A stretch of DNA of 56,925 nucleotides, counting the filler, from Hydrolagus affinis (lineage: Eukaryota), in assembly GCA_012026655.1 (NCBI GenBank). It is 4 parts of 4 records of this genome, joined end to end, with 100 filler letters (N's around TTAATTAATTAA, not from the genome) between each part and the next. Parts side by side here need not be neighbours in the genome. Positions count along the whole stretch, not along the records: positions 42,998 to 56,925 come from JAAILG010019882.1; 3 more parts are not named here. One strand, given 5' to 3'. This document shows positions 1 through 56,925 of this stretch, in pieces (positions within the stretch are counted from its first letter, which is position 1; each line of letters begins with the position of its first letter). The notes beneath the pieces are model-generated. The model was not told the origin of the DNA, did no database searches, and saw nothing but the letters and a program-made list of their open reading frames with translations. Made by a program: the position numbers and the translations under genes.

Positions 1-118
1 CAGGGCTCATTGACGACTCCACGAATGAATACACATGTATAATTGAGGAGCTGGCTTGTAGCTGATTTATTGTTGCATTTCGAACAATCACCTCGTCGTG
101 AGTCGACGGCTGTTGAGA

Positions 119-577
119 ATGATGCAGAATTTCACTGCAACATACGCTGTTATTAATTTTTTCGTATTATTGTTGTGTAAGTCGATAATGTGTTTGAACA
201 AAACTAGCTTCACTTTTCAATGCTGAATAAGTACAAATTAGCTTTGCTGATACAATCCGAATTTCTTTCAAAGATTGTTGTTCATTTCTATTCCCAGGTG
301 CCTTGGCTGAACGTGATGTGTCACAGAATCCTCAGGCACTGACAGAGAATGCAAATGGAAGTGTGTCTTTGGAGTGCAGAACCACTGGATACGTCAATTA
401 CTTTCATTGGTACAAAGAATATGAAAATGGTTCCATCCAATACTTGGTGATGGGAACCAGAGAGAAGAAGGAAGGGGCGAGGATAAGTGCCTTGGCTGAC
501 ACAAACGAGAAAAAAAGCACATTATCAATCAAATATGTGCGAGTGACAGACACCGCCACTTACATCTGTGCAACGAG
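119..577 (+). CDS. TCR alpha/delta-type V segment V1, apparently intact (leader 119-176, V exon 298-577)
   Basis: Leader MMQNFTATYAVINFFVLLL, GTAAGT donor at 177, CCCAG acceptor at 297, phase 1; exon open with Cys23 (SLEC), Trp41 (HWY), DTATYIC; RSS follows. Confidence 0.9.
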
Positions 578-616
578 CACAGTGCTGCGTGTCTCAGAGG
601 AGCCTGTCCAAAAACA
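578..616 (+). other. 23-RSS of V1
   Basis: CACAGTG 578-584, 23 bp, CCAAAAACA 608-616. Confidence 0.9.
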
Positions 617-1736
617 GGATGAGGACCCTGTAGTTGTACGTGTAAATACCTCATCTGGCAAACGAGTAGACCTGCGTTTCGATTCTTGGCTGGCCAATAC
701 ATTGTGCGATTTTCCTTATTCCGTACTTCTCTGCTAATTGTAGTAGTTTGTAGGTTTCTGGTTCGCCATTGATCCAGGGATCACTTTCCTGAGGATCGTA
801 ATTCATTTAAAAAAAGACAAATGTTCACTTGAATTCACGACTGCTTGTGAGACGCTGCTCTGCTGCAATTAGCCCAACATATGAGTTCAATTCAGTTCAT
901 AGCAGAACTCTGAATAATGAATCAGGCACAATTTAGAATGCATGGTTTATTACTACACTAATGCAGAGCATTATGTAGGAAACCGGCTGCTAGATGACTG
1001 GCCGATAGCCTTTCCTGGGTCAAAACTCCAATAACAAAATGGATGACTCACCATTACGGTTTGCTAGACAAGGCTGTGTGCAATTGGCTGCCGTGTATTT
1101 TATTGAGAAAATACATGATCGCTACCCATGGCAGTTCTTCTTGTGAAGAGATTAGAGATGTTTTGAAGTTGCGATAAAATGCTACATCAAAAACAGTAAC
1201 ATTTATTGTAACTCAAATTTGGATTCGTACGCTAGCATGCATGAGACATTTTCTTCACATGTTTACACACTGGTTAATAAAGTACAAACAAATCAAGTTT
1301 TGGTGATTAATTCTGCTAAAAAAATACTTGTGTTTTGTTCGCAAACGGCTGTAACCCAGAAGCCTGGAGATCAAATGGTGCAGGAAGGAAACATGCAAGT
1401 AACTAGGGCAGAGACATCAGAGAAAATGGTGATTTAACGTTTCTCCTGCCCATTGGCTCTGAACCCTCTCAATGACCTGTTTCGCCTCTTTACCATATTG
1501 GTGGAAGTGAACCAATGGGGGAGCGAGATGGCAGAACAGAGTGAATGATGCAAAGTGACAGAGACATGAATTTTGTGAATAACCTTCAGACCTGCTCATT
1601 CACAGCCGGTGGCAAATTCTGTATGCCACATCTTTTCTGCCCTCCACACCGCATCTAATTGCCTCCCAGCCAATGGTGTGGAACTCCTCCATCAAAGCTC
1701 CCTCAACACCACATGCCACTAAACACACATATCGCA

Positions 1737-2573
1737 ATGTATATTTACGTGGCAGCAGCCTTCATTATCTTCGCAGGTAAGCCACGCACTCAATCTATAT
1801 ATTCATACAAATATAATCCAATGAGTATGTTTACTTATTGCACGAATTAAACAATAAACTGCAGGGTTTGAAATGCGGTAGCATCCTGTTACTCAGTGAA
1901 TAGGGAGGGAGAATCCACAGGAAAGTTTACTTGCGCCAAACTCGCGTCCATTTTTCAGTAGTCTTACATATGAGCCCTACTGTAAGTAAACTTACTGATC
2001 GCGTCTCTGAAGCATTTAATTCAAACATGTAATCGTATATAAATCTATCGAGTAACTAGCTTTTTGCGGAAACTGATACTCGCAATTTGTTCTGACGTTT
2101 TGCCCAGAAAATGTGCTAAATTAATATTCTGTGAAGTGTTGTTGCTATCGCGGATATGGGCGAAGGCGCTGTAGCAAATGTAAGGATTACTTATATCGAT
2201 ATATATGCGATTATTATCATTCTTATTTACGTTATCATTGGTACATATTTATACTATTTCTAGGACATTGTGAAGGCGACGCTGTGACGCAGCTCCAATC
2301 AACTGTGACAGCATATCAAGGGGAGAATGCAATATTGTAGTTTAATTATACAGCTGCAAGTGGAACCAGTATATATCTGTTCTGGTACCGTCACTATCCC
2401 AACTCAGCTCCAGAATATATCCTCAGCACATCCACCAGCAACAGACCACAATATGCAGACTTTGCCAAAGGACGTTTCTCAGCAACAGTGGATAAAGTGG
2501 AGAGAACCGTACCATTACATATATCCCAAGTGAGAGTGACAGACTCGGCCGTGTATTGCTGTGCACTGAGCCC
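1737..2573 (+). pseudogene. V segment V2, pseudogene (leader 1737-1776, V exon 2264-2573)
   Basis: Leader MYIYVAAAFIIFA/GTAAG; in-frame TAG at 2338-2340 and Cys23 codon TTT; remainder FWYRHYP...DSAVYCCALS is close to V5. Confidence 0.9.
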
Positions 2574-2612
2574 CACAGAGACACCGATCAGCGCTACCGC
2601 CCTACAAAAACT
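2574..2612 (+). other. 23-RSS of V2
   Basis: CACAGAG, 23 bp, ACAAAAACT. Confidence 0.85.
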
Positions 2613-2621
2613 ACCATGTGG

Positions 2622-2965
2622 AGTCCTGTAGCTCAGTGGTTGCAGCACTCGCCTCACAGGCAAGACACGAGGGTTTGAATTCACGGCTAAGCGAAATGTG
2701 GGGCAAGTTTCCTTACTCCACATATATGCGGCTGTTTACATGGCAGTAAATCGTATTAGTGACTCGCTATTCCGGGCGTAACAATTGCTTCAGAATATTG
2801 ATGATATTAATAAATTGGTCATTCAATCCAATGGATCTCTGATGTGCAAACTTGGCTTTCGCGTTTCTCCCACACAATAAGATTTCAAAGCGTTTACAAT
2901 ACATTCTATGAAGCGCTCTGTTGCAACTCTAAGATGTGATATGGTGATATATCAAAGGCAAATGT
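2622..2965 (+). mobile_element. tRNA-headed SINE with Deu-type core and L2-like tail (representative of >20 full or partial copies in the window)
   Basis: Head GTCCTGTAGCTCAGTGGTT..GGTTTGAATTC (A/B boxes); other copies show core GGGACACTGCTGTGCGCAATTGGCTGCCGCGTTTC resembling the DeuSINE domain and tail AAGCGCTATATCAAATGCAAG-(ATT)n. Confidence 0.8.
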
Positions 2966-3175
2966 ATATCAAAGGAATATTTATATTTTTTATGTCTTTT
3001 GTGGAGACATTTACGATATAGAAGTTTTCTGTTCTGTTCTAGTCGATTGTAGAACATTCTAAAAAGTAAATATATCAATAGCTTGCGTTTGTACAGCGCC
3101 ATTCAAAAAGGGAATGTTGAGCCTGGCTGGAAACCATTTACTATGAAATGTCTCCAATTGTGCACTTTCTGTACC

Positions 3176-3310
3176 TGCAATCCACCAGGAGATGGCGCAC
3201 TAAGCACATGCAGTATCTGACATGAGCACGAAATGACATAACTTGCCTCATTCCTTTCTGTGATTAACTTCCTTGTGAGCCATAGCAGGTGCATCCTGTC
3301 ACAGTTGATG
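3176..3310 (+). promoter_or_regulatory. Conserved non-coding element with CTCF-like motif (copy 1)
   Basis: TGCAATCCA-CCAGGAGATGGCGC (core 3185-3198, 1 mismatch to CCASYAGRKGGCRS); homologous to 13071-13200 and 18497-18620. Confidence 0.55.
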
Positions 3311-3789
3311 TTGGAGCTTCATATACACTATTGCCGCTGCAGCTGAAAAGTGCTAATGTTTGTTTGCTTAAACATGATTAATGTTATTGTTATCTCAGAA
3401 TAATTTGATATGATACATTTTCTACCTTATTCTCTTCCCTGGAAATAATCAGCCACCATTGAGTGGCTCTCACTCTGTTGTTAAACGTGTTAGGCTTCCT
3501 CAATGGCTGCATGCGCACTTTCGTTGGTTAATTTGTGAAAGGAGCATAAAATTGTTCAGATAATTTTATTTTTGATTTAAAGGACTCATGATAATTGTGA
3601 GTTCGGGCCGTCCTGCCTTGGATGCAGTTCCAAACAGGACTGCAAAGCGATAGTCATTATAACAGTCCTTGCCTTGTACAACATGCCTTCATGTAGGAGT
3701 TGCTAGTAAAGAGTTCAGTTTGAATTAATTTAAAAATAAATGACTGCATTTTGAAGACAAATACAATTGGCAGTTTGAACATAGAAACT

Positions 3790-4950
3790 ATCCCACGAAT
3801 GAGAGACTTATTAGGAAATTAAAGACCCACGGCGTAAAAGGGACAGTGGCAGAGTGGATCCACAACTGGCTGCGAGACAGAAAGCAGACTGTTGTAGAGA
3901 GTGGCTGTTTTTCAGACTGGAGGGAGGTGAGGAGTGGTGTGCCACAGGGATCGGTTTTGGGAACATTGCTCTTTGTAATCTACATCAATGATCTGGACTT
4001 GGGTGTATGGAGTACAGTTTCCAAGTTTGCAGATGACACTAAGTTAGGGAGAATAGTAAATAGTGAGGAGGATAGTAGCCATCTGTATGAGGATATATAC
4101 AAATTGGTAAAGTGGGCAGACACATGGCAGATGAAGTTTAATGCAGAGAAGTGTGAGGAGATGCATTTTGGGAGAAGAAATGAAGGGAGGCAATATAGGC
4201 TAGATAGTACGATTTTAAATGGTTTGAAGGAACAGAGAGACCTGGGGATTTGTGTTAGTGACTCGTTGAAGGTGGCAGAACAGGTACACAGGTAGACAAG
4301 GCTGTTAAGAAGGCATATGGGATACTTGGCTTTATAAATAGCGGAATAGAATACAAAAGTCAGGAAGCGCTGACTAACCTCTACAAAATATTGGTGAGGC
4401 CTCAGCTGGAATACTGTGTTCAATTCTGGTCACCACACTACAGAAAGGATGTGAAGACATTGGAAAGAAGATTTACTAGGGTGGTGCCAGGATTGAGGGA
4501 CTTCAGCTATGAGGAGAGGCTAGATAGGCTAGGGTTATTCTCTCTAGAACAGAGAAGATTGAGGGGAGACCTAATAGAGGTTTATAAGATCATGAGGGGT
4601 TTCGACAGGGCAAATAGAGAAAAACTATTTCCACTCGTGGGCGAATCTGTGACTCGTGGTCACAGATTTAAAATAGTTTCAAGGCAAAGTAGAGGGGAGC
4701 TGAGGAGAATTTTTTTCACTCAGCGAGTTGTTCGAATCTGGAACGCATTGCCTGAAAAGGTGTTGGAGGCTGATTCGATAACAACTCTTAAGAGTGAATT
4801 AGATCTTTATTTAGGGAGAACATGTCTATTAGGCTATGGGGAGCGGGCAGGACAGTGGGATTGAATTGCTCTGTTCGAAGAGCCGGCACAGACTAGATGG
4901 GCCGAATGGCCTCCTTCTGTGCCGTGAAATTCTATGAATCTATGAATCTA
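3790..4950 (+). mobile_element. CR1-type LINE, 5'-truncated, frameshifted RT C-terminus and 3' tail
   Basis: SGVPQGSVLGTLLFVIYINDL, KFADDTKL, LVRPQLEYCVQFWSPHY; ends in (ATGAATCT)n tail. Confidence 0.93.
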
Positions 4951-5407
4951 TTAATATATGAATATACAATGAACCGAATTGTGGCTCTATCTAAGTTTTC
5001 TTGATAACACACCCCTGATACAGAGTCGTGAATTAGAATTTCAGTCCAGACTATCATCTCAATGTAACGTATTGAGCCTTGAACAAAAATCTTTCTGACT
5101 CATTAAATATACTACCAGCAACAGAGGTAGGTTGTCATCTCAGCCTTGAATTTAGAAAGTTAACCTTTGTTTTGGGGTGAAACATGTATCTATTCCCTCC
5201 GTTCTAGCCCGGATCAACCTGTAGCCAATCAGCAGCTGATTAAGGCCAAGATACTCTGGATAGTGTGACACACCTACAATTTTATTGAATAACCCACTGC
5301 CTGCACACAGCAGATCTGCCGCTGCCTCATTACTTGTAACTGAGGCATCCGAACAGACATATACAAAGAAATAGATTCCACTACCTGCCCTCACCTCAGC
5401 AGCCATC

Positions 5408-6276
5408 ATGACAGGTCACTGTCAGTTACTGATAGCAATCCTCACCATAGCCAGTAAGTATGTGTGGACATGCCCAGTGCATATGATTTGGTATTACATG
5501 ACGTGGAAAGCACTATTTCAAATGCCAGTATCATTATTATATAATATTCGGTAGAGTAGCAATTAGAGCACTCCAATTGAAAAAGAAAGCACCTCAGCGT
5601 AACTCACAGTCAGGGCTAATTGTTGGACAATTTGCTTTACACCAACACACGACGTTGCGAGTCTGCCAGTAATTAGGAACTGTATTCAACTTCCACCTCG
5701 AATCTTCACTCCGACAATTATCGATAATATCAATACTTTGATAGCTCACTCTCAAACTCTTTATGGGACACTGTTGTGCACAATTATCTATGAGGTTCGC
5801 CTGAAAAGGCGATTGGAGTCAATTCATTTGAATTTATATTCATGGGTTGTTTTGTGTATAGTTTTTGTAACGTCTCATTGTTGTGAAAATTCCAGCAAAA
5901 AAACTCAATAATAGTTGGTATTATTAGAATTGCACATTAATCCTTGCCTTGTGAAAAACAAGTTTTTTTTTATTGCAGAAGTTACCGGGAAAGATGTAAC
6001 ATACCAATATCCTCCTGAGATAAGGGAATTTGAAGGACTAGACGCGAGAATAAACTGCAATTATTCCACAATGGACGCTGCCATTTGGTATGGGGAATAT
6101 GCGGATGCAGAGCTTCAGTACTTCTTCAGGATATATGCCTCGGGAAAGGTAGACAAAGCTCCTGATATTCCTGACCACTTCACTGCCAAGCTGGACAAGG
6201 AGAATAAAGTATTTAACTTGCAAATACTCAGGGCTGTTGTGGGTGACGGCGCCGTGTATTAGTGTGCCCTGCAGCC
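5408..6276 (+). pseudogene. V segment V3, pseudogene by a single nonsense codon (leader 5408-5453, V exon 5979-6276)
   Basis: Leader MTGHCQLLIAILTIA/GTAAGT; TGCAG acceptor; INC, IWY, DGAVY-TAG(6260-6262)-CAL. Confidence 0.9.
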
Positions 6277-6315
6277 CACACTGTGACAGGAGGCCAGATA
6301 CACTGAACAAAAACT
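6277..6315 (+). other. 23-RSS of V3
   Basis: CACACTG, 23 bp, ACAAAAACT. Confidence 0.85.
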
Positions 6316-7648
6316 CAGCAGATAATCGTGACTTACTCTCACACATTCAACTTCTTGCTGCTAACACAGATGGCTACACTATTATTACAGGTAGGGCGGT
6401 AGACAGTGGCTGTGGAGTGTATTGCAGAGTTTGGAGTACTCGCCTTGCTCTCGAGTGGACCTCGGATTCATTCCCAAACGTTGGGAATCCTTAGGTAGTT
6501 CTCCACACTCTGGAAGAACATACATCTTTACTTAACAGTTGCTAAGAACCTTCCTGTTATTAGATGGGTTGATTGGTGGATCGCTTTCCCTGGGTTTATA
6601 ATCCGTTAAATAAACAAAATAATATAACTGTAATTACTCTATCCACGTAAGTTTGTAGGACACTGCTTCGCTGATTGGCCTGCCAGTGTTTCTTCCACCA
6701 AGACACACACTGTCAAGGCACATTTCGGTAGATTCTGTGAAGCCCTACGAGACATGCGAAAAATATCGCTATATCAAATCCAAAGATATGTTTAAAATTA
6801 TTCTTGCAGTACCATATAATAATAATCAAACATCTAACTTCCACGTAATACACTTAAAAGCGACTTACATACTGTGGATGATATACTAGATTCCTGACGG
6901 AAGTATTGGGCTGACATCATATTGCAGATCTGGGGGGGTGTCTAGAAATGCCAGAGAAGCTGCTCATCAGTTGGACCTTCAAACAGTGGTCCAGTCGGTT
7001 TGTAAGAAGCGTTGTTAATGATCCCATGTCCCTGTGAGAGCAATAACAGGGTTTCTCCTGGTGACTGGGCAGACATTCCATCAGCACAATTGTTTGTTCA
7101 CTTCACAGATGATTGAGGGAACATTGTTTTAACTAAATTAGCCGATGACGTTGCCAAACACAGAATCTCTGCCCTCGAGAGAAAAGCCTGTGTGGACCTA
7201 CAGGAATCTTCCATGAATTGATAAGGATATATGCAAAAGAATGTTAAACCTAAATAACTGCTTTAAGGCATATTTCTTCCGATAGTGTATTCCCTTATAA
7301 ACTTGTAATAATTATGCTAATAACAGTAACAGCTGTATTTGACTGAATTCGATGTAGCCAGATCATTTCATTCACGTGATTCTAAGTGATTGAACGAAAA
7401 TACTGCGAAGTGCAGTAACTTCCTATCATGTGGACTAAACGAACTCTGTTGGTAGCCGATTGTGGAATGAATGTCACAGAAGCAAACATAAAGGAAACGA
7501 GACGCCAGTGGAGGCGTCAACGAGAGTATAGTTGTAACCTACACAGTTAGCGCCACTCGACAAACATTCATGAACGTTTACCAGCAGTTAGCTGGTGTCT
7601 ACTTGCATTTCAACTGGATGTTCTGACATGAATCGACGAGGATTGTGA

Positions 7649-8105
7649 ATGAAACCAAGTTACCAAGCAACGTTTATTATTTTTAATTTCATGCCGTCGC
7701 TCTTCTGTAAGTAGAGTGTGAGTTTGCACAAAGACATCCTTGTTTGCTGTTAAATAATTATAAGTTTTGTTGGAGATATTTTCCGAATTTCTTTCCAAGA
7801 ATGTTCATGTCTATTCCCCAGGTGACTTGGCTGAAAGCGAAGTGTCACAGAGACCTCAGTTTGCTGACAGGGAATGAAAATGGAAATGTATATATAGAGT
7901 GCAACACCGCTTTGTACAACCCAACTTTTCAATTGTACAAACAGTATGGAAACGGCTCCATCCATTTACTGGTGAAGGGAAGCAGAGAGATCAGGTGGAG
8001 GAGAGGATAAGTGCTTTGGCTGATAAAAAAAGAGAAGAACAGCACACTGACAATCAGAGATGTGAGGGTGACAGACACCGCCACTTACTTCTATGCAGCA
8101 GAGAG
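7649..8105 (+). pseudogene. V segment V4, pseudogene paralog of V1 (leader 7649-7706, V exon 7822-8105)
   Basis: Frameshift giving TGA at 7875-7877, Trp41 codon TTG, second Cys codon TAT; splice sites retained. Confidence 0.9.
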
Positions 8106-8144
8106 CACAGTGCTGCGTGTCTAAGAGGAGCCTGTACATAAACA
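8106..8144 (+). other. 23-RSS of V4
   Basis: CACAGTG, 23 bp, ACATAAACA. Confidence 0.85.
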
Positions 8145-9680
8145 TGCTGCTGTATGTTACTGTAGCTCACTGGATATACCACTCGCCTTTTAGATCCATG
8201 AACGTTTGTGGAACACTGCTGCGTGCAATTGGCTGTCACATAGAGCCGGTAACATATACAGTTGCCACACTACACTGTACAACAAAAAAACGCTTTGTTA
8301 TGTCTCAAAGACTGGACAAGATGATGTAAAAAGTGCAAGTATTATTAATATTGTTTCTGGTTCTCTGTCGAGCAATAAGTTGGATCCAGGTTCACAGTCG
8401 TTTGGTGGAGAGCCTTCCAGAGTGCAATAGTCCATTAAACAATAATTGATACTTCAATCCATCACTTTTTGTGAGACGATACTCTGTGAAATTCTCTGCC
8501 GCAAAATACACAAGCGTTACACTTTACGGTATATCATGTGAAACGCTTAGAGATGTCTTGAAGAAACGATACGATGCTACATAAAAATGATGGATTATTG
8601 CAACACAATATTTGATACAGATACTCACAAGTATTTAAGTGGATTTGAGATCGATTTCCCATTGTTTTAGACACATGGATTACAAATATGAATGCGCATA
8701 TAGGAAGCCAATGTTAGCGAATTACAATGCATAGCAGATAACATGCAGGCATGAGTTATCCTAGAAAAATGTGTGTGTAGTGCCCAAACTGCTGAAACCC
8801 AGAAGGAAGGAAACTGGGGCAGGAAAAAAACTTTCAATCAATAGGGGCAGAGACATCTGAGAAACTGCTGACGCCACGTGGGCTCATCACTTTGGCTTTG
8901 AAACCCTCTCAATGGCTGGTTTCACCTCGTTAGTAAATTGCAAGGTAGCACAGGTGATGTGAAGCCAACACAAATTAGGCCATTGTCTAGCCCTGTGTAC
9001 ATACTCAGTGGCTTCCACTGAATACCTCGTCCTGCCTTGTGACGTCACTAATCGCTTCATAGACTACTCTGTAAATGTTGTGACTCGGCGATTTGCAGGG
9101 GAAACCAGGCAGCCAATTGTGCAAAGCAATGTCACACAAACAGTGGTGGATTCAATTGCTTATTATTAACACTGGAACACAACTAGATCAACCAAAAAAT
9201 AACCGAACTGATACTGATAGTTGGGCAAACAAAATTGGTTGGGTAGAGTAAGGAAACGTAACCAAGATTTCGCCCTACAAGAATCTAACACAGGCACGTT
9301 GCTTGTCGTGTGAGTGTTGATACCACTAAGCAAAAGGAATCCGCAGATAGTACAGTTGCGTGAATATCATGCATGTGCTTGGACGAATTGTAAGAGGATT
9401 ATTGGTGTAAGTTGCCGAATGTGTCAGACACCTGGTTGATCAAAGACATGTCAGTGTTGGAGGAGAACCAATGGAGGAGCAAGATGGCAGAGCAGAGGAA
9501 ATGACGCTCAATGACATAGACAAACGTAGTTCTACATAACCCTCAGACCTGCTCCCTCACAGTATATGGCAACTTGTGTAAGTTCACCTCTCCTCACGGT
9601 ATCTCACTACTTCCAGACCAACATTTTCAACTGCCGCATCATCACTCTCTTAGCACTCTGGGCATTAAATACATACGGCA

Positions 9681-10505
9681 ATGTATATTTACCTGGTAGC
9701 AACCATCATTACCTTGTCAGGTAGACACACACGAATTGTATAATGTGGGATTCTGGGTTCGATTCACCGGTCAAACAAGACGTTACATTAGGCAAGTTTG
9801 CTTACCCCACATTAATTGCTCTTTTTACTGAAACGTGATTCGGAATAAGGTAACCAGCCATTTAGAGGATTGCTTTCTGGGGGTAATTATCCGTGAAAAA
9901 AAATACTGCTGCAAAGGTAATTTGGTCAATCTTTGCATAACTGCTTGCGGGAAACTGTTAAGTAGAAAAGGTTACTGAATTTCTCCCGGAAATTTCACGT
10001 CTTATCGACGTCTCAACGCGCTTCACGGAATATACTATCAAGTGAATTGATTGTATATTGGTGGGTAAAACTTTAACAAAGTATAGATTTGCCTATAACA
10101 GAATACAAAATAAATTTTGAATTGACTGTATATTTTGTGGGCGTAACTGTTGTTATCGATCGTATTTTACTGAATATTGGTGTTTGTCTGATTTTCAGGA
10201 CACTGTGGAGGAGACTCTGTGAAACAGCTCCCAGCGACTGTGACAGTGAAGGAAGGGGAGGATGAGAATCTGCAATGTATTTATGCTACAACAGACAGCT
10301 ATCCCTACTTGTTCTGGTACCGACACTATCCCAACACAGCTCCAGAATATATTGTTACAACATCCACCAGCAACAGACCACAATATGCCGACTTTACCAA
10401 AGGGCGTTTCTCATCGCTTGTGGATAAAGTAGGGAAAACTGTCCCTTTAAATATATTCCAAGTGACAATGACAGACTCTGCTGTGTATTACTGTGCGCTG
10501 AGCCC
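9681..10505 (+). CDS. V segment V5, intact (leader 9681-9720, V exon 10199-10505)
   Basis: Leader MYIYLVATIITLS, TTTCAG acceptor, open frame ENLQC...LFWYRHYP...DSAVYYCALSP. Confidence 0.92.
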
Positions 10506-10544
10506 CACAGAGGCACAGATCAGTGTTCCTGCCGTACAAAAACC
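10506..10544 (+). other. 23-RSS of V5
   Basis: CACAGAG, 23 bp, ACAAAAACC (consensus nonamer). Confidence 0.9.
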
Positions 10545-11126
10545 CACATGCTGAGGCCTGCATCTCAATGATTAGAGCTATCGCTTAGCAAGACAGAGCA
10601 CCTGGGTTCCATTGATTGCAGAGCAAAACATTCAGTGCTGTCCACAAACATTCTTTATTTTACCCACACGCCTCTGTTTGCCTCGCGGTAAATGGGAACC
10701 CGCTTGGATGTCGTTTGATGTATTAGTTGTTAGGCATAATCATCCCTTAAGCAAATAATAATAACTGTTTGAGAATAAGATTACTGTACAACCAACAACA
10801 AACTGGTCATTCAAACCAATGGAAAACTGGTGTGCTGAATTGGCTGCCACGTTTCTCCCACTCAATATGTAATGAGTTGCTATACAGTGTATTTCATACA
10901 GCACTTTGAGTTGTCTTGAATATGTGATAAATTAGAAGAAAAATAATAATTATTGATACATTTAATCAGGTATCTGATGGAGAGTACTGCCACATGCACT
11001 GGCTCTTCCATAGTGAATCCATAATAGGAAAACTTTAAAATCACTAAGTTATGCTTATGTTGTTTAGATATAAATTACGTTCTATGGTGTCAGAGAAACT
11101 TTCCTATAGTGAGTGGAGGGAATGCG

Positions 11127-12080
11127 GAACAACAACAACAGCAGCATCAAAACCACATTTGTATAGCGCTTTTCACATCCGGGGGACGCCCATTGCGCTG
11201 CACAGTTACTGCTTCAGACCAGAGCTGAGGAAAGGGCTGGGGAGGAGGAGGTGGGATGAGGAGTAGCTGATGGTTCCATCAAGTGGAGAGTCTTTAGGCA
11301 AGTCTTGAAGGATGCCAGTGATGCGGCGAGACAGGGGGACAGTGAGATGGAGTTCCAGAAGTTGTGGGTAGAGTCGCTGAAGTGGGCTTCATGTTATAAT
11401 TAAAGGTATGACAGCAATCATTTGGTAGAGAAATCGAGAGGCGTTTACTTGAGCAAAAGGTAGTTGAAATCTGGAGCCGTCTTCCCCAAAATGCTGTGGA
11501 TACTGGATCGATTTCATTTTGAGAACTCAGCGGCATCGATATATGTAAGGAAATGTGATTCAAGTAGAGATGAAGTTCAGCCCCGGTGTAACAACAGCAA
11601 AAAAAATATATTTGTATTGCGTCTTTCACGTCAGGTGGACATCCCCGAGACGCTGGATAGTCATACCGAGCTGGGGACCTGGGTCGGGTGTAGGGGGGGG
11701 GGTGGTGTGTTGAGTGGTGGATGAGTGGGGGAGTCGTTGTTTTAAGCTGGGTCCATTGAAGAGGAGAGCGTTGAGTTCAGATTTCAAGGAGGACAGGAAG
11801 GGAACGAGGCAGAGGGATTGCGGAACGGAGGCTGGGGGTTGTGTTACTGAAGACTTGCCCTTTCGCCCGAGGGTTGGGCAGGTGGGTCGGGAGACATGGA
11901 GCAGGCGAGAGGCTGCTGATCGTGGTGGGCAGGCATGTTGGTAAGAGGTTACAAGTTCACTGATGTAGGGTGGGGCGAGGTTGTGGAGGGTTTTAATTGT
12001 GAGGACCAGGATCTTCAATTAGATCCTCTGGATGATGGGGAGACAATGGAGTCGATCAAGCATGGGAGAAATTGGGTCAC
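11127..12080 (-). mobile_element. L2-type LINE 3' fragment
   Basis: Minus ORF KILVLTIKTLHNLAPPYISEL typical of L2 ORF2 C-terminus; (TTG)n tail at ~11130. Confidence 0.8.
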
Positions 12081-13070
12081 GGAGTTTAGAACTTTCCGCA
12101 GAATGTAGCAGAATCTCGCAACTCTCTGCGGGGCGTTGAATGGCATTTTCTGTTCCCATTAAGCCAATTGCGTGCAGGGCAGTTTACTACAGTGAATAGC
12201 AGTGACGGAGCTTGTTCCAGAACTGTCTGGTGAGAAAACCAACTATCCTAAAGAAAGACATTTAGGGCGAATGTGAAGAGAGGTAATGGGAGCAGTGGGA
12301 GATGGAGATGGAGGTGGATGTAATCGAAAATTTGCAAAGCTTAGGGCCGAGTTTTATTCCCAGTGACAAAATAAATGCAGTGCTACAAGACTGATTGTAA
12401 CTAATGCTGTAACATGAATGTGACTCGGAAACACATTGAGGTTCACTGCTCTATCATCTATCCGAAAAGTTTTATTGAGAATATTCTGCGAACGAGGCAT
12501 GCATTTCTGACTAACCGAATTCATGTTGCCAGATATAATTGGTTCAATTAACGTCTGGAATTAAAGTGCACACTAAACAGACGTTGATACCTATTGGCGA
12601 TGCAAAGGGAGAACACGAGCTGTATTATTTATATAGAAATATACGATAAAAATACTTTACTTATTTTATTATTACGATAAATATTTTGCCTGGTGAAGAT
12701 CGTGCATTTGGAACTACTCCCAATGCGAATGACACTCTATAAATGTAAATTTACTTTCCTGTAATCTGACCATCGTCAATTTTCAGTGAAATAATCAAAG
12801 CAGGTAGAGGAAATAATCAAATAATTGAATTAAATTGTTGGTTATGTTGAGCGTTATTGGTGGTGGGGGGCTCAAATATAAGCACGAATACGCCAAGAGA
12901 TTGCGGAATAAATTGGCTTCCAATTTTCTATTAAAGCTGGGAAAACATGAGAAACAAGCAGGGAACGAGCCGAATGTATATGCTTCCACGGGAGTAGAAA
13001 CTATGAGCGAATTCAAGACAGTCATAAAACAATTTGCTTTAAAATATCTCCATTAAGCACCTGCTTTAGC

Positions 13071-13200
13071 TGCAATCCACCAATAGGTGGCGAAATAAGC
13101 ACACGTGTAACATCAGTTTCCATTGCTGTAACTTGCCACATGCTTTTCTGTAACTAACGTCATTGGCAGCTCTCACCGTTGTTTCCTGTTACAGTTGACA
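13071..13200 (+). promoter_or_regulatory. Conserved non-coding element with degenerate CTCF-like motif (copy 2)
   Basis: TGCAATCCA-CCAATAGGTGGCGA (13080-13093, 2 mismatches); downstream homology to copies 1 and 3. Confidence 0.45.
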
Positions 13201-14727
13201 TTGCTTCCCTCACATACTCTATTGCTGCTTGGTCCGAATTGCACGAAGATTTACCAATAAGCTGATTATCACAAGGCTTTTGTTGATCAAAATTTAATCT
13301 CTATGTCACATGATGTATGTCATTGCCTTTCACTCAGAAACACCATGATCGAAATCAATGTTTGTAGCACTCGCCTTACAAGTGTGAGAGATGTGTTCTG
13401 CCTTCGTTTGCCCTTCCCTCTCTCTTCACTCTCAACCCCTTTCTCCCTGATCTTGCCCTCCATCCACATTTCCCTCCCTCTCTCTGTTACACTCCTTTGT
13501 CCCACCTCTTCCAACCTGACCTTTCCCCAGCCCAGTTTTCATTCCCTCTCCTTCCTTTCCCTCTTTACCCACTTTCCCCCCTGGCTCAATTACCGCGAAT
13601 GTTTGTGGGACACTGCAGTGCCCAATTTGTTGCCACTTTTCGCCCACAAGTATGCAGTCGACTTTCCTACTCTATTTCCCCCTAACCCCCTACCCCGAGA
13701 CCTCATCTTGCCATATTTCCGCCCCTTTTCCCTCAGTCCGAATTCTATTACTGTTGATGGGCCAATGCTGTGCGCAATTTGCTTGATGTGTTCCGCCCAC
13801 AAAAATACAGTCAAATTTCCTACCCTTATTCATCCTGCTCCGAGTCCTCTCCCCCTACTCTTGTCCTTACCTTACTGTACAGCGCCTTGAGATGTCTTCT
13901 TGACGTGAAAGGGCCTGTAGAATCCAAGTTTTGATTGATTCATTGATTGATTGAATCCAGGTAGGTGAGGGCGAAACCTTGGGCAAGTTTCTTTACTCCA
14001 GACGGCTAATAGTAATCCCACCAAAGATAATGCAATAATAAAATTATACATTTCAATGCTCCACTGTTTCTGTGGTACGCTGTTGTGCGCAAATGGCTGC
14101 CACGTCTCGCTCACAAGTATACAGTCAATTCACTTAACAGTACATTGTGTGAGGCACTTTTTGTGCTTTCGACAAGATGTGTAAAGCGCTATGTCAAACT
14201 CATGGAATACACTTATTATTACCACAATGTGTCAATCAAACAAATTAATTACACAACCTTGTGTCTCGCTTGTGGTATGATTATTTTAACCACTGATCTA
14301 TAGGAATTCACAACTTAGTAAATCAATCAGTTATAACATACATTTATGCAGCTCCTTTCACGTCGCGAGGACGTCCCAAGGGTATGTACAGTTGGGGAGA
14401 GACATGAGCACGGGGGGAGCGTTTGGGGCAGGATGAAGGAGAGTAACAAAATTATACTTCAAATATAAAGCAAAATAGCAGCATTGCATCACAACAACAA
14501 GAAGACATTTCCATTGTTGTTTCTACGTCACAAGGCATTGGAGCGTCATCTGACTAGTTAGGTTTCACAAATCCGGTGGTGTGGTTTGAAACTGTAGTCA
14601 TCTGACACAGAGGCGTATCCATCAGTGCTGTGGTGCACACTGCTCCTCACTCTGCTTTGAGTCACAATTCAGGCCACAATCCTTCATCTCAAAAAGCTCC
14701 CATCGAATGACTTGCTCGCTTGGAAAC

Positions 14728-14960
14728 ATGGAGAGTAAACATATAGATTTCCTCATTTTAATGTTATTGGTCCTTTTATGTAAGTAATTTACTCTCGTTC
14801 TGAAAACTGTACGGACATGTATCTCTGGTGTATGCGTTGAAGTGAATAACTTGTTCTTTCTGTCTACAACGACAGCAAATGCAGATAATATTGAACCATC
14901 ACAGAGGGAAGTGTCTGTCACTGAAGGCCAAACTCTGACCCAGAGATGGACCTACTCTGC
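14728..14960 (+). pseudogene. V segment V6, partial (cut by assembly gap), Cys23 replaced by Trp
   Basis: Leader MESKHIDFLILMLLVLL 14728-14779/GTAAGT; exon from ~14876 NADNIEPSQREVSVTEGQTLTQRWTYS then Ns. Confidence 0.7.
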
Positions 14961-15060
14961 NNNNNNNNNNNNNNNNNNNNNNNNNNNNNNNNNNNNNNNN
15001 NNNNTTAATTAATTAANNNNNNNNNNNNNNNNNNNNNNNNNNNNNNNNNNNNNNNNNNNN
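14961..15060. other. Scaffold gap with artificial TTAATTAATTAA linker
   Basis: 100 nt, Ns around TTAATTAATTAA; identical pattern at 31640-31739 and 42898-42997. Confidence 0.97.
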
Positions 15061-15411
15061 ATTGAATTGAAACGCTTCACACTCACCTTCAAATGCCTCC
15101 ACGACATTGTCTCATCCTACCTCTGTGATGCCTTCACACGTATTATTGAGTCACTACAAATCAGGTCCGCATTTCACTGCCAGGCCACTCAACAAACTGA
15201 ATTGGCTCGAAGGACGCACACTCACACTTCCGCCAGCCCTCCCCCAGCATCAGGAACATCTGAAACACATTAGTATCACTGCCATACTGATATCCACGTC
15301 ACATGGTTAGGAAGTGAGGTCATTGCGATCAAGGTTCACCCGTCTGAATGCTGAATGGCTCAGACCAACACAAATATCTTACCAACAAGCAGCCTAGCTG
15401 TGGAATGTGTG

Positions 15412-16330
15412 ATGGGGGGATTCAGTGCATGTGTGGCTATCGCTACCATTTTAACAGGTAATCCTTGGTTAGAATGGTAAACATTTCAATCGATTTTCAA
15501 AACAAATTTTGTTTAATCGGTTTTTATTTTTCTTCTTTATATGAGCCGTATTATTATTTTTTTCCGGCACGGTTTTGATAGAATTATGTTTCCCTACAAA
15601 AGAGATTGCTAATCCAGTAGCAACTAGATTGTTAGTTACTGTGAGGTGATAACCAGATGTGTGTGCAATAAGTAAACTTGCCTACGCTTTTGTGCTTTCA
15701 TGGATGTGAATTAAACGCATACTTATTTATTTGCGAGGCGAATGCTCTAAACATGCCTAATAACAATCCATCCAAACCAAAATCCAACGTAAAAAATCGG
15801 TCATTACAATCCACGACTGTTTGTGGTGATTCTGCTGTGCGCAATTATCTAATGCGTTTCGCCGATAAATATACATTCAATCCACTTTACAGAATATTTT
15901 ATGAAGCACTTTGGGACTCAGTCGACAAGTTGTGATACGCGCTCTATCAAATGCAAACAGAATTATTATTATTCTATTATTATAAAGAACGTACTACAGG
16001 TGGGCATTGTCTTTTGCTACAGGCCTGACCAATGGAAATACTGTTACACAGAATGTGGCTTCAGTGACTGAGAACGAGTGAGGAAGTGTGACCATGGGAT
16101 GTCATTACGATACATACTCGAGGAACTACTACGTGCACTGGTATCGAAAACAACAAGACAAAATTGTCCAGTATATACTTTACAAGAGTTCTGGTGGCAT
16201 AACAGATCACGCGCATTTTGCAGAAAGTCGATTCTCTGTTGAGCTCAACACCCCGATCAAACACACCCGTTTAACAGTCTCCAGGTTGGAGCTGCCTGAC
16301 AGCGCTGTGTATTACTGTGCACTCGAAACG
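15412..16330 (+). pseudogene. V segment V7, pseudogene by one nonsense codon (leader 15412-15457, V exon 16023-16330)
   Basis: Leader MGGFSACVAIATILT; TGA at 16079-16081 where paralog V11 has GGA; Cys23, Trp41 and DSAVYYC intact. Confidence 0.9.
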
Positions 16331-16369
16331 CACAGTGAGGGCAACCAGTCGGAGCCTCGTACACAAACT
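16331..16369 (+). other. 23-RSS of V7
   Basis: CACAGTG, 23 bp, ACACAAACT. Confidence 0.85.
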
Positions 16370-16564
16370 GACGGTGGTTAGTAGCGGTTTGGCATTCCTG
16401 ACTCTCTGGGCTGGCAGCGCGACTTTCATACAGGAATGTGATCAAAGCACAAGTGATTGTCACACAGACATGAACCCACCAACAGAGGTGAACCACTCCT
16501 ACATCTGGTTGGTAGTAAAACACGTCAAAGTGCTTCACATAATGTACCGTGAAGTAAAACTGCT

Positions 16565-16922
16565 GTCTCACTATCAGCCTGCACGTCCCCTCCGTTCAGC
16601 GGTCTCTGGCCTTCTCCAAGTCCCTCGCCCTACCAGCGGTGGCCGGGCTTGCAGCCTTTCTGCCTCCACACTCCGGAACTCCATCCCTCAATCCCTTCGC
16701 CTAGCTTTCCTCACTTTCCTCCTTCGAGGCCGATCACATGACCCTCCTGTTCGACCGTGCCTTCCGCTGCCCTCCTAACTCTCCTCTCTTTCCTACTGTC
16801 GCCTTACCCTCTCCCGACACTTCCACCCCTGCTAAGGTCCTGGCCTAACCGTTCAGCGCCTTGGCACTTCATCCCGACGTGAAAGACGCTATATCAATGT
16901 AATTTTCTTGTTGCTGTTGTTA
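16565..16922 (+). mobile_element. L2 3' fragment ending directly at the V8 splice acceptor
   Basis: YQPARPLRSAVSGLLQVPRP-like coding remnant, AAAGACGCTATATCAA stem and TTG-rich tail. Confidence 0.8.
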
Positions 16923-16931
16923 TAATTCTAG

Positions 16932-17241
16932 AACTCTGTGCTGGCGATTCTGTCAGTCAGGAAGCTGACAGAAAGAAGAAAGAAGGAGAAACTGACAAAC
17001 TTGTATGTACCTACACCACTGCTGCAAGATGTTACTTTCTCTTCTGCTACAGACTTTGGCCTGACAAACTCCCAGAATTTATAATATGGGGAGATTATGG
17101 GGGTAAAAATTCAGCCAAACGAATAGGATATGGAATCCGATTTTCTGCTCAAATACAGAAATCTACTTTTTCCACCAGTTTGTCCATTTCTGAGCTGCTG
17201 GTACCTGGCAGCGCATTGTATTTTTGTGCCTTTAGTCTCTC
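16932..17241 (+). pseudogene. V segment V8: open V exon with no detectable leader, Trp41 replaced by Cys
   Basis: TTCTAG acceptor; stop-free ELCAGDSVSQ...LVCTYTTAARCYFLFCYR...GSALYFCAFSLS; family of V9/V10. Confidence 0.8.
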
Positions 17242-17280
17242 CACTGTGGTTGACTATACTGCAGGACTCGTACAAAAACT
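17242..17280 (+). other. 23-RSS of V8
   Basis: CACTGTG, 23 bp, ACAAAAACT. Confidence 0.85.
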
Positions 17281-18496
17281 GTCTTTATTTTATACATAGG
17301 GACGATCCGTCTGTTTGAAAAGTATGCGGAATCTTCGTCAGCCTTGTGGCCCTGCGGGGAGCAGACACTTCAGCAGCCAGACTCAGAGGAAACCACATTC
17401 CCCTCCCATCAGCTTGTCAGCTAAACTCTCACATGATTATACGTTACAATCTTTAGAGATTTACTGTCACTGAGGCTGCATCTAACACAGCCACGTGTTA
17501 CCATGCGATCACACAAGCCATGTTACAATCAGACTGCTGTCAGCCTGCCACATTTTACATGATCTTGCTAATAGCAGACAAATGATTTAATCTCAGCACA
17601 GATGCCTGGAATGACAGTTGACCTATTTGACAAACTGTTGACTCTGCCGCTGATTCTCAGAGGAAACTCGTGACTGATTTCCAACCAGAAGCAGAAGAAG
17701 TGGTAGAGTGGTTCATGTCGAGAAAGAGTGGAATTAATAACAATAATTATTATTTTATTTGACACAGAACCTTATCGCGGCTTCGAGACCCCTCAATGTA
17801 CTACACTCAATGGACTATAAAGAGAATTCGCTGTGAACTTGACTGAAAAATACACTCACTTGCACTTCGCCTGATATCACATATAGTGCACAAAGACGCA
17901 ACACTTTCTTAATACTGTTGCATATTTGGCAGCAGATCAGCGTTTGTGCCGTACAGAGAACTACATACTTTGCCTCAGTGGTTAGTGATTGCCTTGCAAG
18001 TGAGAGCACCTTGGTTCAGTCGTGGTAGAGCAAAACATTCTTTCGTTGACACATATGCCTCTGTTCTAAAGCCAAGCAACTCACTTGGTAGTCGCGTGGC
18101 AGTTTACTGGGACAGTACACGCTTCAAAACTAATAGTGCCTATTCAAAATTATTACTACACAAACGTTGAATGGTTCACTCAAACCAATGGAACTCTGTT
18201 GTGCCGAAGTCAACTCATTGTTAATACATTCTTCTGAAAGCGATTCCAGGCCACTTGAAATAAAACTTGAGATATTGAACGATTTGAAATGCGGGATTAT
18301 TATTGTTATTAAATACAACGTTGTTACTCTCATGTAAATAACCTCAAAGATCGTGCTTCCCGGTAGTCCCGTAATAAGCACATGTGTTTAAATAAGACGA
18401 AATTTTTTTTTTTTCTAAAAAAACAAAAATTTGATTTATCAACAGGAATGGTGAATTTGAACAGAAATGACAGCAATTATAGAATTGTTGTAGCTA

Positions 18497-18620
18497 TAGT
18501 CCACCAGCAGATGGCGCAGCAACGATACGCTCACAACAACTGACTTAATTTGCCAACGTTGCTTTCTGTAACTGACTTCTTTGGCAGCTTTAAAAGCCGC
18601 TTCCTGTTACAAGTAACAAC
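18497..18620 (+). promoter_or_regulatory. Conserved non-coding element with CTCF consensus motif (copy 3)
   Basis: CCAGCAGATGGCGC at 18504-18517 matches CCASYAGRKGGCRS exactly. Confidence 0.6.
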
Positions 18621-18624
18621 AACA

Positions 18625-19010
18625 GTAACTTCTATTTCCAAAGTGCCCTCCACGTTGGGGGCGCTATCAAAAGCGCCCTCAGAGCGCCTTGGAATAACGG
18701 ATCCCGGGCCCGAGCCAAGGCAGGGGGAGAAATTTGATCGAATGCGCGGTCGAAAAGAATGGTCTTCAGCTGGGACCTGAAACTGGGAAGAGAGTGGGGC
18801 GAATCATTGCTATTTCCACAGCTTCGGGACGTATTGACTGAATGCTCGGCCGACGATGGTGCAGCGGAGAAGTCGAGGGACAAGGAGGAGACCAGAAAAG
18901 GAGGATTGAAGGCAACTGGAGGAGAGAGAAGTTCGTGCTGGGAAACAATCAGAAACTGCAACACAAAGGAACTGTGTCCATTTGGTTTCTAATAATGTAT
19001 TTGCAGATTG
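18625..19010 (-). mobile_element. L2 3' fragment
   Basis: Minus ORF LPSFRSQLKTILFDRAF typical of L2. Confidence 0.7.
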
Positions 19011-19479
19011 CAGCAGCGCCTGCCTATTGGAAAGGAGACAACGACAGAAAGTGTGAATTACATTGACGTATGATCCAACAGTCAAACAAAAACCACGATG
19101 ATCCCATGGGGGCAGCGAAACTCAACCACTCACGCAACAGTAGCGGGGAAAAAAGGAATTGACTCGGAAATGATAGTCCTGGGTTCGATTTCCACGGGAT
19201 TGAAATACTAGGCAAGTTTCCATACTCTACGGAAATATGTTTACCTGTCGATTGGTGGAAAGGCATTTCCGCATGAAGTAATTCCTTCAAAAAACAATGA
19301 TAAGAAATTGGTCATTTGTTGGCCATCGGTCAATCCACTATCGTTCACCGGACACTGCTGTGCATAATTGGTCTTGTGATTCGCTCGCAAAATATTGAAT
19401 AAATATCAACAGATGTACATTCATAAAGCGCCTTTCACGTCGGGCGGACGTCACCGGGCCTGAGGAAGAGGAGAGCTGA

Positions 19480-19735
19480 GGAGAATTTTTTGTTCTATCA
19501 GCGGGTTGTTCGAATCTGGAATGCATTGCCTTAAAAGGTGGTGGAGGCAGGTTCCATAACAGCTTTTCAAAGGGAACTAGATCGTTAATTAGCAAGAGCA
19601 TGTCTGTTAGGTTATGGGGAGAAAGCTGGGCAGTCGGATTGAGTTGCTCTGTTCAAAGAGACGGCACAGAATAGATGGGTCGAATGGCCTCCTTTTGTGC
19701 CGTATAATTGTATGAATCCATGATTCTTGTGAATT
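19480..19735 (+). mobile_element. CR1 3'-end fragment
   Basis: Similar to 4700-4950 (GAGAATTTTTT..GTTCGAATCTGGAATGCATTGCC..GAATGGCCTCCTT..TGT). Confidence 0.8.
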
Positions 19736-19947
19736 CTATTTAACTGACTCTGTTGCACTTTGTGGTATATCGACGACGAAAAATGCGCTATCATAAATGG
19801 AAAGATTGTTATGGTGTTAATAAAATGACCAGCCTGCACACTAGGGCTTTGTTTGTATTGTTACCTGGATCAGAGTGGAAGGTTTCCCTCCTCCAGCGAT
19901 TGGCGCTGTAACAATCCAATTGATTGTTGTTTCTTGTAACGTTACTG

Positions 19948-19995
19948 TGACGTCAATCAGGTGACGTGAGAATATGGGCTCTGCCAGTGACGTCA
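19948..19995 (+). promoter_or_regulatory. V9 promoter: two palindromic CRE sites and an E-box
   Basis: TGACGTCA 19948-19955, CAGGTG 19958-19963, AGTGACGTCA 19986-19995, 62 bp upstream of the leader ATG. Confidence 0.7.
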
Positions 19996-20057
19996 AGCAT
20001 TGTGGGATATCAGCCAGCTGAGGCCGTAGACACAACCACAGATGCTGGAGACCAACA

Positions 20058-21359
20058 ATGGGGTTAATGACTGTCTGTCTAATGCTGGCAAACCTTATTT
20101 CAGGTGAGGTCGTGTTGGGTTGAGTTACTGTTGCTACTGATTGCCACCTGCACATTAACAGTTGCCGGAGGCCTTTAGCCAATTGATAACTGTCCTCGAC
20201 TCACACGCGAGAGAAACTGAGTTTAATTTCTGGGCAGGGGGTACCATTTAGCAAGTTTACCGGCGGTAAGTAGGAATACTCTTCCTTCATCATCCGGACT
20301 AAAACAGACATAAGAATACATTATCCACTCAAACCCTTTTCAGTGGATTTGTAGTTAAGTTTGCGGAGGACAGTCCAAACTGAAACAAAAAGTTTCGATA
20401 ATAATATAAGGAAAAATATACTAAAAGTAGCCGAGTGATTAGGGATCTTGAGTTACAAGAGTGAGACTTGTGTTCGAATCCAAGTCTGTCAAGGCGAAAC
20501 ATTAGGCAAGTGTCTCTACTCCATACGCCTATCAATAATCCATTCACCAAAAAATCACGCAAGAAATAAATTTGGTCATTTCAATCACGAATGTTTGCGG
20601 GGACACTGTTTGTGTGCAAACTCATGCCGCGTTTCGCCCAATAATTTACAGTCAATTCACTTTGCAGTATGTTCTGTGAAGCGCTTTGAGAGGTTCAGAG
20701 GACGTGTAAAGCGCTGCATGAAATTCAAGGATTATTGTTCTTATTTATATTGCTACTCAATCACGATTGTGTGTGAAACACTGATGGCCATGTTTGGTTG
20801 CGTTGTATCGCCCACAATAATACTTTGTAATTAGCTTGATAGCAGGTTCTGTGCAGCAAATTCGGACAAAAACAACAAATTAATCACGTTCTCTCTATAA
20901 TTCAATAACTAGTATCATTGTATTATTATCAAATGACTTATTCATAATACCGTTAAAGTCGAGATAATTTCCCAAGCTCAGATAAAAACTAATTGAGGGA
21001 AATAGTGGATAATGTATGGACCTACTCTTCTTTTTCTATTACAGAACTCTGGGCTGTCGACAATGTCAGTTACAAAGCTGCCGCGGTAGTTCAGAAAGAA
21101 GGAGAAACTGCAACTGTAGATTTTACGTATCCAAATACTGGATCCAATTACTATCTTTACTGGTACAGACATCACCCACACAGCCAGCCAGAGTTTATAG
21201 TTCGGAGATACTCTACTGGCAATGATAATCCAGTCAAAGGCACGGGGTTTGGCAATCGATTCTCTGCTGAGATACACAAATCCAATACATCCACCAGTTT
21301 AACCGTTTCCGAGCTGCAGGTGTCTGACAGCGCTGTGTACTACTGTGCTACACTCTCAC
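20058..21359 (+). CDS. V segment V9, open frame but Cys23 replaced by Phe (leader 20058-20103, V exon 21045-21359)
   Basis: Leader MGLMTVCLMLANLIS/GTGAG; TTACAG acceptor; TATVDFTY...YWYRHHP...DSAVYYCATLSP. Confidence 0.82.
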
Positions 21360-21397
21360 CACAGTGATAGACTGCACGGCAGCCTCGTACAGAAACT
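21360..21397 (+). other. RSS of V9 with 22-bp spacer
   Basis: CACAGTG 21360-21366, 22 bp, ACAGAAACT. Confidence 0.8.
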
Positions 21398-22540
21398 GCC
21401 TTGGCCTGTAACTGTCTGTTACAGTGTGTGCTATGCATTCGTTCGATGACCCTGTAGCTTAACACTGTAGGATGAAGCAAAAATAATAGTAATCAGCAGC
21501 AGAGTCCCGCACTCCAGACAAGGCAAGCCTTTGATCACTTGCTCAGGCGATAAACTGTGGATACAAGAAGCTCAGTGGGTTAGATCACTCGTCTCACAAA
21601 AGAGAGACAAGCGTTTGATTCCTGGGCTGGACATGGCAAAACCTTAGGCAACTTTTCTTACTACACACACCGATATATAACTATCAGTAAGTAGGATCAG
21701 GGTTGATGATCGACTGGTGCATCTCTTTACTCTGAGAAGGAATTCTTTCATAATAACGATTTCCCCACAATAAATGGTCACTGAATCGAAGATTAACTCT
21801 GGAATTCTCTTCCTCATTCCTTCCGCCTAAATGCTTCACAATGCTACGACTCTACTAGTAATAATCTTTGCATCGATATAGCTTTATTCACGTCGTTCAA
21901 GCGCCTGAAACTGCTTGATAAAGCATATGAAGTAAAGTGAATTGATGGTACATTTTGTGGGTGAAACGCAGCAGCCATTTGAACAAAGCAAATCTGGCAC
22001 AAACACTCGTGGATTGAAACGACCAATTAAATGTGGTTTTACTAGTATTAGGTGTGTGGAGTAAGGAAACTTTACCAACCTTAATACAAAACATTACTTG
22101 GAGTGAAATTAAAAACGCTCTATCCAATTCTGTATACGTAAACTAATCCGATGTTCATGACCATCATTTATTGTATTAGAATAATATGAGTAACGCGTGC
22201 ATTTGATTGTAAAGGCAAAATCGCGCTTTTCACGATTGATCGACATCTCAAAGCGCTTCACGGAATATATACTGTTAAGTGAATTGACTGTATAAATGTA
22301 AGGTTTGATTGTAAGGTTACCAGGAGCTGAGTGGGAGGATTCCCTGCTCCCCACCTCCCACCCGCCCACCACCCCACCCACCCCCGCCACAATAACACAG
22401 ACAGTAATGGTGTATTGCACAATGTAAAAGCAATTGAGATGTCAATGAGGTGAGCCGCGACTGTGGGATCTGCCAGTAACGCATATTGGTTCCCAGCAAA
22501 CTTACGTCACAGACACAACAGCGAAGGCTGAGGAGCAGCA

Positions 22541-23333
22541 ATGAGGCTGTGTGCTGACTGTCTAATGCTGGGAAACTTTACGGCAGGTGAGGTCGCGTTG
22601 TGTTAATTCAATGTCGCTGCTGATTATCAGCTCCATTTTAGCAACAATTGTTAGAAGGAGACCAGTAGCTGAGTGGACAGAGCAGTCAGTCCGCAACTGA
22701 AATCATCTAAAAGTTTCTAAAAGAATTAGAGGGGAGTTGAGGAACAGATTTTTCATTCATCCCGTTGTTGGGATCTGGAATGCATTCCTGAAACGGTGGG
22801 GGAGGCCGATGCAAAAATATATTTTAAAAGAGATGTAGACGCTTATTTGTGGAAGGCAGTACGCACAGTTATGGGGAGAGAGAGAGAGCTGGCGAGTGGG
22901 ATTGAATTGCTCTTTTGAAATAGCCGACACAGACTCGATGGGCCGAATGGTCTCCTTTTGTGCTATACGGTTCTATGGTTTTATGAATGTTTAGCTATGC
23001 ATTCCCTCGTTTATTACAGAACTCTGTGACGCCGATTCTGTCAGTCAGAATGCTGCCACTGTGGTTAAGAAAGAAGGAGATACTGTCGATATGCTTTGCA
23101 CATAAAACCACGACTGCTAGCAATTACTATCTCTACTGGTACAGACATTACCCTGACAAACACCCGGAGTTTGTGGTCTGGAAATATTCTGTGGTTGGCA
23201 ATCCAGTCAAAGGAACAGGACTTGGAAACCGCTTCTCTGCTCAAGTACAGACATCTAAATCTTCCACCAATTTATCTATCTCTGAGCTGCTGGTAACTGA
23301 CAACGCAGTGTATTAATGTGCCTTTATTCTCTC
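22541..23333 (+). pseudogene. V segment V10, pseudogene (leader 22541-22586, V exon 23020-23333)
   Basis: TAA plus frameshift just after Cys23 (~23103), second TAA at 23314-23316 in Y-*-C. Confidence 0.9.
22720..22985 (+). mobile_element. CR1 3'-end fragment in the V10 intron
   Basis: Same CR1 terminal sequence as 4700-4950. Confidence 0.75.
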
Positions 23334-23372
23334 CACTGTGTTTGAATACACTGCAGGGCTCGTACAAAAACT
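23334..23372 (+). other. 23-RSS of V10
   Basis: CACTGTG, 23 bp, ACAAAAACT. Confidence 0.85.
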
Positions 23373-23809
23373 ATCTTCATTTTATACATAGGGACGATCC
23401 GTCTGTTTGAAACGTGTGCGGAATCTTGGTCAGGCCTTGAGACCCTGCGGGGAGCAGACACGTCAGCAGCCAGACTCAGAGGAAACCACATTCCCCTCCC
23501 TTCACCTTGTCAGCTAAACTCTCACATCATTATGCATTATAATAAATGCAGACAGCAATTAGTGAACGAATTGTGCGCAACAGGTCCAGCCGCTATTTAT
23601 ATAATTCAGTTTGCAAATACCATGTTTCTTTCCATTTATTCGATCTTTGGACCAATAGTCAACAGTGTAACAAGCACGAATTGCAGTAGTATTTTGGAAG
23701 AATGCACAGACCCCTCCAAATCATCACCTCCAGTTCCTAAATTTTTTCAACCTTCTACCAAAATGAAACAGCCAACTATAACGCAGTAAAGGAGCAGTTT
23801 AACGAACAA

Positions 23810-24290
23810 CGGCAGCAACAAAATGGCATTTGTACAGCGCCGTTCACGTCAGGCGGACTTTCCCATTCGCTGGGCAGTTACTGCTTCACACCCGAGCTGA
23901 GGACGGATGGTTAGGAGCAATGTAATGGAAGGGCGAGACTAGGAGTTGCCAATGGTTCCATCGAAGAAGAGAGTCTTCAGTCGAGACCTGCAGGAGGCCA
24001 GAAAAGGGACGAATCGGAGGGACTGCGGTATGCAGTTCCAGAGTTGTGGGGCAGGGTGGCTAAAAGCTCGCCTGCCATTGGTTGGGCAGATGGGTCGGGG
24101 GATGTAGAGCAGTCCACAGCATGATAAGCGGTGGAGATGCGCAAGTTGATAAGGATATCGGAGGTCATGGATATAGGGTGAGGCGAGGTACTGAAAGGCT
24201 TTTAATGTGAGGAACTGTATCTTGATTTGATCCTCTGTATGATGAGGAGTCAATGAATTCGGGCGAGGATGGGGGAGATGGGGTCACAGA
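23810..24290 (-). mobile_element. L2 3' fragment
   Basis: Minus ORF QFLTLKAFQYLASPY...GRRAFSHPAPQLWN. Confidence 0.78.
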
Positions 24291-25279
24291 ACAGGGAACG
24301 ATAAAGTTATTTTTTTTTCAATGAAATTGCACATTGTTTGATAGTGAAAAGCTTCGAAATTTCGCCACTGATTTCAGGAAGATGCACTCGTCTTGCAATT
24401 AGTTTGCATTTGAAATGATTTGTGATTTTGGGATTTAGCCAGATCAGCACTCTGTATCCTTGGGCAAGTTTCCTTACTCCACACACAAGGTAATAATCCT
24501 ACAAGAAAAATAATCATTAATAACTCGCTTTTATTCACCACTGTTTGAGGGAACATGCTGTGCGATATTTACTGCCGGAATTCATCGGCAACTCTACAGC
24601 CAACTCCCTTGATAGTATAATCGGTGAAGCTCATTTAGACGTCCGGAAGATCTGAAGAGAATTGAGACGTATCAAAGAAGTTGCAATCCGCTATATCAAA
24701 CGGAGAAATAACTTTCTTTATTTTTACACAAACTGTGTTACCGACACAATAATCCTTGCATTTGATAGAGCGCTGTCCACGTCTTCTATGCGTTTCAAAT
24801 CGCTTCGCAGAATACACTATAAAGTGCACTACTGTGGCCTACTTTCCATAGTAAAGGGAGGTGCACAAGTCTAGCGTGTTGTGGTGGTTGGTTTCATTAA
24901 AAACAGTATATAGGAACTTGAACAGTATCATTTGGCTGTCAAGCTCCCGCATGTACACAGAGTAAAGTCACTTCAAAGCAAAAATATGTAAACTTATCTG
25001 GCGCCTTTGATATCAACAAAAAATACAAAGAATTGTGTTGATTTTTTGCCCAATAGGACGGACAGGAACTTTCTGTCTTCAATTTGATGAGGACGTCGCA
25101 AGGCACAATAAATTCCTTCTTTGAACCCGAGATTCGGGATGAGGGTGGAAGCTATGGGAAGTGTGGTAGCTATGGATGGAGGTGGGAGCTATGGGTATAC
25201 GAGATTTATTTTGGTTGGGTGGGGGGAAGTGAGATAGGGCATCGTAGGATGGCGGGGTGGGAGGGGAGTGCTGTGGTGT

Positions 25280-26400
25280 GCGACATACTGTGTGGTGGTT
25301 TAGGGGCACCTTCCCGACCAGCCCCTAAATCTCTCCGAAACTTGGCCGGACTTGGCCTGCTCCAAGCCCCCCGCCCGAACCGCGCCACTATCGGAGGCTG
25401 GGCCTTCAGTTTCTCCGCTCCCACCCTATGGAATTCCATCCCCCAATCCCTCCGCCTTGTTTCTTCCCTTTCCTCTTTCAAGGCCGGTTTGAAGACTTTC
25501 CTCTTCGACCGTGCATTTTGTTCCCCCCCGAACTTTTCGACCTCCCCTACGTGTTTCACCTCTTCCCGAACACTCCCCTCCTAGCTCAGGTCACACGCCT
25601 CCTCTGCACGCGCCTTGGGACTTCCTCCCGACGTGAAAGGCGCACTTTAAGTTTAAATTGTTGTTATTGTTGTTGAAGCTTTGCACAACCTAGGCGTTAG
25701 GTTCGACTCCCAACTGTCCTTCATCCTCCACATCCGGTCCGTTACCAACACTGCCTTCTACAACCTTTGACGGATCGCCCGTCTCCGGCAATATCTCACC
25801 CCAAAAGCCGATACAACCTTGGTCCACGCCTTTGCAACATCTCAATGCCCTCCAATCCGATCTCCACTCTACCACAATCCACTAAATGCAGCTAATCCAG
25901 AACTCTGCCGCCCGAATAATCACCCGCTCTAAGATTCGTTGCCCCATTACCCCAGTCCTCGCCAGACTTCACTGGCTCCCTATCCAAGAGAGGATCGACT
26001 TCAAGATCCTTACACTTGTTTTCAAGTCATACCTGAAACTGCACCCCCCCTATCTCTCTTATCTCCAACACCCCCCCAACCCCCTCCCCCCCCCACTCAT
26101 ACCCCCCAAACCAGCACACAATGCCTTCGCTCCTCTGGGTCTGGCCTCCGCCATATCCCCTGAAACCTCCGCTCCACACTCGGCGGCAGTGCCTTCAGCC
26201 ACTGTGCCCGAAGCTCTGGAATTGTCTGCCTCAACCCCTTCGCCTCTTCCCATTTTCAGGTCATAGCTGAATAACTTTCTCTTCGATCGCGCCTTTGGTA
26301 ACCGTTCTGCCCCTGCTCCAGGTTCGGTCCCGGTATCCGCTCTTGTGAAGCTTTCTGAGACACCATCCGGCGTGGAGGGCGCTATCCAAATCAAAGTTCT
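25280..26400 (+). mobile_element. Two adjacent L2 3' fragments
   Basis: GGWAFSFSAPTLWNSIP (ends ~25675 in TTG tail) and QLIQNSAARIITR...LHWLPIQERIDFKIL (25886 onward). Confidence 0.8.
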
Positions 26401-26821
26401 TTTGGTTGGAAGCTGGAATCCAATTTTTCGTCAATTAGTTTACCCAGAGCAGATAATTCCCCCAAAATGAACATTAGTAATGTTCTATCAATCCCTGACA
26501 GTTTGCTTATGAGTACTCTGCACAATGAGCTGCCGTTTATCTCCCTTCAAATATAGAGTTAATTCACTTCACTTTAGATAGTGCGATTCGCTTTCACATG
26601 TCGTAAAGATGTGATTAGGCACTGTATCACACGAAAAGATTATTATCATCAACAATACTGTTTATTGGACGATCAAAATATAAGACTGTTAGGCTAGTGT
26701 TTTTACTGTATTAGGATCTGGCGTAAGACACTGGAACGTACAACACATTATTATTTCTATCATTGCAATATGTCACGTTTTACATCAAATATGAAGACAG
26801 AGCTGAACTATCATACGTTGA

Positions 26822-26835
26822 CCACTAGAGGGCGC
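26822..26835 (+). promoter_or_regulatory. CTCF consensus motif
   Basis: CCACTAGAGGGCGC, exact match, same orientation as the other three. Confidence 0.6.
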
Positions 26836-27663
26836 CAATGCGTCATCATGGGTTTCCACATGTGACCAAGATCCAAAATGAGGCTGACCACAATTGACAT
26901 GAACAAAGAGATTCACCAACAACAACTTGCATCTACATAGCGTCCTCCATGCCAAACGGTGCCTCAAGCGCTTAAATCGTAGCCGATTATATTCAGTAAT
27001 AGATACTCAATATGTGTGACCAACTAGCTGAAACCCCATGAATACATTCTGCCTGAATAAACACGCAAAATATTGGTTCCAGTAGAGGCTGGAAATCTGA
27101 AACAAAATCAGAAATGGCTGGGAACAATCAGCAGGTCAGGCAGCAACTATGGAGAACGAAAAATTGAGTCAACCTTTCGAGTCGCGCTCTCCTTCCACCT
27201 ACCCCGACCCCTCCGCTTGCCATTTTACCCCCTTTTCCCCAAATCCCCCTGCCATGACTGTTTGTTGGACACTACTGTGCGCTTCCTCAGCATTAAAACA
27301 TTCCAAATAATATCAAGACTACATACAACTATGGTCTAATGTCACTAAACTTGACATTATATTGTGTGGAATATGTGCTTCATCGTTAAAACAGAAAGTA
27401 ATACCAAATACCAAAAGTATTATTATTCTTAAACGTCGCCTGTCGCGAAACTGCATTAGATCAATTAAGATTCGCTCCCCCAACCCTTTCCCCAGAGGAT
27501 GATCTATGAGTTATTAACATCGCCAGCATACTGATCAGTTGATGTCCACGTCACAGGATTATGAAGTGAGGTCATCGCGATCAAGCGTCACGTGTCTCAG
27601 AGATGCATATATCAGATCAACACCAATACCGTACCACAAAACATCACGATTTTGGAGTGAGTG

Positions 27664-28738
27664 ATGGCAATATGGAGATTCAATGGGCATTTGCACATGG
27701 TTGCCATTTTAATAGGTAATATGGTGTAACAGTAGTCATTGAACAGTTTTCAAAACCGTTGATTTGTATATGTGTTTATATACTCCTCATCATGCTTATG
27801 CTAATAATAATGGTAATCCTTGCACTCGATGAAGCTCTTTTCACATCTTATCGATGTCTGAAAGCGCTTCACAGAATATACTTTCAAATGAATTGCCTGT
27901 ATATATGTGGGCGAAACACGGCAGCCAATTGCGCACAGCAGGTTCCTAGAAAAAGTCGTGGATTGAAATGACCGATTTTATTATTGTGTGTTTGTTGTGG
28001 GATTATTATTAGTCGTGTGGAGTAAGAAAATTTCCCAAAGGTGTCAAAACAGCACTAAAAATCGACGCATTGGGTGAAGCACGAGTTAGAGACACTAAAA
28101 TCACTTCACAGAATATTGGGTGAAGAGAAATGTAATTTGTGGAAGAAATGGGAAAGCCAGTAGCTCACAGAACTGTCGCACAATCAGTCATTGATTGAAT
28201 GACGAAATAATTTATGTATTTTCAAACGGATTTTTACCCTTGGTAAACACAATCTGCGAATCGACGAACAATTGGGTTCCACTTGACGCTAGGCAAACAA
28301 ACGCATCTTTATTAGAAAACTTGCCTGACGATATGCTCTGTCCAGTCCGGGAATCGAACCCAGGTCTTCTCGCTGGTGAAGCGAGCGATCCAGCGCTTGA
28401 TCTACAGGACTGCGTGTTTGTGTATTTGAGGCCTGGCCCAAGGGGACTCTGTGACACAGAAGGCGACTCCAGTGACCGAGAAAGAAGGAGCAAGTGTAAC
28501 CATGGAATGTCAGTATGACACATCTCTCAGCAGCTGTTTTTTGCAATGGTATCGACAACTGCTGGGAAGTCAACCGCAGTATATACTCATGAAGCATTCC
28601 AGTGGGAGAGCATACAGAGCAGATTTTATTGATAAACGATTCTCTGTGGAACTCCAGACCTCGACAAAACTCAACAGTTTAACGATCTCCCAGCTGGAGC
28701 TGTCTGACAGCGCTGTGTATTACTGTGCTCTTCGTCCA
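27664..28738 (+). CDS. V segment V11, open frame (leader 27664-27715, V exon 28431-28738)
   Basis: Leader MAIWRFNGHLHMVAILI/GTAAT; weak TTTGAG acceptor; TMEC, QWYRQ, DSAVYYCALRP. Confidence 0.82.
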
Positions 28739-28777
28739 CACAGTGTTGCGAACCAGTCTGAGATTCGTACAAAAACA
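28739..28777 (+). other. 23-RSS of V11
   Basis: CACAGTG, 23 bp, ACAAAAACA. Confidence 0.9.
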
Positions 28778-31639
28778 CTCTACACCACCGAACATAAACA
28801 TGCAAAGGGAGTTAATGGGTTTAATCACAGCACAGATGGCGTTGCTGACGGTTGACCTATTTGACGAATCCTACGTTTGTTGCTGTGTCTCTCAGAGGAA
28901 ATACGTGACTACATTTCCAACCACAGGCGAACAGGTGATAGAATACATAGGGAAAGAGTGGAAGAAAGATGAGCAATAAACATCCTTAATTTTGGTTATG
29001 GGCGCTTTATTATATCTCCCTGGCCTACTTCGTTTCTCGCCCCAAGAATCTCCTCTACGATGGATACATCTCTACTCCTCCGCCACCACCCCCCACCTCC
29101 GTACAACCCCACCTCTCCTCAGCTCGGGTCCGAAGCAATAACTAGGCAGCGTCTTGGGACGTTCTGCTGACGTGAAGGGCCCCGTACAACTGTAATTTTG
29201 TTGTGGATGTTGCTGGACGTCTCATCGTGTGTTAGTGAACATACTGTAAAGTGAGTTAACAGCGGGTTGGCATACAAACTGTCAATACACATCACAAATT
29301 ATCTTGTCCAGCACTTTTAGATGTCCCTCTTTTAGATATCACACATTATCATGTGCAGCTTTGTTGAGATGTCTCACTTTCTCAATGGCTTGCTCTTTTG
29401 GCAAAATAATTTCGAGCCAATGATCCCGATAGAAGTTTATTGTACACAACAACATATTGTGTTGAGTTTAATGTTTTGGGAGTGAAATAGAGTTTAAACG
29501 GGAACAAATACTGAAATCGCTAGGAACACTCAACAAGTCAAACTGCAGCTTTGTAGAAAGGTATGTGAGACAAGGTTGTAATAATATAAGATTAATCCTT
29601 TCATTTGATATAGCGCGTTTCACATCTTATCGACGTGTTGAATCGCTTCACATAGTACACACTGTAAAGCGAATTGATTGTATATTTGTGGAAGAAAGTT
29701 TTCGTAGAGAGGACGCCTAGTTTGATACCCGTCAAGGAGAAACTTTGGGCATGTTTCCATCTTCCAAATTACTCTGTTTAACAAGCAGTATATTGGCCGC
29801 CTGTTGGTAATCAATCGGCGTATTTATTTTCAGGGAGACGTAATAAATAGTGATAATAAAATTGGTTATTTCAAACCACGACTAATTGTGCGACACTACT
29901 GTGCAAAATTGGCTGCCGCGTATCGCCCATAAATACACCGTCAATTCACTTGACTGTATATTCTGTGAAGCGCTTTGAGATGTCGATTAGACGTGAAAAG
30001 CGTTATGTCAAATGCAAGAATTGTCATCCCTTACAAAAGCGTTAGTCAATACATCCAAGAGTACTTGTGGAACACAGCTTTAGTCTATTGGCTGCCGAAT
30101 GTCCAGACTAAATTTAGTTCATTACAAGTATATTATATTATATTATGGATCAAACAAAAGAAGTGATATGGCGCTCCAACAAATAGAAGCAGTAATGTTA
30201 CTATCATTATCATGCACTGCTGCTGTTATCAGAATAACGCAAGAACAAGAACAAAATTAAATTTATAGAGCGTATTTGACGTCGGAAGTACATTCGAATG
30301 CGGTGGTGGACCATTGGGAGGGAAATGGGAGAGTTGTGAGGGCAGGGAGAGATTGTGGAAGATGGGGAGAGAGTTGGGAGGAGAAGGAGAGATTTGTGCA
30401 GGGGGTAGAGAGTTGGCGTCGACGGAGATTGTTGGGAGTGGAAGGGTAGAGTGTTGAGAGAGGAGAGGTCGAGATTTGGCAGGAGAGGGGCAGATAGTTA
30501 GAAGAGGAGTGGGAGAGAGTAGGGAGGGCAGCAGAAGGCAAGATCGAAGAGGAGGTTCTTGAGAACGGCCGTAAATGGTCAAGCGAGAAAGGGTAGCGGA
30601 GGATCTCTGGGATGGGATTCAAGAGAGTGGTAGGAGAGAGACTGAAAACTTGTCCGCTGATGGTAAGTAGTGGTGAAGGGTTTGGAGCGGGAGGGAGTTA
30701 GAGTATGAGCTGGGGAGATGGGTGCATCTCTGGAAGGGGGGGGTGTATCGTGGATGTCCTGTGATGGGAGATATCGATGTATATACCTCGAAGTGTTGGA
30801 AAGACGTTACAAGGACTTGTTCAACAGGGAGCTGTCGAGAAGAACATTGATGATGTACGACTTTTCCCAGCTATTATTGGATACACAGGTTATTCTAAAT
30901 CAAATCATCCTCACAGAATCCTTCAACTGACACTTGCCTGAAACGAAGCTAGATGGCGCTATATAATAATACAACACACCTAACATTTATGTAGCAACAT
31001 TCACATCAATGTGAAGCTACTCCTTTGTACTGCAAATAACGTGGAATTCTATGGCTAAATAGTTACAACACAAGCCTCGAAAGCGAGCAGAGCTGGAATC
31101 AGTTCCTGGGTGGATCAAACCACGAGTCAGTTTCATTCCTACAGAAACCTCTGTTTAACTAGCACCAAGGAGGAATCAATTTAACAATGATAACAACAGT
31201 AATTCTTGCATTTTCTTTAACGCTTTTCACGACATCCAGTTATCACAAATCAATTCACAGTATAGACTGTCAAATGACTGTATACTTGTGAGCGAAACTC
31301 TACAACTGATTTCACAAAGCAGTGTCCACCAAACAGATGAGGATTGAAATGATCATTTATTTAAAATTGATTTTTATCAGATGTGTATAATAAGTTTTCC
31401 TTCGCTTGATTTTTCCCAGCCTGTATAGAACCCAGGTCTCTCATTTGTAAGGCTAATGCTCTTACCAATGAGCTACAGGCTCAACATTTGTTAGCCGATT
31501 GGCAGATCACAATCCGAGGGCGGTGGTAATAATACATTCAAAATTAGGTAAACTAAGGTGTAAAAGAAAGCCAATATGTACAGAAGCAAATTATTAATTA
31601 GGTCACAAATTCCACGACTGTTTGTGAGACACTTCTTTG

Positions 31640-31739
31640 NNNNNNNNNNNNNNNNNNNNNNNNNNNNNNNNNNNNNNNNNNNNTTAATTAATTAANNNNN
31701 NNNNNNNNNNNNNNNNNNNNNNNNNNNNNNNNNNNNNNN
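31640..31739. other. Scaffold gap with artificial linker
   Basis: Ns with TTAATTAATTAA at 31684-31695. Confidence 0.97.
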
Positions 31740-32431
31740 GGTATGTTAATTTTCACTGGTTTCTAAAATGGCCTTATCAATTACAAAGCTTGGTTTAAAT
31801 ATTTTTTTGGATTGAATGGATTTAATTCTGGTTTTGAGTGTGGGTTTATATACAATTGTGTTGTATGTCTATTAATTTTCCATTGAGATTTGATAACTAC
31901 TGTATATCACAACTCATTTTTTGCAAAACTGTTTTAGTTTATGAATGCTCAAAAATTAATCATGCATTTGCCAAGTGAAAAGGATTAATTGCTTTAATAT
32001 GTAAATTGCCAGTAATTTTTTTTGAAGATATCTGGTAAAATAGTTGATTGAACTTGGATCACTTCAATGGAATGGTATAGACTTTCATAAGGACTGGCAA
32101 TGGTATCATTACTCAAGCTCTCTATCATACATGTATTTGCTGCACAGAATCAGTGGTTGATGTTGCTCCATTGTCAATAAATTATTCATTAACTAATTGG
32201 TGAGTGGGTAACTAGAGCACATCAGGTTAAGATAGTTAGTGAACAAGTAAATGGAGAGGTTAGGAGAGTTTTTTATATAGTGTAGGATTCTGTAATTAAT
32301 GTTAATTAATATCTCAAATTATATTGGCGATTTGTAAACAATTGCACTTGATGGGACTTGGTTGTGACTAGTTTTGTAGAGGAGGCAAGGGATTGTGTAT
32401 AAACAGCGGGATGTTTTCAATTTATATCAGC

Positions 32432-32798
32432 TAGGGTCCGTCGATATGGAAATTTTCCGATATCGATATATTGGTGGTCTCATATCGATATCGCTGTTTT
32501 TTTTTATCCTGTGTATGCGTGCGCATTCGGAGATGTGTGCACATTCGGGGGTGCGCACGCATTCTGTGCTCTAGGCCCAGGAGGTTTGCAATGCCGGCGA
32601 CAGGATAAGTTGAAAAAGTTCGCATTATACTGATATAACCGATATATCGATATATCGCCATTTGCGATATACTGATTTTTTTTATACCGAATTTTTCGAT
32701 ACACCGATATATTCAAATTTCCAATATCGGCGTATCGATATGAAAAATTATACCGATATACCGATATAACCGATATATCGATATATCGCCGGACACTA
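32432..32798. mobile_element. hAT-type non-autonomous DNA transposon (MITE), 367 bp
   Basis: TIRs TAGGGTCCGTCGATAT / ATATCGCCGGACACTA (14/16 match); perfect 8-bp TSD ATATCAGC at 32424-32431 and 32799-32806; many subterminal CGATAT motifs. Confidence 0.88.
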
Positions 32799-33087
32799 AT
32801 ATCAGCGATTTTCTCATGGAGATATGGTCTGCAGCTGGAGAGGGAGCTGCGTTGCATTTGTTTTTGCACAGGAACCATCTTGAAAAGGACAATGGGTGAA
32901 GGGTCACCTGATGAGCTGCATAAAAAGAGATCGATTCAAGAAAGAAGGAGAGAAAGGAGAAAAAGGAGAAATCGGGAGAAGAAAGGAGAAATTAGAACTT
33001 GGAATCGCGAATCCATGTTTCAGCTTCGGAAGAAGAGAAGATCAAGACTATGAATGGAGCAACTATAGACGTACAATGGTACTGTCC

Positions 33088-33213
33088 TTGGATATCGAAC
33101 TGAGATTAGTGCAACAATACCTGGATACTTGGATATCAAGCTGGGAACGGCACAACAATACTTGGATACTTTTGGATGTCGAACTGAAAACTGTACAACA
33201 ATACTTGGATACC
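33088..33213 (+). repeat. Three imperfect tandem copies of ~41-43 bp
   Basis: CTTGGATATCGAACTG...CAACAATAC(C/T)TGGATA x3. Confidence 0.75.
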
Positions 33214-33928
33214 ATTTGATGGATTTATATTTGGACATTATCTCTCCCACAGCATTTGGTTTGGTCAACTTAAATCATTGTGAGCTATTTGTAAATGCGT
33301 AAGCATTGTTGGGATGAATACTTTTAATTTCTTATAACTATTACTAACCAGAATTAATAAACATGCATATTGATTGTACAACGTTTGTGTCAGTCCTTAT
33401 TTCACCGCAGGGTCACAAATTTAAATCAATCCTTACAACAGGATAGTTGGGGAATGGAATGGTTTGGTTGAGGCAGAATCCATATTAGTTATCGAATAGG
33501 AACTGGATAAATCCTTTAAGAGGAGTCAACAACAGAGGATACGGAAAAGGAAGGTAAATGTGTCTAAAAAGAATGCTCTTAAGGTAGCTGGAGGAGCCTT
33601 GATGCGTCGAATATCCTTCTGTGCTTTAAATTTCTATGATTCTTTTGTGTTTTGATTTTAACTTTCCTGCTTGCTTCCTCATCTGCACCAAACTCCCAAA
33701 GCCCAACACCCCAGTCCTTATCAGTCTTCACAGACTCCACTCTACAAGTAGATTCTCACTCCTCACTCACCTACAAATCTATTCACTCCTTATTTCTTCT
33801 ACCCCCACACAGCTATCTTGGGTTTTCTGAGCATCCCCATCGTTGGCTGAGCCAGTCCCTTTGTCCCTTATGTCTGGAACTACCTCTCTCTGCCATATAA
33901 GAACATGAGAATTTGCTGGGCCATCTAC

Positions 33929-35870
33929 AACAACAACAACAAAATTACACTTGTATAGCGCCTTTCACGTCGGGAGGATGTCGCAAGGCGCTGAACAGTT
34001 AGTTCGTGACCCTAGTAGGGGGGTTGGGGTTGGGGTAGGGGGAAGGGGAAAGAGAGTAGGGGAAGGGGAAGAGTTAGGAGGGGAGCCGAAGGTGTGGTCA
34101 AAGAGGAAGGTCTTGAGACCGGCTTTAAAGGAGGAAAGGGAGGAAGCAAGATGGAGGGACTGCTGGATGGAGTTCCATATTGTGGGAGCAGAGAGGCAGA
34201 AAGCCCGGCCACCAAGGGTTGGGCGGTTTGAGCGGCGGAAGCGGAGCAGGCCAGAGTCTGCTGAATGGAAGGGATGGGCAGGCTGACAGGAAGACAGCAG
34301 GTCGGAAAGATAGGTGGGGGCAAGGCCGTGAATGGCCTTGAAAGAGAGGACGAGGATATTTAATTCGATCCTCTGGGGGATGGGGAGCCAATGTAGACGG
34401 GCGAGGGTGGGAGTGATGTGGTCGCGGAGCCTGGTACAGGAGAGTACACGAGCTGCAGAATTCTGAATGATCTGCAACTTGTGAAGGGAGGAGCTAGGAA
34501 GGCCAACGAGGAGAGAGTTCCCGTAGTCGAGTCTGGAGGTGATAAAGTCGTGAATGAGAGTTTCGGCGGTATGAGGGGTGAGGTAGTGGCAGAGTCTGGC
34601 AATATTGCGGAGGTGGTGGAAGGCTGTGCCGGTCATGGAGCAGATATAAGGGAGGAAGGACAGTTCGGGGTCAAACAAGATGCCCAGATTCCTGACTGGC
34701 TTTGAGAGGTGGAGAGAGCAGCCTTGAATGCTGATGTTGTCAGCGCCTGAGGTGCGGATGCACTGACATGAGCCAATCAGGAGGGCTTCTGTCTTGTTGA
34801 CATTGAGCTGGAGGAAATTGGCCCTCGTCCAGGACTCAATGTCGGACAGATATACAGTCAGAACGCCAGTAGTCCTGGAGTCGAGGATGGATGCGGAGAG
34901 GTAGAGTTGGGTATCATCCGCATACAGTTTACCCCATGTCTGCGGATGATGTCACCCAGGGGGCTTGTGTATAAGGTGAAGAGCAGGGGACCAAGGACAG
35001 AACCCTGAGGAATGCCGCATGTGACTGTGCGAGGGCTGGAGGAAAAACCGTTCGAGGGGACGAAGTGAAGGCGGTGGGAGAGATATGACCGGAACCAGTC
35101 AAGGACACAGCCTTGAAGGTTGAGGACGGAGGAGAGGTGGTGGAGGAAGATTGAGTGATCATGGTATCAAAGGTGGTAGATACATCGAGGAGGACGAGGA
35201 GGCAGAGGGAGCCCTGGTCACAGATGGCCAGGATACTGTTTGTGACCTTGACTAGAGCAGTTTCCATGCTGTGGGAAGCGCGGAAACCCGATTGGAGGGG
35301 TTCGAGGAGTAAATGATTTGTGAGGAAAGAGCGGAGCTGGGAGGCAACCACTTTTTAGAAGACCTTGGAAAGGAAGCGGGGGTTGGAGATAGGCCAGTAG
35401 CTTGGTAGCTGTGATGCATCGAGGAAAGGCTTTTTTAGGATTGAGGTGATGGTGGCGGTTTTGGAGGGAGTGGGAACGGTCCCAGATGAGATGGACAGGT
35501 TGATAGTGTCGGTGATTAGAGGGACTAGAAGGTGGAGCTGGGTGGTGAGGAGAGGGGTGGGGGTGGTATCTAGGGAGTAGGTGGTGGGCTTCATGGAGGA
35601 GATGGTCTTAATGACGGAGGATGGTGAGATGGGGTCGAAGGTGTGGAAAGAGGGGTGTGTAGGAGGCAGGCTGTGTGGGGGAGATGAGAAGGGGGTGGAA
35701 ATTGGGGAGACAGTGACCGCAGAGTGGATTCCCTCGATTTGGGTCTTGAGGAAATCCAACATCTCTTCGCAGTGGGAGTTCGAGGAGAGGATCTGCGAGG
35801 CGAGGCGGTGGGGACGGAGGAGCTGGTTGGTGGTAGAGAAGGGAAGCTGGGGCTATCGTTGTAGCATATC
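33929..35870 (-). mobile_element. L2-type LINE, degenerate RT region and 3' tail
   Basis: [58 protein letters not shown]; (TTG)n tail at ~33930. Confidence 0.9.
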
Positions 35871-37114
35871 ACAAATTCAAGGCTCTACACAGCTGGAGCT
35901 GGGGGTGGGGGGGCAAATTTCTAAGGAATTCTGGAAACTGATCACGTTTCTGTGGGTAATAATCCCTTCAACAAAGTAATAATAACAATTTGGTCACTCA
36001 ATTCACGACTTGTTTGGGGTGTGGGCAGATGTCTCAAGGTGTCATAACCTGACTATGCAGCACCCTCAGGGGCTTGAGCGCTCAGTGTGTTACACTTTCC
36101 ATTTATCAACAAAGTGATAATTACTACGCACACAACAGGTCGCAATTTTCACAAGTTGATGTTATATCACAAGCAGGAAACCAAGATTGCAACAGAACTG
36201 CACAAAACCCTCTGATCTGATAAGTCAGCCAGAGTGCGACTCACAACCTCCGGTCACAAGCTCCGGTCTCTAGCTTTCTACATGGCCAGGACATGCTTTC
36301 AGCTGACTTTTGTCCAAGAGTCCCCACGCACAAGAAACCAAGTTTCCACGGGTTAGACAAGAGCTAACAATAAATGCTGACATTTCACAGCACAAAAGCT
36401 ACCAGCGCCCACATCAATGATTTAAAATAGAGTGGTTAATGCACGGACACAAACCAATCAGCCCATCTTGGTTTGTTTGTTGGGTTTCGGTACGGAGTGC
36501 GTGTTTAACAGGCTGGTCTTTCTAATAATAATAAGTCTGAGACATCGATAAGATGTGAAAAGCGCTATTTTAAATGCAAGGATTATTATTATTATTATTA
36601 GTGTTATAATAAAAAATAATAATCCTTGCATTTGACATACCGCCTGATCACATTTTTGAGATGTCTAAAAGCGCTTCATAGGGTACACTCAAAAGTGAAT
36701 TGACAGTATATTTTGTGAGCTTAACACAGTAGCCAATTGCTCACAGCAATCAGAGATTTTTGGAGGGACTACTGTCCGCAGAAAAGTGATCCACCAATCG
36801 ATTAACAACCAGGTTCCTACTTACTACTAGGTAAACAGAGCTATGTATGTGTGGAGTAGAGAAACTTGCCTAAGGTTTCACCTGCCCCGGAATGAAACCC
36901 AGTTCCTCTCACTTGTGCATGAGCATACAAATCACTACATAGTGTAGATTTTAAGATATTTTTATGTTGCCAGGATGTTTTCTGGTTTGGTATATTTCTT
37001 CCAAAAAGTGGAAAATAAAATCTAACAAATATCACTGAAGTATTTGATACAGAGCCTTGTGACATGAGCAAACATCAGAAATCGCTTCTTGTAAGTGCCA
37101 ATAATTAACTGCAT

Positions 37115-37131
37115 TGTGGTTTACAGGAAAT
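37115..37131 (+). promoter_or_regulatory. Adjacent Runx and Ets motifs upstream of the VJ-C1 gene
   Basis: TGTGGTTT 37115-37122 followed by CAGGAAAT 37124-37131. Confidence 0.35.
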
Positions 37132-37653
37132 AAGCAGGTTTGGCTGTGGGTTCCTCACATCAGTTCCGTGCTCACTTTCATTTTGCAGGACACATCACCA
37201 GTGATCTCCGACAGGTAGACTTATCTTCAGGTGACACAAAAACAGAAGTCACTGGGAACACTCAACAGGTCAGGCAGAATCTATGGAGTGATTCAAGTGA
37301 TACAACGTTTCAGGTCCACGACCCTTCGTCAGAACTAGGGCAAGTCGGGAGGGAGAGGGTTTTAAGGATTAGCAGAGAGTGGGGAGGCAGGGCAAGCAAG
37401 ACAAAAGAGAAAACGGGATCCTTGCTGAAGAAATTCAAGACTCACAATATGCAGGAACCTTCTTCTTAACTGCAAGTACAACAACTTGGATTGATATAGT
37501 GCCCATCATGTGGGTGGTATCTGGGAGCGTGTCGGAACTTTCAAAGAGTGATCCTTGAGTCCCACGGACCTTCCTCCTCTACTGCCCATAATCTTAACAA
37601 AACATTGGAGAATATCCATTCTCGATCTCTAAAGTGAATTGGCTTGTGAGGCT

Positions 37654-37723
37654 ATGTGTGTACGGGAGCTTAAACTGAAGAGTCTGATTATTAATGGACC
37701 TGTTGTAATAATTTCTCCGACAG
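37654..37723 (+). CDS. Candidate first (leader) exon of the VJ-C1 gene
   Basis: ATG..MCVRELKLKSLIINGPVVIISPT, phase-1 GTAGAC donor compatible with the VJ exon; hydrophobic core weak. Confidence 0.35.
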
Positions 37724-38723
37724 GTAGACGTATCTTCGAGTGAAATGGCCATGTTAATCTGCTTCTACTTGGTGCTGTCACACACAGGTATGGAGCTTGT
37801 GAGCAATAACGTGAAGCACTCTGAACCTCTAACTCGCGTGTTTGGGTGCTAGATAAATGCAAGATGTTATTGTTGTTGAACATGGCTGTGAAAAACTGAG
37901 ATGGAAAAGCACATTGGAGTATGTAAAGTTAAAAGTGACAATGGGTCAGTGACTGGATGTAGTTGTGGAATATAGTGGTTAGATTACTTGCCTTGCAAGC
38001 GAGAGGACCTGGGTTTGATTACTGACTTGGGTGAAACGTTGGGCAAGTTTTTTTTTAACTTTACACGCCTCTGTTTGCCTAGCATTAATTGTTGTTAATC
38101 AATTGGTGGATTGCTTTCCGTGAGTAATAATCTCTTCAAAAATATACTATAATAATTTGGTTACTTGATTCACAAATTTGTGGGCGCAATTGGCTGCTGT
38201 ATTTCATCCTCGAATCATAATTCACTTTACAGTATATTCCATGAAGCTTTTTGAGACGTCTTAAAGATGTGTTAAGGCGCTATGTCAAATGCAAAGATTA
38301 TTATTAACAAAAGGGTTGATAGGATATGCAATGACCTGCTGGTTATACTGGGTCAGCCAAGATTTATTAACTTTCCAGAGGAAATGTGATAGATATCTAG
38401 AGAGGAATAAGCGGGTTAGGGTATTAGATTCCTAACATTCCTTCCTTCCTTAACATTCCTGCCTTCCCTAACCTGCCTTCTTCTGTGCTGTAAATGTCTA
38501 TTCAGTGCAGGATGTCGAGTGGGATGAAATGTGGTCCATGATAATTTTTGCAGTATAAAATGCGCTAACACACTTTTTGTTTCTACCTCTGACAGGCTGA
38601 GTTCAATTTGTTTGGTTTGAATTCTTGGCTTGTGAGGCTGCGTGTGTACAGGAGCTTAAACTGAAGAGTGTGATTATTAATGGACCTGTTGTAATAATTC
38701 CTTTCTGAATCACTTCCCTCCAG

Positions 38724-39083
38724 CAAGTCAACTGGCTCATCAGACTTTGCAGCAGTTTTATGCTCTTACCACATTGAAGGGAGACTGTGTGACATTGAGT
38801 TGTCTGTACCAAGAACCTTATTTAGAAAGGTTTACAGTGAAATGGTATTTCCTGTCTGATACGCTGAACTCCACCGAGAACATCGCAACATTATCATCTG
38901 AAAGTAGTCTGGTGAACAACTCTCACTATGCTGTCGGGCACGCTGTCACGAATAAAAGATTTACTCTGCAAATCAAGGATGTTCAAGTCAGTGACAAGGG
39001 AGAGTATTACTGTAGGTTGTTGGTAACTCTACCACCTCCGACAGTTACAAAAATGGGAACAAGAACGAGGCTGAATGTGACCG
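38724..39083 (+). CDS. Germline-joined VJ-type Ig domain exon of a non-rearranging IgSF gene
   Basis: CCTCCAG acceptor, GTAATT donor, phase 1-1, open; VTLSC, VKWY, LQIKDVQVSDKGEYYC followed without RSS by a J-like strand MGTRTRLNV. Confidence 0.88.
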
Positions 39084-40042
39084 GTAATTACTTCACACAT
39101 TTGATGAATTAGATTTGTTGCTCCATGGGTGATGGGTGGGGGTGGTAGGGGTGAATGGAGGTAAGAGGGGTCGCCTCGGAGCTGAACTGGCCCCAAGGTG
39201 ATATGTTTGACAATGGAATGTCAGAATCAAGCCCACCCTCTGTGACGGTCTCTAGTCCCGGATCATGAGCCAGACTGAGGTCCGCAGTATATCCAGGGCT
39301 TTCTCTCTCTCGCTCGCTGCTGATGACAGCACAGTCCAGCCTGGCTCATCGGCAGGACCTGGAAGGGCAGACCATTCACTGGGGGTCCTGTTAACCCTGC
39401 AGCCAAAGCCCAAACGGGTCTGTTGTTCCCAGTGACAAACGTAAGCGCTATATCAAATGCAAGGATTATTATTATTATTATAATAATTTCGCTGGTAAAA
39501 CTCCACCCAACCCTGGCATACAGGGGACTTTACTTACTTACTGAAATCTATGCCACAAATAGATGAATTTCAAGATCCTCACAATCCTTTTCAAATCTCT
39601 TCATGTCGTGGCACCTCCCCTACCTCCCAAACCTAGTTACCCTCCTGCTCCACTCGCTGTGTCTCATCTCGACTGAATCCGGCCTCGTGAGTTCAGTTCT
39701 ACTATCGGTGGTCGCAATTTCAGCACCAAATCTCTGGAAGTCTATTCCTCCGCTTTGCCCTCTTCCTTTCCCATCTGAAGATTGCACCTGTAGACCTTCC
39801 TGTTTGACTGTGCCTAACATCTGCTGTCCCCTCCCCCAGCTCCACATCGTGCTCCGCCACTCTCTAGTTCTCTGGGACACTACCCTGCAAGAGGGGAGCT
39901 GTGTAATTTCACGTTGTTGTAGTTGTTGTATGTATTGGCACAGTGTCCTGTCCACTAGAGCCACACTCATTGTGACACACTCTATCTGTTGCACTTGGAT
40001 TCACTCTCTTGTAATTTCTCTTCTGTTTCCTTTTGTAACTAG

Positions 40043-40363
40043 CTAGGCCTTCCCTTCGGATATTTCCATCTGTTCCTATGGAAAACTCTTCTTCCCGATG
40101 GGTCTCGGTCTCATGTTTGGCAAGTGGCTTCTACCCAGAGTCTATCGAGATGAGATTTCACAGCACCTGCCTTGCCCATCGCCTCACAAAATGGACGCTC
40201 TCCACTCCGACCAGAAACTCTGACAGAACCTACAACATCACAGCCGGTGTCTGTGTCCCCACAGCGACCTGCACTGAGGGAGCCCACATCACATGCACCG
40301 TCCGGCACCCAGCATTGCAGTCGGAGATAAACCAGACTGAGTTCATAATCCCACCACACAAGG
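40043..40363 (+). CDS. C1-set Ig domain exon of the same gene
   Basis: AACTAG acceptor, GTATGT donor, phase 1-1, open; ARPSLRIFP, VSCLASGFYPESI, RNSDRTYNI, ITCTVRHPAL. Confidence 0.88.
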
Positions 40364-42897
40364 GTATGTTACACCTTACTCAATACAATATTTCCATTTA
40401 TGTCGCTGTTGGTGTCACTGTTGACTTCTGGTCTTGATTTTGTGAAATTCCCATCAATTGATTAATCTGTGGAGTCCTGTAGCTCAATGATTAGAGCCCA
40501 CGCCTTACATGCAGGAGACCTGGGTTCAATTCCAGGCAGGCTGCAACGTTGGGCAAGTTTCCTTACCTCACATGCCTAATAATCCCACAAAAAAATAATA
40601 ATCAATTGGTCATTTCAATCCATGACTGTTTGTGGGACATTGTTGTGTGCGATCGGCTGCTGCGTTTCGCCCACAAATATACAGTCAATTCACTTTACAG
40701 TCATCAAATCAAAAACAGTGTCAGAGTGCTTCTCTGACTTTTTATAATAATAATAATTCTTGCATTTGATATAGCATCTTCTAGAGCAAAGTGCTTCACA
40801 GAATATACTGCAAAGTGAATCGACTGTAGACTTTATGGTTGAAATGAAGCAGCCAATTGCACACAGCAGTGTCCAACAAACAGATGGTGATTGAATGACA
40901 GCATTTATAAAATATATATTTATTAATCGTTCAATTAGGAAAGCAATCCGCCAATCGTCTAACAGCCGGGTTCCTACTGATTGCTAGGTATACAGAGGGG
41001 TATGGAGTAAGGAAACTTGTCTAATCTTTCACCCTGCACGGGAATTGAACCTGTTGTTTGTGAAGCTCTCACCACTATGCTACTCCATGAAGAAGTTCCT
41101 CCTAAACTACCTGTTAGATCTTTTCGTCGTGAAAGGCGCTATACAAATGTAATTTTTTTGTGGTTGTTGTTATTGTTGCTGCTGCCTCGCTTGTATATTT
41201 GTGCGCCCTCATTTCTGAAATATTTTTAGCTTTTGGTTTCCACGAAATGCTAATGTGTAAAGGTCACACGGGAAGCAACAGCTCCACAATGAGAGTGCAG
41301 TGCAGCCCGAGACAGCGCTACTGTAACCTGCGCACGTCTCAGTGTTTCCATTGATCAGTGCAGCAAGCGGAGAGCAGCCTGAAGCTCTGTGGCGTGAACT
41401 CTTAATGTTGCACCTTCGGTAGCTCAGGCAATCCATACTCCACCTTATGCCATTTCAGGCGTCCTGTGGTTAGATGAATTTATATATACGCACACAGCGA
41501 GGCCACCTGTATAAAACCACACGGAGACTCAGGGCGTAGATACCCGAAGTTGGGTGGCGAACGTGCAAATATGTCCAGGCTGTTTAGCAACAGGTTTGAG
41601 CCACCTCCCCCCCATCTTACCTCAACACATTGGTAGGACCAGAAGCTGTTGATGGCTGCCATTGTAGGTGTCAAGTGTGGCATTTTGTGCTATGGCGGGA
41701 CTGGACTCAACTCAACCAAACGATTGGAGGCTAGACAACAACAAACGATAATAATCCCTCCAAAAAAACCTATAATACAGGTAAATTGGTATTTTCAATC
41801 CACGACCGTTTGTGGGACACTGCTGTGCACAATTGGCTGCCGCGTTTCACCCACATAAAATGTGTATAGCTGCGTACAGTTAATTCAGCATATTCTGTGA
41901 AGTGCTTTGAGATGTCTACAAGACACTATGACAAATAGAAGGATTATTTTTTACTACTATTATTATGTGGAAACCACCCTTCACGTCAGGAGGATGTCCT
42001 AAGGTGCTGGACTGTCTGTCTGGGGTTTGGACCCGACCTGAGGATTGGGATCAGGAGGTGTTAAGGAGAGTGGGTGTAGGAGGGTGACTGAAAGTACAGT
42101 TGAAGAAGAGTCGGACCTTGAAGGAGGAAAGGAAGTGGGTGAGGTGAAGGGACTGTGGGATGGAGTTTCAAAGGGTTGAAGCAGAGAGGCTAAAGGCCCG
42201 ACTGTTGATGGTGGGATTGGCTGGAACAGGCTGGAGCCTGTTGAAAGGAGGTAGAGGACAGGTCAATATGGCAAGACAGTTAGACAGTATCTGTCTTCCC
42301 TTTGACTCCTTTAGTTGAGTTGAGTGCAAGCCATGCCCTGGGGACCATTGTAATAGTGGACACTGTTTTGCTGAAGCTGGGGTGGAGGGGAGCTGGGGTT
42401 GTGGGGAGGGTAAGAGAGGAGTTACATCCATAGGTGGGGAATAATTGCCCACTTACCTGAACGGTGGATTTCAATGATGGGATAATCATCTCAAAAGTTC
42501 CATCTCAAATCATTTCCTAACGGGATCCCTGCTGAAGAAATTCAAGACTCACAATATGCCAGAACCTTCTTCTTAACTGAGAATACAACAACTTGGATTG
42601 ATATAGTGCCCATCATCTGGGAGCGCTCAGACTCCCTATACTTCTGACATGTTCCTGCAGGTGGAGGGGAATTCTGAATATACTTGTGGCTGTGGGAAGA
42701 GCGGTGCAGATGGGGTTCGGTTCAATTTGCATCATTTAGGTGTAAGCCTGGCATTGTTGAGTGCACTGTTTTTCAGAGAAGATATAAACTCGGGTTCCAA
42801 AGGCTTGCTTGGGTGGATGTTAAAAATATAATTTGGGCAAGTTTCCTTACTCCACACACCTGACAATAATCCCTCCAAAATTTTAAAAATAATTTGG

Positions 42898-42997
42898 NNN
42901 NNNNNNNNNNNNNNNNNNNNNNNNNNNNNNNNNNNNNNNNNTTAATTAATTAANNNNNNNNNNNNNNNNNNNNNNNNNNNNNNNNNNNNNNNNNNNN
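42898..42997. other. Scaffold gap with artificial linker
   Basis: Ns with TTAATTAATTAA at 42942-42953. Confidence 0.97.
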
Positions 42998-43068
42998 CCT
43001 TCCTCCCTCCCTCGCTCGCTCGCTCACTCGCTCACTCACTCACACACACTCACACACTCACACACACA
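42998..43068 (+). repeat. Compound microsatellite (CCCT/CGCT/CACT/CA)
   Basis: Directly visible at the gap edge. Confidence 0.9.
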
Positions 43069-43248
43069 CTGTTGTTGAAGTCATCGAACATGAACAGAGC
43101 AACAACGTCCTGACCACAAGTTCACAGGGATGGATTGTGTCATGAAGCAATGCTTTTCTGTCATGGAAGTGATGCTGAAACACCTCGTCGCCGACAAAAA
43201 ATTTGTATAATGAACTCAGGTGCAAAGCTAGTCTCCTGAGGAGCGACA

Positions 43249-44158
43249 ATGGGACTGTTCATCACTTCGCTTCTCTTATTGAGCTTTATATCAGGTGAGG
43301 CTGTGTACCATACAATACATATGATATGTATGCAAGTATTGCCTGTTTCTTCTGAAGATGATTGAATGTTCTGGCATCAATAATAATCATAAACCTTCCA
43401 TTTGATATTGCGATTTTCACGTTTTATCAACTTCTCATAGCGCTTCACAGCATATCAAGTGAATTGACTGTACATTTATGGGCGAAACATGGCAGCCAAT
43501 TGCGCACAGCAGCGTCCCCAGAAACAGTCGTGGATTGAAATGATCAATTTTATAATTGTGCTATTTTTGGAGGATTTATATTTTGTGCCCAGTATCCCAA
43601 AAGCAGAAATGGATTGAGCGAGCACTTCCGTAATTTTAGATTGCTACTGTCTCCACAAAGGCGATCCGGCAATGAACAAACGATTGGTACCTCCTTATTC
43701 CTCAGTTAACTCGTATGTATGTGATGACCATGTTAACTAACTGAATGGTTTGTCCTATCCCTTAACCTTCTCATGTCTGAGCTTAGTGGTCTATCAGTAC
43801 AAGAATTGCACAATGTTTGACGCTGATCCTTTTATTTGTTTGCTGATGTGCTGCTGGAAGATTCAATCAGACAGCAGTTACCCAGGCTGAGCAAACAAGA
43901 GGGAGACACGGCGAGTCTTAGCTGCTCATATACCACCAGCTCGCCCTTTGCCGCTCTGTACTGGTACAGGCATTACCCAGGACACCCTCCCCAATACATT
44001 CTATACAGAGATATTTATGAAGGTAGCTACTCTGCAGATTTTGCAAAAGGACATTTTTCTTCACAGCTTGACAAGAGTCAGAAACAAACCACATTAAGCA
44101 TAACCAGCCTCATTATCACAGACGCTGCCACATATTGTTGTGGTTTAAGAACAAGTAG
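43249..44158 (+). CDS. V segment V12, open frame but canonical acceptor mutated (leader 43249-43294, V exon 43846-44158)
   Basis: Leader MGLFITSLLLLSFIS/GTGAG; expected AG reads TG at 43844-43845; SLSC, YWYRHYP, DAATYCCGLR. Confidence 0.8.
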
Positions 44159-44197
44159 CACAGTGCTGCAAGTCAACGCCTTGCCTGTAGAAAAACC
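44159..44197 (+). other. 23-RSS of V12
   Basis: CACAGTG, 23 bp, AGAAAAACC. Confidence 0.88.
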
Positions 44198-46788
44198 TAG
44201 TCAATATTAACGCTCAATGAATCCAGAAACAATGGTCAATTTCAGTCAACCTCAGATTTATGCTTAGAACATTCGCCTCGGAAGCGAGAATACCCTGCTT
44301 TGATTACTAGCAGGGTAAAGTTTTGAGCAAGTATCCGTCATTCAAGCAGTACTAACTAGCAATAAGATGGACAACATTTGTTAGTTGATAATTGCTTATC
44401 GAGTGATTAATATTCGTGGATGAAAAATGTTAGTCCCTCAATCCAACACTGCTTGTGGGACTCTGTTGTTTGCAATTGTCTGTCGTGTTTCCTGCACAAC
44501 CGACAAATTGGTCAAGTTACTTACTGCAAACACACACACGCGTGACAATAATCCGTCCAAAGCAAACCACAATAACAAAAATTGTTCATTTCAATCCACG
44601 ACCGTTTGTGGGACGCTGCTGTGTGCAACTGGCTGCCACGTTTTGTCCACAAATATACAGTCTATTCATTTTACTGTGTATTCGGTGAAACGCTTTGAGA
44701 TGTCGATAATATGTGTAAAGCGTATGAAATGCAAGCACTATTTTTAGTTTTATTATTAATGGTCAGTCAACTTAATTTTTCAGTGCATTTTATGATGCCC
44801 CTTGATAAGTCACGAAGATGTGATAAGTCACTTTATGAAATGCAAGTATTATTGCAATTATTAATATTATTATTGACAGCATTAGTGCTAATGTTATTGT
44901 TAATATCATTGTTATTCTACTTCTAAGTATTATTTGTGTTGCTGTAACTATCGTTATTACTGTTGCAAATATTGTCAAGATCTGTCAGACAACAAGACTG
45001 TACAGAAATTCCGGTAATGTGTGAAATGTTTCAATTCAGCACAAATATTACTCCTGCCATTGACTTACTTGACAAATTGTGACATTGATGCCGTGGCTCT
45101 GAGAAGAATCAAGCGACTATTTTCCAAACACAAGCATAAATTCGTCCAGTGGTTCGTGTACGGAAAGTGTGAAAGAAATACTGGTAATAATCCTTATCAT
45201 TGATAAAGCACCTCATGACATTTTCGAGATTCTCAAAGCGTCTCCCGTGATATACCTTTGGCCCGTGCCCTCTACCATTCCAAACTTCATGACCCCATCA
45301 CCCCCATCCTCGCCCAGCATCCGGAGGATCTAATTCAAGTAGTGCAAGGTTTCTTTGAACAGGTTGAGTGTTGTACATCATGTCGTGCTTAATTATTAAA
45401 ACGCCTGCTTTGGAAATGGCTCATGTTAGGATTTTGGATGATCCATTTGTTTGTTTCTTATATTGTATTGTATTTGTTCATTCTTTTCTGCCTGTTTGAT
45501 AAGCGAAAATACATGTCGTTGGTGAGAAACCTGGCAGTATTGGCACTTATTATCTATTTGTTTGAACCAAGAAACCCAGTCAAAATCAATAACAACAACT
45601 TGGATTTATATAGCGCCTTCCATGCCTGACGGCGTCTCGGAACGCTTTAAAGTCATCAAACTGCAATACTTCTTCAAACCATTGGTGTAGAAAAGAGTTC
45701 TTGCAACTAAGTCAGCCTTTTAGTTATAATCTGTAAATGACAAATATTGACATTTCAGTTCTGCTGCCAAAGAAATTGTGATAATCTTGTCATAGCCTAT
45801 TTCTCACGTATTCAATCCACTTTGTTTGTGGGACAGTGCTGTGCACAATAGGCTGGTGCGTTTCGCCCCTCAAAAAACAATAAATTGGATAAATTCACTT
45901 TAACGTATTGAGACACCGTCTGGTGTGGTGGGCGCTATTTAAATCGAAGTTGTGGCTGTTGTGGTTGTTATTGTGTTAAGTGCTTTCAGAAAATTAGAAG
46001 ACGTGAAAAGCGCTATATCAAGTATTAGGATTGTTACTTTGCCTACCCATAAAAATATAAAAATCCAGTCAAGAAACTTTGATTACCAACAGTTTTTACA
46101 AATTTTAATTTTTCATAATTTAACCCTAATATTTTTGAACGTTGTTCTCATGTATCCATATATCCTGTAAAAAAAATGTTTTAACATTCATTTGTCCATA
46201 ATGTAGTCGCTTGTAACTCGGTAGTTAGACTAATCAGCTTGCCTGTGAGAGACTTGATTTGATCTGTAGGCAGGGCGCAACTTTGTAAAAATGTCCTTAC
46301 TTGACTGGCCTGATAATAATCCCATGACAAAACGATGTTACATTATTGATTGCATTCCACAGTTATTTGAAGGACTCTACCCTTTGCAATTGACTGCCAT
46401 ATGTTGCCCATAAAGTAACAGTTAGTTCAGTTTGTGGCATATTCTTATTAAGGCTTGGGAACGTCTACATGATGAGAAAAGCGCTATATCAAATTCAAGG
46501 ACTATTAAATGCATTAGTTTGTATGATGTATCGACATGATCATTGGAAATGTGAAGAAACACAGTGACTCTGGCATTTGTCTCTGGTATCAATTTCCTTG
46601 ATTTAACTTGATGCCTTTATAAAGATTTTATCCCAGAATGAGCCCCAATTTCTCTTCAGTACACAACATTGGTAAGCCTGGTTTAACAGGACTGCGCGAT
46701 GTATTTTAGGCCTTGTCTCTATGTTTCACATTTGGTCTCTATAAAACAGGCCTTGCTGTTTCTCTGCATAATAAGCCTGGTGACTGTA

Positions 46789-46916
46789 TTAACATTTTGT
46801 TCTCCATATAATAGATGAGTGCACTGTATAGGCGCCCATGTCTGTGTATATGTGGCCTTGCCTCGGCTTCTGGAAGGCTCCGCCCTCAGAGTCGTCATTG
46901 TCTTCCTGCAGCTGAT
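46789..46916 (-). CDS. Paralogous copy of the SRCR-receptor cytoplasmic exon, ending in a stop (alternative last exon or remnant)
   Basis: TTAACAG acceptor; DQLQEDNDDSEGGAFQKPRQG matches exon 50432-50575 (DQFQEEYDDSESGALQQPRQG), then diverges to TAA. Confidence 0.5.
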
Positions 46917-49461
46917 CTGTTAACAGTGAGACAATAATTCATGTTTCAATATTTCGATAGGAAAGTAGGCAGCAGATATATTATAATCGCATAATTCTGG
47001 ACCTCCTTCTTCTGTGTGAGAGCAGATGAATTTCCTCAGATAGGATGTGCTACAATAGTGAACCCATTGATCAGCGATCCGAAGGCCTAGCTACCTGGTG
47101 TGAAAACATCTTCCAGAATATGATTAGTTCTGTCTGCTCAAGTGAATATCAGAAGGAAATGTTTCTGGAAGAAGCACAAATTAACGAGTAAAGATAAGTA
47201 CATATACAACACTTGATCTTAATGATTTTGGTAATATTATATGCCTGTGTACTCTCCAACTCATTAATTGACTTCTCAGTTGACATGTAATTAGACTTGG
47301 TCCTATCACAGTTTCCAGTCTGTTTCTCTATGGGTGAAACGGACTTGAGATTAGGGTCACTGCCAGGTTGGCAGCTATATGGTGAAATGGGCAAATGGTT
47401 GTACACAGCAATTTATTCATTGTATTGAACAGCTTCTTGGAACTAGTTGAGTGTTGTGCTTAATTTGACGCCTAATTTTCAATACTTGTTTACAATTCTG
47501 AGTATTATCTGAGTAGTATCTGGCAGGGTGACTAATTTGAGCCTATATTCTCTCGAATATAGAAGAATTGGAGGGGATCCTATGGTAACGTATAAGATTA
47601 TTAAACTGCACGACAAAGTAGGTAGTGGGAGATTGTTTCCCCTAGTAGGAGAAATTAACACTAGGGTTCACAGTCTTCAAGTCAGGGGTCAGCCCTTTGC
47701 ACCATGTTGAGAAAAATGCAATGTATGTGATTGTGTTACATTTGCTGTTGAAGGTAGCAGAAATGTCAAGGTGGAAAGTTAGAAGGTGGGTACCCTGTTT
47801 GCAAATGAACTGGACGCTAAGAAACTCAGGGAATGTGAAATCATGAAACTGCTGGGGGGTTTTCAGAGCAATGCATTCACGGACGGATGTATAATAATTA
47901 ACCTGACATAATTCGTTTGTTAAGTTTGTGCAAATGGAAAGAATACACCACAATTGGAAGTATTATTGACCATTTCATATTTATTGAAGTCGATTTGTGT
48001 ATCAATCATGACTTACAATGTGATTGTAAATTCGATAAAATGTCAAAAGTAGAAAGCTCCCTGCCAAGGCATGGTGGGTGTTGTCACCAACATTAGTACA
48101 CTTTACTTTTGTTTACTCAGCGATAGTGTAGCACTATCAGTATATGGAAGTCAAAGAGTAAAAACTAAAAATTCTGGTTCCGATTATTAATTATATTTAA
48201 ATTGTGTCCAATGAAAACAATTACGAATTACTCTCTTTAGCAGAGAATCAAATTCGATTCTCGAGATTCTACAATGAATGTGAGCAAACATGCTTAAAAC
48301 GCTGCTATTTTTATCACAACAACTGTTTTAAAAAGACGATTAAAGAAAATCCGAACGATTCCCACACTTCTTTATAGAAAAGTATCCTCAGTCAAATAAA
48401 GACTAAATGTGAAGGATGAAATCATGAAAAAATTCAGTACTACATGATAACATTAAAACGTGAGTCAAACTACTGCAATGTCTAAAGTACACAATGTATT
48501 CACCATGAAATATGTGAATCGTGGAAGCATGATATGCAGAGAGCATAAAGGAAAACTATTATGGAAAAATTTTACATTGTTGCATATTAATTGTGCTATA
48601 ATTTTATGGAACAACTATACCACCCTTCTGCACCGATTTTCCATTCGAGGAGCATCAGAAATCAGAAGGGACCAAATTACATCTGAACGGCTCTCTAAAT
48701 CAGGCAAAAAAATCAAAGTCATTTAAAGTAAAGAAGATTATTTTCATCAAACAGCATTACATTGCTCCCTCTTTTGACGTTTAAATGTACAGCATGTTGT
48801 ATCCGACACTATCTGTGGCCGTGAGTTGTGTTCAATCATTACGTACTGATAGAATATGTATTTCATATGGTGGCTATAATATTTCCAGCAGTTGCGTCGA
48901 TGTTCTCAATGGAAAACGCAATTTTCACGCTCACTTTGCAGCTAATATCTCAATACTAAATAAGTTTTTTGGTTCAGGAAAATAAAATAGAATATTCTGC
49001 GGAAGAAGGTCGAAACATTGATCACTGAGTCAATAAAAAACGGCGAAAACAGATTCGAATGGTAACAAATAAATGCAATGCCACATCTACCCGTTGTGGG
49101 ATTTTGTGAAGGAATTTTTAATTTGAAGTCTAACACCGATTATTGTAATCCTCAGTAAGGCAGCTATACATGCTTATTGCTCTGCAGTATGAACGGTATA
49201 TGGCGTGCAGTACTGCCGATCAGCCTGAAGTCAGGATTGTCTTTGATTATAATCACTGACTGTGTTCGTCAGGGTGTATAACCTCTGATATCAGCCCTCG
49301 CTGAGCACAACTCTAATTAAAATAGATCCGTCACTATGGTGATTGACTAATGCCAGGAATTTGGTGCGGTGGGTGTGTTGGTCGGGGGGTGGTTCTGTGG
49401 TGTGAAATAATCAGTGACTTATCAAGTCCTAAACTACCTGTTTTTGATCTGGATGTTAATC

Positions 49462-49604
49462 TCAAACGGAGCAGATCTGAGGAGATTCCCTCTGATTCCC
49501 ATTCGGAAGCTGCTCGGTGTCAGGGTCACAGTCAACGTCATCATAATTACACTGAATGACTTCGTCAGGAACCAGAAGGTCACTGACTGTGTGACATCTG
49601 CCAC
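49462..49604 (-). CDS. SRCR receptor terminal cytoplasmic exon
   Basis: CTCTGCAG acceptor, phase 1, GGRCHTVSDLLVPDEVIQCNYDDVDCDPDTEQ...ICSV-TGA. Confidence 0.68.
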
Positions 49605-50431
49605 CTGCAGAGCCAACCATCATTCATTCGTAATTGCACTGATCTCAGAGTCCATGTGTGTGTGTGTGTGTGTGTGGGAGTGTATCTGTGTATGAATATC
49701 TATGAGTCTGTGCGTGTGGTTGATCATATATTTGCATGTCTGACAAATGCAGAGTGCACAGCTAACCGATGCATATTTGTGATTTTCTTCCACCCCAACA
49801 CTCCAAGCTGAATTCGAAAAGCACATGTAAGACGGAAATCCACCTCACTTGTTTGATAAATTGGTAAATATTTAGATTTTACCAAATAGTTTTACAAATA
49901 TTCAATATACTCGTGTAAATGGCTATTTTCTTCATTTTACCTTCGTTGGTATTATCAAAGAGATAGCAGCAAGGACAGCTGTGCTAATCGGTGCCTCCCA
50001 GCACCACTCCGTATGTGTCTTTATTGACACTACACACAGCCTCGGAGACACATTTAACAACAGAGAAATACAGCGTCAGATTGCTCATCGACTTGTTTAA
50101 CTAAAAGCACATTTTATTCAATTATGTCAACCTGTTGATCAGTCTCCAATCACACGTGATCTTGCTGTCTCTCGCCTGCTTGTATGCGTCATGCAGCAAA
50201 GCCATGCATCAGCAGCTATACTGCTGCCAAGCACCCAGTGCTGGCAAATATGCACTGGCCTTGAAAGTATACAGTCATTACATGCGACAGTGTACCTGAT
50301 GATATCCTAATCAACAAGAGGTCTTTATGAAACTTAAACTGTATATAATTGTTATTACTATTATTCCTCCCTATTTGTGGCTGATCAAATATCTCCCGCA
50401 TTATGATGAAACATGACATTTAGTTTGTTAC

Positions 50432-50575
50432 CTTGTTGGAGTGAAGTTTCCCGGTCATTGTGGGTGGTCAATGTGGGGACATAATCAGGTGTGTCAGTGA
50501 CCAGGGGGAGGAGGCCTTGTCTCGGCTGCTGGAGGGCTCCACTCTCAGAGTCATCATACTCCTCTTGAAATTGAT
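50432..50575 (-). CDS. SRCR receptor cytoplasmic exon 3
   Basis: AACAG/GTAAC, phase 1-1, 144 nt, EEYDDSE motif. Confidence 0.72.
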
Positions 50576-51433
50576 CTGTTAACATTGAAACAGTATCATA
50601 TGTTACAATACAGTATTAAGATAAAATAAAGTAGAATGAAGCATATATTTTATAATCTTAGAAGTATACAATACAGGATGAGGCCATTGCGTCCATTGCG
50701 TTTGTACTGGCACTTTTAATGAGCTGTCCCAAATTCAACTCAAATGCAAGCACTCTCCCACACACAGCCCTACTACTCTATCTTTCCCAATTGTCTATGT
50801 ATATGTGCAAGGAAATTCGGACACCATGGTGCTCAGTGTATTTTATTTCAGCAGAAATACTGAAAGGGTATTGACTGTTACTTGGGATAACTAACTGCAG
50901 TTTAAAACTTGATTTACGTTCACATCCTGGTTTAATGGAAAGTTTTCTAGCCCCTAACTCAGAAGGGTATGAGTGTAGCATTCACAGCGACTGTAAGGAT
51001 TATGTCATCACCTGATAATGACATCACCTGAGACGCCGTCTGGCGTGGAGGCCAATATATCAATCGGAGTTGTTGTTGTTGTTGTTGTTATCACCTGATA
51101 ACCTGTCTTGGGCATTGACGGCATATTGTGTAACCCTAACAGGGACAGTAAGCTCACAATCTGACTGGCACCCATTGTAGTGTTTGCATGCTCAAGTCGA
51201 CTTTAGATATCGCGTTTATCTCAATGTCCTCTCTTTCAATCCCCTCCATCCCGGATAAACTGCTTGATTTTACTTCAGGACTGTGCACATTGTGTTGCTA
51301 ATTTGCCTGTCCAGTTCGCCAACAATCACAGTAACTACAGTTCACTATAATAATCCGTGAAGCTTGGATGTGCTTTGAAATGTTGAAGGGATCAGAGGCT
51401 GAATCAAGTACAGCAATTGCTTCATGCACTCAC

Positions 51434-51544
51434 CATCGACAATGGGTAGAAACACTTTGTCATTTCCAAGTTCTGGATCAGACCCATTCACACTGTCCCC
51501 AGTGTAGTACGCCAGTTTATTGATAGAATCACTGGATTCTGAAA
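51434..51544 (-). CDS. SRCR receptor cytoplasmic exon 2
   Basis: GCTCAG/GTGAGT, phase 1-1, 111 nt, VSESSDSINKLAYYTGDS. Confidence 0.72.
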
Positions 51545-52282
51545 CTGAGCAAAATAAAACCATTGCTTACATAGGTAGACAAATTATCATTCAACTCCAA
51601 TGTCAGAACACGGAAAGTTACCAATAAATCCAAATTTATTTTTGATGGGTATATGCAGAAGCAATATTCATCTTACACCTAAATTGAGAGGCAGGCTAAA
51701 TTTTTCACGAAATGGATTATAAATTATAATTTATTAATTATTAATGGATTATTATTTTTTGCAGAATGATTCCATTGCAAAAGCAACAACAGCAACAAAA
51801 AAAATAGATTTTCGAGCCCTTTTGATGTTGGGAGAACACCGCAAGGCGCGGAGCATTCAGGAAGGACCCGAGCAATGTAGATGTGCAGGACAGGAGGCAG
51901 GGACGTACGAGAGTTAGGAGGGGAGGGAGTGAGTTAGCGGGGTAGGCATGGATTTAGGAGGGGAGGAATAAGTAGGAGGGAGGAATCGTTGGGAGGGGAG
52001 GTAGAAAGTTAGGTGTCGAGGGAGATATTTAGGGTGGAAAGTGAGAGTTTGGAGAGGAGTGAGGTGTAGGTAGGGAGTTAGTAGGGGTGGAAGATTTAGA
52101 AGGCAACCAAAGAATTAGGAGTGCAGTGAGAGAGTTACGAGGGGAGGGAGAGAGGTAAGAGTTTGTTGAGAGAGTTAGGAGTAGAGAGAGCTATAGTAGC
52201 GGAGGGAGAGAGTAAGGATGGGAGGTAGAGGTAGGAGGGGAGGGAGATAGGTATAGAACCAACATGAATATAATGTACATAC

Positions 52283-52378
52283 CGAAGGATCCAGCACCAA
52301 GTGATCTTCTTCTGATTGGCAAATCCTCAATTTCATCATAAATTGCTTGATAGAAACGAACGGAGGGATATTCTTCCT
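52283..52378 (-). CDS. SRCR receptor cytoplasmic exon 1
   Basis: CATCAG/GTATGT, phase 1-1, 96 nt, FYQAIYDEIED motif like WC1/CD163L1 tails. Confidence 0.8.
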
Positions 52379-53066
52379 CTGATGGAAGTTTACATGCACA
52401 CATTACAATAATATCCTGACGTTGCACAATTCATCTTGAAATTTAGGTATTAATAAATCTGGATTATGTAAAGCGGGTTTTCGTAGTTGGAACAAAAATG
52501 TATTTCATGATCACTATAGCCTCTTTGTGTATCTTTGTATCAGTGTCCATATTTTTGTGTGTAATCGATTAAATCTTTATATATGACTTTTCGACTGCAA
52601 GGATGGGTATGTACTATTTCACTTTCATATACAGTACATTCACTTTACAGCATATGCTTTGAGGCGCTTTGATACATTTAGAACATTTGAAAAGCACTAT
52701 ATCATATGGAAGGTTTACTCACTTCCCTGTATATTGTTACCTATGTCTGTGTATTCCTGAGTATAAAGTATGTCAATGTGATTAGTTTACATTTGCAAAT
52801 ATTTGTGTATTTGTGCACTTACGCTTCTGTAGTTCACTGTTCGCTGATTATATCTTTATGTCTATATCTATACTTTCCCTTAGTGTATCTTTATAAATGC
52901 ACGTGCACCTAACAGAATGAAATAAAGACACTAACAACAGATCAATGTGTTATATTAATGAACGACATAATTGGAAGAGTGGGTTAACAATCAGTTTATC
53001 TGAAATTTTCTGAATTGTTAAATAAAAAGTTAACCACAGTGCTATGTAACCAGACTCCACGCTCAC

Positions 53067-53174
53067 CTCTTCCCGGAGAATTGCTGTCCATCTCTACCAT
53101 CAGTGCAAACAGCACTGTTGCTAACAGGAACACAAGCACGATACAGGTAATCACCGGGATGTTGATCAGATGGG
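53067..53174 (-). CDS. SRCR receptor transmembrane exon
   Basis: GCAAAG/GTGAGC, phase 1-1, IPVITCIVLVFLLATVLFALMV. Confidence 0.82.
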
Positions 53175-53199
53175 CTTTGCAAATCAAAGACACAACATT

Positions 53200-53441
53200 A
53201 GTGACATCACCGCTCTCAGTGACATCATCACCAGCTATGACATCACCGCTCTCAGTGACATCACCGCTCTCAGTGACATCACCGCTCTCAGTGACCTCAC
53301 CACTCACAGTGACATCACCGCTCTCAGTGACATCACCACTCTCAGTGACATCACCGCTCTCACTGACATCACCGCTCTCAGTGACATCACCGCTCTCAGT
53401 TACATCACCACTCTCAGTGACATCACCACCAGTTGTGACAT
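53200..53441 (+). repeat. 18-bp minisatellite, ~13 copies of AGTGACATCACCGCTCTC
   Basis: Units counted directly, most identical or with 1-2 changes. Confidence 0.95.
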
Positions 53442-54027
53442 AATAATATTCAAACACGATACAGGTGATCAATGGGATGTTGATCAGATGGAATTTGCAA
53501 ATCAAAGACACAACATTAGTCTATTTTTGTTGGATATGATTCAGTTCTCAGAATTTCGAAATTTTATTTAAAATTTCTTGAATCAAACACTTCTCACTAT
53601 GTTGTCTCGGGTAAGGTGTTATACAGTTCATGGCACATTAGACAGTGTAATCAGTGGAATGCCAACAACAGCTTTACAGATGTGCATATGAAACTATTTT
53701 CTTGATTTAAACAGCCACCTCGTTCTAAATGAAAGATAAATTCTGACAAGTTATCTTTCAAATAATATGGCTTTCACTATATTGTATCAAAATTGAAATT
53801 GCAGTGATAATCTCTTCGAAGTTTAGCACATATTATCAAGAAGACAATTAATTATGTTAATTACCTAAAGGTGTGGGACGGCTTGTTGCTTTGCGAAGTG
53901 CAGAACCTGCAACATAATGCAGACAAATTTAATCTAGCATTAATTCTATTTTTGTCTTTAAGTTATCCCAGAAGTTAGCTGAATTTGTCAACGAAAATAG
54001 TAAACTATTCGGAGAGCAGTTCCCTAC

Positions 54028-54339
54028 CAGAACAAACTACACCGGCGTCTTCCCTGTGACTACAGTCAGTTTTATCCACGGCTGAAGAGACACAATCCCA
54101 CAGGAAGGATTCGCTTCCTCTGCAGTGAAGCTGGTGTGGCCATAGCTGACCAGTGCCTTGTCCAAACCCCGCCTGTCCCACAGCCCGCACGGCGGTGCCG
54201 CAGCCCAGCTGTCTGCACACCATACTGGCCTCTCGTATATCCCAGGAGTCGTCACAAACCGTTCCCCACGTCTTGTTGCTGAATATCTCAACTCGTCCAG
54301 AGCAAGCAGTGCTTCCACCAACCAATCGCAACTTCTGTC
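54028..54339 (-). CDS. SRCR group B domain exon (membrane-proximal), CD163L1/WC1/SCART-like receptor
   Basis: LRLVGGSTACSGRVEI..WGTVCDDSWD..VCRQLGCG..CSHREDAGVVCS; phase 1-1. Confidence 0.93.
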
Positions 54340-54792
54340 CTGAATAGCAAACATTCAAATCACACATGTTAATAATTAATAAAGTAAGCCTTGCATTTGA
54401 TATCGCGCTTTTCAGGTCTTCTAGATGTCTCGAGACGTCTCAGTTACTCAGATACATAAAATTCAAATGATACTTGTTACTGTCAAATACATATGTCCTA
54501 TACATTACTACTACCACTTTATAGTAGATAATCTGAATTGCGTTGAGTAATCCTACAGATGTGAGTGAATTCACATGAAATGCATGCTTTGTTGATTCGT
54601 TTCATTTTTAATTCAGTACCTGCTAAATGATGGGCCTGATCGTGTGAGCGTCCTTCGCACTGTTTCGAAGATACCGATTTTTTCGTTGCTTTCCCTGCGT
54701 TAAATATACATTTATAAGTGAAATGCTTATGATGAAATATCATCACAATAGTTATAATCGAAGAAATGTTTACTGCATCAAAGTATTATTAC

Positions 54793-55107
54793 CTGTACAA
54801 ATTACACCCACATCTTCCAAATGACGACATTCATGTTCACCCCAAGGTATTGAGGAACATTGCCACAGGAATGACTCCTTTGAATTGCAATCTATGTCAT
54901 CCAGCCAAATAGTTCCAGAACCTATCCCAAATTTACCACGATAATCGACACTGATTACTTGGCCACAACCTAACTGTCTGCAGATGACCTCAGCGGCTTT
55001 GTTTCCCATGAAGTCCAAGCAGACTGTGCCCCAGGTTCCATTGTAAAACACTTCAACTCTCCCCTCACAGGAATGTTGACTATTCACCAGGCGCACCTGC
55101 CTGTGCC
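54793..55107 (-). CDS. SRCR group B domain exon
   Basis: VRLVNSQHSCEGRVEV..WGTVC..CRHLEDVGVICT; phase 1-1. Confidence 0.93.
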
Positions 55108-55369
55108 CTGAGAAGCAACAGTGACAGAGTTCATTAAGACAGGCGGCAATATATAGTCATTTGGATTCTCCAGCGTTACCGTCATCTATCATGTAATATG
55201 ATCAGTTATTGACCACCTCGGCAGCATCCCCTGCTGCATTAGCTCATCGACATTTACAATGACTATCCCATGTGCGGAGATCAACCTATAATCTTGTGAA
55301 TCGATAGTGCCAAACAGACACCGTATCAGTACATCGTGATGGTGCAACAAGCGATATTCAATCTCTTAC

Positions 55370-55681
55370 CTTTACACACGATGGTAACATCTTCTTTGTG
55401 GTAACAGTCATGCTGCCCCCATGGAGACGAAGCACATTCCCAGAGAGCTGACTCGTTTCCTGAACATTTCACCTCATCCAACCAAATTGGCTCTGAGGCC
55501 TTCCTGCAAGGGGCCGCAGCTGCTACAGTGACTGCGGTTCCACACCCCAGCTGTTTACACACAACATCCGCCTCTAGTGATCCCCAGGAGTCATCACACA
55601 CCGTCCCCCAGGATCCATTGTAGTAAATCTCCACTCTCCCAGCACACGAACTCTCACCATCGATCAGTCTGATCTTTGCAG
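55370..55681 (-). CDS. SRCR group B domain exon
   Basis: IRLIDGESSCAGRVEI..WGTVCDDSW..CYHKEDVTIVCK; phase 1-1. Confidence 0.92.
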
Positions 55682-56362
55682 CTTCGTTTGAACACGAACA
55701 GAGATTAATTTAAGATAAAGCATAAAACATTTTACAAACTTTAATAGAATTATTAACTGGAGGTAGGAAAGATTATCAGAGAGTGTAATCATTTCAGATC
55801 ATCACTCGTCTGCCCAATCTACTTCATTCAAATAGTGCTGAATATTACGCTATGATCGCCGTCAATCTCACAAGATGCACAAATGCTCTTCATATGATAA
55901 ACTTTATGTAAACTTATTGTAGCATTTGTGTGCGAAATATGGCAGCTAATTGCACAAACAATCCTGCACTGAGTAGCAAATATATTATTTTATTTATTTG
56001 GGGGAACTATTACACCCAAAATGTGATCCACTAATCGAGTAACAACGAGCTACTAGTTAAATCTAACCCTGAAATTTCAATTATTGTTAAATATTCACTT
56101 ACCTGAAGATTCACTTATATTCCCAGTTGATTGGATTTGCCAATGCTGTTTGTTACCTGTTCCAATATAAAACGAAACGCCAGCTTACACTTGGGGATTT
56201 TTCTTTGTATTTTGATGACATTCACCATCCAAAAAATAAATATTACTCAACGTACCGGTCTTCGCTGCATCGATGATGTGGCAGCCATTCAGAGGCAGGA
56301 AGGCATATTATTAGATATTTCATTGCGTGATATTAACATATTTATCATTAAAATGCTCTCAC

Positions 56363-56677
56363 CTGAACAATGAACACGCACATCAGTGCTGCTATTGGAC
56401 GATGGAGCCACTGTGGAATGTGGGCAGTTCCAGATGTGTGTCTCATTTCCCAAACACTGAACATTACTGATCCACACAGGTCCAGAGACTTCCCCATAAT
56501 GGGAAGAGTTGTTGGCTGAAATCACTGACCCACAGTTCAGCTGTCGACAGATGACATCGGCATCTAATACGTCCCAGGAATCATCCAGCAATCTGCCCCA
56601 GGTACCATCGTAATAAATCTCCACTCTCCCATCACAGCGGCTGCCTCCGTTCTCTAACCGCAAATGCCACTGTTTAC
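56363..56677 (-). CDS. SRCR domain exon with 6 Cys (lacks C2 and C7); gene continues beyond the window
   Basis: LRLENGGSRCDGRVEI..WGRLLDDSWD..DVRVHCS; TGCAG/GTGAG, phase 1-1. Confidence 0.92.
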
Positions 56678-56925
56678 CTGCAATGATTTAAATTGACAAT
56701 TATTCAATCAAAAGTGGGAGAGATGAATATAATGTAATTGCAGAATTCCTATTCAACAATTGACAGTTCCAATGTGACAATATGAGTTCATGATACAGAA
56801 AGCTCGTCTATCAAATAGAAAGTACCAGCAACCTTTCACAGATTGTGATGTTTGTAGTAATCAAACCTACAGATTTACATCATTAACTAAGAAAATGACA
56901 GATTACTGCCTGATAACCAAGCACA

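Follow-up and report, generated by a model that had tools for sequence, protein, structure and literature searches.

Single-exon VJ genes with a C1 domain serve as models for the gene that the RAG transposon split. To our knowledge, only a few examples of single-exon VJ genes have been described, namely SIRP, PRARP, NKp30, UrIg, and UrIg2. PRARP reportedly combines a non-rearranging VJ-type V domain with a cytoplasmic ITIM, and in non-avian species one further Ig domain, called C2, is said to precede the transmembrane (TM) region. The gene reportedly occurs in bony fish, amphibians, reptiles, and birds, and we know of no cartilaginous-fish members in its description. PRARP is also cited as MHC-linked. 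UrIg2, which is known only from elasmobranchs and has 9–11 C domains in sharks, assembles into IgG-like dimers, and its gene shows linkage to Ig/TCR alpha-delta (PMC12227049). The linkage of UrIg is to the MHC. CD28X, which bears the FG-loop motif Y-x-C-x6-PPP-x4/5-G-x-G, signals via EYEDM and sits in the pudp/sts/anos1 synteny block (PMC11599192).

Here, we describe a locus of the chimaera Hydrolagus affinis that is likely the 5′ half of a type-I membrane receptor gene. The gene is transcribed and non-rearranging and is likely a (co-)orthologue of a family present in sharks, rays, gar, amphibians, and turtles. The window, which is the whole stretch of DNA that was analysed (56,925 nucleotides), consists of unrelated pieces stitched end to end. 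The gene's own piece spans positions 31740–42897, a contig of ~11 kb bounded by gaps.

Exon structure of the chimaera gene

The features of the gene, in positions of the window, were as follows.

37639–37716, + strand: copy 1 of a 78-nt direct repeat, just 5′ of the leader exon
37745–37787, + strand: leader exon, 14 codons with the ATG (MAMLICFYLVLSHT), ending on the first base of a split codon; phase 1 donor gt at 37788
37788–38723, + strand: intron 1, 936 nt, gt..ag ends; SINE-like high-copy block at ~37.9–38.3 kb
38625–38702: copy 2 of the 78-nt direct repeat, immediately before the V-exon acceptor and 94% identical to copy 1
38724–39083, + strand: VJ exon, a complete V-set domain with its J-like G strand included; phase 1 at both ends
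39084–40042, + strand: intron 2, 959 nt, gt..ag ends; polypyrimidine tract before 40043; SINE tail at ~39.44–39.6 kb
40043–40363, + strand: C1-set exon, SCLASGFYP...ITCTVRH; phase 1 donor gt at 40364
40364–42897, + strand: start of intron 3, mostly SINE-like repeats, up to the assembly gap

The sequence-only reading had proposed a non-rearranging germline VJ-C1 gene, with two stop-free phase-1 exons at canonical splice sites and a V domain that already carries its J-like G strand and has no RSS, and this part of it was borne out. The VJ exon lies between an acceptor ag at 38722–3 and a donor gt at 39084–5, its 119 codons (38726–39082) are free of stops, and the frame runs through the J-like strand into the splice donor. 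The C1 exon (acceptor ag at 40041–2, donor gt at 40364–5) is also stop-free over its 106 codons (40045–40362) and in phase 1. Pfam matches to V-set (E = 2.1e-12) and C1-set (E = 1.5e-10) were far beyond chance, and the V-coding end was not followed by the RSS of a rearranging V segment. The leader exon resembled those of the orthologues in phase, hydrophobicity, and length (45–54 nt in the orthologues). The split codon at the V/C1 junction, G+CT, encodes Ala, the same as in all four orthologues mapped, and the joined leader, V, and C1 exons gave 241 codons without a stop. No TM or cytoplasmic exons were detected in 40364–42897 by tblastn with 17 family proteins or by a hydrophobicity search, and hydrophobic stretches in this region were confined to low-complexity repeat sequence.

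Transcription and sequence variation

The L-V-C1 gene is transcribed. Expression was read from strand and depth per bin, the best-supported joints listed being all from SINE copies. In three stranded RNA runs, the reads over the leader (bin 37700–37873), V, and C1 bins came from the gene's strand alone, with a depth of up to 7.5x over the V exon and up to 9.4x over the C1 exon. RNA depth was ~0 in the unique intron 2 bin 39614–39787 and near zero in the unique intron and downstream bins, and positions 37874–38395 in intron 1 showed read depth at repeat level. Both RNA and DNA reads differed from the genomic sequence by ~1–2.5% and hence stem from a different individual or a closely related species. 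Across the V and C1 exons there were 12 base differences from the read sets, six of which were silent.

V and C1 domains

The V exon shows Cys26, Trp40, YYC96, a PPP-containing FG loop, and the J-like G strand MGTRTRLNVT, and it keeps all invariant family columns of the V alignment. The FG (CDR3-like) loop has the family motif Y-x-C-x6-P-P-P-x5-G-x-(G)-T-x-L-x-V, with PPP invariant or nearly so across the family; its sequence in the chimaera gene is YYCRLLVTLPPPTVTKMGTRT. The J motif is imperfect, with G-T-R in place of the G-x-G diglycine bulge. The second Gly is Arg in the chimaera gene and Ser in Narcine, and the Callorhinchus relative P0008 has GTG. Every invariant column is kept in the C1 exon (C24, FYP, C42, D60, C76, C84), among them an extra conserved Cys pair, C42 and C76.

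In the AlphaFold model of the V domain (pLDDT 92), C′ and C″ strands were present and the G strand was broken at T112–R113. The best 50 Foldseek matches of this model were all TCR alpha/delta V domains, its nearest solved folds (TM-scores 0.76–0.84, E ~1e-10 to 4e-9), which share the G-strand interruption at the bulge position. However, identity to them was only 19–24%, and the chimaera V domain is without an RSS and a separate J, hence without somatic diversity. PD-1 V domains were among its best full-length PDB sequence matches. For the C1 domain, the AlphaFold model (pLDDT 82) had IgNAR C3, IgG CH3, and IgM C4 as its best matches, and the model is closest to the C domains of Ig heavy chains. 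The ectodomain has the build of a single antigen-receptor chain, a V domain whose G strand is germline-encoded being followed by C1, and alignments of a full-length orthologue to Ig light chains and to Fab heavy chains ran over its whole length.

Distribution and phylogeny of the orthologue family

An exhaustive HMMER search recovered V-C1-TM proteins in Hemitrygon, Narcine, Stegostoma, Scyliorhinus, Lepisosteus, turtles, and amphibians. The family set included P0152, P0151, P0165, P0033, P0111, and others from sharks, rays, gar, amphibians, and turtles, which are named 'SIRP-alpha-like', 'Ig kappa-like', or 'uncharacterized' in databases. The HMMER search also recovered a mis-spliced Callorhinchus protein model, whose wrong-frame tail matches intron 2 and the C1 exon of the chimaera gene. 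Searches with the family profile, a turtle protein, and the Callorhinchus fragment returned no further chimaera proteins and no bird proteins, and the ESM Atlas yielded only generic V-C1 clusters (tapasin-related, SIRP, Ig-like).

The chimaera gene shared 34–44% identity with elasmobranch orthologues in V and 37–48% in C1. It has the invariant V and C1 columns, the exon phases, and the junction codon of the family, and it was placed inside the clade. A six-exon layout was common to whale shark, electric ray, and tortoise, and gar had this layout plus one additional cytoplasmic exon. In the orthologues, the C1 exon is directly followed by the TM exon, 0.09–7.2 kb further on. The gene tree, (turtle,(gar,(chimaera gene,elasmobranchs))), agreed with the species tree, with a support of 89/91 for the chondrichthyan clade. 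The gene did not cluster with germline-joined shark IgL, tapasin, or B7-H6, an outcome that would have spoken against the sequence-only reading. Since the family is found in the chimaera lineage, elasmobranchs, gar, amphibians, and turtles, it predates the split of cartilaginous and bony fish. Tandem ITIMs were present in gar and in all ten elasmobranch sequences checked. Turtle members have one ITIM or none, so an inhibitory function is not family-wide.

Comparison with PRARP, SIRP, and the CD28 family

The VJ-C1 family of sharks, rays, gar, amphibians, and turtles is probably PRARP (Fu et al. 2019). The two have the same architecture, and their ranges overlap in gar, amphibians, and turtles. 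The chimaera V domain carries a J-like G strand in one exon and no RSS, and one constant-type domain lies between V and TM, as reported for PRARP, the TM step being taken from the orthologues. A TM region and an ITIM, as in PRARP, are present in shark, ray, and gar orthologues, whereas the corresponding exons are not on the chimaera contig. The reported C2 domain of PRARP contrasts with the clear C1-set domain found here, and its cited MHC linkage contrasts with the NLR-type gene and GTF3C6 that neighbour the orthologues in gar and ray. The best available label is the one that the sequence-only reading had suggested, a gene that is PRARP-like or belongs to a family of that type as a chondrichthyan member. 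Orthologues have a TM region and, in cartilaginous fish and gar, tandem ITIMs. If the family is PRARP, then PRARP extends to the base of jawed vertebrates, and well-conserved shark sequences become available to root V and C1 trees.

SIRP-alpha (PTPNS1) likewise has a V domain with a J-like G strand, a C1-set domain, a TM region, and cytoplasmic ITIMs, and NCBI calls the catshark and Narcine orthologues 'SIRP-alpha-like'. The match of a full-length orthologue to SIRP-alpha (PDB 2wng, E = 1.2e-15) was in the same range as those to Ig light chains. However, SIRP has two C1 domains (V-C1-C1) and four tyrosine motifs and is without the PPP motif in the FG loop, whereas a single C1 domain was found in the family here. 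With CTLA-4 and CD28X, the chimaera gene shares the FG-loop signature with its PPP and GxG layout, although the second G is R. CD28HL3 and PD-1 signal via ITIM/ITSM, a mode predicted for the family here. Every member of the CD28 family has a single V domain and no C1, whereas the chimaera gene has a C1 exon after V; neither the EYEDM signalling nor the pudp/sts/anos1 synteny of CD28X holds for the family here.

We consider it rather unlikely that these genes form an unnamed gnathostome-wide VJ-C1-ITIM family, neither PRARP nor SIRP, with the chimaera gene as the first chimaera member of an ancient inhibitory receptor/ligand pair branching near the antigen-receptor stem. In ray and gar, the gene adjoining the orthologue bears a B7-like V exon. 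The unnamed-family reading draws on this exon, on the TCR alpha/delta-like V domain, and on the CTLA-4-like binding loop.

Genomic setting and alternative explanations

The sequence-only reading had also placed the gene between the RSS-bearing segments V11 and V12 of a TCR alpha/delta V array, where rearrangement of upstream V segments could delete it, and had given it a special status as a candidate relic of the gene that the RAG transposon split. These claims were not supported. Both V11 and V12 are outside the gene's piece, in pieces joined without genomic relation, and the apparent adjacency to a TCR array arose because unrelated contigs were concatenated. The gene's own piece was without V segments, and an RSS scan of it found none; the sole heptamer/nonamer-like match was a minus-strand nonamer in intron 2 that fits the consensus at 6/9 positions. 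No other Ig-domain exons were found in 31740–42897 besides the V and C1 exons of the gene, and the upstream minus-strand ORFs at 33965–35762 had no Pfam match. In electric ray and gar, the neighbours of the orthologue were a V-set+NACHT (NLR-type) gene and GTF3C6 rather than TCR segments, and the whale shark and tortoise orthologues had no called neighbour within 10 kb.

A VJ-C1 relic inside the TCR alpha/delta V array, deletable and directly descended from the RAG-split gene, is very unlikely. The solved structures nearest to the V model are TCR alpha/delta V domains, a TCR delta V (1tvd) ranks second among the PDB sequence matches, mammalian TRA/TRD V segments occur among the HMMER matches, and the 11-kb contig has no assigned chromosomal position. 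However, this likeness amounts to only 19–24% identity, the adjacency to V11 and V12 was made by joining unrelated pieces, the 11 kb hold neither an RSS nor a second Ig exon set, and the orthologues with called neighbours, in ray and gar, adjoin other genes. The locus adds no second TCR-linked relic beside UrIg2. Membership in the UrIg/UrIg2 family of non-rearranging shark 'antibodies' is extremely improbable. These genes share with the chimaera gene a non-rearranging single-exon VJ, a split leader, and one or more C1-set domains in a cartilaginous fish (PMC12227049; PDB 9dmx), and UrIg2 (9dmx) was the top whole-chain match of the C1 family profile and the second for the chimaera C1 domain. 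Nevertheless, this rank is the sum of three C domains of ~20 bits each, compared with ~25 bits for IgG CH3, and the UrIg2 V domain was absent from the best 60 matches of the V domain or V profile. Shark UrIg2 has 9–11 C domains, whereas a single C1 domain, not the at least three C1-type domains that follow VJ in UrIg/UrIg2, was found in the piece and in the orthologues, where a TM exon comes next. The neighbours of the ray and gar orthologues (NLR-type gene, GTF3C6) also differ, and both UrIg and UrIg2 are reported from elasmobranchs only. An UrIg/UrIg2 identity was rejected on the single C1 domain and on a V domain not nearest to theirs. The chance of a germline-joined Ig light-chain gene of the cartilaginous-fish kind is practically negligible: automated annotation labels several shark orthologues 'immunoglobulin kappa light chain-like', and light chains can be aligned along the whole ectodomain, but identity to light chains is low, the orthologues have TM and ITIM exons, the family extends to gar, amphibians, and turtles, and in the FG loop a conserved PPP motif takes the place of a CDR3 junction.

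A copy that is truncated or in decay, or one that encodes a soluble product with only L-V-C1 present or functional, would be without the TM region and ITIMs. The 2.5 kb past the C1 exon without a TM or cytoplasmic exon, the change of GxG to GxR, and the predicted V-only and shortened isoforms of stingray and axolotl are consistent with it, as is read-through of the C1 donor, which would add only 24 residues before a stop (ORF 40078–40437). Yet the three exons have open frames and canonical splice sites, C1 ends in phase 1 at a good donor, like orthologues whose TM exon is at most 7.2 kb away, transcription is strand-specific and confined to exons, and six of the 12 base differences between the V and C1 exons and the reads are silent. 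We therefore regard such a form as improbable.

Proposed function

In the preferred reading, a (co-)orthologue of the family receptors, the full architecture would be leader–V(J)–C1–TM–cytoplasmic tail, and the TM and tail exons, judging from the orthologues, would lie past the assembly gap. By the same comparison, the tail would carry a pair of ITIMs (ICYAEL ... I/VVYSxV) with a spacing of 20 residues. The protein would be an inhibitory surface receptor, the face of its V domain may bind a putative, possibly B7-like, ligand, and SHP-type phosphatases would be recruited once the ITIM tyrosines are phosphorylated. Diversity would come from the germline only, with no V(D)J recombination. For the chimaera copy itself, we infer membrane anchoring and inhibitory signalling only from its orthologues. 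The chimaera lineage has a gene of the VJ-C1-TM-ITIM family with a CTLA-4-like PPP loop, its TM and ITIM parts being predicted from the orthologues.

Repeats in the piece

A 103-nt repeat (37412–37514 and 42519–42621) had raised the idea of a tandem gene, which was rejected when alignment revealed an element of ~110 nt shared between the two sites and no duplicated gene unit. ARAGORN found no tRNA in the SINE-like blocks. The 78-nt element that precedes both the leader exon and the V-exon acceptor is a local two-copy repeat, because the depth of the bin with copy 2 was ~2x the single-copy level.

Exon structure and domains of the VJ-C1 gene

Reading of the sequence from 37500 to 40500 bore out the V and C1 exons proposed by the sequence-only reading in their coordinates, phase 1 and lack of stops, and added a third, leader exon.

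Exons of the VJ-C1 gene
37745–37787, plus strand: leader exon; ATG at 37745, MAMLICFYLVLSHT; ends one base into a codon; gt at 37788
38724–39083, plus strand: V exon; pyrimidine-rich acceptor …cttccctccag; gtaatt after the exon
40043–40363, plus strand: C1 exon; preceded by …ttttgtaactag; gtatgt after the exon

Every junction was in phase 1, and the joined exons gave 241 stop-free codons with six N-glycosylation sequons and an Ala codon split over the V/C1 junction (G+CT). If the C1 donor were unused, the frame would run for 24 further codons (40364–40437, GMLHLTQYNISIYVAVGVTVDFWS) before a stop, adding a short, hydrophobic tail; this form is hypothetical.

The V piece matched Pfam V-set (E=2.1e-12) and the second piece C1-set (E=1.5e-10). 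In Ig and TCR genes, the G strand is supplied by the J segment. Here it is encoded by the germline exon, because the V exon holds Cys26, Trp40, Y-Y-Cys96 and then RLLVTLPPPTVTKMGTRTRLNVT. The J-like motif was imperfect, with Arg (AGA) at the second Gly of G-x-G. No recombination signal was found after the V-coding part when the piece carrying the gene (31740–42897) was scanned, and the sole RSS-like string there was a weak 6/9 nonamer on the opposite strand within intron 2. The J-like G strand and the missing signal agree with the earlier proposal of a non-rearranging VJ without an RSS.

AlphaFold models of the two domains were built on family alignments. The V model (pLDDT 92) had C' and C'' strands and a G strand broken at T112-R113, the bulge position, and its best 50 Foldseek matches in the PDB were all TCR alpha or delta V domains, with 19–24% identity. 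The top structural matches of the C1 model (pLDDT 82) were IgNAR C3, IgG CH3, and IgM C4. Against PDB sequences, PD-1 V domains were among the best full-length matches of the window V domain, and a full-length orthologue aligned end to end with Ig light chains and Fab heavy chains.

A V-C1-TM family in fishes and tetrapods

Searched exhaustively with HMMER, the V piece recovered, besides numerous multi-Ig proteins, a group of full-length matches in a single stretch, which look-ups identified as V-C1-TM proteins of rays (Hemitrygon, Narcine), sharks (Stegostoma, Scyliorhinus), spotted gar, turtles, and amphibians (Bombina, Ambystoma). Profile search added the sharks Rhincodon, Chiloscyllium, Pristiophorus, Heptranchias, Heterodontus, and Mustelus, and a Hyla member. 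The automatic names of the V-C1-TM matches were 'tyrosine-protein phosphatase non-receptor type substrate 1-like', 'immunoglobulin kappa light chain-like', and 'uncharacterized'. Public protein sets already contain the family, misleadingly named; the chimaera gene is a new and apparently unannotated member.

The nearest match was the Callorhinchus milii protein P0008 (UniRef A0A4W3J4B0), 63% identical in the second half of V. The last ~100 residues of P0008, an unusual C-terminal tail, corresponded to the end of intron 2 in the window plus the C1 exon in the wrong frame. P0008 therefore models a very similar gene but is mis-spliced, so that the database entry conceals the C1 domain. The window is most likely of chimaera (Holocephali) origin.

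Aligned with eleven homologues per domain, V and C1 of the window retained all invariant columns (V: Q10, G19, C26, W40, F42, H72, L81, G92, Y94, C96, P103, P105, T114, L116, V118; C1: P2, C24, F29-Y30-P31, C42, D60, C76, C84, I101), and its identity to elasmobranch orthologues was 34–44% in V and 37–48% in C1. The maximum-likelihood tree of V+C1 matched the species tree, (turtle,(gar,(window,elasmobranchs))), with a support of 89/91 for the cartilaginous-fish clade. All four orthologues placed on genomic loci (whale shark, electric ray, gar, and tortoise) had a leader exon of 45–54 nt, a single V(J) exon of 345–363 nt, a C1 exon of 297–315 nt, a TM exon and two or three cytoplasmic exons, and shared the phase-1 boundaries and the Ala codon at the V/C1 junction. 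The main value of the finding is a VJ-C1-ITIM family older than the split between cartilaginous and bony fishes.

In Ambystoma mexicanum (P0146, P0015), there was a V-TM-ITIM isoform without C1 and another model with V-C1-V-C1-TM; tetrapod members of the family therefore differ in domain number.

Relationship to known non-rearranging genes

The elasmobranch genes UrIg and UrIg2 each carry a VJ that does not rearrange, and linkage to IgH and TCR alpha/delta is reported for UrIg2 (Flajnik et al. 2025, PMC12227049). We rejected a UrIg identity, since UrIg2 has 9–11 C domains in sharks (PMC12227049), its V domain showed no notable match to the window V, and its top rank for the C1 profile came from three C domains summed, at ~20 bits each. 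The CD28 family, including CD28X, has a PPP/GxG loop in common with the family here, but differs from our gene in never having a C1 domain (PMC11599192). The V(J)-C1…ITIM logic is also that of SIRP-alpha, which, however, carries two C1 domains; a full-length orthologue matched SIRP-alpha no better than it matched light chains. PRARP genes reportedly have a VJ domain and an ITIM, are V-C-TM in non-avian species and range from bony fish to birds, features that fit the family found here; no bird proteins were reached by our family searches. On balance, we lean towards the family being that of PRARP, which is cited as a gene family with a joined VJ (Fu et al. 2019).

Proposed function

In gar and all elasmobranch sequences checked, the TM segment was strongly hydrophobic and was accompanied by two ITIM-type motifs spaced by exactly 20 residues (e.g., ICYAEL … IVYSTV), while turtle members had one ITIM or none. 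The invariant FG-loop pattern of the family was Y-x-C-x6-PPP-x5-G-x-G-T-x-L-x-V, which Quiniou et al. describe in CD28X and liken to CTLA-4 (PMC11599192). Mechanistically, the evidence best supports an inhibitory surface receptor encoded in the germline, whose ectodomain would resemble one antigen-receptor chain and whose tail would recruit SHP-type phosphatases; for the window gene, we infer the TM/ITIM part. No TM/ITIM exon was found in the 2.5 kb after the C1 exon. Because orthologue TM exons sit 0.09–7.2 kb downstream of C1, that of the window probably lies beyond the gap at 42898.

Genomic context

The description of a non-rearranging, PRARP-like VJ-C1 gene was fair and the observation real, but its embedding in a TCR V array, the feature that made it look exceptional, has no support. 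The window is joined from unrelated pieces, and only 31740–42897 goes with the gene. Placement between the RSS-bearing segments V11 and V12 found no counterpart there: an Ig-fold hallmark pattern scan of this piece detected only the present V and C1 exons, tblastn with 17 V-C1 proteins detected no further Ig exon, and there was no RSS. The remainder consisted of SINE-like repeats and a minus-strand cluster of degenerate retroelement-like ORFs. In electric ray, the gene adjoining the orthologue encodes V-set + NACHT + NLRC4_HD2 (Narcine, L004:33935-35648, plus strand); in gar, the orthologue lies between a V-set + NACHT + LRR gene and GTF3C6. No called gene lay within 10 kb of the whale shark and tortoise orthologues. 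Neither these surroundings nor the content of the piece provides a TCR context, and we regard embedding in a TCR V array as highly improbable.

In gar (L001:3596-3991, minus strand) and electric ray alike, the gene model of the neighbour comprised V-set + NACHT + NLRC4_HD2, with LRR added in gar, and the gar V exon was B7/butyrophilin IgV-like (…GNASLFL…DSGTYIC). Either synteny with a B7-like or NLR gene is conserved, in which case the neighbour is a possible ligand partner of the receptor, or a gene-model fusion has recurred.

Repeats around the gene

Repeats and ORFs in 31740–42897
37639–37716 and 38625–38702: 78-nt direct repeat, 94% identical; just 5' of the leader exon and just 5' of the V-exon acceptor
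37412–37514 and 42519–42621: 103-nt direct repeat, 93% identical, 5.1 kb apart
~37.9–38.4, 39.44–39.6, 40.47–41.18, 41.7–42.05, 42.75–42.9 kb, both orientations: SINE-like very high-copy elements
33965–35762, minus strand: three long ORFs (237, 140, 135 aa) resembling retroelement ORF remains

Read depth of the 78-nt repeat corresponded to about two copies, and it is therefore a local duplication. A tandem gene copy was considered for the 103-nt repeat and rejected, as flank alignment gave only a ~110-nt common element. Some of the SINE-like elements combined a tRNA-like head with a '…GCGCTATATCAAATGCAA…ATTATTATT' tail. Together, the SINE-like elements filled the introns and dominated read depth; ARAGORN called no tRNA in them. 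The three minus-strand ORFs had no Pfam match at E<=0.01.

Expression and copy number

Three stranded poly(A) RNA runs of one sample (a close relative or another individual) were aligned to 37700–42897. RNA depth was on one strand only, that expected for plus-strand RNA in most stranded libraries. In the RNA run X13, it was 4.0x in the leader bin, 4.9x and 7.5x in V bins, and 3.5x and 9.4x in C1 bins, and coverage was lower in the other two runs; unique intron bins (39092–39265, 39614–39787) and unique downstream bins had ~0–0.6x. From this exon-restricted coverage we infer leader/V/C1 splicing; the joints listed, those with the best support, were all SINE-derived.

Between the window and the reads/contigs, the V and C1 exons had 12 base differences, half of them (6) silent, which in this small sample fits purifying selection. 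DNA contigs from one run covered every unique segment once, at single-copy depth, and revealed no paralogue nearer than 92%.

Follow-up and report, generated by a model that had tools for sequence, protein, structure and literature searches.

What defines CD28, CTLA-4 and related proteins is the possession of one V domain, with a PPP loop through which B7 ligands are bound. SIRP-alpha (PTPNS1), for its part, has two C1 domains and four tail tyrosines and binds CD47, and it is not known to have a PPP in its FG loop. PRARP—reportedly described from chicken by Fu and colleagues in 2019—is said to consist of non-rearranging, VJ-joined genes with an ITIM tail, which genes form a linked pair and occur in non-mammalian bony vertebrates. 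With respect to the CD28 family, a census recognizes nine members, each with a single V domain, and uses the pattern YxCx6PPPx4/5GxG to admit CD28X, a V-only protein with an EYEDM tail; in the same work the GxG is noted as a link between the CD28 family and domains of the VJ type (Quiniou et al. 2024, PMC11599192). The definition of the family further comprises a PPP (or P-x-P) at the canonical place of the CDR3-like loop with a GxG after it, a cytoplasmic motif of the YxxM, YVKM or YEDM type (an ITIM-ITSM in PD-1), and a conserved synteny, be it the CD28/CTLA4/ICOS cluster or the blocks of the other members. Among the cartilaginous fishes, the elasmobranch genes UrIg and UrIg2 do not rearrange and encode a single-exon VJ followed by C1-type domains, of which there are several (9-11 in UrIg2), the products being disulfide-linked dimers with an Fc-like part and no ITIM tail (PMC12227049).

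The gene considered here belongs to Hydrolagus affinis (GCA_012026655.1) and lies in one piece of the window, by which term we denote the whole stretch of DNA analysed (56,925 nucleotides, filler included). A first-pass annotation had placed at 38996-39083 a peptide with a triple proline within a VJ domain, which peptide was borne out by translation: the 27-mer GEYYCRLLVTLPPPTVTKMGTRTRLNV is encoded at window 38999-39079, inside that interval, and the plus-strand frame 38726-39085 has the C-terminal stretch ...DKGEYYCRLLVTLPPPTVTKMGTRTRLNVTG. The segment probably spans strands F and G, with the FG loop between them, in the single-exon VJ domain of an immunoglobulin-superfamily (IgSF) receptor that does not rearrange; of the gene for this receptor the piece holds a likely leader, the VJ exon and one C1 exon (Table 1).

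The VJ exon matched the Pfam V-set model at E 2.2e-12, its reading frame is open, and all the framework residues are present; the V domain encoded is 28-64% identical to the V domains of our alignment of family members (A2) and, by BLAST, 35-64% identical to those of the chondrichthyan members. V and J are contiguous in this single exon and thus fused in the germline. No RSS heptamer was found within the VJ exon, and the sole CACAGTG of the window, a number in keeping with chance, is at 39939-39945 in the V-C1 intron with no A-rich nonamer 12 or 23 bp from it, so that the V-RSS-J separation typical of rearranging Ig and TCR genes does not occur in the Hydrolagus gene. Since the three proline codons all differ, the PPP is not a slippage repeat. 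In the GxG bulge of the G strand the second glycine is replaced by arginine (G-T-R), and the GNGT sequon that most relatives in A2 keep is lost, the G strand of the Callorhinchus relative P0008 still being G-T-G-T-R-L-N-V. In addition, the V domain has an extra, non-canonical cysteine (Cys21, in KGDCVTLSC), which residue is an asparagine in the genomic contigs of a related organism through a change at window 38786-38787 (TGT to AAT), the result being an N-V-T sequon in that organism.

Table 1. Features of the VJ-C1 gene of Hydrolagus affinis, in window coordinates.
Feature	Position	Strand	Details
Candidate leader exon, coding part	37745..37787	+	ATG GCC ATG ... = MAMLICFYLVLSHT plus one base; donor G|GTATGG, phase 1; from ORF and donor scan
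Germline-joined VJ exon (V-set Ig domain)	38724..39083	+	Acceptor ccctccag|CA at 38722-38723; donor ACC G|gtaat at 39084; phase 1 at both ends
F-strand Cys (Cys96 of the exon translation)	39011..39013	+	Invariant column C96 in A2; anchors the C-x6-PPP register
PPP of the FG (CDR3-equivalent) loop	39032..39040	+	Codons CCA CCT CCG; Cys+7 to +9
J-like G strand, G-T-R-T-R-L-N-V	39056..39079	+	Family consensus G-N-G-T-x-L-x-V
C1-set Ig exon	40043..40363	+	Acceptor aactag|CT; donor AAG G|gtatg; phase 1 at both ends

The ATG of the candidate leader is found ~940 bp upstream of the V exon; the peptide it would encode is similar to leaders of the family, such as MRISFYLFLQ and MCEMKIFYTFLQ, and the predicted junction between leader and V reads ...HT-A-SQLAHQTLQQ. 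The V and C1 exons join in frame (G+CT = Ala). That the gene, unlike the single-V CD28 family, adds a C1 exon had been proposed from the outset, and the proposal was correct: the exon matched the Pfam C1-set model at E 1.5e-10, its phase fits that of the V exon, and it is 26-48% identical to the C1 domains of the family, with conservation of the invariant C24, F29-Y30-P31, C42, C76 and C84, that is, of all four family-invariant cysteines and of the FYP motif. One further cysteine in C1 appears unpaired, as does C21 in V.

Single-cell RNA reads from a closely related organism covered the leader, V and C1 bins at depths of 4-9 and in one orientation (~4 in the leader and 8-9 in C1), as compared to 0-3 in the unique intronic and intergenic sequence. 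No spliced read was recovered, the read joints having been swamped by repeats, so that the joins between leader, V and C1 rest on splice signals, phase and homology. With respect to the genomic contigs of the related organism, the two Ig exons exhibited 6 synonymous and 3 amino-acid changes, none of them listed in the PPP codons.

A tblastn search of the window with ten family proteins detected only V and C1, with no transmembrane (TM), tail or leader exon; a hydrophobic ORF at 41160-41230 was considered as an exon and rejected, for it sits in a high-copy repeat. Since the intron between C1 and TM occupies 5-8 kb in the homologues (5.3 kb in skate, 7.9 kb in gar), and the sequence from C1 to the end of the piece amounts to 2.5 kb, the missing TM and tail exons are to be expected, and they are probably located beyond that end. 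The piece carries no other gene. These same data bear on the possibility that we are dealing with a non-functional relic, namely a decaying pseudogene or a fragment reduced to the leader, V and C1 exons. The degenerate G-T-R bulge, the unpaired-looking cysteines in V and C1, and the lack of a TM or tail exon within 2.5 kb after C1 would all be compatible with such a decay; but both Ig exons are open and complete in their framework residues, with canonical phase-1 splice sites, the RNA reads over the exons are in one orientation, the substitutions relative to the related organism are mostly synonymous, and the length of the homologous introns is enough to account for the exons not seen, all of which make a relic improbable.

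To find relatives we searched 1.84 billion representative proteins with the V exon as the query and took whole-domain matches as members. Besides the holocephalan Callorhinchus (64% identity over the 66 V residues of a partial gene model), these members came from sharks (Scyliorhinus, Heterodontus, Rhincodon, Stegostoma, Chiloscyllium, Pristiophorus, Heptranchias and Mustelus), from rays and skates (Leucoraja, Amblyraja, Narcine, Hemitrygon and Mobula), and from bony vertebrates, these being the spotted gar, the axolotl, Bombina and many turtles; a divergent relative from a cyprinid (P0072) is built as V(PPP)-C twice. Word-indexed protein searches reached few members—10 with a shark query, 9 with the family profile, and 9, exclusively from turtles, with a turtle query, which thus brought up no bird homologue. 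The names assigned automatically to these proteins are inconsistent, including SIRP-alpha-like, Ig kappa/lambda light chain-like, CEACAM1-like, protein turtle-like, hemicentin-like and uncharacterized. The full-length members nevertheless have one plan, which consists of a leader, a V (VJ) domain, a C1 domain and a transmembrane segment, followed by a tail that contains no YxxM but a pair of ITIM-like motifs, typically ICYAEL and VVYSxV, some 20 residues from each other. In the tree of the family V domains the Hydrolagus gene pairs with Callorhinchus inside the chondrichthyan group. We therefore regard the Hydrolagus gene as, in all likelihood, the holocephalan member of an old and uncurated family of non-rearranging VJ-C1 receptors with ITIM tails.

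Some particularities of the individual members deserve mention. The axolotl (Ambystoma mexicanum) has two proteins with the PPP loop: P0016, with a V-C1-V-C1 model (either two tandem units or a merged pair), and P0146, a V-only transmembrane protein bearing ITIM/ITSM motifs (IVYTVV, TEYSVL), which latter example shows that members of the lineage may lack C1. P0016 and P0146 are neighbouring accessions, in a disposition that resembles a paired-gene arrangement. The Callorhinchus milii gene model (P0008; UniRef A0A4W3J4B0) is mis-spliced, with intron read-through after V and translation of the C1 exon in the wrong frame; the alignment of its tail (53%) falls on window 39840-40271, where the frame used is not that of the exon. 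In gar and skate the 10-kb flanks of the family gene contain a NACHT NLR gene, GTF3C6 and a BAAT-like gene. The NACHT/NLRC4_HD2 NLR gene lies less than 10 kb from the family gene in both species (1-4205 of the gar locus L001, 30323-31916 of the little-skate locus L002), which proximity could be either a conserved linkage or a coincidence, given the many NLR genes of fish.

The domain plan also bears on whether the gene might be an orthologue of UrIg or UrIg2, or else a V segment of a rearranging antigen receptor. A single VJ exon followed by C1 is what both UrIg genes have, the Hydrolagus C1 exon matched the UrIg2 C domains at ~20 bits each, and several relatives received light chain-like names. 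On the other side, the V domain of UrIg2 (9dmx) was not among the best 60 PDB matches of the V exon, and where the UrIg genes would have at least three C1-type domains—several in UrIg, 9-11 in UrIg2—the homologues have one C1 followed by TM and ITIMs; for a rearranging segment, the sole CACAGTG is intronic, lacks a nonamer and is expected by chance. Both versions are already contradicted by the domain count and by the absent V similarity, and we give them practically no credence.

As to the loop itself, the columns that vary little or not at all in the 19 aligned V domains of A2 comprise, besides the usual framework residues, the three prolines: P103 and P105 without exception, and P104 in 18 domains, Narcine having P-A-P. 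Throughout, the PPP occupies Cys+7 to +9, with five residues separating it from the G(x)G site, and the full C-x6-PPP-x5-GxG is found in most of those domains, the Hydrolagus gene being degenerate in its last element. The conservation of the triple proline in other chondrichthyans, which the first-pass annotation had set as one test of its own proposal, accordingly holds and extends beyond that class. The 150 best matches included 135 non-family proteins, and among these the PPP occurred in the same register only in the cyprinid P0072, in both of its V domains; P0072 apart, none of the 727 other F-strand motifs of the non-family proteins in that search had a PPP in the C-x6-PPP register.

The resemblance might still have been fortuitous or generic, a PPP in a CDR3-like loop having as little meaning as in a rearranged receptor. 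A human TCR V-delta (PDB 1tvd, chain A) has the identical hexamer TLPPPT in its rearranged junctional CDR3, which example indicates that a lone occurrence of PPP can be due to chance. Furthermore, in the ungapped match to CTLA-4 that had been reported at first, the alignment stands, with identity at 9 of 27 positions (G, Y, C, PPP, G, T and V), but the GxG was overstated, the second glycine being an arginine (G-T-R-T), and 5 of the 9 identities belong to the generic V/J framework (G-x-Y-x-C and part of the J motif). Against a chance origin, the PPP of 1tvd is in another register, closer to the cysteine (Cys+5 to +7); across cartilaginous and bony vertebrates the spacing is fixed, the outer prolines never vary, and the middle one hardly does; the register is absent from the 727 background motifs; and the matches in the PDB described below are restricted to CTLA-4, CD28 and one unnamed chain. 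Chance is already contradicted by this conservation within the family and is, in our estimation, very improbable; at the family level the alignment confirms that the PPP loop is real and more than a random occurrence. The hallmark of the family is a fixed FG loop, C-x6-PPP-x5-G(N)G-T-x-L-x-V, and it seems likely that this loop has been kept since the split between cartilaginous and bony vertebrates.

For the comparison with proteins of solved structure we employed a PDB set of 177,635 sequences. A family profile of the whole V was uninformative, because multi-Ig proteins sum many partial matches; for that reason we resorted to profiles of 44 and 29 residues. The 29-position profile (G-x-Y-x-C ... 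L-x-V) retrieved 23 sequences in total, of which 18 are named CTLA-4 (17 at E ~1e-4 and one at 0.006) and four CD28 (E ~0.04), the remaining one being an unnamed chain, 4n8p_A (E 0.002); no Ig, TCR, SIRP, PD-1 or NKp30 was retrieved from the 177,635 sequences. With the 44-position profile, CTLA-4 was the top single-domain match (38.8 bits, E 5e-9, 39-40 of the 44 positions aligned) and outscored every antibody or TCR V domain. The V-only member of the axolotl matched CTLA-4 at E 2e-5 over the same F-G segment, whereas the 44-mer of the Hydrolagus gene itself reached only E 0.034, on par with Ig light chains, because its G strand drifted from G-N-G-T to G-T-R-T. The CTLA-4 signal is thus, as far as these profiles indicate, a property of the family and not of the Hydrolagus sequence alone. 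The residues that flank the PPP are not conserved: T-L-PPP-T-V is found in Hydrolagus as opposed to M-Y...Y in the CTLA-4 hexamer that the first-pass annotation names as the B7-binding loop.

The V domain as a whole gave a different picture. In a phmmer search of the PDB with the Hydrolagus V, the leading matches were the IgNAR V, TCR V-delta, Ig light chains and PD-1 (E 2e-6 to 1e-5), and neither CTLA-4 nor CD28 was among the best 60; the Heterodontus V, for its part, best matched TCR alpha, the Ig light chain and the SIRP-alpha V, the last at E 8e-8 and no better than TCR alpha. An AlphaFold2 model of the Hydrolagus V (pLDDT 92) had the V domains of TCR alpha/delta as its closest structures in Foldseek, and the best 50 matches of that model in VIA-align were all TCR V domains (Z 17-18, rmsd ~2 A). 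Among the Swiss-Prot models, Foldseek placed CTLA-4 at ranks 3, 4, 7, 10 and 14 and PD-1 at ranks 5 and 12, directly after TCR alpha, with CD28 at ranks 21 and 27; the identities to the Hydrolagus V were 16-19% for CTLA-4 and CD28 and 23% for PD-1. Outside the loop, then, the modelled V domain is TCR/SIRP-like in its appearance, and the V of TCR alpha/delta constitutes its best match in both whole-domain sequence and fold; nevertheless, the TCR is assembled by V(D)J recombination, whereas V and J are germline-fused in Hydrolagus, with no RSS.

A two-domain model from Heterodontus (V-C1, pLDDT 88.7) is extended in the manner of B7-H6, tapasin, SIRP-alpha and nectin, and aligned domain by domain with Fab and TCR chains of the PDB. 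From the ESM Atlas came nothing more specific than V-C1 clusters of a general kind, tapasin-related and SIRP among them. In Swiss-Prot the highest identity of this two-domain model was to rodent SIRP-alpha (23-25%, TM 0.68-0.69), which protein resembles the family in having a VJ-type N-terminal V, C1-set domain(s), a transmembrane segment and ITIM tyrosines; a VJ-type V followed by a C1-set domain is thus common to both, but all the members of the VJ-C1 family have one C1 where SIRP-alpha has two.

From these results the structural link to the CD28/NKp30 group that was suggested at first survives in part. Among solved structures the signature of F strand, FG loop and G strand is specific to CTLA-4 and CD28, the unnamed 4n8p_A aside, and, rearranging receptors aside, the Swiss-Prot models closest in structure are those of CTLA-4 and PD-1; the whole-domain neighbours, however, are TCR, Ig, IgNAR and SIRP-alpha. 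The kinship with NKp30 found no echo, NKp30 having never surfaced in any search. Nor can the binding of a B7-family ligand be deduced, since the M-Y...Y contact residues at the flanks of the PPP are absent; such binding is unsupported by any residue outside the PPP and is a matter of speculation.

A stronger version of that link would make the VJ-C1 family a deep homologue of CD28 and CTLA-4—a sister group or an ancestral form that kept the C1 domain—whose PPP loop would serve, like that of CTLA-4 and CD28, to bind a ligand of the B7 family. The FG loop has the same length and register in both (YxC-x6-PPP-x5-GxG), the G-N-G-T is common to CTLA-4/CD28 and to most family members, the 29-residue profile matched only CTLA-4, CD28 and one unnamed chain in the PDB, the V folds are comparable (TM 0.76-0.80), and CTLA-4 and PD-1 are the top non-rearranging fold matches. 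The pattern YxCx6PPPx4/5GxG by which CD28X was admitted, a PPP followed by GxG, is present here as C-x6-PPP-x5-G with the Hydrolagus GxG degenerate, and GxG is what links the CD28 family to VJ-type domains (PMC11599192). A V-only member with ITIM/ITSM motifs exists in the axolotl (P0146), and CD28HL3 of bony fish carries an ITIM pair similar to that of the VJ-C1 family (PMC11599192). Several observations nevertheless point in the opposite direction. CD28 and CTLA-4 have a single V, a stalk, a transmembrane segment and tails of the YxxM/YVKM/YEDM type, whereas in the VJ-C1 family a C1-set exon follows the V (V-C1-TM in the homologues), the tails have paired ITIMs instead of YxxM, and the MY...Y contact residues at the flanks are missing. 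The whole domain is closer to the V of TCR, Ig and SIRP-alpha, the identity to CTLA-4 being only 16-19%. The Pfam ICOS V-set model matched 5 of 19 family members, all below threshold, and no accession of the VJ-C1 family figures in the supplements of the census (Quiniou et al. 2024, PMC11599192). Finally, the neighbours in gar and skate (the NACHT NLR gene, GTF3C6 and the BAAT-like gene) are not CD28X or CD28HL3 synteny markers, none of those that the text of the census names being present in the 10-kb flanks, which are short (PMC11599192). On balance we consider this deep homology rather unlikely. That the VJ-C1-ITIM family would be the surviving sister or ancestral form of the CD28/CTLA-4 co-receptors, with a B7-type ligand bound through the PPP, is likewise a doubtful proposition; if true, it would mean that the co-stimulatory and co-inhibitory receptors and the antigen receptors descend from one VJ-C1 gene type. 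For the loop by itself, either common descent with the CD28 family or convergence is possible.

The reading we prefer, that of a non-rearranging VJ-C1 receptor with an ITIM tail, suggests a putative function. The product would be a type I membrane receptor with a TCR-like V, at whose membrane-distal end a rigid loop with a polyproline tip would provide the ligand-contact surface; the C1 would be a spacer, the two domains being extended as in SIRP-alpha or B7. Once the ligand is engaged, the two tail motifs, (I/V)CYAEL and (V/I)VYSxV, would be phosphorylated and would then recruit SHP-type phosphatases, with inhibition of the cell as the outcome. To judge from the tails of the homologues, signalling would be inhibitory, and the PPP loop is the presumed site of contact; an inhibitory surface receptor that uses a rigid proline loop for contact is thus the most likely function.

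The family may be the same as PRARP, the description of which would fit the axolotl pair P0016/P0146 and the taxon range of the VJ-C1 family. Were the two the same, the chondrichthyan members and the CTLA-4-type loop would extend PRARP. In any event, from chimaeras to turtles this family has a loop and G strand of the CTLA-4/CD28 type on a V framework like that of the TCR, together with a C1 domain and a tail of the inhibitory kind, which combination makes it testable whether the PPP loop was ancestral to VJ-C1 receptors and inherited by the CD28 family, or was acquired independently. It also represents an unstudied candidate for an inhibitory checkpoint receptor in non-mammalian vertebrates, whose gene models carry misleading automatic names.

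The window had a number of other features. A 78-nt direct repeat, 94% identical between its copies, occurs at window 37639-37716 and 38625-38702 with a spacing of 986 bp; the first copy stops ~30 bp short of the ATG of the candidate leader, the second ~20 bp short of the acceptor of the V exon, and both lead into a pyrimidine tract plus AG. This repeat may be a duplicated intron end, and the leader exon may itself be preceded by an acceptor, at 37722-37723. On the minus strand, three long ORFs of 237, 140 and 135 aa follow one another at 33965-35762, in a block rich in GC (0.52-0.55); one of these ORFs has a motif like the reverse-transcriptase LLDxSxxFDT; these minus-strand ORFs gave no match in Pfam, and the block is probably a degraded LINE. 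Very high-copy repeats are located at ~39300-39500, 40470-40900, 41700-42100 and 42700-42890, with a read/contig depth of 10^4-10^5 times that of unique sequence. Because read joints link 39443 with 40787, 40701 with 41890, and 38020 with 42833, these repeats would correspond to one or two interspersed families present in both introns and downstream; the loose-end consensus GTTCGAATCC... resembles a tRNA-derived SINE, although ARAGORN called no tRNA.

What the first reader, a model, noticed from the sequence alone, without database searches (positions are those of the whole stretch)
49462..56677. WC1/CD163L1/SCART-like SRCR receptor adjacent to TCR V segments
Seen: four SRCR exons, a TM exon and four tail exons with YDEI, YDDS and YDDV motifs, ending ~5 kb from V12 on the same contig and convergent with it. 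Established: WC1 (ruminants) and SCART (mouse) are SRCR co-receptors of gamma-delta T cells with similar tyrosine motifs. Inference: tight linkage of such a gene to TCRalpha/delta V genes in a cartilaginous fish would suggest an ancient receptor/co-receptor neighbourhood together with the VJ-C1 gene.
Basis: partly seen in the sequence, partly recalled or inferred. Interest (0 to 1): 0.7.

Follow-up and report, generated by a model that had tools for sequence, protein, structure and literature searches.

The report
WC1-like SRCR receptor gene beside a TCR-type V segment
A cartilaginous-fish contig carries most of a gene for a membrane receptor built like the WC1/SCART/CD163 immune receptors of mammals and birds, lying 5 kb from a T-cell-receptor-type V gene segment; the gene is real, but its T-cell role and any ancient linkage to the receptor genes are untested.

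Summary
On the minus strand, 56677-49462, eleven exons with AG/GT borders, all phase 1, give an open 656-aa partial protein. It has four SRCR domains, a 25-aa interdomain exon, a 14-aa stalk exon, one transmembrane exon and four cytoplasmic exons. The 5' end runs off the contig, so four SRCR domains is a minimum.

The tail is acidic, with eight tyrosines including YDEI, YDDS and YDDV. A germline V segment (leader, V exon, 7-23-9 RSS) lies 5.26 kb away, convergent.

The architecture fits the CD163 family and, in tail exon count, WC1 rather than CD163A or SCART. It does not fit DMBT1 or CD5/CD6. The last SRCR best matches the membrane-proximal domain of M160, WC1.1, bovine CD163 and SCART1 (53-58%), but DMBT1 domains reach 53-56%.

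DNA runs of the same species hold many 80-95% similar copies, which suggests a multigene family.

Not shown: T-cell expression (no RNA run was listed), tail homology to WC1/SCART, or conserved linkage to TCR genes. Five bony-vertebrate loci holding V homologues have no SRCR within 10 kb. I file it as a new member of a known kind, of moderate interest.

The parts
56363..56677 (-). SRCR exon A. It is the first visible exon and starts in phase 1. It has 6 cysteines; C2 and C7 are absent.
   Evidence: Pfam SRCR 2e-27. AG/GT borders. Cysteine count.
55370..55681 (-). SRCR exon B, with 8 canonical cysteines plus one extra.
   Evidence: Pfam SRCR 7.5e-30. Splice model. Cysteine count.
54793..55107 (-). 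SRCR exon C, with 8 cysteines. Its best matches are d-type domains of CD163, M160 and WC1.1.
   Evidence: Pfam SRCR 3.1e-31. Foldseek against AFDB Swiss-Prot.
54620..54694 (-).
   Evidence: AG/GT borders, phase 1-1, keeps the frame. WC1 and CD163 genes have such ID exons (PMC2681482, PMC2906472).
54028..54339 (-). SRCR exon D, membrane-proximal (d'-like), with 8 cysteines.
   Evidence: Pfam SRCR 4.3e-32. Its best Foldseek hits are the last SRCR of M160, WC1.1, bovine CD163 and SCART1, at 53-58% identity.
53865..53906 (-).
   Evidence: AG/GT borders, phase 1-1.
53067..53174 (-). Transmembrane exon, including the first 9-13 cytoplasmic residues.
   Evidence: The only hydrophobic segment, Kyte-Doolittle 3.0 over 19 aa. 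Splice model.
52283..52378 (-). Cytoplasmic exon 1, carrying three tyrosines including YDEI.
   Evidence: Splice model. Motif enrichment.
51434..51544 (-). Cytoplasmic exon 2, carrying a YY pair in AYYTGD.
   Evidence: Splice model. Tyrosine list.
50432..50575 (-). Cytoplasmic exon 3, carrying YDDS and DYVP.
   Evidence: Splice model. Motif enrichment.
49462..49604 (-). Cytoplasmic exon 4, carrying YDDV and the stop codon at 49464-49462.
   Evidence: Splice model. Translation.
43249..43294 (+). Leader exon of the V gene segment.
   Evidence: ATG, a hydrophobic leader, and a GT donor in phase 1.
43861..44158 (+). V exon of a germline V gene segment. Its relatives are TCR alpha/delta-like.
   Evidence: Pfam V-set 3.7e-15. 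Best relatives are Callorhinchus milii V fragments at 67-72%. Gar and turtle homologues end in YLCALR. The best single-domain PDB hits are human Vdelta1 and TCR alpha.
44159..44197 (+). Recombination signal sequence: heptamer CACAGTG, 23-bp spacer, nonamer AGAAAAACC.
   Evidence: Read directly from the sequence.

Best explanation
This is the 3' part (at least 656 codons) of an intact-looking gene for a type I transmembrane group B SRCR receptor of the CD163 family. Its exon layout is that of WC1: tandem one-exon SRCR domains, an interdomain hinge exon before the membrane-proximal d'-like domain, a separate TM exon, and a cytoplasmic tail in four further exons.

Shown here: the exon structure, the domains, the single TM, an acidic 173-aa tail (net charge -25) with eight tyrosines, and signs that the gene is one of many recent paralogues in this species.

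Inferred: the ectodomain binds microbial or self ligands, as other group B SRCR receptors do. On clustering with an antigen receptor, Src-family kinases phosphorylate the tail tyrosines. YDEI resembles the WC1/SCART Y-(Q/E)-(D/C/E)-(I/L) motif and the pYEEI type of SH2 ligand. YDDV resembles the pYDDV type of docking site. The phosphotyrosines would then recruit SH2 proteins, so the receptor would act as a hybrid pattern-recognition and co-stimulatory receptor on lymphocytes, as WC1 does.

The neighbouring V segment is a functional-looking germline V of TCR alpha/delta type. The 5.3-kb tail-to-tail adjacency is most likely a local feature of this genome, not proof of an ancient receptor/co-receptor neighbourhood.

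My odds:
- Structural identity as a CD163-family, WC1-like receptor gene: about 0.85.
- Lymphocyte co-receptor function: about 0.45-0.5.
- Evolutionarily conserved linkage to TCR V genes: about 0.1.
For: - Gene model: eleven AG/GT, phase-1 exons give one open frame to a stop. Four Pfam SRCR matches at 1e-27 to 1e-32. Cysteine counts of 6, 9, 8 and 8 are typical of group B. One TM segment.
- Architecture matches published WC1 genes: one exon per SRCR, ID exons, a TM exon, and a tail in 4-6 exons (PMC2681482, PMC3511184). [quoted passage not shown]
- SRCR D best matches the last, membrane-proximal domain of human M160 (58%), bovine WC1.1 (58%), bovine CD163 (55%) and human SCART1 (53%).
- SRCR C best matches d-type domains: CD163 717-818, M160 1034-1135 and WC1.1 374-475.
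- Three of the four Y[DE][DE][ILVS] motifs in all six frames of the piece lie in the modelled tail.
- WC1 and CD163c-alpha-like tails share a Y-(Q/E)-(D/C/E)-(I/L) motif, and its phosphorylation is needed for co-stimulation (PMC2906472).
- Multi-copy evidence: in four DNA runs, contigs with 0-2 differences lie at depth about 3, while 5-12 distinct contigs per variant site at 80-95% likeness cover both exons and introns.
- No CUB, ZP or other Pfam domain in intronic or intergenic ORFs.
- A CD163-like SRCR gene marks a T-cell subset in Atlantic cod (PMC9276791).
Against: - No expression data: no RNA run was listed.
- A tail exon found no true relative among 1.84 billion representatives. The single hit is a bacterial HEAT-repeat artefact. 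The last-exon ORF found nothing either. Homology of the tail to WC1/SCART is therefore not shown.
- YDEI departs from the published motif at position +1.
- SRCR identities to DMBT1 (49-56%) are within a few points of those to CD163-family domains.
- PDB searches place all four domains best on CD163 SRCR7, which does not discriminate.
- Domain C looks d-type rather than e-type, so the canonical e-ID-d' order is not reproduced.
- The N-terminal domains that define WC1 (a) or SCART (m, l, n) are off the contig.
- The multi-copy reading rests on summed contig depths, which the tool warns are not copy numbers.
Confidence: 0.55

Rival explanations
1. The gene is the same CD163-family receptor, but it works as a myeloid or broadly expressed scavenger and pattern-recognition receptor (CD163A or M160-like), not as a T-cell co-receptor. 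Its position next to a V segment is coincidental.
For: SRCR D and C match CD163 (M130) and M160 domains as well as they match WC1. No expression evidence ties the gene to T cells. I recall, without checking here, that unrelated genes lie inside mammalian TCR V regions. V homologues in five bony-vertebrate loci have no SRCR neighbour.
Against: CD163A and CD163b tails share no significant identity with WC1/SCART-type tails, and the CD163A cytoplasmic domain is coded by two exons and carries YREM (PMC2906472). Here the tail is long, in four exons, acidic and rich in Y-D-D/E motifs. The family appears to be multi-copy, as WC1/SCART-like genes are in cattle, chicken and platypus (PMC2906472).
Confidence: 0.3
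2. It is a DMBT1, SSC5D or SSC4D-type secreted mucosal SRCR protein, and the TM and tail exons are mispredictions.
For: Single DMBT1 SRCR domains score as high as CD163 domains: 111-117 bits in the PDB and 49-56% identity in AFDB. Short database fragments most similar to SRCR D are mostly auto-named DMBT1.
Against: There are no SID exons between SRCR A, B and C, and no CUB or ZP domain anywhere in the gene region. A strong TM segment follows the last SRCR in frame through canonical phase-1 splice sites. Three Y-acidic motifs fall exactly in the predicted tail exons and frames.
Confidence: 0.05
3. The copy on this contig is a non-functional member (pseudogene or gene fragment) of a multi-copy family, or the V-SRCR adjacency is an assembly artefact of a short, repeat-rich contig.
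For: The contig is only 14 kb and ends inside the gene. The region has many 80-95% similar copies, and same-species contigs matching it exactly are only 200-500 bp long, so long-range continuity was not verified independently. This copy carries a private 18-bp minisatellite and a 70-nt duplication just upstream of the TM exon, both absent from other copies.
Against: No stop, frameshift or broken splice site in any of the 11 visible exons. No N in the piece. The minisatellite is intronic and leaves the acceptor of the TM exon intact.
Confidence: 0.1

Closest known systems
[quoted passage not shown]
   Same: - Group B SRCR domains, one exon each.
- An interdomain exon, a separate TM exon, and a tail in four further exons, as in WC1 type I.
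- The membrane-proximal domain is 58% identical to WC1.1 domain 11.
- A tyrosine motif of the Y-x-(D/E)-(I/L) kind in the first tail exon.
- Apparent multi-copy family.
   Different: - The diagnostic N-terminal 'a' domain cannot be seen.
- The domain before the hinge looks d-type, not e-type.
- The motif is YDEI, not Y-(Q/E)-x-(I/L).
- Tail homology and gamma-delta T-cell expression are not shown.
- WC1 genes are not next to TCR V genes in cattle; they lie on chromosome 5 with CD163 (PMC2681482).
SCART1/SCART2 (CD163c-alpha), markers of mouse gamma-delta T cells
   Same: A transmembrane CD163-family receptor with an ID exon and a d'-like last domain. Identity to the last domain of human SCART1 is 53%. 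It has a tyrosine motif shared with WC1.
   Different: The CD163c-alpha cytoplasmic domain is coded by two exons, one shared with the TM (PMC2906472). Here there are four exons after the TM exon. The diagnostic m, l and n domains are not testable.
CD163A (M130) and CD163b (M160/CD163L1), macrophage scavenger receptors
   Same: SRCR domains are 50-58% identical. D best matches the last domain of M160 and of bovine CD163, and C best matches CD163 SRCR7 and M160 SRCR10. An ID linker and a single TM are present.
   Different: Their tails are unrelated to WC1/SCART tails, and CD163A carries YREM (PMC2906472). This tail is long and acidic with YDEI, YDDS and YDDV, and has no YREM.
DMBT1 (gp340, SALSA)
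   Same: Individual SRCR domains are as similar as CD163-family domains, at 49-56% identity.
   Different: There are no SID exons between the SRCR domains and no CUB or ZP domains, and a TM plus a signalling-type tail is present.
CD5 and CD6 (group B SRCR regulators of T-cell receptor signalling)
   Same: A type I SRCR receptor with a long, multi-exon, tyrosine-bearing tail.
   Different: CD5 and CD6 have three SRCR domains; this gene has at least four. The per-domain PDB score is lower for CD6 (about 61 bits) than for CD163 (about 87 bits).

Membership tests
Group B SRCR superfamily | SRCR domains of about 100-110 aa | tested here: met
   Four Pfam PF00530 matches, E-values 2e-27 to 4e-32. 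AlphaFold models of C and D have pLDDT 90-91 and TM 0.93-0.94 to known SRCR domains.
Group B SRCR superfamily | Each SRCR domain coded by a single exon, with 6-8 cysteines | tested here: met
   One exon per domain, all phase 1. Cysteine counts are 6, 9 (8 plus 1 extra), 8 and 8. Domain A lacks the C2-C7 pair, as some family members do (PMC2906472).
CD163 family (CD163A, CD163b, CD163c-alpha/SCART, WC1) | Tandem group B SRCR domains followed by a single TM and a cytoplasmic tail | tested here: met
   Splice model and hydropathy.
CD163 family (CD163A, CD163b, CD163c-alpha/SCART, WC1) | A separate exon coding interdomain (ID) sequence | tested here: met
   A 75-bp exon at 54694-54620 between SRCR C and D. 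ID exons are described for WC1, CD163A and CD163c-alpha (PMC2906472, PMC2681482).
CD163 family (CD163A, CD163b, CD163c-alpha/SCART, WC1) | Membrane-proximal d' SRCR domain | tested here: met
   D best aligns to the last SRCR of M160 [1245-1346 of 1453], WC1.1 [1154-1255 of 1436], bovine CD163 [921-1023 of 1129] and SCART1 [785-886 of 1027]. The margin over DMBT1 is small.
CD163 family (CD163A, CD163b, CD163c-alpha/SCART, WC1) | An e-type SRCR domain before d' | tested here: not met
   C best aligns to d-type positions: CD163 SRCR7, M160 1034-1135 and WC1.1 374-475. Some published members also lack e, for example platypus a-c-d-d' (PMC2906472).
CD163 family (CD163A, CD163b, CD163c-alpha/SCART, WC1) | SRCR domains group with family domain types in a phylogeny, apart from DMBT1, SSC5D and the like | tested here: inconclusive
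   No full-length named reference sequences could be fetched, so no tree was built. Best-hit identities are 50-58% for the CD163 family and 49-56% for DMBT1. PDB searches did not discriminate.
WC1 | N-terminal 'a' SRCR domain | not testable with these tools
   The 5' end of the gene lies beyond the contig edge. The first visible exon starts in phase 1, 248 bp from the end.
WC1 | Separate TM exon and a tail coded by four or more further exons | tested here: met
   A TM exon plus four cytoplasmic exons, compared with PMC2681482 and PMC3511184.
WC1 | Y-(Q/E)-(D/C/E)-(I/L) motif in the membrane-proximal tail | tested here: inconclusive
   YDEI is present in the first tail exon, but position +1 is D, which is not in the published consensus (PMC2906472).
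WC1 | Sequence homology of the tail to WC1 or SCART tails | tested here: inconclusive
   Reference tails were not available to the tools. Tail exon 3 found only a spurious bacterial hit in 1.84 billion representatives. The last-exon ORF found nothing.
WC1 | Multigene family | tested here: met
   Four DNA runs of the species hold 5-12 distinct contigs per site at 80-95% likeness over exons and introns, beside exact contigs at depth about 3. Caveat: summed depth is not a copy number, and it is not shown that the other copies are complete.
WC1 | Expression on gamma-delta T cells | not testable with these tools
   No RNA run was listed for this sequence.
SCART / CD163c-alpha | [quoted passage not shown] | tested here: not met
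   Four exons follow the TM exon, against PMC2906472.
SCART / CD163c-alpha | Diagnostic m, l and n SRCR domains | not testable with these tools
   The N-terminal part is missing and no reference domain set was available.
CD163A (M130) | A two-exon cytoplasmic domain carrying the YREM motif, with no significant identity to WC1/SCART-type tails | tested here: not met
   The tail is 173 aa in four exons after the TM exon and has no YREM.
DMBT1 | SID exons between SRCR domains, and CUB and ZP domains | tested here: not met
   SRCR A, B and C abut directly. No CUB or ZP domain in any ORF of the gene region.
CD5 / CD6 | Exactly three SRCR domains | tested here: not met
   At least four SRCR exons.
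Germline TCR V gene segment | Leader exon, V-set exon with conserved Cys/Trp/Cys, and a 3' RSS | tested here: met
   The RSS is 7-23-9. No J or C exon lies within the 5 kb downstream.
Germline TCR V gene segment | Belongs to the alpha/delta locus | tested here: inconclusive
   The best single-V PDB hits are human Vdelta1 and TCR alpha. Gar and turtle homologues end in YLCALR and sit in V clusters. The gar homologue's best PDB hit is a TCR alpha V. No C gene or locus marker was seen.

The most novel reading that the evidence does not exclude
In cartilaginous fishes a multigene family of WC1/SCART-like SRCR receptors is embedded in, or duplicated together with, the V region of the TCR alpha/delta locus. 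If so, antigen receptor and SRCR co-receptor genes formed one neighbourhood early in jawed-vertebrate evolution and were separated later in bony vertebrates.
Probability: 0.1. Interest if true: 0.75.

Novelty: new member of a known kind. Interest (0 to 1): 0.4.

Why it matters
Published work traces WC1/SCART-like genes to birds and monotremes (PMC2906472), and a CD163-like gene marks a T-cell subset in cod (PMC9276791). My searches of the held library found no description of such genes in cartilaginous fishes.

A WC1-type gene layout in a chondrichthyan, apparently multi-copy and with a multi-exon Y-acidic tail, would place this receptor type at the base of jawed vertebrates. It would also give a concrete candidate marker or co-receptor for shark and chimaera T-cell subsets.

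The claimed significance of the V-gene adjacency is the more exciting part. It rests on a single 14-kb contig and is currently unsupported.

Tried and rejected
1. RNA evidence. The look-up of sequencing runs listed no RNA run, only six DNA runs holding 6-7% of the sampled words. Splicing and expression could not be checked.
2. Tail homology. A phmmer search of tail exon 3 against 1.84 billion representatives gave one hit, a bacterial NACHT/HEAT-repeat protein matched 15 times, which is spurious. The last-exon ORF shared no words with anything in the 5.8-billion collection. The ESM Atlas returned only unrelated bacterial clusters below 0.9.
3. Full-length homologues. They could not be reached. 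The length filter of the search for homologous proteins limits single-exon queries to fragments, so the SRCR D query returned mostly bird fragments auto-named DMBT1, plus two Callorhinchus milii fragments at 67-74%. I therefore did not build a named SRCR-domain phylogeny.
4. Domain typing by PDB. All four domains hit human CD163 SRCR7 best, which is not informative.
5. Synteny in C. milii. The Ensembl/UniRef fragments are not in the contig index.
6. Synteny through V homologues. Two turtle haplotype assemblies, gar, bowfin and sturgeon show only V-set neighbours, and tblastn finds no SRCR or tail within 10 kb on either side. This is a weak test, with one V per species.
7. Minisatellite as coding sequence. 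I considered whether the open 171-aa frame through the GDVTES minisatellite is coding. I rejected this because no acceptor in phase 1 precedes it and other copies lack it.
8. Ig light-chain cluster. I considered and rejected V-J-C organisation, because no C-domain or other Pfam hit lies in the 5 kb downstream of the V.
10. From memory only, and not usable as evidence: bovine WC1 tails contain YDDA/YDDV-like and YTGD motifs. The only check I could make is that the published 3' primer for WC1-11 back-translates to ...DVELSTM-stop (PMC3511184).

Full report
**What is in the sequence**

The piece (42998-56925, no N) holds two features.

On the minus strand, four ORFs match Pfam SRCR with E-values from 2e-27 to 4e-32. 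I read the strand directly and built a splice model. It has eleven exons, every one bounded by AG and GT and every intron in phase 1. Together they give one open frame of 656 codons that ends at the stop at 49464-49462.

| Exon | Coordinates | Note |
|---|---|---|
| SRCR A | 56677-56363 | first visible exon |
| SRCR B | 55681-55370 | |
| SRCR C | 55107-54793 | |
| Interdomain | 54694-54620 | 25 aa |
| SRCR D | 54339-54028 | |
| Stalk | 53906-53865 | 14 aa |
| TM | 53174-53067 | |
| Cytoplasmic 1 | 52378-52283 | YDEI |
| Cytoplasmic 2 | 51544-51434 | |
| Cytoplasmic 3 | 50575-50432 | YDDS |
| Cytoplasmic 4 | 49604-49462 | YDDV, stop |

The first visible exon begins in phase 1 only 248 bp from the contig end. 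The signal peptide and any further N-terminal SRCR domains are therefore missing, and four SRCR domains is a minimum.

**Is it more than chance?**

- The hydropathy maximum, 3.0 over 19 residues, falls in the predicted TM exon. The next best segment anywhere scores 1.2.
- The tail is 173 aa with net charge -25 and eight tyrosines.
- The motif Y[DE][DE][ILVS] occurs four times in all six reading frames of the piece (27,852 codons). Three of those are in the modelled tail, in the modelled frames.
- Cysteine counts of the four domains are 6, 9, 8 and 8. Domain A lacks the C2-C7 pair, a variation described for this family (PMC2906472).
- No other Pfam domain, and in particular no CUB or ZP, is found in intronic ORFs.

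**The V segment**

On the plus strand there is:
- a leader exon at 43249-43294;
- a V exon at 43861-44158 (Pfam V-set 3.7e-15);
- an RSS at 44159-44197 made of CACAGTG, a 23-bp spacer and AGAAAAACC.

It is convergent with the SRCR gene, with 5,264 bp between the RSS and the stop codon. The first minus-strand AATAAA after the stop is at 47985-47980. No J, C or other domain is detectable in the interval, so this is not a shark-type V-J-C cluster.

Its nearest relatives are unnamed Callorhinchus milii V fragments at 67-72%. More distant homologues in gar and turtles end in YLCALR and lie among other V genes. The best single-domain PDB hits are human Vdelta1 and TCR alpha chains. An alpha/delta assignment is thus plausible but not proven.

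**What kind of SRCR gene?**

By architecture it fits the CD163 family and, within that family, WC1.
- Published WC1 genes have one exon per SRCR domain, separate interdomain exons, a separate TM exon and a tail coded by four (type I) to six exons (PMC2681482; PMC3511184).
- DMBT1-type architecture is absent. I recall, without checking here, that this means spacer exons between all SRCR domains plus CUB and ZP domains.
- CD5 and CD6 have three SRCR domains.

I modelled SRCR D and C with AlphaFold (pLDDT 90 and 91) and searched the Swiss-Prot AlphaFold library.
- D aligns best to the last, membrane-proximal SRCR of human M160 (1245-1346 of 1453, 58%), bovine WC1.1 (1154-1255 of 1436, 58%), bovine CD163 (921-1023 of 1129, 55%) and human SCART1 (785-886 of 1027, 53%). 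It therefore behaves as a d' domain.
- C aligns best to d-type positions: CD163 717-818, M160 1034-1135 and WC1.1 374-475, at 50-54%. The canonical e-ID-d' order is therefore not reproduced.
- DMBT1 domains reach 49-56% in the same searches. PDB sequence searches put all four domains on CD163 SRCR7.

SRCR sequence alone therefore does not decide the family. The architecture does.

**The tail**

WC1 and CD163c-alpha-like tails from mammals, platypus and chicken share a Y-(Q/E)-(D/C/E)-(I/L) motif, and its phosphorylation is needed for WC1 co-stimulation (PMC2906472). The first tail exon here carries YDEI, a near match with D at +1. YDDS and YDDV follow in exons 3 and 4.

I recall, without checking here, that pYEEI-type sites are ligands of Src-family SH2 domains and that pYDDV sites are docking sites in T-cell adaptor proteins.

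Direct homology of the tail to WC1/SCART could not be tested because no reference tails were available to the tools. A search of 1.84 billion representatives with tail exon 3 returned only a spurious bacterial repeat protein. The last-exon ORF found nothing.

**A family, not a single gene**

Four DNA runs that hold this sequence were laid on 49300-55200.
- A few contigs match with 0-2 differences at depth about 3, so the runs are of the same species.
- At every variant site, 5-12 distinct contigs at 80-95% likeness cover exons and introns alike, with summed depths of roughly 10-290 outside two high-copy intronic repeats.
- Three runs carry a junction, 53175 to 53494, that removes the 18-bp minisatellite and the 70-nt duplicate lying in the intron before the TM exon. 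That insertion is therefore private to this copy.

With the tool's caveat that summed depth is not copy number, this points to a recently expanded multigene family. That is the state reported for WC1/SCART-like genes in cattle, chicken and platypus (PMC2906472).

**Function**

The structure is shown. The function is inferred by analogy: a type I receptor whose SRCR ectodomain binds ligands and whose tail tyrosines are phosphorylated and recruit SH2 proteins, acting as a hybrid pattern-recognition and co-stimulatory receptor.

The cell type is unknown because no RNA run was listed. A CD163-like gene marks a T-cell subset in cod (PMC9276791), so lymphocyte expression of such genes in fishes has precedent. 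I put lymphocyte co-receptor function at about 0.45-0.5, and a myeloid or broad scavenger role at about 0.3.

**The linkage claim**

The adjacency is real on this contig, but it is a single observation on 14 kb of a repeat-rich region.
- The C. milii fragments could not be placed on contigs.
- Five loci holding V homologues (two turtle haplotype assemblies, gar, bowfin and sturgeon) contain only V-set genes. They have no SRCR or tail exons within 10 kb by tblastn.
- Bovine WC1 and CD163 lie in their own loci on chromosome 5 (PMC2681482).

An ancient receptor/co-receptor neighbourhood is therefore not supported at present. I give it about 0.1.

**Novelty and verdict**

My searches of the held library found no description of WC1/SCART-like genes in cartilaginous fishes. 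Automated genome annotations probably already label such genes, though I did not check this. I file the gene as a new member of a known kind. Interest is 0.4.

Noticed in passing
window 53133-53520: An 18-bp minisatellite (12.7 copies, 53200-53427) is flanked by a 70-nt direct duplication (53133-53202 and 53451-53520, 91% identical) that includes the 5' part of the TM exon and its acceptor. The upstream copy has lost the AG. An open 171-aa frame runs through the repeats (GDVTES units), but no phase-compatible acceptor precedes it. Other copies of the gene in three DNA runs lack the whole 318-bp insertion.
   Followed up: yes
window 52452-52845 and 54225-54618: Two intronic stretches reach summed contig depths of thousands to tens of thousands in all four DNA runs. 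Loose ends at 54385-54431 run into (TAA)n-like tails. They are probably interspersed SINE-like repeats of this genome.
   Followed up: partly
window 51900-52250: In the intron after cytoplasmic exon 1, the minus strand is CT-rich low-complexity sequence with degenerate 20-bp repeats. It shows strong GC skew (0.5).
   Followed up: no
window 47528-47710 (+): A 60-aa ORF in the intergenic region looks to me, from memory, like the conserved 3' end of an interspersed retroelement common in cartilaginous-fish genomes. It has no Pfam match.
   Followed up: partly
window 56363-56677 and 55370-55681: SRCR A lacks the C2 and C7 cysteines and carries three N-glycosylation sequons. SRCR B has an extra, ninth cysteine (APCRK) in the loop after the helix.
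   Followed up: partly
window 55107-54793: SRCR C carries GRVEVFYNGTW. I recall that this is close to the bacteria-binding VEVLxxxxW motif of DMBT1. Herzig et al. report that this motif is absent from WC1 and bovine CD163c-alpha.
   Followed up: no
window 43003-43070: The contig starts in a (CTCA)n/(CA)n microsatellite, a likely reason for the assembly break.
   Followed up: no
window 43295-43860: The leader intron of the V segment is 566 bp. This seems long to me for a V gene segment.
   Followed up: no
proteins P0009 and P0015 (Callorhinchus milii): The closest database sequences to both the SRCR D exon (74% and 67%) and the V exon (72%) are unnamed single-exon fragments from the elephant shark. 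P0015 looks like a hybrid, with an N-terminal half like SRCR B and a C-terminal half like SRCR D. This suggests exchange between domains or paralogues.
   Followed up: partly
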